From Eledone cirrhosa (taxonomy: Eukaryota), in contig OZ024740.1 in assembly GCA_964016885.1 (NCBI GenBank), forward strand, positions 172,918,001-172,982,000: DNA of 64,000 nt, written 5' to 3'. Below, piece by piece: positions 1 to 64,000 of the stretch. Below the pieces are notes generated by a model. That model saw only the letters and a program-made list of their open reading frames with translations. It ran no database searches and was not told the DNA's origin. Both the position numbers and the translations under genes were made by a program. The first letter of the stretch is position 1. Every line of letters starts with the position of its first letter.

Positions 1-891
1 GGTCTTTCTTGCGGCGTGGATGATGCTCACCTCCTCTCGGGTTAGGTCCGTATTGGACATCGCTAAAAATAGGGCCTTATTAAGTACTATGGGTGAGATT
101 GAGGAGTAGTAGCTTGCGATGTCCAGTTGTATAAAGCTGGTCCTACTTTTCTCCTGCAGTATTTTGAACCATTCTATTACTTCTCTCGTGCATGACCATT
201 GCTGTAATTTGGTTTTTTTCCGAAGCTTGGGCAAAATCCTATCCAGTATTCTTTTACTGACGATCCCTAGGTCAGATCTGGAGGGGGCTATTAGTCTGAC
301 AGGGAGGTCGGACTCAAAGTTTGACTTGTGGTCTTTAAGGGTAATCCGCGGCTCCCTTGGTTGGTATGGGGCCGTCCTGTCCTCTATGCCGATTCTGGAT
401 ATAATCCTGTAAGCTGTGGCATTGATCTCATCCAGGGTAAATCCAGGTGTTTTTTTGTAGCATTTCCTCAGTTCCCTGAGGATTAGCTTATTGTACAGTT
501 CAGTGTTCATGTTGTAGAGGTTGTTTGTTTTGTCAGCATGGACAAGTATTCCAGTTGTCCCTTTAAGTACTGTAATCCGGTTTCTCAGGTGTCTGAGGTA
601 CTCCTGACTTCTGGTTGGGTTTCCGGAGAATTTGAGGTTGGATATGATGTTAATCATCTCGTTTTCAAACTCCTCCATTAGTCTGTTATGGGGGGGATTC
701 CTCCTTGATCGAAAAAGGTACTCCATGTTTTCTGTGTTTGTAGTTTTATGCGTTCCTCTTTCGAAGTGGAACGCCTTCCATCTCATCCTACGGATGAGGG
801 AGTCCGTACTCTTGATGAGATCACTGGTGTATTCTCGTTTATCAGGTAGGGGGATGTCCTTCAGTGACGCTAAGGTTGCCAGTTTATCCAT
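1..891 (-). CDS. N-terminal part of Penelope-like (Naiad-like) RT ORF, open and running off the left window edge
   Basis: Manual translation from ATG at 891: MDKLATLASLKDIPLPDK...RMRWKAF...VHADKTNNLY...TLKDHK.NF...PVRLIAPSRSDLG..SKRILD...FIQLDIASYYSSIS...HAARKT. No stop to base 1. Absent from the ORF track because it has no stop in the window. Confidence 0.9.
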   Translation of the reverse strand, partial: MDKLATLASLKDIPLPDKREYTSDLIKSTDSLIRRMRWKAFHFERGTHKTTNTENMEYLFRSRRNPPHNRLMEEFENEMINIISNLKFSGNPTRSQEYLRHLRNRITVLKGTTGILVHADKTNNLYNMNTELYNKLILRELRKCYKKTPGFTLDEINATAYRIISRIGIEDRTAPYQPREPRITLKDHKSNFESDLPVRLIAPSRSDLGIVSKRILDRILPKLRKKTKLQQWSCTREVIEWFKILQEKSRTSFIQLDIASYYSSISPIVLNKALFLAMSNTDLTREEVSIIHAARKT

Positions 892-1093
892 AGTGACTTA
901 GGTCCGCTACTGTTTGAAGCGCTCAACCCGTGTGGGAGCTAGATAGATTTTGAGTTTATGTTGGTTGTATACCAACACCTCAGTATGCAGGCTGGAGCAC
1001 TCGACGAAGTGCGCAGGTTGGTTTGGTTACTCCGGAGTAGTGTAAAATAAAGTTAAATAAAAGTCAAATGATTAAAATTTAGCTTCGTTTATT

Positions 1094-1148
1094 ACTGCTA
1101 TATATATTTCAGTGACAGCCATCTTTGGCTGTGACCTCTTCAGGCAGT
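1094..1148 (-). ncRNA. Type I hammerhead ribozyme in PLE terminus
   Basis: Reverse complement of the 6085-6139 motif. Confidence 0.85.
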
Positions 1149-2339
1149 TTGAATTAGTAATCTATAGACAAGTACATATGTTGTTTAGGTGTATGATATT
1201 GTCAATACTCTGATATGCCCAGTTCCTTGTTGGGTTGTTAATTCACTGGGGAACTGGAGTCATATGAATTCAAACAAACGAATTTTAGTGTCACAGGTCC
1301 CCTTCTCCTCTCATTGGTCAGTTATTAGTGTTGTCATTGTTGGAGTTAGCTTAAAAATTGATAAAATGGTAGAAGGGACAAGGTGTTGAAGGAACAAAAT
1401 ATCAAAAAGTGTGTCAAACTTCCCATTGTTCAGTTCTGAGAGCATTCCTCAGTCAGAAGTCTATAGAATTCTTTCTGGGGTGAGGCTCCCTGTAGTGTTT
1501 ATGCCTGCTATTGTTCAGTACATTTGACCTCGACCATTATTTTGGTACTGTTGTTGTTGTAGTGGTCAGCTTATATCTTGCTGCTGCTAACAGTTTAGAA
1601 GTATTCAGTTTGTGTTTTCTCTTCATCCCACCCGCCACCATCGTAGTGGTGGCGGCGGGGGGGGGGGTTATTTCATGTATATGAAGAAATATAAGGCAAT
1701 AAATGAAGAAAACAGAAGATAAATAAATAATATAATAAAATAAAATAATTAATATAATTTGTGTAATTTGAAAATAAATAAATAAATAGAGAATAAAGAA
1801 TAAAGAGTAAATGAGAGATTGGTGAAAAAGTAATGATAATGTATATGGAGAAGTGAGAAATAATGTAGGATAAAGTGTGTGTGTGTGTGTGCTATAACCA
1901 ATCTCAAGGTCAGAATATGTTGGATAGATTGGTATGATACAAGATGTTAAGATGAGATATTCAATGTGTTTGTGTTATAATCTATCTCAACTTAAAATAA
2001 ATATAAATATAAGGTTATACAGTGAAGAGGGCAGAAAACAAATAACAAATTAATATAGAGAAATCAAGATTTAAGATTGGAACTTTAAAGTCAGAAATCT
2101 GGTAAATTAAAAGTGTTTGTGTTATAGATGTTGGCCAGATTATTATGGCTGTGTCCGATTCTGTCTCTAGGCTATCATGGTGTCTGCTCCGCCTGGGTTG
2201 TTCCCTATGGCTTGAGGGGAGTTCACAACCTAGGGTGTAGTAATTGTCCATATAGCTTGAGGGAGGTCTGGCCGAGAGGTGTTTTCATGTTCTGTAGAAG
2301 TCCCTTTAGCTTGAGGGGAGTTCACATCTTCTTGTGTTG

Positions 2340-2977
2340 CTACTGTCCATATATTTTGAGAAAGGTCCCGGCTCTAAGGTGTCTGCATGTCCCGAAGAAG
2401 TCGGTTCTGAGGTTTATCAGGCCGCTTCCACCTCTTAGTATCTCGAGGGTCTCGTTCAGGCATAGTTTGCATATGTAAGATCCCCCTTTATCGGGTGGTA
2501 CTTTCCTGATTATGTACCAGGCCAGAGAGTATGGGGTCCTGTCCAGCTTAAGCTTCCAGATCAGGTCGGAGAGAGCTGTGCTTTTCCTTTTGGCCTCCTT
2601 CTTGAATGAATGGCGATGGTTGTACCAGCGGTCCTTAAAGCTCGTTGATGTGGCTCCTATGTAGAGGTGTTCGGAGTTGGGGGTTTTAACCCTACAACCG
2701 TACACTATGTTCTTCTTGAGACATTCATTACCAAGGGGGCATGATTCGGGGTTTCTACAGTTGCAGAGGGTGGGCGGCCTCTGCGTGCTTAGATTAGGGT
2801 TCTCATTATGTGTTACATGTTGGTCTTCCCCCATGCTCGGTGGGGGGTCCTTGGGTCTGTTTGTGTTTCTTGGGTGGGCTCTGGGTCCCCCCTTTCCTCC
2901 TTTCACATGGTTCTGCTGAGTGTTTGTATTGCCATCTGCTGGTTGTGTGTGGTTTTTAAGCCTACTTCTGTTGATGC
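2340..2977 (-). pseudogene. 5'-truncated GIY-YIG endonuclease portion of the PLE (inverted-repeat arm)
   Basis: CNCR..CPLGNEC..NIVY...LYIG....FKDRWYNH..SF...STALS..IW.LK...CKLCLNE...INLR..FFGTCRH. Confidence 0.88.
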
Positions 2978-4882
2978 AAGCTACTACTCCTCAATCTCAC
3001 CCATAGTACTTAATAAGGCCCTATTTTTAGCGATGTCCAATACGGACCTAACCCGAGAGGAGGTGAGCATCATCCACGCCGCAAGAAAGACCTTAATCCG
3101 CTTCGATGGAGACCTGTGGACCAGGAGTGATTGGCCAAATAACTTTGACATTACGATGGGCTCCAGCGACTCAGCGCAGGTAACGGACCTGGTTGGGCTC
3201 TACCTGCTGAAGCAGATAAAAGATGAAATCCCCTGCCTGGGCGGCGGATTATATCGTGACGATGCTCTATTCACAGTACATGACCACAGCACCAATATGT
3301 TGGAGGGTATGAGGAGGCGTATTCGCCATTTCTTTAAGAACCAGGGGCTCAGCATAGAAATAGACCCAAATAGGAAGGTAGTTAACTTCCTAGATACCAC
3401 CCTAAACCTGAACACCGAGCAATACTACCCCTACCACAAGCCCAACGAGAAACTAGTATATGTTAACGCCAAATCAAACCACCCTAGATCCATAACCAAG
3501 GCAGTGGTGAAGAGTGTCTCGGACAGGATCTCCAGCCTGTCCGCAAGTAAGGAAATATTCAACAACCACGCGGAATATTACAACGCAGCTCTAAAGAAGG
3601 CGGCACATGGACAAAATATAACATATAGTCCGAAAAGCCGGGAGGTGGATAGCCCAACAGACACCCACAACCGCGTTACCAGAGGGGGGAGGGCGAACCC
3701 TAACAATACAGGCAGAGCAAAATCAAATAAGCACCATGTACCAGACACCACCACACGGGCGGCGGGGACTAGTGCGCTTGACCACGAGATGGAGCACAAT
3801 ATGAGTAGCAGTCTCAGGCGTGATGCTAACTACCCCAGGACGGACAACCCCAACCGCAGGACACGTGGGGGGGGGGAGGAAACGGGCGACCACCCCACGA
3901 TGGATCTCCCGGGGCAGACAACCATCACCCCACAAATCCGGACCGTGAAGATAACAGAAAGTATAGAGCCCAAAAGGGAAGCAACAGTGCGGAAACCACC
4001 AGCAAACCAACAAATCTCCAACAAATCACGAAGCCCCCAACCCACACATATAGGAGGAGACACCGACAAATCACGTGGTACAACCCACCCTACTCAGCGG
4101 CCCTAAAGAAAAGCTTGGCCCGATTGTTCTTTGGAGCACTTGACAAATGCTTCCCGAGGGACCACGGATACCACAGGATCTTCAACAGACACACTGTGAA
4201 GCTCTCGTATTCCACCACGAGAAATTTGGCCCAACACATAGCTAGCATCAACAGAAGTAGGCTTAAAAACCACACACAATCAGAAGATGGCAATACAAAC
4301 ACTCAGCAGAACCATGTGAAAGGAGGAAACGGGGGACCCAGAGCCCACCCAAGAAACACAAACAGACCCAAGGACCCCCCACCTAGCATGGGGGAAGACC
4401 AACATGTAACACATAATGAGAACCCTAATCTAAGCACGCAGAGGCCGCCCACCTTCTGCAACTGTAGAAACCCCGAATCATGCCCCCTTGGTAATGAATG
4501 TCTCAAGAAGAACATAGTGTACGGTTGTAGGGTTAAAACCCCCAACTCCGAACACCTCTACATAGGAGCCACATCAACGAGCTTTAAGGACCGCTGGTAC
4601 AACCATCGCCATTCATTCAAGAAGGAGGCCAAAAGGAAAAGCACAGCTCTCTCCGACCTGATCTGGAAGCTTAAGCTGGACAGGACCCCATACTCTCTGG
4701 CCTGGTACATAATCAGGAAAGTACCACCCGATAAAGGGGGATCTTGCATATGCAAACTATGCCTGAACGAGACCCTCGAGATACTAAGAGGTGGAAGCGG
4801 CCTGATAAACCTCAGAACCGACTTCTTCGGGACATGCAGACACCTTAGAGCCGGGACCTTTCTCAAAATATATGGACAGTAG
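2976..4882 (+). CDS. PLE RT (5'-truncated), linker and GIY-YIG endonuclease, with one frameshift near the G10 run at 3867-3876
   Basis: RT motifs FDITMGSSDSA, GGLYRDD, VNFLD, PYHKPN, SNHP. Second frame open 3809-4882 carrying ITWYNPPYS and the GIY-YIG/CxxC/CRH motifs. Confidence 0.9.
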
Positions 4883-5025
4883 CAACACAAGAAGATGTGA
4901 ACTCCCCTCAAGCTATAGGGACTTCTACAGAACATGAAAACACCTCTCGGCCAGACCTCCCTCAAGCTATATGGACAATTACAACACCCTAGGTTGTGAA
5001 CTCCCCTCAAGCCATAGGGAACAAC
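4850..5025 (+). repeat. Degenerate ~25-nt repeats (ctcccctcaagctataggga / ctccctcaagctatatggaca) at the ORF end and 3' UTR
   Basis: Four related copies visible, mirrored at ~2200-2370. Confidence 0.6.
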
Positions 5026-6084
5026 CCAGGCGGAGCAGACACCATGATAGCCTAGAGACAGAATCGGACACAGCCATAATAATCTGGCCAACATCTATAA
5101 CACAAACACTTTTAATTTACCAGATTTCTGACTTTAAAGTTCCAATCTTAAATCTTGATTTCTCTATATTAATTTGTTATTTGTTTTCTGCCCTCTTCAC
5201 TGTATAACCTTATATTTATATTTATTTTAAGTTGAGATAGATTATAACACAAACACATTGAATATCTCATCTTAACATCTTGTATCATACCAATCTATCC
5301 AACATATTCTGACCTTGAGATTGGTTATAGCACACACACACACACACACTTTATCCTACATTATTTCTCACTTCTCCATATACATTATCATTACTTTTTC
5401 ACCAATCTCTCATTTACTCTTTATTCTTTATTCTCTATTTATTTATTTATTTTCAAATTACACAAATTATATTAATTATTTTATTTTATTATATTATTTA
5501 TTTATCTTCTGTTTTCTTCATTTATTGCCTTATATTTCTTCATATACATGAAATAACCCCCCCCCCCCCCCCCCCCGCCGCCACCACTACGATGGTGGCG
5601 GGTGGGATGAAGAGAAAACACAAACTGAATACTTCTAAACTGTTAGCAGCAGCAAGATATAAGCTGACCACTACAACAACAACAGTACCAAAATAATGGT
5701 CGAGGTCAAATGTACTGAACAATAGCAGGCATAAACACTACAGGGAGCCTCACCCCAGAAAGAATTCTATAGACTTCTGACTGAGGAATGCTCTCAGAAC
5801 TGAACAATGGGAAGTTTGACACATTTTTTGATATTTTGTTCCTTCAACACCTTGTCCCTTCTACCATTTTATCAATTTTTAAGCTAACTCCAACAATGAC
5901 AACACTAATAACTGACCAATGAGAGGAGAAGGGGACCTGTGACACTAAAATTCGTTTGTTTGAATTCATATGACTCCAGTTCCCCAGTGAATTAACAACC
6001 CAACAAGGAACTGGGCATATCAGAGTATTGACAATATCATACACCTAAACAACATATGTACTTGTCTATAGATTACTAATTCAA

Positions 6085-6139
6085 ACTGCCTGAAGAGGTC
6101 ACAGCCAAAGATGGCTGTCACTGAAATATATATAGCAGT
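6085..6139 (+). ncRNA. Type I hammerhead ribozyme in PLE terminus
   Basis: actgc-CTGAAGA-g-gtcacagcc aaagat ggctgtcac-t-GAAA-tatata-TA-gcagt, immediately followed by AATAAA. Confidence 0.87.
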
Positions 6140-6183
6140 AATAAACGAAGCTAAATTTTAATCATTTGACTTTTATTTAACTT

Positions 6184-6244
<61 letters not shown>

Positions 6245-6245
<1 letters not shown>

Positions 6246-8921
6246 AGCATTTGAAAACTATATAAAATATACAATATAAAATATGAATTATAATTTTTAA
6301 AATGAATTATAATTTTTAAAATGAATTATAATTTTAAAAAATGAATTATAATTTAAAAAAATATAAGAATATAGAAAATAAAATACACAGTATAAAATAT
6401 GAATTTGAATTATAATTTCCTTATACCCATCATAGGAATTTTCAAAATATCCTTCTTCAAATCTTTCAGTACGTTTATCAAGAAAAGTTTTTCAAGGAAA
6501 AAATTTTCAAGAAAAAACTTTTCTTTTAAGAGAGTTATAAGCAATCATATGAAGGAATCTAATGAATTATCGATAGGTTTAATAAAGATGAGTTATGTAT
6601 TACATTTTATATATATATTTAAAAGTTGAGTTCAATCTATGTTTGCAAGAACTGAAAAGATTATTCCTTAAATTAACAGAATTCTTACTTTTTAATATAA
6701 AGAATATTTCCTCTATACAAAGAGCACAATTTTCAGAAGAAGCATTGAATGGAGGAGCTTTGGAGATAATATTCCAAAGTAAAGAATAGTTAGTGTTCTT
6801 TGATTTTAGGCCCCATAGTAAATTCGATAGAGAAGTTGAAGATTTTTTATTTATATTCGTAAAAGAGCATTTATGGTTATTAAAACGGGACTTAAAATCT
6901 GTGGAGGTAGAGCCTACGTAATTAAATGAATTTAAATTAGTTTTTACATTACAATTATATAATTTATTTTTAACTAAACAATTGTTATTTAACGGACAGT
7001 TAGATTTATTTCTACAGTTACATTTATCAAAATTTAAGTTTCTAGGAGCCGTATTATTCAGTTGGATATTGCTGGGGTTATTAATGGTATTCTGGTTAGG
7101 TTTTAAGTTTCTATTATTAATTCTATTAATATTCTGCGCTAAATTACTGGTGGTTGAATACGTTAATTGTATAGTATGTCTATTAAATATTGAGTAATAC
7201 CTATGTGTTCTAGGGAAGCATTTATCTAGAGCTTTAAAGAATAATTTAGCAATAGGAGTTTTAATACTTAATGAGAAAGGAGGAGCGACCATAATATATT
7301 CCTAGTTCTATTTCTTTTTTGGTTTTTCGAATTATTGTAAGGTTTTCTATTATAGTTGTTAAAATTATGGTTATTTGTCATATCATTATTATCAATGTAT
7401 TTAATTTTATTACTATATCCAGCTCTACCTAACGCTTCGTTATAATATTGTTTCTACTTTAGGCACAAGGCCAGCAATTACCCAGTGCATTACTGGTACT
7501 TTATTTTATCGACCCCGTAAGGATGAAAGGCAAAGTCAACCTCGGCGGGATTTGAACTCCGATGGTAAAGGGACGTAACTATGCTGGAAAGCATGGTGTC
7601 TGACCCTCTACCGATACTGCCAATCCACTGCCCTTCGTTATAATATTGCGCTTTATCTTCAAAAATATTCTTATTAGCTGAAATTCTAGAAATACGTTGC
7701 TGCACAGAGTTTACTATAGTGTTTTTAACGGATCTGGGGTGATTGGAATTAAAATTAACGTAGTTTAAGTTCTCGTTTATTTTGTGAAATGGATTATAAA
7801 GACCTGTGTTAAAGTTTAAAGTTACATCTAGAAAGTTAACTATTTTATAATTGTTCTCTATTTCTACTTTAAGATTAAGGTAATTAAAAAATTGTATAAT
7901 TTCATTTCTTTTCCTATTTATTTCACAATTATTATTATTTTCTATAAGTAATAGCATATCGTCGCGATATAAACCTCCGGTCATCTCCGGTATTTTCCTA
8001 TGTAGAGTATTATTAATAAAAAGCCCCACAAGATCCGTTATTCGGGCGGAATCGGATGACCCCATAATATCGAAATTACTATCTCTGTTTGCTCTAGTCC
8101 AGAGGTGGTTGTTAAATTTAATTGATGTTTTCCGTGCAGTTAAGATAATGCGCATTTCATTACTAGTTAAGTCTGTATGTTTAAATGCATATGTTAGGGC
8201 TTTATTAAGTAGATTAGGAGTGATGGATGAGTAATAATTAGCAATATCCAATTGAATAAACTTATTATTATAGTTATATTTAATGTCTTTAAACCAGTCG
8301 ATAACTTCGTTAGTTCCTTTCCATAATTTTAAATAAGATAATTATTTAATTTGTTGTATGATTCTGTCTAAAATGTTCTTGCTAAGTATGCCAAGGTCCG
8401 ATTTAGATGGTGCAATTAATCTAACAGGTAATTCAATTTCAAAATTCCTTTTATGGTCCTTCATATTAATTTTTGGTTTCCTTGGCATGAAGGGTTGTGT
8501 CCTATTTTCAATATCTAATTCTTGCATTATGTAAGAAGCTTCTGTATTCAATTTTTCAAGTTCATCATTGGTTGTTTTTTTGTATTTCTTCCTTAATTCC
8601 TTTAATATAAGATCGCTATAAATATCCTTTTGCATTCCATAGAGATTGTTGGTTTTATCTGACTTGACTAGAATTTTTTCCGTTTTTTCAAAGCTTTCTA
8701 TATTATTTTTGAGATTTCTTAGGTAATCCTGGCCTATGAAGTTGTTTTTTTTAAATTTAATGCTTTGAATGATAGAGATGATTTCATTTTCAAAATCCAT
8801 TAGTAGTTTGTTGGAAGGTGGATTCTTTTTAGATTTGAAGATTCTATCGAGATTATACACACAAACTACTGACCAAATATTGTTTGGGTTAACACATCTG
8901 TCAAATCAATTAGTAGTGAAG

Positions 8922-8925
<4 letters not shown>
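6245..8925 (-). mobile_element. Second, AT-rich, decayed Naiad-like PLE (RT + GIY-YIG), flanked by (TA)n on both sides
   Basis: ORF fragments 8342-8860 (KSDKTNNLY, KDHK, PVRLIAP), 7490-8251 (GGLYRDD, NFLD), 6600-7292 (CNCR..CPL, YVG, CALC, CKH). Frameshifts and a SINE insertion. Confidence 0.88.
7451..7632 (-). mobile_element. tRNA-type SINE inserted in PLE RT, with 16-bp TSD
   Basis: TSD cttcgttataatattg at 7435-7450 and 7633-7648. B-box gagttcaaatcc and core gcctttcatccttacggggtcgataaaat (Deu/Nin-like, tentative). Confidence 0.88.
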
Positions 8926-8973
<48 letters not shown>

Positions 8974-9153
8974 CACCGAATATTTATTATAATGCTCGGT
9001 GTGTTTGTAAACAAACATCCCGAATTAAGCCGTACAGTGTCTAGCAACCATTTGTTCAACACTCACTCGATATGCAAATTAGGCTGCTCAGCCGTTAATA
9101 TGCATAAGGAAAGTATATACTTTCAGACGTTCAATCATCTGGCAGGAAGGTAT

Positions 9154-9196
9154 ACGTTGCTGACGATAGCTAATAAGCTTGAAACTAGTACAGCGT
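9154..9196 (+). ncRNA. Type I hammerhead ribozyme (family A)
   Basis: acgttg-CTGACGA-tagct aata agctt-GAAA-ctag-TA-cagcgt. Confidence 0.87.
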
Positions 9197-9584
9197 TCCT
9201 TTGTCAGTGTTGAACAAATGAGCAACGATGGTTGCTAGACACTGTACGGCTTAATTCGGGATGTTTGTTTACAAACACAACGAGCTTTATAATAAATGTT
9301 CGGTGAATCCACACGTATATATATATATATGTGTGCATGTATGTATATGTATATACATACTACTGTACGTCTGTATACATATATGTATGTACGTATACAT
9401 ACTTATATTTAAGTAACAGCCGTACTAAGAGTGAGAAATGAAATTTCGTTTCATTCTTTCCGTTTATCGTTTTCGGTGCGCCCGGCCGATTAACTCACAC
9501 GATATGCAAATTAGGTGCTCAGCCGTTAATATGCACAAGGAAAGTATATACCTTCAGACGTTCAATCATCTGGCAGGAAGGTAT

Positions 9585-9627
9585 ACGTTGCTGACGATAG
9601 CTAATAAGCTTGAAACTAGTAGAGCGT
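9585..9627 (+). ncRNA. Type I hammerhead ribozyme (family A, second monomer)
   Basis: Same core, with one stem I mismatch (gagcgt). Confidence 0.8.
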
Positions 9628-9890
9628 TCCTTTGTCAGTGTTGAACAAATGAGCAGTGATGGTTGCTAGACACTGTACGGCTTAATTCGGGATGTTTGTT
9701 TACAAACACACCGAGCATTATAATAAATGTTCGGTGAATCCACACGTATATATATATATGTGTGCATGTATGTATATGTATATACATACTACTGTACGTC
9801 TGTATACATATATGTATGTACGTATACATACTTATATTTAAGTAACAGCCGTACTAAGAGTGAGAAATGAAATTTCGGCTCATTTTTTCC

Positions 9891-9939
<49 letters not shown>

Positions 9940-10749
9940 CGTGTCTAATCTTGCTAACTAAATATCTATTTGTATGTGTCTAAACTTATTATACAACAAA
10001 TATAGCAGAAGGGTTTTGCGGCACGCCATTTTTTCTTTCTTCTCACTATTTGGATAATTATTTTTAACATGGTCAATTATTTAGCTGGTGGTGTGTTTGA
10101 TAAAATCGACCCCTGTACTTATCCGGATTACTGATTTTTCGACCTTCAAGACGACATTGATAGAATTTTAATTCAGAAGGCAGAAGATAGTCGTAAAATA
10201 ATTTTCTCTCGTGCGATGCTATACTGTTTTTAACACACAAGACATCTGTTATATGGATCCTTATAAATAAATTCAATTATGTTTAAAACTTCCTCCCTTT
10301 CTTCTTTTCCTCCTTAAAAGTACCCACATAAACATAAGCAATCTCACATATATACATGTATATTACACATAGAACAACGTAGAAAACAGCACAAAACAAT
10401 ACAAAGGAAGTATAGATTCTATATTCTCCTGAATATCAAATATAGTGGGGCACAGCATGGAACTGTTTGACCGCAAACTAATCACTGGTCTTCTTTTATT
10501 CTTGCTTGCTCTGAATAGATTACTCACTAATGCTGGTAGCAATACAGTTGTGATTCCATATGAACCCATCTTTAATTGATGCTAAATAGGAAGCAGAATC
10601 GTTTATTTATTTTTATTTATTTTTATTTATTTTATATCATTAGCCATTTTCCTTGCGTGCCTTATGTCATTTGAGAAGGTATGAATGCATCTCGAGAAAC
10701 CTAACTTTACCTATTCCAAATATTGTAACGATTTACAAATAAAGCATTA

Positions 10750-11190
10750 TGCCCTGTGTTCAAATCCCACCAAGATGTCCTTTTCTTTTCATCCTTCTTG
10801 AGTGGATAAAAAAAGCACGAGTAAAATACTGAGTCAATATGATCGATGATTGACTATTTGCTGCTCCTGGAGTTTCTGATCTTGTCCTTTGTAAGAAATT
10901 ATTAGTAAATAATTATTTCTACTTTTGGCACAAGGCCAGCAATTACCAAGTGCATTACTGGTACTTTATTTTATCGACCCCGTAAGGATGAAAGGCAAAG
11001 TTAACCTTGGCGGGATTTGAACTCAGAATGGCAAGGGCCGTAACTCAATAGTAAATAATGTATAGCTTGTGCAGCGATATGACAGAGTCGTCACAACATC
11101 AGATAGACTCCCTGACGTTATTCGCTCCGGTTCTCTATACTCTGAGTTCGATTGACGCTGAAGTCAACATGGCCTTTCATCTTTTTTTTA
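10750..11190. mobile_element. Cluster of three SINE copies (+, -, +)
   Basis: gttcaaatcc / cctttcatc / gataaaa motifs. 10910-11040 nearly matches the 7451 copy. Confidence 0.7.
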
Positions 11191-12392
11191 CGAAAAATAT
11201 TTTTCTCCTTTTTTCTCTGTGAACACACCAATCGAGAATGCCTTCTATTTCTTCTCTCTCCCTATTTCTTTCCCTCTCCTTCTTTTATTCTCTCTTTTTC
11301 CTTTATGTTAGCACTATAAACCTAACAGATAAATAGTTCTGATCCTTTTACAGAATTATGGCAAACATTGTTCATGATGGGGCTTAGTAGTTTAATGCAT
11401 TCAGCGTTTGAAATCAAGGATGTATTTTTGCCACTGTTTTGAATAGAGAAATTTTGTTGCTGCATTTGTTTATCCCAAGGTCCACCCCGAGAAATATTTA
11501 TGTATGGGCCTGTAACTCCTGATGGGGTCATAGTCGCACCGACGTGACATATAGCATATTTGGGGATTTTTTAAGATGGTGGAGCCCATATAGTCCTAGG
11601 TCTGAACACAATCGATTACTTCCAGAGAAATATGTATAGCGGAAAAAATTGATTCCTAGTACTTCTTTTTTGTAGACCTCCAAATGATAATTGGCGTGAT
11701 TAGAACTCAGAGCGCCTCTGTTATGGCGGTACTGTGGGATTTGAAGAATGTTTCAACTGTTAATTCTAGCAGGCCAAGAAACTGTACAGAGGCAGCCCCT
11801 TTGGGCCTTTCCACTGATATTGTATGTGCATCTGATAACTATTGTAGATAGTAGATATCTAATATTAATTTCTCATAGAATCTAAAGTATTGTAAAAAAC
11901 TAAAACAAAATCATCTCAGATTATATATGGAATAGAAAATCGATCGACAAGATCCCAGAACTCATTCGCTTGCCGAGTGGGATGGACCTTGTCAAATCGG
12001 ACCAAGGAAACAATGTTCCTATTAGTCTTTCCATTGCTGATACTATCTACTGTTCGCAACTCCAGGAAGAAGGAGCAACGTGAAATAACGTGTCTTGCTA
12101 ATGGACACAACGCTGACTAGGGGTACGTCTTAAAATATGCATCGTTAGGCGTTTTTTATTTGTTTTTGTTTGTTTAGAAAGGGTCTTTATTGGCACCAGG
12201 AGAGGAACTTCTTTAACAGTCAAATATGGAAGTAACACAAGCCAACCTTATATTAATATTGTTGTTGTATTTGTCCTCGTCATTATTGTTGTTATTGTTG
12301 TTGTCGTTATCGTCGTCGTCAACGTTCTCCTTGTTCATGTCCTCGTTGTTGTTATCATTGTTATCGTTGTTGTTGTTGTTGTTGAAGTCGTT

Positions 12393-12427
<35 letters not shown>

Positions 12428-12594
12428 CGTTGTTGTTGCTGATGAGAAGGCTCTTATTGTTTTTATTATTGTTGTTGGTGGTGTTTAGCCTCGGTCTAGT
12501 TCAAATTGATCAGCGCTATAATCAAAGATGTTCTACCTGGAAATATCCACATAATGTTTATTTTTTTACTTTATCATTTAATGTAAATAGGACT

Positions 12595-13110
12595 ATGTTA
12601 TCTAATGTTTGTCGATTCCATACCCCTTCAGAACTTTCCACAACAAATGCCATGGAATGAGGTCCACAAAATAAGCATATACCGCTTGGCAATACTCCCA
12701 CGATCTCTCGAAGACCAGTCGCAGAATGAATATTTGGTTAACCGTGGTACGTCCGGGGCGAAAACCATTGTTCGTCATTTAGCTTGGACTCGACAATATC
12801 CCTACATCTCTTTGCCAGACACTTGACATAGACTTTACCGGGAAAGGATTAATAAGGAGATTCCTCTATAACTAGAGAAGTCCCTTTTGTCTCCCTTTTT
12901 GAAAATTGAGATTATCACTCCTGATTACCATTGCTTTGATACCTTTCCAAAGATCGAGATCACCTAACACACACGAATCAACAAGAGTAAAACTTCTATA
13001 TTTAAGGCTTCTAACATCTTGGGTCTCATTTCAACCTCTACAGAGGTCTTGCCACATTTGAGTACTTTAATTTTCCCGATGACCTCAGCCTCCATGAGTT
13101 TAGTCATCGC
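12595..13110 (-). pseudogene. RTE-type LINE RT fragment (N-terminal RT)
   Basis: Minus translation with IISIFKKGDKRDFSSYRGISLL and YAYFVDL..IPWHLLWKVLKGYGID, with frameshifts. Confidence 0.7.
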
Positions 13111-13311
13111 CCATAGATGCAACATATATATATATATCACAGTATGTTGTTATAACCGGATTTAGATCAGCAAAGTATTTCCTTGGTATGCACTTCGCTT
13201 CAGAGGGAATAATCCCGGATGAGTTTCTGATAGAAAATATGGCGAGGGACTCCATATTATAAAGTCAGTGGATGATCATCCAGGATATTTCATTTACTCG
13301 TCTAAAGTCTC

Positions 13312-13830
13312 TTTGTGGAATTGAAATCCTTATATGAATGCTCTAATATTTGTGTTCGGAAAAATGGTGCTAAATCAAAAATGGTGCTAAGTGAAAACTG
13401 GTGGCAAGTGATACCGGTGTGTGTAGAATCAATCAGCTGTAATTTGCAGTTGACATGGTACTACGTAACTCGTCGGAAGATGTTCTCCAACATGCACCGG
13501 TTAGGTTTTCTGCCGAGTGCTGCACGGTAGAAATGAAAATCAGTGCTAAGAAAGACCGAGACACTCGTCCTCTGATGGAAGCCTGCGCTGTGCACATTAA
13601 ATGTGAGTGGAGTTACACTGAAACAGGTGGAGAAGTTCGACTATCTCGGGTCCGTTTTCATGAGTGATAGAATGCAGGAGCCGTGCCAGATTCAGCTCAC
13701 ATTCATCAGAAGAATGGAGGTAGGTGTAAAGGCCAAACTCGCCGTCTACAATTAAGTATTAATTCCAGCCCTTACCTATGGTCATGAATCTTGAGTAATG
13801 ACCGGAAGAATAGAATCGCGAATACATCGC
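13312..13830 (+). pseudogene. RTE-type LINE RT fragment (downstream part)
   Basis: LKSLYECSNICVRKNG, MKISAKK, VEKFDYLGSVF, PALTYGHES motifs across frames. Confidence 0.65.
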
Positions 13831-13834
13831 AGGG

Positions 13835-13993
13835 TTAAACCTCCAGCTATTGCTGGTACTCATTTTCAGCTGAATATACTGGAGCAACGTGAAATGAAGT
13901 GTTTTGCTCAAGAGGGCAACACGTAGCCCAAGAATCGAACCCACGACATTATGATCGTAAGTCCAACACTCTTACCACTAGGCCACATGCCTC
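13835..13993 (-). mobile_element. tRNA-derived SINE, second family
   Basis: Minus strand gaggcatgtggcctagtggtaagag (A box) and gggttcgattc (B box), followed by ttgagcaaaacacttcatttcacgttgctccag. Confidence 0.75.
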
Positions 13994-14525
13994 AACACTT
14001 TTGACAAGAGATTATCGTATATTCAGTAGGTTATAACAATTGTCTATATTGCTGTGTGTGTCATATGTTGTCCTCCTGTAATTGTCAGTTTATCCTAAAA
14101 GCAAATCTCAGAACTACTACGACGATTCAGATTTGAAGTTTAAATAATGAAAGACTGAAACCAATTAGAAGAAAGGACATGATAGTTAGCATAGTAACAC
14201 CTGCGTCAACGATAACTAAGTACACTGAGCATACTAATGCATAATTCTAATCAATCTCGCTCTGCTCTCACATGCCCATACATATACAGATGCAATATCA
14301 CAAATGCGCGCACAAACACACGCATACAACACTCACATGTACACCTATAATTGTACACACATACATACACACATATATATGGTGTGGGGAGTGTGTGTGT
14401 TCCTGCGTATGAATGTGTATTTATATCCATATATATATATATATACATACACATTTATAAATACATACATATATATGTGTGTATATACTATATATGTATA
14501 TATATGCGTGTATATATATATATAT

Positions 14526-15235
14526 ACAAGTTAATATAAATTAATATATATGATAAACACCAATGCCAACATATAGGTGTTTGTATTGTAAATGACTAAG
14601 TTAGCTAGATTGAAAAATACTAATTATAGTAATACAGTTTGCCTGTCTCGATTTAAAATAATAAATCAATAAAAACAAACCATATTGGCAAATGTTGGTA
14701 TTGGTGTTTATCATATATATTAATTTATATTAACTTGTATTACACGGCTCAGAAATACTTCTTTTTTTGAGCTATTTCATTGTAAAGGACTGCCTGAGTT
14801 TTGAACTCTTTATTCATAGTATCACTGCTCCTTATGTAGAGCTAACTTTAGCCCCATATATACGACTGTTATTTCTAGCAGCACGAGTATGCGGCAGCTA
14901 GACACTGAAAAACCTCGTGCGTTGATCAATCTTTTTAAATATTTTGAAGTGAAACATACCAATTTTTCAGGGTACTTGCTGAGGAGATCTGATTGTGGTA
15001 TTTTTTCATTCTTTCACTTTTTCATTTATCGAAACTTATTTGGATTTCAAAGTTTAAACTTATCTACGGAACATGTTTGATTTTGAAATTTAAATTTGTC
15101 CAAGTACCACGGCCATTTGCCAATATGGTTTGTTTTTATTGATTTATTATTTTAAATCGAGACAGGCAAACTGTATTACTATAATTAGTATTTTTCAATC
15201 TAGCTAACTTAGTCATTTACAATACAAACACCTAA
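14526..15235 (+). mobile_element. Family B non-coding HHR element (~543-nt monomer at 14692-15235) with inverted arm 14526-14694
   Basis: Reverse complement of 14526-14694 equals 15114-15233 joined to 14692-14738. Confidence 0.8.
14972..15107 (+). ncRNA. Type I hammerhead ribozyme with extended stems II and III (family B)
   Basis: gtacttg-CTGAGGA-gat...atc-GAAA-c(ttatttggatttcaaagtttaaac...gtttgattttgaaatttaaattt)g-TC-caagtac. Perfect 7-bp stem I, GUC site. Confidence 0.82.
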
Positions 15236-15657
15236 ATGTTTTGTGCGAAGTTAGGTGTGGTGCTGTAGGAGAGTTTGATGGTGTTTTTGTTGATTATGTT
15301 GTTGTAGTGGTGTTGTAGTGGGAAGTGTTTTTCGATGAGTCTAAAGAAGATTTTCCCGATAGGTGTTGCCATCTCGGCATTATGGGGAGGATTGAACCAC
15401 GTTACGTTGCGTGAGCGGCGGTGTCGCCTGCTGGTTCCGCTAAGGGAAGCTGGATAAAAGGATATTTCCTCCCGGAAGCCACTCCGCTTGAGGGCCTGGT
15501 TGTAATGAGGCGCGTGTTCGTCGAATATCTGCTCATTAGCGGACAAACGAGATATACGAAGGGAGTTGTTTTTAACCACATTATTGGTGATATTTCTAGG
15601 ATGGTTAGAGAGGCGCTTGATGTAGTGCAGGTTGTCGTTTGTTTTCAAATGCCATGA
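15232..15657 (-). pseudogene. Naiad-like PLE fragment (RT thumb and linker)
   Basis: SNHPRNI..RISRLS..Y.QALKRSGF..NVTWFNPP..IGKIFFRLIEKHFP..NTIKLSYSTTPN. Confidence 0.85.
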
Positions 15658-16391
15658 TAGACTTATTTGTGTTTACAAGAAATTTTAACCAATCCTCTTG
15701 ACAACTACAATCTACCCATATAAGGGAGTACCCCCTTGACAAGTTCGGCTATTTACTCACCAGGCTAAACATTATAATTTAGTCCAGAAATAGCCGTCGA
15801 AACGGCTTGAGCTCTGCCGTGGGTCATACTTTTTCCTATATATATATATATATATATACATTTATAAATAAATACATACATATATGTGTGTGTGTATTTA
15901 TAAATGTGTGTATATATATATATATGGATATAAATACACATTCATACACAGGCACACACACACACCCCACACCATATATATGTGTGTATGTATGTGTGTA
16001 CAAATATATGTGTACATGTGAGTGTTGTAAGCGTGTGTTTGTGCGCGCATTTGTGATATTGCATCTGTATATGTTAAAGTATTATTCTAACCGTATAGGG
16101 TATTTACTTAAAAAACTTTGCCTTAGTATATGCCTCAGACGAGCCCCATTGGGCGAAACATATGTAAGAGCTTTATAAAGATATGTTTTAACGGCTTGTA
16201 ACTCTTTCACTAATCATTTTGCCTATCACCACTCTGCTTATCCTTGTCCACTAAATATTAACCTTCTCTAATATTTAACCCTGATAACCCAAGCATCGAG
16301 CACTTATACACCCGCTTTTGGCATGTAATACTCTGTATCGCACTTCTTTATACCTCCTCTTTCTATCCTCTTTTACGATACTGTAACCTTT

Positions 16392-16439
<48 letters not shown>

Positions 16440-16533
16440 TTATAAATAAATACATAGATATATGTGTGTGTGTATATATTTATGTATATATATGTATATA
16501 TATAAATAAATAAATAAATATATATATATATAT

Positions 16534-17346
<813 letters not shown>

Positions 17347-17373
17347 GGGTGTGTATGATTGTATATAGAAGAT

Positions 17374-17854
<481 letters not shown>

Positions 17855-18001
17855 TAATATTTGATGAACATTTACATGTTATAGTTGCAATTGACTAATA
17901 AGATCGCTAGAGTGAAAAATCTTAATTCAACAACAGCTCAGAAGCGATTCCTAGAGCTGAAATGATTGTAAATGACCTCTTTGAGTCTAAACTCTAAGCT
18001 A

Positions 18002-18082
<81 letters not shown>

Positions 18083-18084
<2 letters not shown>

Positions 18085-18571
18085 GGGTAAAATACTATTT
18101 CATTTCTCACTCTTAGTACGGCTGATACTTAAATATAAGTATGTATACGTACATACATATATGTATACAGACGTACAGTAGTATGTATATACATCCATGC
18201 ACACATATATATATATATATACGTATGGGTTTACCGAACATTAAATATAATGCTCGGTTTGTTTGTAAACAAACAGCCCGAATTATTAGCCGTACAGTGT
18301 TCGGCAACCATCGTTGCCATTTTGTTCAACATTGACAAAGGAACGATGAACTAGTTTCTAGCTTATTAGCTATCGTCAGCATCGTATACCTTTCTGTCAG
18401 TCGATTGAACATTTGAAAGTATATACTTTCCTTATGCATATTAACGGCTCAGCAGCCTAATTTGCATATCGAGTGAGTTAGTCGGCCGGGCGTACCGAAA
18501 ATGATAAACGGAAAAAATGAAATTTCATTTCTCACTCTTAGTACGGCTGATACTTAAATATAAGTATGTAT
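18083..18571 (-). mobile_element. Family A copy with HHR at 18343-18385
   Basis: acgatg-CTGACGA-tagctaataagcta-GAAA-ctag-TT-catcgt, with ~50-bp terminal redundancy. Confidence 0.83.
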
Positions 18572-19171
18572 GTCATTTGCAATTGTAACACATGTATACT
18601 TATATCTATGTTCATCTCTGTCATATATTCAATTATATTACACGACTCGGAAAGATTCCCTTCTTTGAGCTATTTAATTGTAAAAGACTATTTTGAGTTT
18701 ATAACTCAATCTATGATATTCTCGGCTCCTTACGTAGAGCTAACTTTAGTCTAAAAAACCCGGCTGCTATTTTTAGGTGCATGTGTATGAGACGCGCTAG
18801 GTACTGCGACATGTGCTTTTATATCAGCATATCGTCTTCTTAGATCCTTTGAAGAGCACAGGAATTGTAGCTTTCACTTAATAATTCTTGCGAAACAGAT
18901 TTAAGTCTGTCTGGGTATCAAAGGCTGTTGCCCGATATAGGTTTGTTATTTTTATTGATTTATTACTTTGAATCGAGTCAGGCAAACCATATTGTTTTAA
19001 ATTAGTATTTTTTCAACCTAGCTAACTTGGTCATTTGCAATTGTAACACATGTATACTTATATCTATGTTCATCTCTCTCATATATTCAATTATATTACA
19101 CGGCTCGGAAAGATTCCCTTCTTTGAGCTATTTAATTGTAAAAGACTATTTTGAGTTTATAACTCAATCTA

Positions 19172-19175
<4 letters not shown>
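18572..19175 (+). mobile_element. Family B-related copy, 458-nt monomer plus ~145-nt redundancy, decayed HHR at 18843-18918
   Basis: 18572-18716 repeated at 19030-19175. TTGAAGA-gca...tgc-GAAA-cagatttaagtctg-TC. Similar to 14740-14900 and 15125-15230. Confidence 0.75.
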
Positions 19176-19233
<58 letters not shown>

Positions 19234-19354
19234 TTATAAATAAATACATACATATATGTATGCATATATATATATAATATATATGTGTATATATGTGTAT
19301 AAATATACACACATTTATAAATACATACATACATATATGTGTGTATATATATAT

Positions 19355-19422
<68 letters not shown>

Positions 19423-19510
19423 CATAAAAACGCATGCAATTTTATATGCATTTGTATGTATGTACAAGTATATATGTATATATGTGTGAGTTTGTCTGGA
19501 TCTTTGTGTG

Positions 19511-19550
<40 letters not shown>

Positions 19551-20679
19551 AAATCATCAGAATAACATTGTCTAAGTGTTAGGTGGGAAATTTAACGTTC
19601 ATACAGGCTAAGACAAAGCATTAATGATAAATTTGGTATTTTATATACACCAAATATTCATTACGTAGTACTGTATATACGATTCTATTAGTAACATAAG
19701 TTGCATGAAAAAGCCTACAATCTTTCTATCCAAAACTGATCGTAGGCTATGTGGCTGGTTTACGTGAATAGTATTCATACAGTGGGTCGGTGAGCCTCTT
19801 TAATTTAGTCAGTTAGTCAGTTAGCAGATCATTTATTCATTAACCGCCACCAGGCAGTCACTTTCATCTTCTTGTCAATCAATTAAACAACATAGTATTT
19901 GTTTGTCGATATTTAGATTCATCATCCAATCAACCTAGCAAATGTTACCACTTGGACATATCGTTAAGTTCAGACATTCCAGTGTGCTTGGCGCCTCTTT
20001 GTGGAACACTTTTAACTTCTTTTGAAATTCTTGTTTTTACCTCTTCTTTCTTTTCTTGTAGCCATCGATGGCTTTCCACCATTTCTTAAGCACAATCACC
20101 TCCTCATCTTGGGCTGGAACTGCGGCTCGCAGGCTCTAACCGGCTCTGTCCTGGAAGGGGTGACTCCTAAGATTTTCAATGCCCTCCCTCATCGGCTCCT
20201 TGTTCCGGTGGGTGAGATGAGTTTGTTTGATTTTGTGTCCACTCGGTTTATTCTTGACCAAAATTGGGAAGTCTACATTGGCAACAACGACAAGAACCAG
20301 GAGCTTTCCTTTTCCACTTCCTTTCTTGCTGCTTACCTCCCTCTTTGTTTAGCTTTTCCTCTATTTCTTGACAGAATGCACTTCAGTGACCGTCTCAACG
20401 AGGCATATTTCCGAGATAGATTCATGGTTTTCATTTGTCATTAGAATCTAGAGTTCCATGAAAACCTCACACGACAATATGTTGTTGTTGGTCGCCTTCA
20501 CACTAACCCCTTGATTGGACTTTACCGCACAGTTGACGACAAATTAAAGAAGAACTGTGCCAATATTTCTAGCAATAAACATCGTCATATATTTCCTTTG
20601 CTGTTGTTGGTAATTGTAAGTTTCACACTTATGTAGATTTCTCTTGCCTGATATGAGGTTCCTTCTTATAGGAGGTTTC

Positions 20680-20930
20680 ATGTTTGTTTGTTTTTTTAAT
20701 AAGAGACCCAGTCCTGTCATGTCCCAATTGAGTCGATAACATGAGGCGGTATTTGAACTCAGAATGCACCAGAGCTGATACCGCAAAGTATCGCATGCGA
20801 CGATCTAACAAAAATATAAAGCAAAGTTGACCTAGGCGGGATTTGAAATCAAAGTGTAGAAAGTCCGAACAAATATCGCAATGCATTTAATCCAAGGCTT
20901 ATGACGGCTCTATCAATTCGCAGCCACATC
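20680..20930 (-). mobile_element. Two degenerate SINE copies
   Basis: ggcggtatttgaactcagaa and aaagttgacctaggcgggatttgaa motifs. Confidence 0.6.
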
Positions 20931-21999
20931 TGAAGTTTTATTTCTTTACATGCACTGCGTTTCATTGTTTTCCTCAATTTCAGAAGGCCTAGAGCTATAC
21001 AAAAACAGCAATAATCATTGTATACAATCCAAAAATATTATTATTGTGGTTGTGGTTATTGTTATCATAATTGGAAAAGAAACGAGAAGAGATGGGGGAA
21101 ACGAAGGCCAAAAAATATAAAAGATTTAGGTGGTTACCAGTTATGGTTACAGAAAGTGTTGATCAAGTAAAAGCTACACCTTAAACATGCGGTCATTATG
21201 AGTGTTATACAGTCAAATACTGGAGGCGATTTAATCGACTGCACATGCCACCCAAAGATCACAAAAACCAGTCTGGGCATATAAGTATGTTAATAATGGT
21301 TTAATAATAAGAAGAAAGAGGAGGAGGGGGGAGAGGGTTGGCGGAGGAGGAAGAGAAAGAAGAGGAGGAGAAGAAAAGAGCAGCAACAACAACAACAATG
21401 ACAACATCTATAATCAACATCCACCTCATCATTATCTATCATCATTACCATTTTCATCATCACCGTCATCACCACCACCACCACACGCAACCATCATCAA
21501 ATATCATCACCATCATCAACATCGATATCAACGTCGTCGTCGTCATTACCATCTCTATCACAATAGTCATCTTTATCATCCCCGTTACATCGCCGGTCGT
21601 CCTCGTCAACAATCAATGTTATTCCACACACGCCCGCACACACATACACACGCACGCTGCACACGCACACACCAACATGCGCCCGCACACACATGTAGAT
21701 TGCCAAAGGCGCTGACAATTACTAGAAACTGTATAATAGACATTGGTACTTTGGAGAACAGGAAACACTTGATCATTTCAAAGTGGTGGCAAATAAACGA
21801 TGAAGGGAATAACCACAGCAATAAAACCACAACCACATTAATAATAATAATAATTGTTTCTACTTTTGACACAAGATTGGCCACAAGGGCTGACATCAAG
21901 AAAAACATTACAAACGGTACATGACGGTACAGGACGGTACAGGACGGTACGATGTGGGTTTTGTGCGTGTAAAGATTTGTATTATTTATATAAGAAACG

Positions 22000-24900
22000 A
22001 AAAAGAAAAAAGACACAGAAACATATATATAAACAATAAAAATGAAAATTCAAACAATGAAAAATTCCCCAATAGGGGGGAAACCTCCGAGGGTTACTCG
22101 TGGCGAAAACCACACAAAAGACCACGGCCACCCTGACCACCAGGGCAAGCGCCCTCTCTCAATTTGTTCCCATTCCTCAAAGTACAGGCGTATATTCAGA
22201 GCGGTCCCGTTCACTCGAACCATTCTCGCTACATTCACCCACCTTTCAACAAACTTGCTAGAAGACAGCACTTGCCTCTCCCCCTTGATTTTCCTCTTCA
22301 AGTGAAACTTGAAAAAGTTAATCAGGGATTTGCCGAAGAGGAAAGTGTCTCAACCTTGTCCGCCACAAATCTCTTTCGCCATGGCCACCAGGAAAATTGA
22401 AAACCACCTGCCCTTCCTCCTCGAAGGAAGACGGCGAGACCATCTGCACAATGGACTCAGTCGATAACCGGATCGGTCCTACACGCGACGGCAACTGTTC
22501 GACATAGCTCCACAAGTCAGCAATGCTCGGGCACTGAACGAGTGCGTGCACGACAGTTTCATCGCTCTGCGCGCATCTCGGACAGGCTCGGTTGACGGCA
22601 CTTCCATCCCTGTAGAGCTTATCTCGAACCGGCAAAGCTCCCCGGTAGCACTGCCAGGCCAGGGATTTCTGGAAGTTATCCATAGGCCCTGGGCTGAAAG
22701 TTCTCCGGAAGAGAACAAACAGCTGATTTTCTTCGATGCCCAAGATCTCTCCGAGAACGTCGTCGCTCTTCCCCTCCACTAGTCCTCTATAGAACGCCGA
22801 GGTGGATGTTCCACCGATACTGGTGCCCAGCTGGCAGAGGGCAGTGAGCGCCTGGAGACATTCCAGTTTCCAAGCGTTATCCCTCGGTCTTTTCCTGACC
22901 CAGGACTGCCTGGCGAACGGCGACCACACCTTTTCACCGTCAAGGAAGTACTAGAGATGTCGCAGCCTCAGCGCATGTTTGCGCATCATCAGCCATGGCA
23001 TTCCCAGTCCTCCACGCAACGGGTGTTGACAGCAGATGGATCGTCTGACCATGAGAGCGCGTCCCTTCTACAAAAAGCGGAAGAGGAGGCGCTCCAATTT
23101 GGTGAGAGTTGGGCCGGGGAAAGGGACGACGGTGAGGCGGTAGCAGATGACCGATGCGATGTACGCATTCGCCACCTCCGCTCGGCCTTTCAGGGACAGC
23201 TTCCTCTCGGCCCATTTCTGGGTGAGGAAGCCACCCTGCTCGTCACCTCGCTCCAGTTTTTCTCCATCTGGAGGTCCGGTTCGAACCAGACCCCAAGCAA
23301 TTTAATCGGCCCGTCCGTCCAACGCCCCACGACTCTATCGGACGGCATGGATTTGCCTCTCCAGGTGCCGAGCTGCAAGCCCACTGACTTTTTCTGGTTT
23401 ATCTTTGCTCCTATCACCGCTTCGTATTCCTTGAGAGCGGTGCCGAACATCTGGACGTGTCTGGTGCTCGACACCACCACGGTGACGTCGACGGCATATA
23501 CCGACTCCGATTTCCCGCATCCTAGTTCGCGTGGGACGCCCCTCATCGCCCCTAGTTTGTGCAGTAACGGCTCGAGAGCCAATACGTACAAGAGGGACAA
23601 GAGGTGACAACCCTGGTGGACCGAGCGCATGATGCTGAACGGGTGCAACAGGTGACTTTTCACCCTCACAACTAAGCAGATGTCGCTGTACATCGCAATG
23701 ATCCAACCCCTGAAAACGGGCCCGAAACCGGCTGCCTCGAGGACCGCCGCCAGGTACCGATGGTCGACCCTATCGAATGCTTTGGATTGATCCAAGTTGA
23801 TCAGGGCCCCACCCGTGCCAGGTTCCTTAACCACCCTCTCTACGATGTATCGCTTGAGGTGGAGGTTGTCGTGTATGGATCTGTCCGGAATGGCGCATGT
23901 CTGCGCCTCTCCCACCAGACCCTCGATGACAAGCGCCAACCTCGCTGATAACACCTTGACCAAAATCTTGAACTCTGCGTTATCTTGAACTCTGTTATCG
24001 GTAACATCCTCCTAGTTCGGTCTTTTCTCAGCAGCGCTACCGCTCCCCGGCTCACAAACTGGGAATGCTCCCATTCTGCTGCCAGTTGCAGTAGACGTCT
24101 GCCAAGAGGTCACTGAACAAGTCTGGCATAAATGCATAAAGCTCGTGGGGCAGACCATCCAAACCTGACGATTTACCCCTCGTGCAGTTAGCCATCGCTT
24201 CTCGTATTTCACCGGCTGTTTTGGGCTTTTCGAAACACTGTCCTGCGGTCGTCGAGAGCCAAGGCAGTCCGTCGAGGTATGCACTGAAGTCCAAACGCCG
24301 ATGCGGCCTGCCGCCGCTCCCGAACAGTTCAGCAAAGTGCTGCTGAAAAGCCTCACACATCTGCTCGGGTTCGAGCATCACGCACCCGTTTTGGTCAGAA
24401 AAAGACCGAATTGTGGTTTTGTTGCCACGTCGCGCCTCTGCCACCCGGGCCCATTGGACGGCTTTCGTCTCCTCGTGTTTCAGAGCAAGCGCTCTAGCTC
24501 TGACAACGCAGCCTTCGTGTTTTGCGTTGAAGAATTGGTCGAGTGCCAATCTCGCCGCAAGCAGGTCGGTTGCGATGCCTGTCCTAAACGCCTCTTCTAG
24601 CTTTCTGACTAGCTCTCCCTCTACTCTATTTTCCTCTATCGCTACTCTTTTGCTAAACCTAATCGACTCTACTTTAATTGCCCTTTTCAGGGCAAACCAC
24701 CACCTGTTGTTGACGACCTCTCCCGTCAACGCCCGCTTAACTAATACGCTAATCCGGTCACTGTAGGCTTTGCGCGCCGGGAAAGACGCGTTCAGCTTCC
24801 AGTAACCAGGCCCTTGTCTATGAAGTCTGTCTATGTCGATCTCACAGATCACAAATTTGTGGTCTGTGTAGTAGACTATTTTAAATTGTGGAAAACCTAT

Positions 24901-25560
24901 GCTAGTCTTATTTAGTTCCCTGCAGAATACCCTATCTAGATACGATCTGGATGACCCGATGCGGTTTGTCCATGACCACATTGGCACATTCGGGTGATCC
25001 AGTTGATACCTGTCAGACAGTTCAAAACTTCTGAGAAGGTTGGTGAGGCTCTTGCACCCTCCTCACCTATCCACTAGCCCCACACAATCCCAGCGTGCAT
25101 CCAAGATCCCGTTCCAGTCGCCCACTAACACTAAAGAGCGGGACGTTCCCAGAAAGGTCTCTAGACGTCTGAAGAAATCTGGCCATCCTGTCCCTGTCGG
25201 GGCATAGACGGCTACTAGCCTGAAAGCATCGCCTTCGGTGCCGTTCACGTCCAGCACCACCGACTCACCTTCTGGGTCCAGGAAGATGGTCCGTATGGCG
25301 AGACCCAAGCCTTTCCGAAACAACACAGCCACTCCGTCCCCCGCTCCCGGACGGCTCAGAGATGCGTACACCTCGTAACCGCCGAAGATCGGGGCGAAAG
25401 CTTCCGTTTCGGAGATTCTCGTCTCGCTGATGGCCACCACATCTATGTTTAGTGACTTGACCTCGTTAAGCAAGTGACCCTGCTTCCAAACCGAGCTCAA
25501 GCCACGCACGTTTACACTTCCGATCCTGAATACGGCCATGTTGGGTGAGGAACGAAGAGT
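22000..25560 (-). mobile_element. Decayed L1/Tx1-clade LINE ORF2 (APE endonuclease, RT, zf-RVT)
   Basis: IGSVNVRGL, AISET, VYAP, GDWN, SYLDR, TDH, GYWKLN, GLDGLP.E, LDQSKAFDRVDH, QGC.LS.LLY, YAVD (mutated YADD), CPRC...ET..H....C. Multiple frameshifts, GC-rich. Confidence 0.92.
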
Positions 25561-25689
25561 GAGAAAGGATCACTTACCTTGATCGTCTGGTGAAGGGACC
25601 GTTGAACCGTCTCTTCGGCTGGTCGTCGGCTCTACTGTGAGTATATCCGAGTATACTCTCCGGTTGAGTGTCCCTCCTAGGTCTCTGAA

Positions 25690-26045
25690 ATCACAAACTA
25701 TTTTATATGAATGATTTGAAGCTATATTGCAAAGATAATGACGGACTGGACGGCCTTTTTCGGACAGTAAAAACGTTTAGCGATGACATCGGGATGGAGT
25801 TTGGACTTGACAAGTGTGCAAAAGCCACTTTCAAGAAGGGGAAGCTTGTCAACTCTGACTCAGTTGAATTGGATGCTGAAACAATCATAAAGGAACTTGA
25901 GCAGGAACAATCCTATAAATACTTAGGGATTAATGAGGACTCTGGCATACAGCATGCAAGTATAAAAGAGAGGATAAAGAAAGAATGTTACAGGAGAGTA
26001 CGTGCAGTTCTGAGATCAGAACTAAACGCTCGTAACAAGGTGTTA
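25690..26045 (+). pseudogene. R4/Dong-type non-LTR RT fragment
   Basis: YMNDLKLY (YMDD-like), FSDDIGMEFGLDKCA, YKYLGI, RRVRAVLRSELNARNKV. Confidence 0.8.
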
Positions 26046-26049
26046 GATA

Positions 26050-26707
<658 letters not shown>

Positions 26708-27354
26708 TATATATATACACATATATATATATATATATTATATGTATTATCTTATAAAATATATACATATAATAAATACATACAAACACATATGCTTAGA
26801 TAAGGTAGATAGATTGATAGATAGACAGATAGATTAGAAGCTTTTATTAAATCACCACAGTGTATTTCAGAGACCGTATGGCAATATATTGGAAATAAAT
26901 AACGATATCAACTTAGAAAGGAGCACACGCTTTCGTTGTCTGTGACAACGGATTTGAACAGTGCTATAGAGAACGGAATCAATCGAAGAGGTTGCCTGAA
27001 GAACAACACTTATAACTTGCATATGGTAAAGTGGTCGCCATCAACTTACGGAGCCCCTTAGAACGGCAAATACACCTGCTCGAATTGTATATTTCTAAAG
27101 AAATTGGCTTTATTGTTCGTTATGAATATCAGCTTCATAAGCAACATGACAACCTGATTCCACTCTTCTACATCGTTCACTCTATCCTTCTCCTTCTCCT
27201 CCTTTTCTTATCATCATCATCATCATCATCAACATGACCACCACCACCACCACCACCACCACTATCGCCACCAATTATTACGATCATCCTCATTATTATT
27301 GAAAAAAAAAAATAATGATGATGATGATATGGCTAACGATGATGATGATGGTGG

Positions 27355-27415
<61 letters not shown>

Positions 27416-28127
27416 CCGCGATGGATAACAACTGTGACGATAAAATAACAAAGTAACAAATATATTATTAGGAATAAAAAATCATTCTGATCACTATTAA
27501 TAGGTGGGGGGGGGGGGAATTTCACGAGAGCTTTCTATAGAGGACTAATGTTGGCGTGGGGATGTGGAAACATCTCAGTGACGAAGGGAATCAATTGGCT
27601 ACTCTGTTGTAGAGAACTTTCAGTCCGGTCTCTACAGTTAACTTCCAGAAAACATAGGTTTAGCTGTGAGCGGAAAATATTACAGGTCAGGGATAAACTT
27701 TTAAGGTACGGAAGTATCGTTAATTAGGCCTCTGATGATGGTGAGCACAAAGCAATGAAATCGTTTTGCTCGCGGTCTATCGGTGTCCTAGTATTGATGA
27801 TTTGTGGAGTTTTATCGAATAGCTGTTTTCACCTGAAAAAACATATCGGACAATAGACCGCCACTTTCCCGGGAAGGACAGGCAGTTCGCTGTCTCATGG
27901 CTATGATGATAAAAGCTGAGTGGTCAGTGAACACGACTGTCAGGACTGAAGTCATGTACATTCATCTTCATTCATCCATGTTCCGAGTAAATTCCCTTGT
28001 ACCGTGTCCCTGTAATGTCTCTTCGTCCGTCATCCTAGTAGCAGTAAAAGAAAAGACTATAAATAAAGATATTTCAGCGGAATTTGAACTCATAAAGTAT
28101 TTTGTACCATTTATTTAAGGGTCGCAA

Positions 28128-29610
28128 CTAGATATGACAAAATATTTTGCAGTATTTAGTTACGTTCCTTTGCGTTCCATATTCCAAACTGTCAGAGGTA
28201 TCGTTGTGTTTCATCCATCCGGGATTGATAACAAAGTACCAGCCCGTAAAAAAAGAAAAAAAACTGCCGTCCTTGTGTCTAAAATAGAAAGTATTATAAT
28301 TACTACTTTTATCAGAGTGGTGGATTGGCAGTATCGCTAGAGCGCGAGACAACATACTTTTCAGTATATAGCTACGACGCTTTACATTAAGTTCAAATCC
28401 CGCGGAGGTGAGCTTTGCCTTTTATCCTTACGGGGTCGATACAAAAAGCTCCAATAATGCACTAGGGTCGATTTAATCGACCCCCCTCCCCCCCCAAAAA
28501 AATGTCTGGCCTTGCTCCTAAATCAGAAATAATTATTATTGGATTGGCAGTATCGATAGAGGGTCGGACACCATGCTTTCCAGCATAGTTACGTCCCTTT
28601 ACGATCTGAGTTCAAATCCCGCCGAGGTTGACTTTGCCTTTCATCCTTACGGGGTCGATAAAATAAAGTACCAGTAATACACTGGGTAATTGCTGGCCTT
28701 GTGCCTAAAGTAGAAACAATTATTATTACTGTTGTTATCAGGGCGGTGGATTGGCAGTATCGGTAGAGCGTCGGACAACATGCATTGCAGCATATAGTTA
28801 GGCTCTGAGTTCAAACTCGGACGCGTATTTTTAATTAGATATGAGTATATATTTATACACGTTGGTGCAGTCTCGCTTAAACACTCTGTATTTATACAGA
28901 TATAACTATCATACACTTCGGCTGCTAGCGCACTTCTCACTATATATATATAATCAAACAGCATCTATTTCTAGTGGGTTGGGATACCGTAAATTTCGTA
29001 GGGATTCAGTAACCATCTTAAAGTGGTAGATAAGCAAAATCGTTATACTTCGCACAAGAATTCAAACCCGTTGAGGTCAACTTTGCGTTTCATCTTTCCG
29101 GGGTCGATAACACAATATACCAGTTAATTACTGGATCGATATAATCGACCTTCTCCTTCCTCCAAATTTCTGGTCTTGTACCAGCAATTTATGGCGGTGA
29201 GTTAGCAGAATTGTAGGCGTCGAATGAAATGTATTGCAGTATTTCCTTACGGCCTTCAACATTCTGGTTTCAATTCCCACCAAGGTCAACTTTGCGTTTC
29301 TTCCTTCCGAGTTCCACAAAATAAAATACTAGTCAAGTACTGAGATCGATATAATTGATTATGTCTTCTCCCCCAAATTGCCGGTCCTGTACCAAAATTA
29401 GACAAAATTATTATTATGGTGGATTAGCAGTATCGGTAGAGGATCGGACGCCATGCTTTTCAGCATGGAGTTACGGCCCTTTATGGTCTCAGTTCAAACC
29501 CCATTGAGGTTAACTTTGCCTTTCATCCTTACGAGCTCGATAAAATAAAGTACCAGTAATGCACTAGATTAATTGCTGGCCTTGTGCCAAAAGTAGAAAC
29601 AATTATTAAA
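28128..29610 (+). mobile_element. Array of ~7 SINE copies, mostly head-to-tail (first one on minus)
   Basis: Repeated ggattggcagtatcg / gagttcaaatccc / ctttgcctttcatcc..ggggtcgataaaat / gcct(tg)tgcctaaa..agaaa-(att)n units. Confidence 0.85.
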
Positions 29611-30984
29611 TGTGCCTCTTCATTTTAAATGTGTGATATAAAGAATATTTAGCTGCTATTTCTGACAAGCCAAATGACTACATAGAGATGTCTGGTTCGA
29701 AACATAAGAGTTTCTTACATATGGATTAGACATCAGAATAATAAGAAAATGTCATAGGATGTTGAAACATTCATGCCATTACCCACATTTAACATAGCGA
29801 CAGAATGAGAGAAAGAGAGAGAAAGAGAGAGGGGGGGGAGAGAGAGAGAGAGGGGGGGGGAGAGAGAGAGAGAAGATAGGGTGAGATTATATTAGTGACC
29901 GGTCAGCCACTGACACCACCTCCACCGTTTCAACCACTGTTCCTCGCTGCCCTTAATTTCATCAGTGTGAAATGACTTTTCTTTTTCGTCTAAACTTCTT
30001 AATTGTGTTCTATATCCTACCCACCACCAATCCCCCCCCCCCTTTCTTTCTCTCACACACATATACTTTCTCTCGCCCTCTCTCTCTCTCTCTTTATCTC
30101 TCAGTCTTCCTTTATTTAATTCTCCCTTCATTCCATGCTACTTCTCCTCTCATTTCATTGTCGTTTTTCCTCTCTCCCACTTCCTTTCTTTCGGCAGCTC
30201 TTGTTTCTTCATCAAATTGCATTGTCCTTTCTCACACGACCACTGGACACTTCTAGTTGACTGCCGCTAATCGCATTGACCAGATAAATACGCATGCGCT
30301 GAACTACGAAAATCTCTTTGAGAACAAACGTCTTAAAATAAAACAGATTACTGAGAGTCACCGTTTCTCGTTTTCAGACCGGCCTTTCTTCGACCAATTA
30401 TTATAAATAATGTATCTGACCCTTCTACAACTCTTTTGATCTCTTCACAATATTTAAACCCTTATCAAATCAACGTAAAGAGAGGTCAAATTGCTGTAAA
30501 GAAATTAAACTCGAAGAAGTGAGTCTGGTATTGATCACTGCAGTGGAATTACTGAGAAACATAATTCCATCGCGTTTCCACCTTCCATCTATGTACATAT
30601 ACACACACTTGAATGTAAGTATAAACTATCTTTTGTTTTTGTTTTTTGTTTCGCTATTTGGCACAGGATTTACTCTGCTGAAATACATATAAAGACAATT
30701 TTTTTACGGCTTTGTTGGATAGGGAAGGACAGCAGAGATTGATGGGAGGGCGGGAGGATGTTATCTTTAAGCCGGAGATCTTGTCCTAATACTTGCAAGA
30801 GAGTGAAATCCATTGAAGCGACCTAATGACTAGATTGTGGTTTTAAGCACGGGGCGAGAGATTAAGTCGCAAAAGGACACACAACGCAAAATAGCGGCAC
30901 AAATACAGCTTGACATCTCGACCGACACTAGCAATTGCACCAATCCAGCACCCTGGAAATCATATGATCGTCAACGTTATAAAG

Positions 30985-31233
30985 CAGTAGAGATGATATA
31001 ATAGTATATTAGATATCAAATAATATATAATATATATATATTAAAATAAGAAAATGAATATTTATTTATATATAGTATATATTATATTATTTATATATAA
31101 ATTAACGATTTTATTTATTATATATTATCTATAATTATCGTGTAGACAGATCTCTCTGGAAGTAGGCGTGGAGGCGCTGAGGGTATTACGTGGCCGTGAG
31201 AAGGTGGCGGCCCAAAACACTTGAGAACCTCTG
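30985..31233 (+). mobile_element. 5'-truncated copy of the hAT MITE seen at 63073
   Basis: Ends in ttgagaacctctg, body similar to 63160-63421. Confidence 0.7.
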
Positions 31234-31394
31234 TTCTAAAGGAACACGAAGCGATGATAAAGATAAAGATTAACCGGGACAGTTCTATAGCCTTGCAGTT
31301 CGAAGCCTGAGGAGACATGTCCATGTCATGGGTTAGCGTAGTGCAGCGTTCGTCTGATGCACAGGTTAATTTGAATGGGTTCAGATCACACGTA

Positions 31395-32370
<976 letters not shown>

Positions 32371-32534
32371 TTATAATTACCTTTATCATTGTTGCCCCAA
32401 AGCAACACGAGTCACTATATATATATATATATATATATAATTGTTTCTACTTTTGGCACAAGGCCAGCAAATACCCAGTGTATTACTGGTACTTTATTTT
32501 ATCGACCCCATAAAGATGAAAGGCAAAGTTAATG

Positions 32535-32775
32535 TTATTCAAAATGTTAACAAATGAAAAATATTCGCATAATCAAAATATATACTTTATTATATATATT
32601 TCAAAGGTACTGTGCTGTTTTTTTCAGTACGTCCTCATTATGTCATATATCAAATCATATATTTTGTCTGATGAGGACTTACTGAAAAAAACGGCACATT
32701 ACCTTTGAAATATATATAATAAAGTATATATTTTGATTATGCGAATTATTTTCATTTGTTAACATTTTGAATAAT
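32535..32775. repeat. Fold-back palindrome with HHR (intact at 32661-32725 plus, decayed in left arm)
   Basis: attttgt-CTGATGA-gg...cc-ttt-GAAA-tatata-TA-ataaagt. Confidence 0.72.
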
Positions 32776-32870
32776 ATTAAAAACTGCAGGAAAACTTCGA
32801 CTGTTTAGTGCTTCTAATCTATTGTAAAACTGTATTCGTTGAGTAATCAACGAACCATATTAATCTTTGG

Positions 32871-32932
<62 letters not shown>

Positions 32933-32937
32933 TTATT

Positions 32938-33135
32938 AAAATAACAGATTAAAGTTTAAGCAAAGAATCGCTGCTTTCACCCTTAACGGGATCTTCTGAA
33001 ACTAACAAAGACAATCTGTAAACGCAGAAGTGGATATTTCAAAAAACGTTGCAACCGGAGGAAGACAGGAAGACGATACTTTGGTTCGTGGAAACGTTCC
33101 TTGGCAAAGAACGGGAAAAAACGAATATAATACGT
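32938..33135 (-). mobile_element. Family D copy with variant HHR at 32953-33003
   Basis: agttt-CAGAAGA-tccc gttaa gggt-GAAA-gca gcgattctt tgc-TT-aaact. Confidence 0.72.
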
Positions 33136-33715
33136 CATTAATAGGAGCATATATGATGGCTGCCCCCTCGTTAACGAGTATGGCCATTGCACGATATGCC
33201 ATTAGTAATTATTATTAATTAATTCTATCGTGCAATGCCTGTGCGTGAAGATATTTTTTAAAGTGAGGAAAAACTGTGCACTGAGCCAATCCCACTCCCT
33301 GAGCGACAGTAGCTATAACCCGAAAAGAAGAAAAGATCAACATCATCGGTAACTAATGAGCCGCACGTTTTATATCGGAGTTATCCCGGGTTCCTGAGTT
33401 GCCTTCTCCTAGAAGAATTCCCTGACAAAAGCTAGGGGTCCTTCATTCCCAGTGGTTTAACCGCGCGGTACATGTGTATATACATATTTACACACTTTCG
33501 GATGGCCGTTGACTCTTATGAGTTCTTCCGCCCTTTGTCAGGTTTTGTTTTTTGTCCTGCAGGGTGTCCAAAATCACCCTCCTCGCCAAGTAAACTTGGT
33601 GAAGTTGCCGGTTTAGTCGCCGACGACCCGACCATGCGACAGGTTGTACTGCGTTACATGTTACCAGTAGCACTCAAGAGTGACCTGACATACATATTAC
33701 ATATATATACACACA

Positions 33716-33844
<129 letters not shown>

Positions 33845-33868
33845 ATATATATATATATATATATATAT

Positions 33869-33949
<81 letters not shown>

Positions 33950-33950
<1 letters not shown>

Positions 33951-34589
33951 CTATATATATAAAGTTGTAGTTCCTGTTTGTTTGTTTGTGGCTTTGGAGA
34001 TAGACCCCTACAACCCTATATATTCTGAAGCTACATTGCCCAGGGTACGTGGATAAGTATATTTCATATTAATGAAACGGTTCCCCGGGGGCTCAAGCTG
34101 GAAACTTCCAATGTAAATGTTTTCCCTTCGATTTATATGAAATTTAAACCATAGGTAAATGACAAAATATGATGCTTATTCACAAAATCTCAGCAAATTT
34201 CAATAATATTAAGACACCCTAATGGGGATTAATCAAAGTCTTCCCTGGGGGGAACAGAGCCCCGCTGAAAATGTTTTCCTTCGATTTATATGAAATTTAA
34301 ACCATGGGTAAATGATTAGATATGATGCCTATTCACAAAAGCTTTGAATTGATATTTTTTAAAAAATTATTTACAAGAAACAAAATAAGAATAAGATTTA
34401 ATAATGTAATTTTGATTTGATATATTACAAAAAATAATGTTTTCCAATTTTTCATGCATTACATTTTACATTGAGTAATATTGAAATGCAGAGTTTTTCT
34501 CAGTAAATTATATCACTGATTTAAAATCAATCATCATTTTCTTACAAAAAAATGTGTGAAACGCAGCAAAGTGCGATTAATTCGGCTAG
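33950..34589 (+). mobile_element. Non-autonomous Helitron
   Basis: 5' TC after A, 3' CTAG before T, subterminal hairpin cgca-gcaaag-tgcg, internal ~80-bp duplication. Confidence 0.75.
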
Positions 34590-35016
34590 TATATATAGTA
34601 TATATATATATATATAGTTGAAGGAGACAACAAACAGAGGTACAAAACGTCATATTAGTTTCACGCTTTATAAGGAAAAGAGGAAAGAAAGATGGCTTAA
34701 GCCCTTCTTCAGGAGTATAAAATAGAAGTCGGATCACAAAGGAGAAACAGAAATAAAGGTCATGGTGGGAAAAAAGGAACGTGTGAGCAAACAATAGAGA
34801 ATCCCTCGAAGGTTTTGACTATAGAGAAATAGTCAAAATAATAGGGCATATAAGCACCTTTAAGGGAAAACTGGACACTAGCATCCGTGGGACTAGAGCT
34901 CACATCTTCATACTTGCCGAATAGAAATACTACCAATACATAATAGTGCAATCAGTATCAGGAAAGAGAGAAGAAATATAGACCTTCGTACAGAAAGGAT
35001 ACAAGAGTTAGAGAGA

Positions 35017-35069
<53 letters not shown>

Positions 35070-35274
35070 CAGATGGGGTAGGCCCTGCCCGTTCAAAATC
35101 TGAACCACAAGCAGCACTAGCAGATATACCATATCTAAAACATATACCACAGTAGGCTTTGAAATCTTTGGTACAGCGTATTTTCTCTTTTATCTAGTCT
35201 ACAGAAACTTTTGACAGCCCCCCCCCCCCCCATCCCATACACACACTAACTATATATATATATATATATATATC

Positions 35275-35458
35275 AATGATATTAATAAATGGAAACTATG
35301 TTTATAAAACCATATTTATTCTATTATATATTTTCAAGGTTACGAAACTTTGGTACGCTCTCATCAAATAAAATACAAAGTTTGCTTTATAAATATTGAC
35401 ATATCCAGGAATGAGACCTTAACGGTTAGAGTTTCACCTGGATACCATTGATATTATA
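35275..35458 (-). mobile_element. Copy of the 53581 palindrome family with decayed HHR (TTGATGA) and short inverted tail
   Basis: Similar to 53590-53735, flanked by (TA)n. Confidence 0.6.
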
Positions 35459-35539
35459 CTCCAGAAAACTGTCGAGTGCTTCGAATCTGTTATAAATATA
35501 TATATTTGTTGAATTACCAACAAATTAAATATCCCTTTG

Positions 35540-35575
<36 letters not shown>

Positions 35576-35589
35576 CTGTATATAGTTAG

Positions 35590-35790
35590 TGTGTGTGCGG
35601 TTAGTTTGATACTATGGGACGACCACAGCTGGGAGCAGTAGTTCAGGCGGCTTAGGACAAATGTCCTCAATAGTATCAACATGGTCTCTTGTTTGGAAAG
35701 TCCTCAAGATCCATCCAGCAACTCACCTGCAAATTGTAACCACCTCATGATGAGTGAAGAAAAAGATGCATCATCACTCGTGTTTATCCC
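35590..35790 (-). pseudogene. CR1/L2-type LINE RT C-terminal fragment
   Basis: LILLRTFVLSRLNYCSQLWS. Confidence 0.6.
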
Positions 35791-36261
35791 CAGATATATA
35801 ATATGTATATATTATATAAATTTATATCAAATAGAAATTGATTGACATATATATATATCTAAAATAAACACATGAAACAATCACAGGGGATAATTTGTAA
35901 AGTGTGTAAGCATACACAGCTAGGTAGGTAACTAATTAAAGTTTAACTAGATCTTCAGATATAGATACCTTTTAAAATGATTAATCTTTCTTGTATATAT
36001 TTCATTGAAGAAATATATTTCACCATTAATCCGTAAACTCACAGGAGTCAAATCCCGAATTTACAACAAGGGAGAAGATTTAACCATCTGTGTTTACACA
36101 GCAAATGCAAATCTGCAAATGACCCGTCAGCACGTGTTGCATTTTTAAAACTACACACATCGTACCAGCGTCATCCCAGTGGCGTGAATAGGATTATCGA
36201 CAGCTAGAAATAACAGCCGAGTCCTTTCAACTGAGTTAGCCATATAATTAAGGGGCCGTAT

Positions 36262-36385
36262 ATATATCCAAAATTAAATTAAGGGTGTCATGTCCGAGAC
36301 ATGCGCCATATCCACCGTAGATTCTACGGTGGATATGGCGCATGTCTTGGACATGACACCCTTAATTTAATTTTGGATATATATG
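36262..36385. repeat. ~120-bp near-perfect palindrome
   Basis: atccaaaattaaattaagggtgtcatgtcc...ccaccgtag att ctacggtgg...ggacatgacacccttaatttaattttggat. Confidence 0.85.
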
Positions 36386-36405
36386 TATTTAGATATATAT
36401 ATATT

Positions 36406-36797
36406 TATATAAGAAAGTAAGCCCATAGAATCATTTGATAAATATATATACAGAATTTCTCCTCCCAATCTGCATAATTAACCATAATTTTGCAACATAA
36501 TTTTGGTATGTTTATCTACATTTTTTCTTCTAACTTTGATTTTGTACCTAATTGTGTATGGTTGGCTATATGTCTAATCAGTTTCTACGGGCTATTAGAA
36601 ATACTAGGTAAATCTTCTGTGGCTGTTGATCGCGGATAAAATAGCTATCATTTATTTATCTATTGTTTCTTCATAGTTACATTTTAAACTTATAGCCTCG
36701 TTTAATTGATTTTTTATGTGGTTAATTATGTTGATTGGGAGGAGAAATACTGTATATATTTTATCTAATGATTCTATGGACTTACTTTCTTATATAT
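36406..36797. repeat. Element with ~80-bp diverged terminal inverted repeats
   Basis: 36406-36487 versus 36715-36797. Confidence 0.7.
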
Positions 36798-36922
36798 TGT
36801 TCTGATTGTTGATTATTTAATTAATTAATTCGTCATTGAGCCACACCGTGAATGGTTGCCAAAAACACATATATATATATATATATATATATATGGCTCT
36901 GTCTAGTTTATGTATATGTAAA

Positions 36923-37007
<85 letters not shown>

Positions 37008-37036
37008 TAATAGTATACATATATATATATATATGC

Positions 37037-37086
<50 letters not shown>

Positions 37087-37152
37087 TATATATATATAAT
37101 ATATATATATATATAAATAATAATAATATACATATATATATATATATATATA

Positions 37153-37199
<47 letters not shown>

Positions 37200-37223
37200 T
37201 ATATATATATAATATATACATAT

Positions 37224-37259
<36 letters not shown>

Positions 37260-37338
37260 AATATATATATAATATTATATACATATTATATATATATATA
37301 TATATATCGTGATATATATATATACTTATATATATATA

Positions 37339-37378
<40 letters not shown>

Positions 37379-37390
37379 ACACACACAAAT

Positions 37391-37456
<66 letters not shown>

Positions 37457-37476
37457 ATGTGTGTGTGTGTGTATGT

Positions 37477-37550
<74 letters not shown>

Positions 37551-37656
37551 TATATATATATAAGTATATATATATATCACGATAAATTAACGGAGGCATA
37601 GGCCCTCGCTATTCCCTGTAAATAATGTGCTCAAAGGAGAAGAAATCCTGAGCTCT

Positions 37657-38184
37657 TTAAAATAAAATATGTTGAAAAGGTAACACACCAGAGAGAGATA
37701 TACAGTGCGCTATCAATAAAACAGGGGAAAAAACCACCAGTGTATGGAATCTATAACTTATGAAAGGCAGACTATAGACACGATAATTAAAAATATAAAT
37801 TAAAGCGTAAATAAATACCTCTATAACTATATAACGCACGTACAAATCCAAAGATACTAATCCAAAGATATGTTTCACCAGTAATTTGTTGAAAGAAATG
37901 GGTTAGCCTCGGTTCATCAGCGTGTGTAAGGCTATACATTTCAGACAACACTAAGAGAATTTTTTAAGTGACTGTCCAGCTACACGTGGGAGAGAGAAGT
38001 CACAGCGTGTTTAAGGGCAGTGAACCAGTGGCCTCTGAGGGACGAACTGCTAGAAAGGGCAGCCCAAAGCCACCCAGAGAAGTGTTATAGATTCCATACA
38101 CTGGTGGTTCTTTTCCCTGTTTTATTGATAGCGCACTGTATATCTCTCTCTGGTGTGTTACCTTTTCAACATATTGTATTTTAA
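37657..38184 (-). mobile_element. Element with ~100-bp inverted ends and internal HHR at 37834-37927
   Basis: acacacg-CTGATGA-acc...ggt-GAAA-catatc...gatttg-TA-cgtgcgt. Arms 37657-37757 and 38084-38184. Confidence 0.72.
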
Positions 38185-38410
38185 GTATATATATATATAT
38201 AATATATACATATATAATATATATATATTTATATATATATTATATTATATATATTTATATTATATATATAGGAACAAGTAGGACCCCGACGGCTGAGCTC
38301 AAGCCGTTTCGACGGAGTTCTACTTGTTCCTATTACCCACTCTACTACCCTAAGTATTGAGTACTTTGGTGCGTTATGGTCCATCTGGTTCCTTACCACA
38401 TTTCCTTCGT

Positions 38411-38454
<44 letters not shown>

Positions 38455-38488
38455 GTTATATATATATTATATTATATACATTTATATC

Positions 38489-38591
<103 letters not shown>

Positions 38592-38702
38592 TGTAATATA
38601 TATATATAATATATATATATGTATTATATTATATATAGTTATATTATATATATATAGTTATATTATACATATTTATATTATATATATGTTATATTATGAA
38701 TA

Positions 38703-38774
<72 letters not shown>

Positions 38775-38817
38775 ATGTATAATATAATATTATATTATAT
38801 TATATTATACACTAGCT

Positions 38818-38937
38818 TGCCATTCTGAGTTCAAATCCCGCCAAGGTTAACTTTGCCTTTCATCCTTACGGGGTCGATAAAATAAAGTACCAGTAATGCA
38901 CTGGGTAATTGCTGGCCTTGTGCCTAAAGTAGAAACA
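38818..38937 (+). mobile_element. 5'-truncated SINE with ~19-bp TSD
   Basis: attatattatacactagct on both sides. Confidence 0.8.
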
Positions 38938-38950
38938 ATTATATTATACA

Positions 38951-39390
38951 CTAGCTGGCTCTGTACCGTCAAAAATGACGGCTAATTGTAATATGTATAC
39001 ATGATATAAAAAAGAGATGTTGGTTGGCTGGTTTCTTCGCGTTCCCTCACACAAGGGATACAACCTTACAAACACACAGCTGTGACGAGTTTTAGAACGG
39101 TGAACTTCTTTAGTTTCTCCCTCCCTCCTTCCACATAGATGTGTGTGTATGTAAGAATTATGTCTGAGGTGTGCTTGTTTATATATGTGTATGTGTAGAT
39201 TCGTGTGTGTTTGTAATTCTATTGTCTATGTATCTTTCTAAATAAACATACACAAACACATATACACTCACACGCTCAGCCGACCTTATCAACTCTGCCT
39301 TCCTCAGTTGACGTAATCACCCCTTCCTTCTTCAGTCATCTCTAGTGTGTAACGGACAAATACAGAAGGCTATTGTAGATATTTATATTA
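38951..39390 (-). mobile_element. Non-autonomous Helitron
   Basis: CTAG terminus with hairpin ccgtca-aaaa-tgacgg. Confidence 0.6.
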
Positions 39391-39392
39391 TA

Positions 39393-40024
39393 CTAGCAGA
39401 ATGGCCCGGCGTTGCTCGGGATTTGCTCTAGGGTTCTTATATATTTGATATATATTTATCCTTATAGAGCCTTGCGAAATAAATAAGTTTGTTTATATTT
39501 TGTTGTTGTCTATGCAGAAATATCTGTACACGAATATATATTATATATATATGCATATATTAAAATAACAGATTAAAGTTTAAGCAAAGAATCGCTTCTT
39601 TCACCCTTAACGGGATCTTCTGAAACTAAAAAATCAATCTGCGGACGCAGAAGTAAATATTTCGAAAAATGTTGCACACTATATATATATATATATATAT
39701 ATACTATATATATACATATATATATATACACGCGCACGCACACACATATAGCGTCATAATGTCGTAATTCAGACAGCCAGACATACAGAGAGATATTATA
39801 AGGGCGCGACATTATATCTATGTATCTATCTAAAAAGAAAGACTAAGAATTATAGAGAGAGATCGCTAAATCGCCTAATGTGGTCCCTAGGACATTGAAA
39901 ATTTGAAATCTTTTGAAGTTTTTTGCTCAAAACACTCACAGGACCATAAGTAAAGTTTCAAAACAATCGGTTGGGTGGTTCTCGACTTTTAGGCAGTCAG
40001 ACAGACAGAGAGACAGACATTCTC

Positions 40025-40035
<11 letters not shown>
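39393..40035 (-). mobile_element. Non-autonomous Helitron carrying a family D HHR segment (39421-39680)
   Basis: CTAG plus hairpin cccg..cggg at one end, (CAGA)n-ttctctgttttatat at the other. Second copy at 58484-61745. Confidence 0.72.
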
Positions 40036-40096
<61 letters not shown>

Positions 40097-40209
40097 TTAT
40101 ATATATATATTAAAGCGATGAAATACCAATTAAGGTTGGAAAATCACTGTTGAAGGACTATTTTTATCATATGTAACCCATGTGCAACCACGCAGTATTC
40201 ATTCTTCTC

Positions 40210-40260
<51 letters not shown>

Positions 40261-40373
40261 TTATATATATATATTAAAGCGATGAAATACCAATTAAGGT
40301 TGGAAAATCACTGTTGAAGGACTATTTTTATCATATGTAACCCATGTGCAACCACGCAGTATTCATTCTTCTC

Positions 40374-40452
<79 letters not shown>

Positions 40453-40525
40453 TTATCTGATATATGCATAGTTTATTGTTCTACAATATTACTCACCTTC
40501 TACATATATAGATATGTAAAATATA

Positions 40526-40556
<31 letters not shown>

Positions 40557-40571
40557 ATATATAATATATAA

Positions 40572-40651
<80 letters not shown>

Positions 40652-40659
40652 TTATATAT

Positions 40660-40702
<43 letters not shown>

Positions 40703-40717
40703 TATATTTTACATATT

Positions 40718-41990
40718 TATATATGTAGAAGGTGAGTAATATTGTAGAACAATAAAACTATGCATATATCAGATAAGTAGCACTCAACAGTTGGTAGAAC
40801 TGGAGTATACATTAAAGAAGAAATTAAAAGATGGTTAAAAAAGTTCCATAATTTTATTATGCGCATTTGGAAAACAACATCATCCTGGGACAAAAAATGT
40901 GTTCTCATCAGATAAAATAAGGTAACATGATATGAGGCCTAAAAACACTTGTCAGCAGGAAAGTGCAAAGTCTACATATGACAGAAATATAATAGTAAGA
41001 AAGAGATAGGAAAATAGAAGAAAAGGAAAGAAGAAGGAGAAAAAGGAAAAAGAAAGAGAAGAGATGAAAAAAGGAAAAAAAAGAAAGAAGGAAGTGAGAG
41101 AAAGAGAAAGAGAGAGAGTAAGAGACTTTTGATCAGGAACGCTGTCAAAATGAAAACAGCTGTAAATAACGGCTAAAAAGTAAATTGATGAGGTGTATGT
41201 GCGAATATTATAGATGGTATTCAAATATTAGAGGTCTAAAATATAGAAACTGGGTATATTATTTTATATTGGGTTTAAATGCTAAACATTGGATTAAGAA
41301 GTGTAAAAATGTATTAATAAAATAAAATTAAATTAAAATTAAATTAAAATTAAATTAAAATAAGTATAAAAAAGGTTTTTAAAATAAAATAAAATAAAAT
41401 AAAAAAATAAAAATAGTCTATCTTTGTCAAAATTAAAAATTTCCATTAAAAATCAATATGTGGGGTATACTATTTAAATATTATTTAATATCAACAAGTA
41501 AATAAAAGAAATTGGTAGAATGATTTATAAACGTAGAAAAACATATGACGTCATAACTTGTTTACAAAATCTACGAAGGTTTGAACGAAAATTTAAGGCG
41601 ATAGAAAAAAGGTCAATGGCTTAATATATGCTGAGAAAACTAAATTAATATATTGTAGAATATAATGAAATATGTGTAAAAAAATTAACCGTTATTCGTG
41701 GAATATGTTATAGGACATTAGCTATATACTTTGTGAAAGGTCTTGTCTTGAAGGATTTATGATTGCAAAGACCAAATAAATCTGTTCTTCTATTTATTAT
41801 TGAGTTGAAATTCGAGATAATGGTAAATTTTTCAACTAGACATAAATTACAAACACTAGATATGGAAGCATGGGAGTATAGAGAAGCGTTGTAGATTTTA
41901 CTCCAAGAAATTTCGTAATTGATGTTTTTGTCTTTAAAGGACCAAATAAGTTCTGAGAGTGCGGTGTTGGTCCTTATAAGTGGATATGTA
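40718..41990 (-). mobile_element. Third Naiad-like PLE 3' fragment (GIY-YIG end, long AT-rich 3' region, HHR with CAAA for GAAA at 40851-40918)
   Basis: TALSELIWSFK...CNLCLVEK...INRRTDLFGLCNH. Near-identical to 60048-61185. Confidence 0.85.
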
Positions 41991-42067
41991 AATGTAGAAG
42001 AATCGAGATGCTTCAAAAGCTACTTTCCCCTCGTGTACAATCTTTCCCCATTTACTACGATCAGCAG

Positions 42068-42345
42068 CTACGCTTTCCCATGTATCAGCAGAGATGTTAG
42101 CGTCTTATACCTCTTTTTTGGTTTATATGGAGGTCCTTTAACTAGCTCTTCGTAAAAGAGTTGTTTCGCTATCCTAGAATCCTCCGTCCTGGCAAGGTGA
42201 CTACACCATCGGAGTCTAAGCACAAGAGCTTCTGTGCTTTCATACAGAGAGCTTTCCAAAATCTCGACATCAATGATGTGGTCCCTCCAGTGAACTCCAT
42301 GGATCCGTCTGAGACACATGAAACGTTACAACTGTTTAAGGTGGT
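42068..42345 (-). pseudogene. RTE-type LINE C-terminal fragment
   Basis: CLRRIHGVHWRD...LRWCSHLARTEDSRIAKQLFY.EL...KPKKRYK. Confidence 0.75.
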
Positions 42346-43259
42346 GTCGATATGTGATACATACATATATACATACATATATACATGTCTGTACACAAAG
42401 AGAAGAAGAAGCTCTCAATACGTACATCCTATACAGCTTTATATTTATGTGAAAACTGAATTTACTCCGACGTTTCTCGGAGTTTTACACAAGCCCACAT
42501 GTGATGTATGGGCTTATGATCCTTCAGATAATATTGTGAATGATAGCATATAACGTTATATCTATGCGCCAACTTACGAGTGTGCTTCTTATTTGTTAAA
42601 CTGGTCACTTTGGGCTACTTGTGTTCTGCAATACCTTTTTTGTGGGGGGAGGACTATATATTTTAGAGGAACAAATCAGAAGTATCACCTTTAAGGATGA
42701 TCCGGTCTTCTAAAGTTCATTTTGGCGCGGCCAAATTTTAGAACTAAAGTTTATGAGTGTTTGGAGTGTTTGGGAATTATGGGAAATTTCCAAGAGTAAT
42801 ATTTGCTGGTGGTGGCAGATGAACAATAATTCATTTTTCAGCTCAAGAGTTATCGTCGATTACTTCAGGATCTGGGAGCATATCAGTTGAACAAATTTAA
42901 TGCGGTTTGGTTCTGACAATGATATTTCAGAGGAATTAGGGAAATAGACGTTGAATTTCTCCAGTTGCTTCATATGAATGAGTAGATATGCTGAAAACGT
43001 GTGATTGTAACTGTTCACAATTCTTATTTCAACGAGGAGTTATGCTTCATAGAAGAAGGTTTTCCAATGTATGCATTTAATTTAGCTTTCCCTTAAAAAG
43101 GTATTTCCACCGCAAAAGCATTTTATGTGATTAATTACACTTTGTCGTAGCAAAAGCTGTTTATATATTCGAAATCTTTGACTTCGTTTCTCATTACTCA
43201 GACAATTTATAAAATGAAATAATAGATATTTCGTATGGAATTTGGCTTGCAGGTAAAAT

Positions 43260-45745
<2,486 letters not shown>

Positions 45746-46440
45746 CGTGTGATGTATACGTGTGCATGTATCTACCTCTCTCTATCAATCTATCTCCCCG
45801 TTTGCCTAAACTGGAAAAGGCAATACATTTCAAGGTTATCATGGTGACAGAATTGACAGTTACAATGAAAGTGAAACTAAGAAATTTGCATCAATAATTC
45901 ACTCCTCGCGTGCTCTAATAATTGAACATAATCAAATTGAGAGTCGTATGAACGGAAATGAAGCTGCTTATTTGAAACAGCGGAATAGACCACGTCGTTT
46001 TGCCGAATAGTTCAAATAGTCAAGGAATTAGGAAAGTGATTATTGTAAAATGAATTGAATTAAACTAAAACTGAATATACAAACAAATATATTTCCAAAA
46101 TATTAGTAAACAAAGAGATTTTTTAATAGAAATTTCTATCGTTCTTCTTTATTAATTGTTTAACTTATTCCGTAGAGAATACGGCTTGTGGGCAGAATGT
46201 GTGCTCTTCATAATTTTTCATCTTCTTCAACTTTTTCTTTTGTTCTTCAGTTTCAATATGGTATTGATGAAAAATACATCAAAGAATGGCTTTAAAAGAT
46301 GAAGGGTTAAATTTTGATTATTAAATATACGTTAGAGGTATATCATTTTGTATAGATTGCTAGAAAGAAACAACTAACGAACGATAACCAGATAGATAGA
46401 GACAGACAACCAGCCATAAATATCTATATATATGTGTGCG

Positions 46441-46492
<52 letters not shown>

Positions 46493-46750
46493 TGTGTTTG
46501 TGTGTTTGTGTGTGTTTGTGTGTGTGCGTGCGCGCGCGTGTGTGTGTGGGTGTGTGTGTGTATGTGCGTGTGAGTGTGTCTGTATGTAGATAGATAGGAT
46601 CTTTTTGTTGTATAACAATTGGCATATAATTTTTGTTACTTGTACGAAATGAATGATTACAGGTTTATTTCCGCGCTCATATCAGCTTTATCGTTGACGT
46701 TTAAAGTACAAAATTCTGTTTCTATATATTTGAATAGTAGATTTAACCGT

Positions 46751-47287
46751 GGCACGACTTTTCCTTAAACGACTTTTTGTCGATCGTTTGATTGTCGAAC
46801 TACCTTTTCCCGGAGTGAGTTTTTGTCGAACAATATTTCATTGGACAATTATTTACTGGGACTATTTATAATAAAGTAAATTTATAAATATTTTTTCCTA
46901 GAATAATTTTCTAAATATATTTTCATTGAGCGACTTTCGTCGAACCTACTACATTTTATCGAAATTACTTTTATACATTATTTTGTTAAATAATTTTGAA
47001 TATAGAATAGTTTTTGATATGAAATAAAACTAGAGTTACCACCCAAAAATTTATTTAAAAGAAACAAACAGTAACGGAACTAAAAATCTTTCATAAGTTC
47101 AATACAATATTCGACCATTAACATCATAGTATCCAAGTATAACGTCCTTTAATTGTTTGTTCGTTGCATCATAACATCCTTTTATTGATGAATCAATCTA
47201 CAAAGTGTTTTGTTTTGTTTTTCCTAATGAAAAGCCGCTCGATGAAAAGTTCTTTCTATGGAAGAGCGGTCGATGAAATGTCGTGGC
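46751..47287. mobile_element. Putative MITE/foldback element with imperfect TIRs and ~20-nt subterminal repeats
   Basis: ggcacgacttttc ... gaaatgtcgtggc. Internal cgactttt(t)gtcga(a/t)c repeats. Confidence 0.5.
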
Positions 47288-49349
47288 GTTGTTTCAAAAT
47301 TATCACTTCACCCTTGAATGTCTTTAACGGGGTCCACTTTGTCTCAGGCATTTAGATAAGGAATCTGGCCTGAAGATAACTTTTTCGATGCATCAATTTC
47401 TCATACTGCATCAATAGCCGAGTCTTGATTTATGATTTACCTTCCCTACCAGTCTTAGAAGCCTTGCATAGGTTCATCGGCTTGTCCTTCTTCTTATGGC
47501 TGTGTCTGTCATTTTACAAACAAACCTGAAATATACTAGAAGACATTTTAATTATTATTCTTGAGACTGTATTATCAGGAGAAATTCTTGACAATTTCTT
47601 TTTAGCTTCATTGTCAAATATTATTCTAAGAAAAAAAGTTAGCATTAAAGTTCATAATTTTTATTACTTAATTACCCGACACAGTATAAGCAATTGTTAA
47701 GTGTTGAGTGTGGTAGTTTATCTGTTCAACGCTGGTTTAGTATATCTATAGGCAATCTATTTTAAGCGGAATGAGCAAACGCCGTCACTATTGCGAGGAT
47801 ATCCCGGTATAGACAAAGGTACCTAAAAGTATCAACCCTGCGGTTTGATTAAAGAGCTCAGTTCAAAATTCTGAAACGTTACCGAACGCGACAGGGATGT
47901 GAAGAAGACCGGAGGGTACAACTGGCAAAACAAGCATATATTCACACATGCGTATACATACATGAAATCAAATTTTAGACATACACACACTCACATTCAC
48001 ACACAAAATCTGCATGCGTATATGAAATGTTAAAAATATATTTTATATTTATTTTAAAATATCTCATGTGAAAGTAAACAATCTGCAACACAACTAGAAC
48101 GATGACGACTTACAATGACAAAAAAAAAATGTAAGTCCTTGACTAACAATAGTTTCTTTTCCACATCACATAATGTGATATATTCTAATGCTCTCTGCAT
48201 TAAATAAGTTAAAACTAACCTCATTTACATGGCTTTCCCGAGCAACCAATGTACAATCTTGAACATTTACTCAGTGACCTCTCCGAAGATATCCAACGGC
48301 AATGTAGTGGTGTTTAACTTGGCTACTATTCTGTTTGCCACATAAGTTTGCCATAGCAGGGTTTCTACTCAAAAAAGAAAGAACCAGAACAAATGTCGCA
48401 TACCGGTATTTAATTTAGCGACCCCGAAAGGATGAAAGGCAAAGTTGACCTTGGCGAGATTTTAGCTCAGAGTTCAGACCGTCAATGAATAATATAATGT
48501 AGATTAATAAAAAATAATATAGCTCCAAAAATATCGCAAGAGTATTTAAGACGGCCCTGCACCCTGCAGTATAATAATTTCTTTATTAGTCACTGGGTCC
48601 CAAAACATTGAGGACAATACGATAAACAGGGACTGTGGGTTTTGCATATAGACGTGTAAACAGAAAAAAACAGGTAATAAATAACATCAATTTGATAACA
48701 ACAGAATTCCCCAATACCAAGCAGATGCCGCTTTGAGACGATCCAGCCTCTGAAGACGGAACCAAAATAATAATGGTAATAATTTGTCACATGGCCACAA
48801 TTTTGCTGCTGACATGGACATTCATATTTTGATTTGCGTGTGGAGAGCGAAAGAGATGATGGGGGAAAAGATTAAGCAGAGTGAAAAATGAAGTCAAGTG
48901 GAAAAGTTGAAGCTGTGGCGCATATTCATTGTTTTTCCAAGTACTTGGCATAACTACCCGGCCTTGCTCGAGTTTATTGAAAGCACCAGAAACATTTATA
49001 TGGTTCATGAACTTTTCTTTGAAAAGTATTATTATCCAAAAATCCACCTACCTAGGTGAAAAATGTGGCACTACATTCATATATTCAGTTTTATATATTG
49101 AGATCAATATTATTTTCTGTTTATGCTTGTATAGAGAAGAATATATACAACAAAATTTGAGAAAAACTCATATAGCTTAAAAGGATTTCCTCTAAAAGTT
49201 GTACTTATATGTCACATTTCAGCTACGTATGTGTAAAAAAAAACTAGTTTAATCTTGGCATATACATGTTTATATTCACTTTTATTTATTACGATACGTG
49301 GGAATGTTTTTCGAATAAAATATAGTGTAATAAGAGATACGAGAAAATA

Positions 49350-49550
49350 TGGTCGTAGATTTACAGAATTGGTAGAGTGTGGTATTTGTTCTGGCGCTTT
49401 GCATTATGAGTTCAAATCCTGCTGAGGTCAACTTTGCCTTTCATCATTCCGGGGTTGATAAAATAAAATACCAGTCAAGTACTAGGGTTGATTCAATCAA
49501 CTTTGCACTTCTACCAGATTTGCTAGTCTTGTGTCTAAATTAGAAATCAA
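49350..49550 (+). mobile_element. SINE copy (others at ~48400-48570, 51730-51910, 56390-56600, 62473-62538)
   Basis: gagttcaaatcctgctgaggtcaactttgcctttcatc..ggggttgataaaataaaataccag. Confidence 0.75.
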
Positions 49551-50330
49551 AATAACAGAAAATATAATATAATGAAATAAAACACACAAAATAAAACAAA
49601 TTAAAAGAAACACTGCAACTGATCATCAGAAGACTCGATATCCCCGCATAAGAAACTGGAGTAAAAAAAATGTAAAACCACACAAAAACAATAGTTAAAT
49701 AAACAAATGGATAAATATACCAACAAGCTGAAACAGAACAAAAAAGAAATAAACGGCAAGCTCTTCAAGAAAACAATGTTATATTCATCGGGCTTCAACT
49801 TACAAGTTGAAGGGGATTGATTGTTGCGCCGTAAACATTAAATATTCAAACATGTCAATTGTTTTGAGCAAAGGCAGCGATTTCACAATGGTAAATTGAA
49901 AATACACAAACATGTGCATGCATTGCTCACCCATACAAACAAGTTCAGGCATTAATATAGTCACGTTTATAGTTACAGACACACGAATACATACGCATAT
50001 ATTCATAAACAAGGATACACTCACACACACATATACACACACACATACATACACATACGCGCGCAAACAAACAATACGAAAAATTACATCTAAATGTGCA
50101 CACATACACACACACACGCATATAGTCATGTATGCATAAACACACAAAGCTAAACACAAAATTAAATGCGGGTATACACGTAAACATACTAACAGTCCTA
50201 TACTCACCTGTATGTATACATACACTCACATACAGACATGTACACATATACACTCACATACAGACACGCACACACACACGTACATCAAAACCTACATACA
50301 AAATGTATGTGTATATGTATGTGTGTGTGT

Positions 50331-50412
<82 letters not shown>

Positions 50413-51025
50413 CGTGCGTGTGTATGTGTGCGTGCGTGCGTACACATGCTCGGAATTTCTTACATAAACAGACAGAATAAATTAAAATTTAGAGAAGCAC
50501 ATAATTACACACACAGAAACAAATACATAAACATATACAAGCACAAAACTCGCAAGCATACATTCACGAATGCATATACAAAGATGAAATCAAAATTTAG
50601 ACACACACATACATAGATGAACGCAAACGCACATACACATTCATACACAAATGCAACTATCTACATACAAATTTAGAGAATGACACATACATACGCGTAC
50701 ATATATAAATACAAACACATTCACATATGCATACACACACGTAAACAAAGATGAAATAAAGCCTAAGCCCCTTTACTACCAACACCACCGCCACACACTC
50801 ATATACATACAAAAGGAAAATGTTCACAAATAAACTCCCAGGTACGCACTCCCACGCACGCATATATACAGACACATACAATTACATAAACGCACAAATA
50901 TAGGTACTCACAAAATCACACAAACACACACATGCATATCATTAGCAAGAAATAGCATACAACAGTGGCAGAAACTACACACACATATTGAGAGAGAGAA
51001 ATAGAGAAGAGATAGAAGAGAGAGG

Positions 51026-51095
<70 letters not shown>

Positions 51096-51329
51096 GACTA
51101 AAAACAACTTCAACAGCAATAGTGACAACACAGAACAACAACAACAGTAGCCGAAATAACAACAACGACAACAACAACGATAAAAACAATGACGATGACA
51201 AAAAATGAAACACAAATTAGGTAAAAAATGGGCAAAAAAGTTTCTGGTTATTCCTTCACCTGTTAGCAGACGATAAGGGAAAAAACACATAGAGGTTAAA
51301 AGTGAGGACAAAACTCCTCGTCCACCTCC

Positions 51330-51331
51330 TT

Positions 51332-51390
<59 letters not shown>

Positions 51391-51393
51391 ATG

Positions 51394-51440
<47 letters not shown>

Positions 51441-51530
51441 GTTGCTGCTGTACTACTACTATTGCTGCTGCTGCTACTACTGCTGCTACTACTGCTGCTG
51501 CTACTGCTCTTGCTGCTGCTGCTGCTGCTG

Positions 51531-51604
<74 letters not shown>

Positions 51605-51650
51605 GTTACTGGTACTGCTATTACTACTTCTACTGCTTCTGCTGGTGTTG
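51330..51650. repeat. (CTA)n/(CTG)n trinucleotide microsatellite
   Basis: Direct inspection. Confidence 0.95.
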
Positions 51651-52588
51651 GTGACGCAACGTTTGCAACACTTGTTATTTATTATTAGAACTGCGTTTTT
51701 TTTTAGGAGGGAGAGAGGAGAGGTATCCATGGCGCTTTTCAGGGTCGAATATCTGACCCCCCCCCCCCCCAATCCTTGTAACCAGGTAGACTCTGCTAAA
51801 TACATACAATCTAACACACAAGTGAGACATGGCGGGATTTGAAATTAAAACGTACAAAGCAGAAACAGATACCGCAAGGCATCTTATCATCGATCGCTCT
51901 AGTGTTTCTACTTAGCCACCTCTCTGGAGTGGTAATTTATTTATCGACAACGGAATGATGAATGCCGTGTCGTGTGTAGTTTTACTTAAATGTACGTATA
52001 TTTACGGTAATGTAGGGTGTGACACCTTCTTCATATAAGATTTGTAATCTTTGAAAAACTTTGAAATGTTTACATTCGTTTACAATTCTTTGACAATAAT
52101 GTTGGATAACATCCATGAGATTGGTTGGTCTCACTTGGGGATCCAACCGGATCATTTGAAGACGGTTGCTTCTGATAGGACTCTCTGAAAGCGTGTCTGA
52201 GGACTCTGTCGCCAAGAAGAAGAAGAAGAAGAAGAAGGAGAAAATGATAATGACGATGATGATGATGATGACGACGATGTATGCATTTACTACAAAGACA
52301 ACAGAAAAAAATTCGGTTAAGGATAAAGTGCTCTCATAATATCTATAACTTACATGCCTGCTAACCGCTGAACATAAACCAAATCCAACTTGCTTACTCT
52401 AACTTTCTTTGCTCTTCCAACATTGAACAAAACAGAACATTTTCTGAAAAAAGAGCTGTGGGTTTTGAAAGATCAGGACGGTGTTGATTGGAATATAACA
52501 AACAGGATTAGTTAGTACCTAGGGTAATGTTAGCCTTGTGATGATGACTTTTAACTTAATATGATCTACTAATACTACCACTGCTGCT

Positions 52589-52622
<34 letters not shown>

Positions 52623-53378
52623 AGGAGGAGGAGGAGGAGGAGGAGGAGGAGGAGGAGGAGGAGGAGGAGAAGGAGGAGGAGGAGGGGGGGGGGGGTGACA
52701 ATTACAAGGACTATAACACTAATGAAGGTAATGCTGGTGTTATTGTAATCGACAGTCTGGATATTGTACTTCATCATCACTACCACCAGCAGCATCAAGA
52801 AGAAAAAAAAGTAGGAGGAAGCGGAGAAGAAGAAGAAGAAAACCAGTGCAAACGACAATATTAGTAACAATAGCAACTACAACAGTAAAAACCAACAACA
52901 ACTGCAACAACAGTGAGAGTCCAGAAGAAAAGAAAGTCGTAGACGTAAAAGAGTTTGCAATTGAACTATAAGAAAACACGCCTGAACGACTCTTTTCAAG
53001 ATGTTGAATGAATAAGAGGAATTGAAAAGAAACTTACAGAAAGACTTCCTGCACGACGAAAATTGTAAACATATAAAGAAAGAAAGAAGGAAAGAAAGAA
53101 GAAGTAAATAGAAAAAAAACGAAACAGTGGATAAAAGGATCGCAAAAACAGCGGGGAAGGGTTGATTGAATGTGCAAGATAGGTAGAGAAGGACACAAAG
53201 CGAGTGAGAGAGAGAGAGTGAAAGAAAAGTATGGCTGAGAGAGTGGGGAGAGGGAAGACAAGTGAGGGACCGCCAAGAAAAAAGACTGCAGGCAAATACT
53301 CTTGACTTTGTATAATGTTGCGATTATATATATATATATATATATATAAATATATATACTGACTTATCTACCAACCTA

Positions 53379-53495
<117 letters not shown>

Positions 53496-53580
53496 AGAGG
53501 TTATATTTAATTTGTTGGGATACAACAAGCAAAATATTTTTATAACTGATATAAAGCACTCAACAAATTATTGGAGTAAA

Positions 53581-53912
53581 TATACAATATATTAACAAAT
53601 GGAAACTATATTTATAAAACCATATTTATTTCATTATACATATTTCAAGGGCCACCAGAGCAAACCATGGTGCGCTTTCATCAGATAAAATATAATATAG
53701 GTTAGTTTTATAAATAAATATTGACACACCCAGGAGATTCCAACCAGAATGGTTGCATTTTTTAAGGGTATGTCAATATTTATTTATAAAACTAACCTAT
53801 ATTATATTTTATCTGATGAAAGCGCACCTTAGTTCGCTCTGGTGGCCGGCCCTTGAAATATGTATAATGAAATAAATATGGTTTTATAAATATAGTTTCC
53901 ATTTGCTAATAT

Positions 53913-53920
<8 letters not shown>
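53581..53920. repeat. Fold-back palindrome with intact HHR in each arm (53628-53691 minus, 53806-53873 plus)
   Basis: attttat-CTGATGA-aagcgcacc...ggtggcc..ctt-GAAA-tatgta-TA-atgaaat. Confidence 0.82.
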
Positions 53921-53995
<75 letters not shown>

Positions 53996-54001
<6 letters not shown>

Positions 54002-54268
54002 CAAATTAAAGTTTAAGCAAAGAATCGCTGCTTTGATCCTTAACGGGATCTTCTGAAACTAAAAAAAGTCAATCTGTGAACGCAAAAGTAAATATTTCAA
54101 AAAAACGTTGCAGCCGGTGGAAGACAGGAAGACGACACTTTGGTTCGTGGAAACGTTCCCTGGCAAAGAACGGAAAAAACGAAGATAATACGTTATTATT
54201 TGGATCGGTGAAAACAATTACAAATATTTGCTCTACGGTTCTTATATATTTATCCTTATCGAGCCCTC
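53996..54268 (-). mobile_element. Family D copy (CAGAAGA core, GAAA mutated to CAAA)
   Basis: Matches 32938-33135 and continues into the sequence seen at 39421. Confidence 0.72.
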
Positions 54269-54311
54269 TTTGGATTTTAGTCTTCAAATTTATTATTATT
54301 ACTATATATAT

Positions 54312-54356
<45 letters not shown>

Positions 54357-54469
54357 GGAGGAGAAATAGATTCATTGATAAGTATACATAAATAGATAAA
54401 GATAGATTGGCAGCTAGGAAGACGAACAGGTATATAGAGGTAGGAAGGAAGATATCAAATTACCATTTC

Positions 54470-55830
54470 CCAAACAAATCTACCAAACAGTGGTTGCTAC
54501 ATGACATCTTACATTATATCATTACCTGGAAGAGAGACCTCCAGGATATCTGCTCTGTAGGAATAATGCGTAGTGCAGAATGTGGTACAGACCACAAACT
54601 TGTGGTAAGATGAAGGTGTAGATCAGAAGAAAATTGAGGGCTGCAGGGGTACAAGTACCAAAACGTATAGATGTGTCAAAACTACAAAGTGTAGAAATGC
54701 GAGATGCTCTTCAAAATGCACTTGACCAAGTTGTCTTTGATGGAACCTGGGAACAGTTTAAAACACATGTTTACAGTGTTAGGGCTGATGCACTTGGTCT
54801 TAAGAAGATAAAACAGACTGGTTGGATGACAATGATCCTGAAATCACCATGTTCATTTAAGAGAAGAACAAATTGTATGAGAAGTGCCTTATTGCAGAGA
54901 GTCCAGTGAGGACCACTTTTGTGGGAGCCTCCAAAGAAGCAAAATCAAAACTGCAAAGTAAAGCACAAAAGATAAAGAACAACTGGTGGTTTGAGATTTT
55001 AGCAGAGATGCAAAGACTTTTTTTAAATCGGGGTATCACGAGAAATACAAAGCTCCCTGTGTATGAGGCCTGCATTGTTACAGCACTGCTATACAAATGC
55101 GAAATTTGCAGGCATTATATCAGGTAGTTGGAAAGATATCTGCGTTACTTCAGAAAGCGGATAGCACCAGTATTGAGAGGAGGATTATTATGGACCAGAT
55201 GCGTTGGGCTGGTCATGTGATCAGGATGGAATACGGAAGGCTGCCTAAACTGTTATTTTATAGGTAGCTGACGAAGGAAAAAAGGCCACAGCTTAAACCA
55301 AAGAAGCGGTTTAAGGATGTCATTTAAAACTATGTCAAAGCGCTGAAGATTGATATGGAGAACTGGTAGAGACTGGCTAAATGAGAAAAATCATCAAATA
55401 TGGATGTGAAGTCTTTCAGGAAAAACGAGTGGATCATGCTGTTTTGACGCGTTAACTTCGTAAGCAGGACTCAAGTGCAGTGCCTGCAAAACTCCAGTAG
55501 GAATTGGGTTACAATGTATGTGGCTGATTTCTTCTATCAAGAGTTGGTTTTGTTAACCATCTGAAATCATACGAGCCAGAAAGAAATCGAGCCAACTGTG
55601 AGATGGTTCTACCGCCACATACTCCACGGGACAGTGCGTGTAGCTTAATTTACAAGTCAGCTGGTGGACTGACCAGACATGGTAAAATGCATGAAGAAAC
55701 ACCCCAGCCAGTATTGCAAGGAGAAAGACAGTTCACGTGTCACATCTATAAACGTAACTGCAAAACAAAAGCGGGCCTGAAAAGTCAGCTGCGTGCACAT
55801 GATCATGCAATGTTCAATGAAGCTATGGTA
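54470..55830 (+). pseudogene. Heavily decayed, internally deleted RTE LINE with C-terminal C2H2 fingers
   Basis: SAECGTDHKLV, TKLPVYEACIVTALLY.CE, MRWAGHV.RM..GRLPK, KPKKRFKD, C...YKSAGGLTRH...H, CKTKAGLKSQLRAH. Confidence 0.75.
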
Positions 55831-56639
55831 CTCTTCTGACAAAGAATATTTAGTATTCCATCAAAAGTTTGACTTTGTTCCTGAAAATTTTGAAAATTTG
55901 AAAGGTTTCTCTGCAATATCTCTTAATTTCTGTTTTCAGTTAGTTAAAATCAATCATGGCTATGTAGTTAAGACATTCATTTCGCAACTGCATGGTTTCA
56001 TATTCGATCCTACTACATGGTACCTTGGGGAAGTACCTTCTACTATAACTACGGGCCGGCCAAAGCTTTGTGAATTAAATAGGACAGATAGAATCTGGAC
56101 GGAAGCCCATAGAGGGGACCGTTCCTGCTCTTGGGTTATTGATTAAATCCATGTCAACCACATCACCACTACAAGTACACCTTCAGTGAAGTTAATTTTA
56201 TTGCATGTTTTCGTGTCAGACCTCCAGTCTGAGATTGACGTCCTTTACATTCTTGGCATATGTTTTGGAGGCCCCTTCATCTAACTAACCCGTTAATAGG
56301 GGGAACAAAACAATTATAGAATCATAATGATAAGTCACTTTTAAATCGACCTCATATAAATGTTTTCGGTTATTAAATAAACAACAATAAAAGTATTGAT
56401 TTCTAGCATTGGCACAGGGCCACAAGTTCTAGAGGCGGTGTACAATAGACTGAATCGATCATAGCATATGGTTACTATTTATATTATTGATCCCGGTAGA
56501 TGCATGAAAAACAATGTCGATTCTGGTAGGATTCTTACTCAGATCGAAAAACGACGATACTAAAGTCTCCAATGTGTTTTGTACTACTTTCTTCTATTGT
56601 TTCTACTTGCTTCAGAAATGAACAATTAGATTTGTATAT

Positions 56640-56704
<65 letters not shown>

Positions 56705-56708
56705 GAGA

Positions 56709-56785
<77 letters not shown>

Positions 56786-56821
56786 ATGAAATCGAAAATG
56801 CAACTGAAGTCTTATTTTTTT

Positions 56822-57665
56822 TTAAATATATATATTTATTTGTTCCTTTACCGGTTTCGCAGTTCTCCTGCTTTTCAAAAGTAGAGTTGAGATGGAGGGT
56901 CTGTGGTTTTTCTCACATCTGGTTGGTCTTTGAATGTTACTTGTTTTATATGGAAAAAAAGTGGCTCGAAACGCCAGGTTTTTAGAGAAGTAATTTGATT
57001 GGTTGGTCAATAAGTCTAATAAATTTCGCGCCAGTTCGCGTTACAAAGTTCTTCAAACAAGGGGGGGGGCGTTCACGCTCTTTTTTCATATATGAGTGTT
57101 TGAATTTCTTTTTACTTCAAAAAAAAGGGGCTCACGAAGGCTTTTTTTTATAAATGTAATTTGATTGGGTTATAAATGAAATTATGGCTGTCACTTAAAT
57201 TTCGCGCTCGTATATGGAAATTTAATTTGTAGCCTTTTAGAGAATTTTATGACAAACGTAAGATAATGGTCAAGAGAAATGGGATGGGAGAATTGTTCTG
57301 GTTCAGTGAATATAGCAGGTTGTTTTTTCATATATGAGTGAAGTTTGGTTGGTTGATATAGTCACGTGACTAAGTATATCAGCTTTCGCGTAAGTTTGTT
57401 TGAATTTCTTTTTACTTCAAAAAAAGGGGCTCACGAAGGCTTTTTTTAATAAATATAATTTGATTGGTTATAAATGAAATTATGACTGTCACGTGAACAA
57501 ATTCATTAAATTTCACGCCCGTATTTGGGAATTTATTTTGTAGCCTTTTAGAGAATTTTATGGCAAGCAAAATATAATGGTCAAGAGAAATGGGATGGGA
57601 GAATTGTTCTGGTTCAGTGAATATGGTTGGTTCGCTGGGGGTGTCAGAATTCAGATTCTCTATTG
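56822..57665. repeat. Unclassified repeat with internal direct duplication of ~250-300 bp
   Basis: 57081-57315 versus 57323-57625. Confidence 0.6.
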
Positions 57666-57704
57666 AAATAAAGAAAGTAAAGATATGTATGTTTATTTGT
57701 GTGC

Positions 57705-57778
<74 letters not shown>

Positions 57779-57820
57779 CTTCGATCGACTATAGCCCTTC
57801 TGCACTAATATTTAGCCTTG

Positions 57821-57872
<52 letters not shown>

Positions 57873-57876
<4 letters not shown>

Positions 57877-58067
57877 TTATTCCGGGTTGAATCGGAGGTA
57901 AGTAAGGTACTCAATACATAGCAGAGTATAACTGTTTTAATATAGAAGAGCTTCTACAGGACTAAAACTGTTTTATTCGTGAGAAATCATCAGGAAGCCC
58001 TGATGAATCATCAGAGCTTCCTGGTGATTTCTCACGAATGAAACAGTTCTAGTCCTGTAGAAGCTCT

Positions 58068-58070
<3 letters not shown>
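57873..58070. repeat. Small HHR fold-back element; each arm has one core mutation
   Basis: Left arm CTGATGA...AAAA, right arm CTGGTGA...GAAA. Same family as 59597-59805. Confidence 0.75.
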
Positions 58071-58157
<87 letters not shown>

Positions 58158-58644
58158 TGAAGTAACTCGGAAAAATAGCGGGGAATAGTGTTGCTGAGCT
58201 CCAGAGCAGCACTAGTTCGAATAGGTCCCCAACCCTCTGTAATGAAGTAAAAAGGAAGAATATTCATGACATGATCAAGAATTTAAATTATCGAATACAT
58301 CCCCTTATTATATACTTTCATATACACATTAATATAATGAGAAATCAATAGATGAAATTATATCATTTATTAGTTTCTAAATATATTCGTGTGAATGTAT
58401 TCACTCAACAAGTTGCATAAGATTATGCAGAATTTTTCCTAAGTCATCATTTACGTAACGTAATTTTTAAGCCTTAGCTAATACTAGCAGAATGGCCCGG
58501 CGTTGCTCGGGATTTGCTCTAGGGTTCTTATATATTTTATATATATTTATCCTTATCGAGCCTCGGGAAATAAATACGTTTGTTTATATTTTGTTATTGT
58601 GTACGCAAAAATATCTGTACACAAATATATAATTATATATATAT

Positions 58645-59555
58645 ATATTGTTATACTTGGGGAGGGTCATATTTGTGTAATAATATTGCCAGAATTAATA
58701 ACAGAACACACTCACTGTTTGGTTGGTTTCCGCTTGTGTGTCTTTTATATCGGTTAATTTAATTTATTCGGTCCTCAATGTTACCATTGACTGACCAACA
58801 TGCCAGACAACAACACGACGGTAACATAGACAACATAGAAATTAGAATAATATCTAAACATAGAAATGACCCAGCAGATAGGCAAATCAGAGAGGCCAGC
58901 GAAATAGAACTTAGAAGGCCAAGGCTAAACAGAAAAAATGAATGGAATAACAACAACACCCAAACAAACAACACTGACCTAAGAGAAGTATGAATAAATA
59001 AATAAATAAATAAATACATACACAAGCACAATAATAACAAATACATATAAACACACACTAGTAAACTAAGATAGAATACAATAACCAATACACAGAATAC
59101 AATAACCAATACCCAAACACGAACACACATCAAACAAAACACTATACACACACGCAAACGCATGCGCAGAGAAGACAAAAAATAAACAAATAAATAAATA
59201 AACAAACTAAATAAAGATGGCGTAAGCATACAATGCAACGGGAGGAAACATAATAGCACCACTGACGATGTGCAGATGTGCAACGAAAGAACTTTGTTAG
59301 ACTATATATATGTGTTTGTGTCTATATTGTATCTGTACTTTTGACCGTTGGTCAGTCAATGGTAACATTGAGGACCGAATAAATTAAATTAACCGATATA
59401 AAAGACACAGAAGCGAAAACCAACCAAACAGTGAGTGTGTTCTGTTATTAATTCTGGCAATATTATTACACAAATATGACCCTCCCTAAGTATAACAATA
59501 TTTGTTTCGACACACGATTTCATATCAAAAACCTCGCAAAACTAATTCATCGCCG

Positions 59556-59557
<2 letters not shown>
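58645..59557 (+). mobile_element. 5'-truncated PLE (GIY-YIG C-terminus plus 3' region, HHR at ~59258-59297) with inverted terminal copy 58645-58798
   Basis: HARQQHDG..EIRIISKH..RQIREASEIELRRPRLNRKNEW. 58645-58798 is the reverse complement of ~59345-59500. Confidence 0.8.
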
Positions 59558-59596
<39 letters not shown>

Positions 59597-59599
<3 letters not shown>

Positions 59600-59800
59600 G
59601 TAGGTCCCGGGTTGAGTCGGGGATAACCACAGTAAGTAAGGTACTCAATACATGGCAGAGTAAAATTTTTTTATTTTATAGAAGGAGCTTCTAGAGGACT
59701 AGTACTGTTTCATTCAGATGAAATCTTCAGGAAGCTCTTCCTGAAAGTGCTTCCTGAAGATTTCATCTGAATGAAACAGTACTAGTCCTGTAGAAGCTCC

Positions 59801-59805
<5 letters not shown>
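59597..59805. repeat. Small HHR fold-back element in (TA)n, intact HHR at 59749-59797 (+)
   Basis: gcttc-CTGAAGA-tttcatctgaat-GAAA-cag tactagtc ctg-TA-gaagc. Confidence 0.83.
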
Positions 59806-59859
<54 letters not shown>

Positions 59860-60047
59860 TATTAAAATAACAGATTAAAGTTTAAGCAAAGAATCGCTGC
59901 TTTCACCCTTAACGGGATCTTCTGAAACTAAATCAATCTGTGAACGCAGAAGTAAATATTTCGAAAAGCGTTACAGACTATATATATATAATTTTTGCTG
60001 GACCAGCAATCGCTCTGTATAATCAGTTCCTGATTATTACTGGAATT

Positions 60048-61480
60048 CTATAATTTTATTATGCGCATTTGGAAAACAACATCATCCTGGGACAAAAAAT
60101 GTGTTCTCATCAGATAAAATAAGGTAACATGATATGAGGCCTAAAAACACTTGTCAGCAGGAAAGTGCAAAGTCTACATATGACAGAAATATAATAGTAA
60201 GAAAGAGATAGGAAAATAGAAGAAAAGGAAAGAAGAAGGAGAAAAAGGAAAAAGAAAGAGAAGAGAGGAAAAAAGGAAAAAGAAAGAAGGAAGAGAGAGA
60301 AAGAGAAAGAGAGAGAGAGAGAGATACTTTTGATCAGGAACGCTGACAAAATGAAACAAGCTGTAAATAACGGTTAAAAAGTAAATTGATGAGGTGTATG
60401 TGCGAATATTATAGATGGTATTCAAATATTAGAGGTCTAAAATATAGAAACTGGGTATATTATTTTATATTGGGTTTAAATGCAAAACATATGATTAAGA
60501 AGTATAAAAATGTATTAATAAAATAAAATTAAATTAAAATTAAATTAAAATAAGTATAAAAAAGGTTTTTAAAATAAAATAACATAATATAAAAAAAAAT
60601 AAAAATAGTCTATCTTTGTCAAAATTAAAAATTTCTATTAAAAATCAATATATGTGGGGTATACTATTTAAATATTATTTAATATCAACAAGTAAATAAA
60701 GGGAATTGGTAGAATGATTTATAAACGTAGGAAAACATATGACGTCATAATTTGTTTACAAAATCTACGAAGGTTTGAACGATAATTTAAGGCTATAGAA
60801 AAAAGGTCAATGGCTTAATATATGCTGAGAAAACTAAATTAATATATTGTAGAATATAATGAAATATGTGTAAAAAAATTAACCGTTATTCGTGGAATAT
60901 GTTATAGGACATTAGCTATATACTTTGTGAAAGGTCTTGTCTTGAAGGATTTATGATTGCAAAGACCAAATAAATCTATTATTCTATTTATTATTGAGTT
61001 GAAATTCGAGATAATGGTAAATTTTTCAACTAGACATAAATTACAAACACTAGATATGGAAGCATGGGAGTATAGAGAAGCGTTGTAGATTTTACGCCAA
61101 GAAATTTCGTAATTGATGTTTTTGTCTTTAAAGGACCAAATAAGTTCTGAGAGTGCGGTGTTGGTCCTTTTAAGTGGATATTTAATTGTAGAAGAATGAT
61201 TATAGAATCTTGCTTTAAAAGAGGTAGATGTAGAGCCAATATAGGTATTGGTACTAGTTACCACTTTACATTCGTATACTAGGTTTTTATCAAGACAGAA
61301 ATCACTAAGAGGACAATTAGTTCTAATCGGGCAGTTGCATTTACGATTAAGATTATTTACAGTGTTATTGGCAAGTGGCCCAGGATTAATTATATTAGGA
61401 ACTGGAGTGGTGGAATTAATTAAAGGAGGTGCTAAAGTTTCCAGATTTACATTACTCTTTGATGTATTCCTCAAAATTAC
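60048..61480 (-). mobile_element. Naiad-like PLE 3' fragment, GIY-YIG ORF 60902-61474
   Basis: CNC..CPL...C...NLVY..TYIG..FKARFYNH..TALSELIW..CNLCLVE..CNH. Confidence 0.87.
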
Positions 61481-62113
61481 GTTTGACGTCGGGCCTTATA
61501 GTGTTATTATTATGACTCATGGTTGGATGCATATGAGTTATTATTTAATATTTTAGAATTATGTCTTGAGATAATTTTAGAAATGTTGGAAGTAGTGGGC
61601 ATTGCAAATTTGAAATTTCTTTTTGTTCAAAACACTTACAGGACCATAAGTATTACATATATGAAGTTTGAAAACAGTCGGTTGTGTGGTTCTCGAGTTT
61701 TAGGGAGTCAGACAGACAGACAGACATTCTCTGTTTTAGATATATTGATTATGCGAATGTTGGGGGTTCGGTTCTTGGACCTGGTTGTGTGTTTTTCCCT
61801 GGAAGAAATTTGCTGTCGAGAGGAGAGAGGCTCCGCCAGGTTTAAAAAGAGAAGTGACCAAGAAACGCTGTATCTCGTTAGAGCGTCCTTACTAAACATT
61901 CAGGAGTTACGGGAACACACACATATATATTATATATATAGTTATTCATCTATCTATTGAGTCATCAAGTATGAAATTTATAGAAATTTGTAGAAAAAAT
62001 ACAAATTTCTACAAATTTCATACTTGATGATCCAATACATTTATGTATGTATGTTGAGTGGGAGTTGATTGTTTGCATGCCATTGCATATCTGTATGAGT
62101 ATTTGTTTATGTT

Positions 62114-62156
<43 letters not shown>

Positions 62157-63072
62157 GGGTGTATATGCCTCCCCTGTGTATATTTTGGGACGTTTTAAAT
62201 ATTAAATAATTTAAACAGCCAAAAATTATTTTTAATTTAGGTATATGTTTGTTTATACCTATCCTAATATTTTATTGATACTTTATTTTATCGACCAATG
62301 AATGCTGAAAGATAAAGTTGATCTTCGCGGGACTGGACATCGATCGCCTAATAATAAAACTGCCCACTACATCTTGTGCAATAGAAGTTCGATTTCATTG
62401 TCCACAAGGCAATCTATAGTGATATAAGCAAACAAGATAAAGTAATCATGGATTCTAACTTAGAATCTATGTTACGGGGTCGATAAAATAAAGTACCAGT
62501 AATACACTGGGATTGTGACAAAAGTAGAAACAATTATTTTCTATATGAGATCATTAGTAAATGATGTGTCATGAAGGCTTGAAAATGCAATATACAGCAC
62601 GTATGAGAAGGATATACTTGTCGCCATAGATACATAAGGTGTCGAGAATTTAAAGGAAGATCTAGAAAACAGCCCTGTACAAAACTTTAACATCCAAAAT
62701 GTTACAAATAAACGTTCGAACAATATAACAACCCAATGTTAAGACATTAACATTCAGATAGAAAATGACATACACATCATATCTGTCTGCACCAAAAATC
62801 ACTGATAAAGGTATATGTGTACAGACACACAATGTCAGCAGTAAAATCCCTAATTAAAAAAGCCTTTAAGCATTTTTCTATAAAAGAATCACTAAAAATC
62901 TACATAATTAAACAAACACTCATTAATATCGAATGTTTAAACAATGTATAAAATCATATGCCATAGAACAATACAAACCCAAATACAATGCTAGACATAA
63001 CATCGTTTAGAAATAAATAAACCACACAAAGTACACTCCATGAATCAAATGCATAGTAATTATGGACTATAT

Positions 63073-63421
63073 CAGAGGTTCTCAATGTGGGTGCTACCTC
63101 CCCCGTGGGGGGGGGGCATTGAAAAGGTCCAGAAGGGCGCTGGGGCCTAAGGAGTCAGGGGCGGTAGAGATGATATAATGGTATATTGAATATCAGATGA
63201 TACATATATATAAATATAGTAAAATAAAAAATATATAATATTTATTTATACATAATATATATATTATATTATATATTATATATAAATTAACGATTTTATT
63301 TATCATATATTATTTACAATACGTGTATAGGCAGGTCTCTATGGAAATAGGGTTGGCGTGCTGAGATTATTATTACGTGGTCGTAAGGAGGGCGGTGGTC
63401 CCAAATGTTTGAGAACCTCTG
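63073..63421 (+). mobile_element. hAT-family MITE
   Basis: TIR cagaggttctcaa / ttgagaacctctg. Perfect 8-bp TSD gactatat at 63065-63072 and 63422-63429. Confidence 0.9.
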
Positions 63422-64000
63422 GACTATATAAACACATCAAAAACCTCATAAAACAGAACACAAATGATATTGCTTCAAAACATAAACTACCAGAAATAAT
63501 ATGCTACAAAAACACATAAAGTTAAACACTTTTTATCTATAACAAACTACAAGATTGTCGGTCCGCAGACAAATTATTAAATAGTAATATGAATTGAAAA
63601 TTTGACTGCAGATTTTAAAGTTATATATTTCACGACTCCAACTGTTATTTGCCCACACAACCACGACACTCTCCTGCCAGCTCACTATGCATTTACAACA
63701 AAGAGTAATTGTAATATACTACATTGCACAATACTAAAAAATCTAGGTCGGAAAACATTTATAAACAGTACATCTATTCAATATAGATTTCCCCTCGAAA
63801 ATAGACAATTAATGATGAAAGCAATGTTTATAATAGAGAACAATGCTAAACTTAAAAGTACACACTAATCTCAAACAAAAATAGAAAATAAATATGTCTT
63901 CATCACTGAATATATATAAATCAAAAGGTCGGAAATACAAATTCAGGCAGCACTGAATACAAATCACATTTGCAGATCTGTCAATTCTACCCGTCCGATT

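What the first reader, a model, noticed from the sequence alone, without database searches (positions are those of the whole stretch)
14526..15235. Family B: the inverted arm spans the monomer's tail-to-head junction; HHR has an unusually long stem III
Seen: the reverse complement of 14526-14694 reads as the END of the plus monomer (15114-15233) joined to its START (14692-14738). That junction is absent from the plus copy, so the template must have been circular or multimeric (~543 nt). The HHR at 14972-15107 has a perfect 7-bp stem I, a GUC site and a ~20-bp imperfect stem III. A stem that long should allow monomeric cleavage, unlike minimal PLE HHRs. A relative at 18572-19175 is a 458-nt monomer plus 145 nt.
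Basis: partly seen in the sequence, partly recalled or inferred. Interest (0 to 1): 0.75.

Follow-up and report, generated by a model that had tools for sequence, protein, structure and literature searches.

The report
Retrozyme whose ribozyme stem was duplicated
This is one copy of an abundant non-coding repeat that carries a hammerhead ribozyme motif and was likely pasted in by a Penelope-type jumping gene; its mirrored end is ordinary for such elements, but its very long third stem is a 37-base internal duplication that has barely changed while the rest of the repeat diverged by 30%, which suggests it matters to the RNA.

Summary
Observation confirmed. The inverted arm joins 15114-15234 to 14692-14740, and a type I hammerhead motif lies at 14971-15108. 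The join is ordinary: it is the unit boundary of a 544-nt tandem repeat and is present in direct orientation in sister copies, so it shows a longer-than-unit template, not a circle. The repeat is a non-LTR retrozyme superfamily (units about 500-545 nt, thousands of candidate copies). Copies end in (TA)n at two fixed sites 82 nt apart; 32 of 34 inverted insertions carry one of each. That is the known Penelope tail footprint. This copy lost its long end and is fused to a Hydra-clade Penelope fragment. New here: the long stem III is a 37-nt tandem duplication, with single-unit and freshly duplicated relatives still in the genome. It is 69/70 identical between subfamilies that are 70% identical elsewhere, while stem I changes by compensatory pairs. 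A roughly 19-bp pairing between the 5' flank and loop II is also conserved. Cleavage, expression, circularity and the mobilising partner are untested or not found. This scan reported the same kind of element repeatedly elsewhere in this genome.

The parts
14524..14572 (-). Inverted arm, outer piece: unit positions 1-49, ending at the family's short fixed 3' end in (TA)n
14574..14694 (-). Inverted arm, inner piece: unit positions 423-543; 5'-truncated; overlaps the plus copy by 3 nt (ATG)
14692..15240 (+). One 544-nt retrozyme unit plus about 5 nt of the next; its own 3' end is missing
14741..14822 (+). 82-nt tail between the short (14740) and long (14822) fixed ends; inferred RT start sites
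   Evidence: 20 ends at each site among the 27 loci
14946..14970 (+). 5' flank predicted to pair with loop II (14989-15020), about 19 bp; pseudoknot or alternative fold
   Evidence: 17 of 17 copies from 6 subfamily groups, at most 1 of 200 shuffles as stable
14971..15108 (+). Type I hammerhead motif; predicted cut between 15100 and 15101
15030..15102 (+). 37-nt tandem duplication (15030-15066 and 15067-15102) that forms the long stem III; the first half lost GUC, the second lost GAAA
15236..15240 (.). 5-nt microhomology (ATGTT) at the fusion of retrozyme and Penelope fragment
   Evidence: (loose ends before 15236)
15241..15646 (-). Fragment of a Hydra-clade Penelope ORF (RT thumb to linker); the endonuclease part and 3' end are missing
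15646..15839 (+). Inverted 3' end of the same Penelope family, at its short fixed end in (TA)n
18572..19177 (+). Sister-subfamily copy (458 + 148 nt), ends at the long fixed end; hammerhead broken by a 35-nt deletion

Best explanation
This is one copy of a high-copy non-coding tandem repeat with a type I hammerhead motif (a non-LTR retrozyme), likely reverse-transcribed into (TA)n by a Penelope-type enzyme from an RNA longer than one unit. Shown: tandem units, two fixed 3' ends 82 nt apart, one short plus one long end in inverted insertions, (TA)n flanks, scattered 5' ends. Inferred: this copy lost its long end by a microhomology deletion, at or after insertion, that fused it to a neighbouring Hydra Penelope copy. 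Shown: the long stem III is a 37-nt tandem duplication and is nearly invariant across diverged subfamilies. Inferred (about 0.6): it is kept by selection because it locks the core-proximal helix, letting each unit cleave without a partner, helped by a 5'-flank/loop II pairing. Whether the template was a circle or an uncleaved multimer is open (about even).
For:: 3578 first-look candidates, 40 scored, 30 loci at 89-100%; direct tandems with 536-545 nt spacing (L003, L018, L022); five full units in L122; 32 of 34 outward-facing end pairs in 79 retrozyme loci are short+long, 2 have an odd end, none short+short or long+long; the neighbouring Penelope family gives 12 of 14 (1 short+short, 1 odd) with an 80-nt tail. 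The window composite has two short ends, as expected for two insertions that lost their long ends; 270 of 270 within-locus comparisons agree at diagnostic sites (119 mismatches expected at random). Stem I is 8/8 paired through compensatory changes in 10 of 11 copies from five subfamily groups; the closing pair is G-C in 14 and A-U in 12 of 26 rows; position 7 varies freely. Duplication: halves 29/37 identical in L016, 0 of 5000 shuffles; 7 single-unit and 2 freshly duplicated relatives. Stem III 69/70 identical against 333/475 for the rest; 26 of 27 captured units picked by a non-stem-III query match 67-69/70. Literature: inverted 5'-truncated copy and one-sided tail (PMC8557442), two internal RT start sites (PMC11167929), retrozymes as PLE derivatives (bioRxiv 10.64898/2026.07.22.740005).
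Against: No autonomous partner found: no pLTR similarity to the four Penelope families tested (best z 2.6) or beside 20 pattern-picked loci. No both-side covariation inside stem III among 26 close rows. Stem III changes since the fresh duplication are no better than random for two of three copies (96 and 93 of 500; 21 of 500 for the most derived). The tree of the flanks needs 3 changes of the duplicated state, so one origin is not shown and module exchange is possible. Without the pseudoknot the active fold lies 3.1 kcal/mol above the minimum, and with the flank included the nested minimum loses stem I, so the flank pairing could be inhibitory. None of 48 5' ends read lies within 5 nt of the predicted cut, so the DNA holds no trace of cleavage. 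In the vertebrate preprint only 1 of 9 tested retrozyme dimers cleaved. 22 of 29 sister copies have CAGA for CUGA.
Confidence: 0.82

Rival explanations
1. One reading: the arm was copied by rolling round a circular monomer RNA made by hammerhead cleavage and ligation.
For: Units and arms of one insertion are homogeneous (270 of 270); some variants private to a locus are in all its units (L149, L152; 11 direct-pair cases); arrays of five units exist in a young subfamily; the circular unit folds well (z -7.2, 25 shuffles); circles are shown for coral, mussel and axolotl retrozymes (PMC7229834). The plus copy spans almost exactly one unit.
Against: The join exists in linear genomic tandems. Long arrays carry variants shared by subsets of units (L122, L149), which one pass round one circle does not make. 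Some sister-subfamily loci mix alleles of different lineages (L057, L034). In the anole PLE, uncleaved RNA was the dominant substrate in vitro (PMC11167929).
Confidence: 0.4
2. The long stem III is a neutral duplication of a self-complementary unit that folds by construction and was spread or homogenised by template switching between subfamilies, not kept for ribozyme function.
For: A doubled hairpin pairs automatically (29 pairs at birth). The derived subfamily's stem III matches L003 better than its flank-tree sisters L028/L030. Sister subfamilies with 5-7 bp stems also reached thousands of candidates.
Against: It stays 93-99% identical to L003 in all 17 other rows of the window's and the derived subfamilies while the stem I/II region falls to 53-65%, which would need repeated exact sweeps. 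The two U-U mismatches next to the core were repaired stepwise in the later subfamilies.
Confidence: 0.3
3. The window composite is one chimeric event in which the RT switched between retrozyme and Hydra Penelope RNA, making that family the mobilising partner.
For: Direct fusion at a 5-nt microhomology; both families target (TA)n, end in TAT and have tails of about 80 nt.
Against: A single event should leave one short and one long end, but both are short; no sequence similarity between the two 3' regions; no other direct fusion seen among the 90 loci mapped.
Confidence: 0.1
4. The arm arose at DNA level (fold-back or replication template switch) in a satellite, without reverse transcription.
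For: The locus sits at the centre of a 248-nt inverted repeat; short microhomologies at the joints.
Against: The arm ends exactly at the family's short end, and the short+long rule holds at dispersed loci on many contigs.
Confidence: 0.04

Closest known systems
Metazoan non-LTR retrozymes (Cervera and de la Pena 2020, PMC7229834, parts 2-3 of 6 and passages; Li, Clavereau, Pollet, bioRxiv 10.64898/2026.07.22.740005, parts 1-3 of 5)
   Same: Non-coding, low-GC tandem and dispersed repeat with a type I hammerhead per unit, no LTR, self-paired predicted circle, unit length inside the 51-972 bp range of the preprint.
   Different: Longer than the 170-400 nt circles tested; stem III of 25-29 predicted pairs instead of 1-2 bp; Penelope-type inverted ends and tail were not found in the 2020 text (0 hits for 'inverted' and 'tail'); expression and circularity untested here.
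Insertions of endonuclease-bearing Penelope-like elements, Hydra clade (Craig et al. 2021, PMC8557442, passages and section 11; Frangieh et al. 2024, PMC11167929, parts 1-2 of 4)
   Same: Partial tandems, inverted 5'-truncated copy, tail at one end, (TA)n targets, two internal RT start sites.
   Different: No ORF; tail 71-82 nt rather than 30-40; one-sidedness is near strict here (32 of 34) where the paper says 'often'; both ends finish in TAT and match the target, whereas the anole start sites had no target homology.
Large-helix-III hammerheads of fungal and protist PLEs, and engineered dimer-mimic helix III (Cervera and de la Pena 2014, PMC4209133, passages)
   Same: A long helix III in a PLE-linked type I hammerhead; the fungal one cleaves as a monomer; extending helix III gave single-motif cleavage.
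   Different: Here the extension is a natural tandem duplication including GAAA and GUC, with its intermediate stages still in the genome.
Pseudoknotted hammerheads (Perreault et al. 2011, PMC3088659, passages)
   Same: Base pairing between the stem I side and loop II in place of loop-loop contacts.
   Different: The examples quoted there are 4-6 bp; the pairing predicted here is about 19 bp and could be a switch.

Membership tests
Non-LTR retrozyme | Short tandem repeats, several to many genomic copies | tested here: met
Non-LTR retrozyme | Type I hammerhead motif in each unit | tested here: met
   32 of 39 units pass the core, GUC and stem I check; covariation
Non-LTR retrozyme | Non-coding, no LTR | tested here: met
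   six-frame translation shows no long frame in the unit; no tblastn match of Penelope proteins inside it
Non-LTR retrozyme | Self-cleavage of the RNA | not testable with these tools
   folding only
Non-LTR retrozyme | Expressed as unit-length circular RNA | not testable with these tools
   needs raw RNA reads or a blot
Non-LTR retrozyme | Sequence kinship to the pLTR of an autonomous PLE | tested here: inconclusive
   none in 4 families and 20 loci; only a small part of the genome's PLE families was seen
PLE-type insertion | Partial tandem, inverted 5'-truncated copy, tail at one end | tested here: met
PLE-type insertion | (TA)n target | tested here: met
   target duplication cannot be resolved in (TA)n
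Autonomous Penelope-like element | ORF with RT and GIY-YIG endonuclease | tested here: not met
   absent from the repeat; the ORF at 15241-15646 belongs to a separate family
Minimal or dimer-dependent PLE hammerhead | Stem III of 0-2 bp with palindromic loop | tested here: not met
   25-29 pairs predicted
Hydra clade (neighbouring fragment only) | C-terminal endonuclease with CxCX5C linker, (TA)n targets | tested here: met
   natural ORFs of L067 and L070 show the linker as defined in section 11; no RT tree was built

The most novel reading that the evidence does not exclude
A retrozyme lineage duplicated 37 nt of its own ribozyme, turning a marginal stem III into a 25-29 bp helix that acts as a built-in second hammerhead half; the helix has been frozen by selection since, works with a 19-bp pseudoknot switch to cut each unit as a monomer, and yields circles that a Penelope RT dimer copies from two fixed sites at once. 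The genome keeps the whole series (5, 7, 11, 29 bp), a natural experiment in ribozyme evolution.
Probability: 0.3. Interest if true: 0.65.

Novelty: new variant of a known kind. Interest (0 to 1): 0.42.

Why it matters
What hammerheads do for Penelope elements and retrozymes, and how the inverted, one-tailed insertions form, are open questions. This family offers a graded natural series of stem III lengths with matching stem I covariation, so the link between monomer cleavage and spread can be tested directly. The near-strict short+long pairing of ends gives a sharp prediction for a two-site priming model. The junction itself is ordinary and should not be used as evidence of circular RNA.

Tried and rejected
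Rfam scans: no hammerhead hit on the motif. Pfam on the ORF fragment: nothing useful. My first idea that the unit is a decayed GIY-YIG frame: rejected, no tblastn match. Partner search by alignment to Penelope 3' regions and around 20 of 616 pattern matches: none found. Sequencing runs: no RNA holder listed; three contig sets of one sample, kind unrecorded, laid; no listed contig bridges the 15240 fusion, so that joint rests on the assembly alone. Pile-up of 5' ends at the cut site: none (0 of 48, read by eye; the main arms were selected to cover it). Private-variant tests for circle versus multimer: inconclusive. One origin of the duplication: not shown; 34 rows used, 8 loci missed by the extraction pattern and L098 dropped because its upstream part is an inverted arm. 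In one search four of 23 loci were missed by the pattern; they match the whole 516-nt unit at 96-98%. Duplicate loci of one array were dropped before counts (L004, L013, L019, L051, L061, L143, L148, L153-155, L161, L163; L056 also). Fold probabilities lack tertiary terms and a positive control, so they are comparative only. Literature searches for a natural stem III duplication (0 papers) and for twin priming with tails (1 unrelated paper), found no description; the library lacks most subscription papers, Lunse et al. 2017 was not held, and no supplements were read, including the hammerhead file of PMC8557442, which may hold related motifs.

Full report
Observation. The reverse complement of 14574-14694 is identical to 15114-15234 and that of 14524-14572 matches 14692-14740 with one mismatch, with one T between. 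The join is real and the unit is 544 nt. A type I hammerhead motif lies at 14971-15108 with an 8-bp stem I, an intact core and GUC at 15098-15100. Rfam misses it.

The family. A search of the 3.0-Gb own genome with the middle of the unit gave 3578 first-look candidates, of which 40 were scored and 30 fetched. The relative at 18572 belongs to a sister subfamily of about 498 nt (2674 candidates) with the same join. A derived 516-nt subfamily (1879 candidates) forms arrays of five units. A contig of a public run also reads 15235 back to 14692. The join is thus just a point on a tandem unit.

Fixed ends. Copies end in (TA)n at two sites: unit positions 49 and 131 (20 ends each in 27 loci) and the equivalent 67 and 148 in the sister subfamily. 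In 79 loci of three subfamilies, 32 of 34 outward-facing end pairs have one short and one long end, two have an odd end, and none has two alike. The neighbouring Penelope family behaves alike, with an 80-nt tail (12 of 14). An inverted 5'-truncated copy with a tail at one end is described for Penelope elements (PMC8557442, passages), and two internal RT start sites bounding the tail were shown in vitro (PMC11167929). I infer priming from both target strands, one at each site. All parts of one insertion carry the same diagnostic alleles (270 of 270), so they come from one RNA variant.

This copy. Its left end is the short end (14524). On the right it runs 5 nt past the join and continues, through ATGTT, into an antisense fragment of a Penelope ORF (15241-15646) and then that family's own short end at 15839. 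Intact relatives of that ORF show the CxCX5C linker of the Hydra clade. Two short ends and two missing long ends fit two adjacent insertions fused by a deletion better than one chimeric event. This explains why the plus copy lacks the join. No similarity links the retrozyme to this or three other Penelope 3' regions, and no partner lay beside 20 further loci.

Circle or multimer. The 5' ends are scattered; none of 48 lies within 5 nt of the predicted cut (by eye), so cleaved linear monomers were not the main template. Homogeneity within loci fits a circle, but variants shared by subsets of units in long arrays and mixed alleles in some sister loci fit multimers, template jumps or later DNA-level change. 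The question stays open.

The hammerhead. 32 of 39 units pass a core, GUC and stem I check. Position 7 varies, the stem I closing pair is G-C in 14 and A-U in 12 of 26 rows, and stem I stays 8/8 paired through several compensatory changes across subfamilies (10 of 11 copies). This is good comparative evidence of a selected ribozyme fold; activity is not shown.

Stem III. It is a tandem duplication of 37 nt running from the base before GAAA to two bases after the cleavage triplet (15030-15066, 15067-15102; 29 of 37 identical in L016, 0 of 5000 shuffles). An exact 25-nt pattern finds 636 duplicated-type sites against 11 for the single-unit pattern (older copies are undercounted). Of those 11, seven are single-unit copies with a sister-type stem I, two are fresh duplications with GUC in both halves, one is a variant and one a deletion in an array. 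Sister subfamilies have 5-7 bp and one shows slippage growth. Predicted stem energy goes from -3.7 (single) to -22.9 kcal/mol (fresh duplication); the window copy has -17.6. The tree of the flanks places short stems outside but needs three changes of the duplicated state, so a single origin is not shown. Between the window's subfamily and the 516-nt one, stem III is 69/70 identical and the rest 333/475; copies picked without using stem III agree (26 of 27 captured units at 67-69/70). The U-U mismatches beside the core were repaired stepwise. Against selection: no double-sided change inside stem III among close copies, weak results against a random-change null for two of three copies, and signs of module exchange.

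Stem II and the flank. Nested folding leaves stem II weak and puts the active fold 3.1 kcal/mol above the minimum. Following a lead from an earlier scan note, I tested pairing of the 28 nt before stem I with loop II: a duplex of -11.5 to -23.2 kcal/mol forms in 17 of 17 copies from six subfamily groups, with changed but paired sequence, and at most 1 of 200 shuffles matches it (in the window 14946-14970 with 14989-15020). It may be a long version of the stem I-stem II pseudoknot (PMC3088659, passages) or an inhibitory fold.

Comparison and verdict. It works like, and on the testable features is, a metazoan non-LTR retrozyme (PMC7229834; bioRxiv 10.64898/2026.07.22.740005). Short palindromic stem III and dimer cleavage are the PLE norm (PMC6765202, passages), but a large helix III with monomer cleavage is known in fungal PLEs (PMC4209133, passages). 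I found no description of a natural duplication making such a stem (limited library, no supplements read). Earlier notes of this scan report the same kind of element and footprint many times in this genome but no look-alike of this sequence and none holding all my stem III duplication words. Verdict: new variant of a known kind, interest 0.42.

Noticed in passing
window 14280-14524 and 15837-16074: The whole composite sits at the (TA)n centre of a 248-nt inverted repeat (89.5% identical), apparently older than the insertion; origin not worked out.
   Followed up: partly
window 16127-16170: Small hammerhead-like motif with CAGA in place of CUGA and a very short stem III (Rfam Hammerhead_3 at 16.9 bits, below threshold); unrelated family.
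   Followed up: no
L032-L059: 22 of 29 sister-subfamily copies have CAGA rather than CUGA at the core, so a core change was carried through amplification.
   Followed up: partly
window 18572-19177 (L031) and L060: Both carry the same 35-nt deletion that removes the 5' strand of stem I and the start of the core; shared descent or a recurrent deletion.
   Followed up: no
L056:1974-2673 and L106:1597-2886: Minisatellites (27-nt and 83-nt period) made from the sequence just before the short end lie inside inverted insertions.
   Followed up: no
L149:801-2510: Three variants alternate between successive units (ABAB), as if a dimer had been copied twice; two other variants do not fit.
   Followed up: partly
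window 1045-6188, 6621-8611, 40844-42003, 60046-61345: At least three further Penelope families, 30-45% identical in protein to the one at 15241, one as a large inverted composite.
   Followed up: partly
window 9061-9896, 17999-18571, 26048-26660: Another non-coding repeat with a period of about 430 nt and inverted parts; no similarity to this family. One copy abuts the 18572 relative.
   Followed up: no
window 32668, 53684, 53813: Further type I hammerhead-like motifs inside short palindromic insertions.
   Followed up: no
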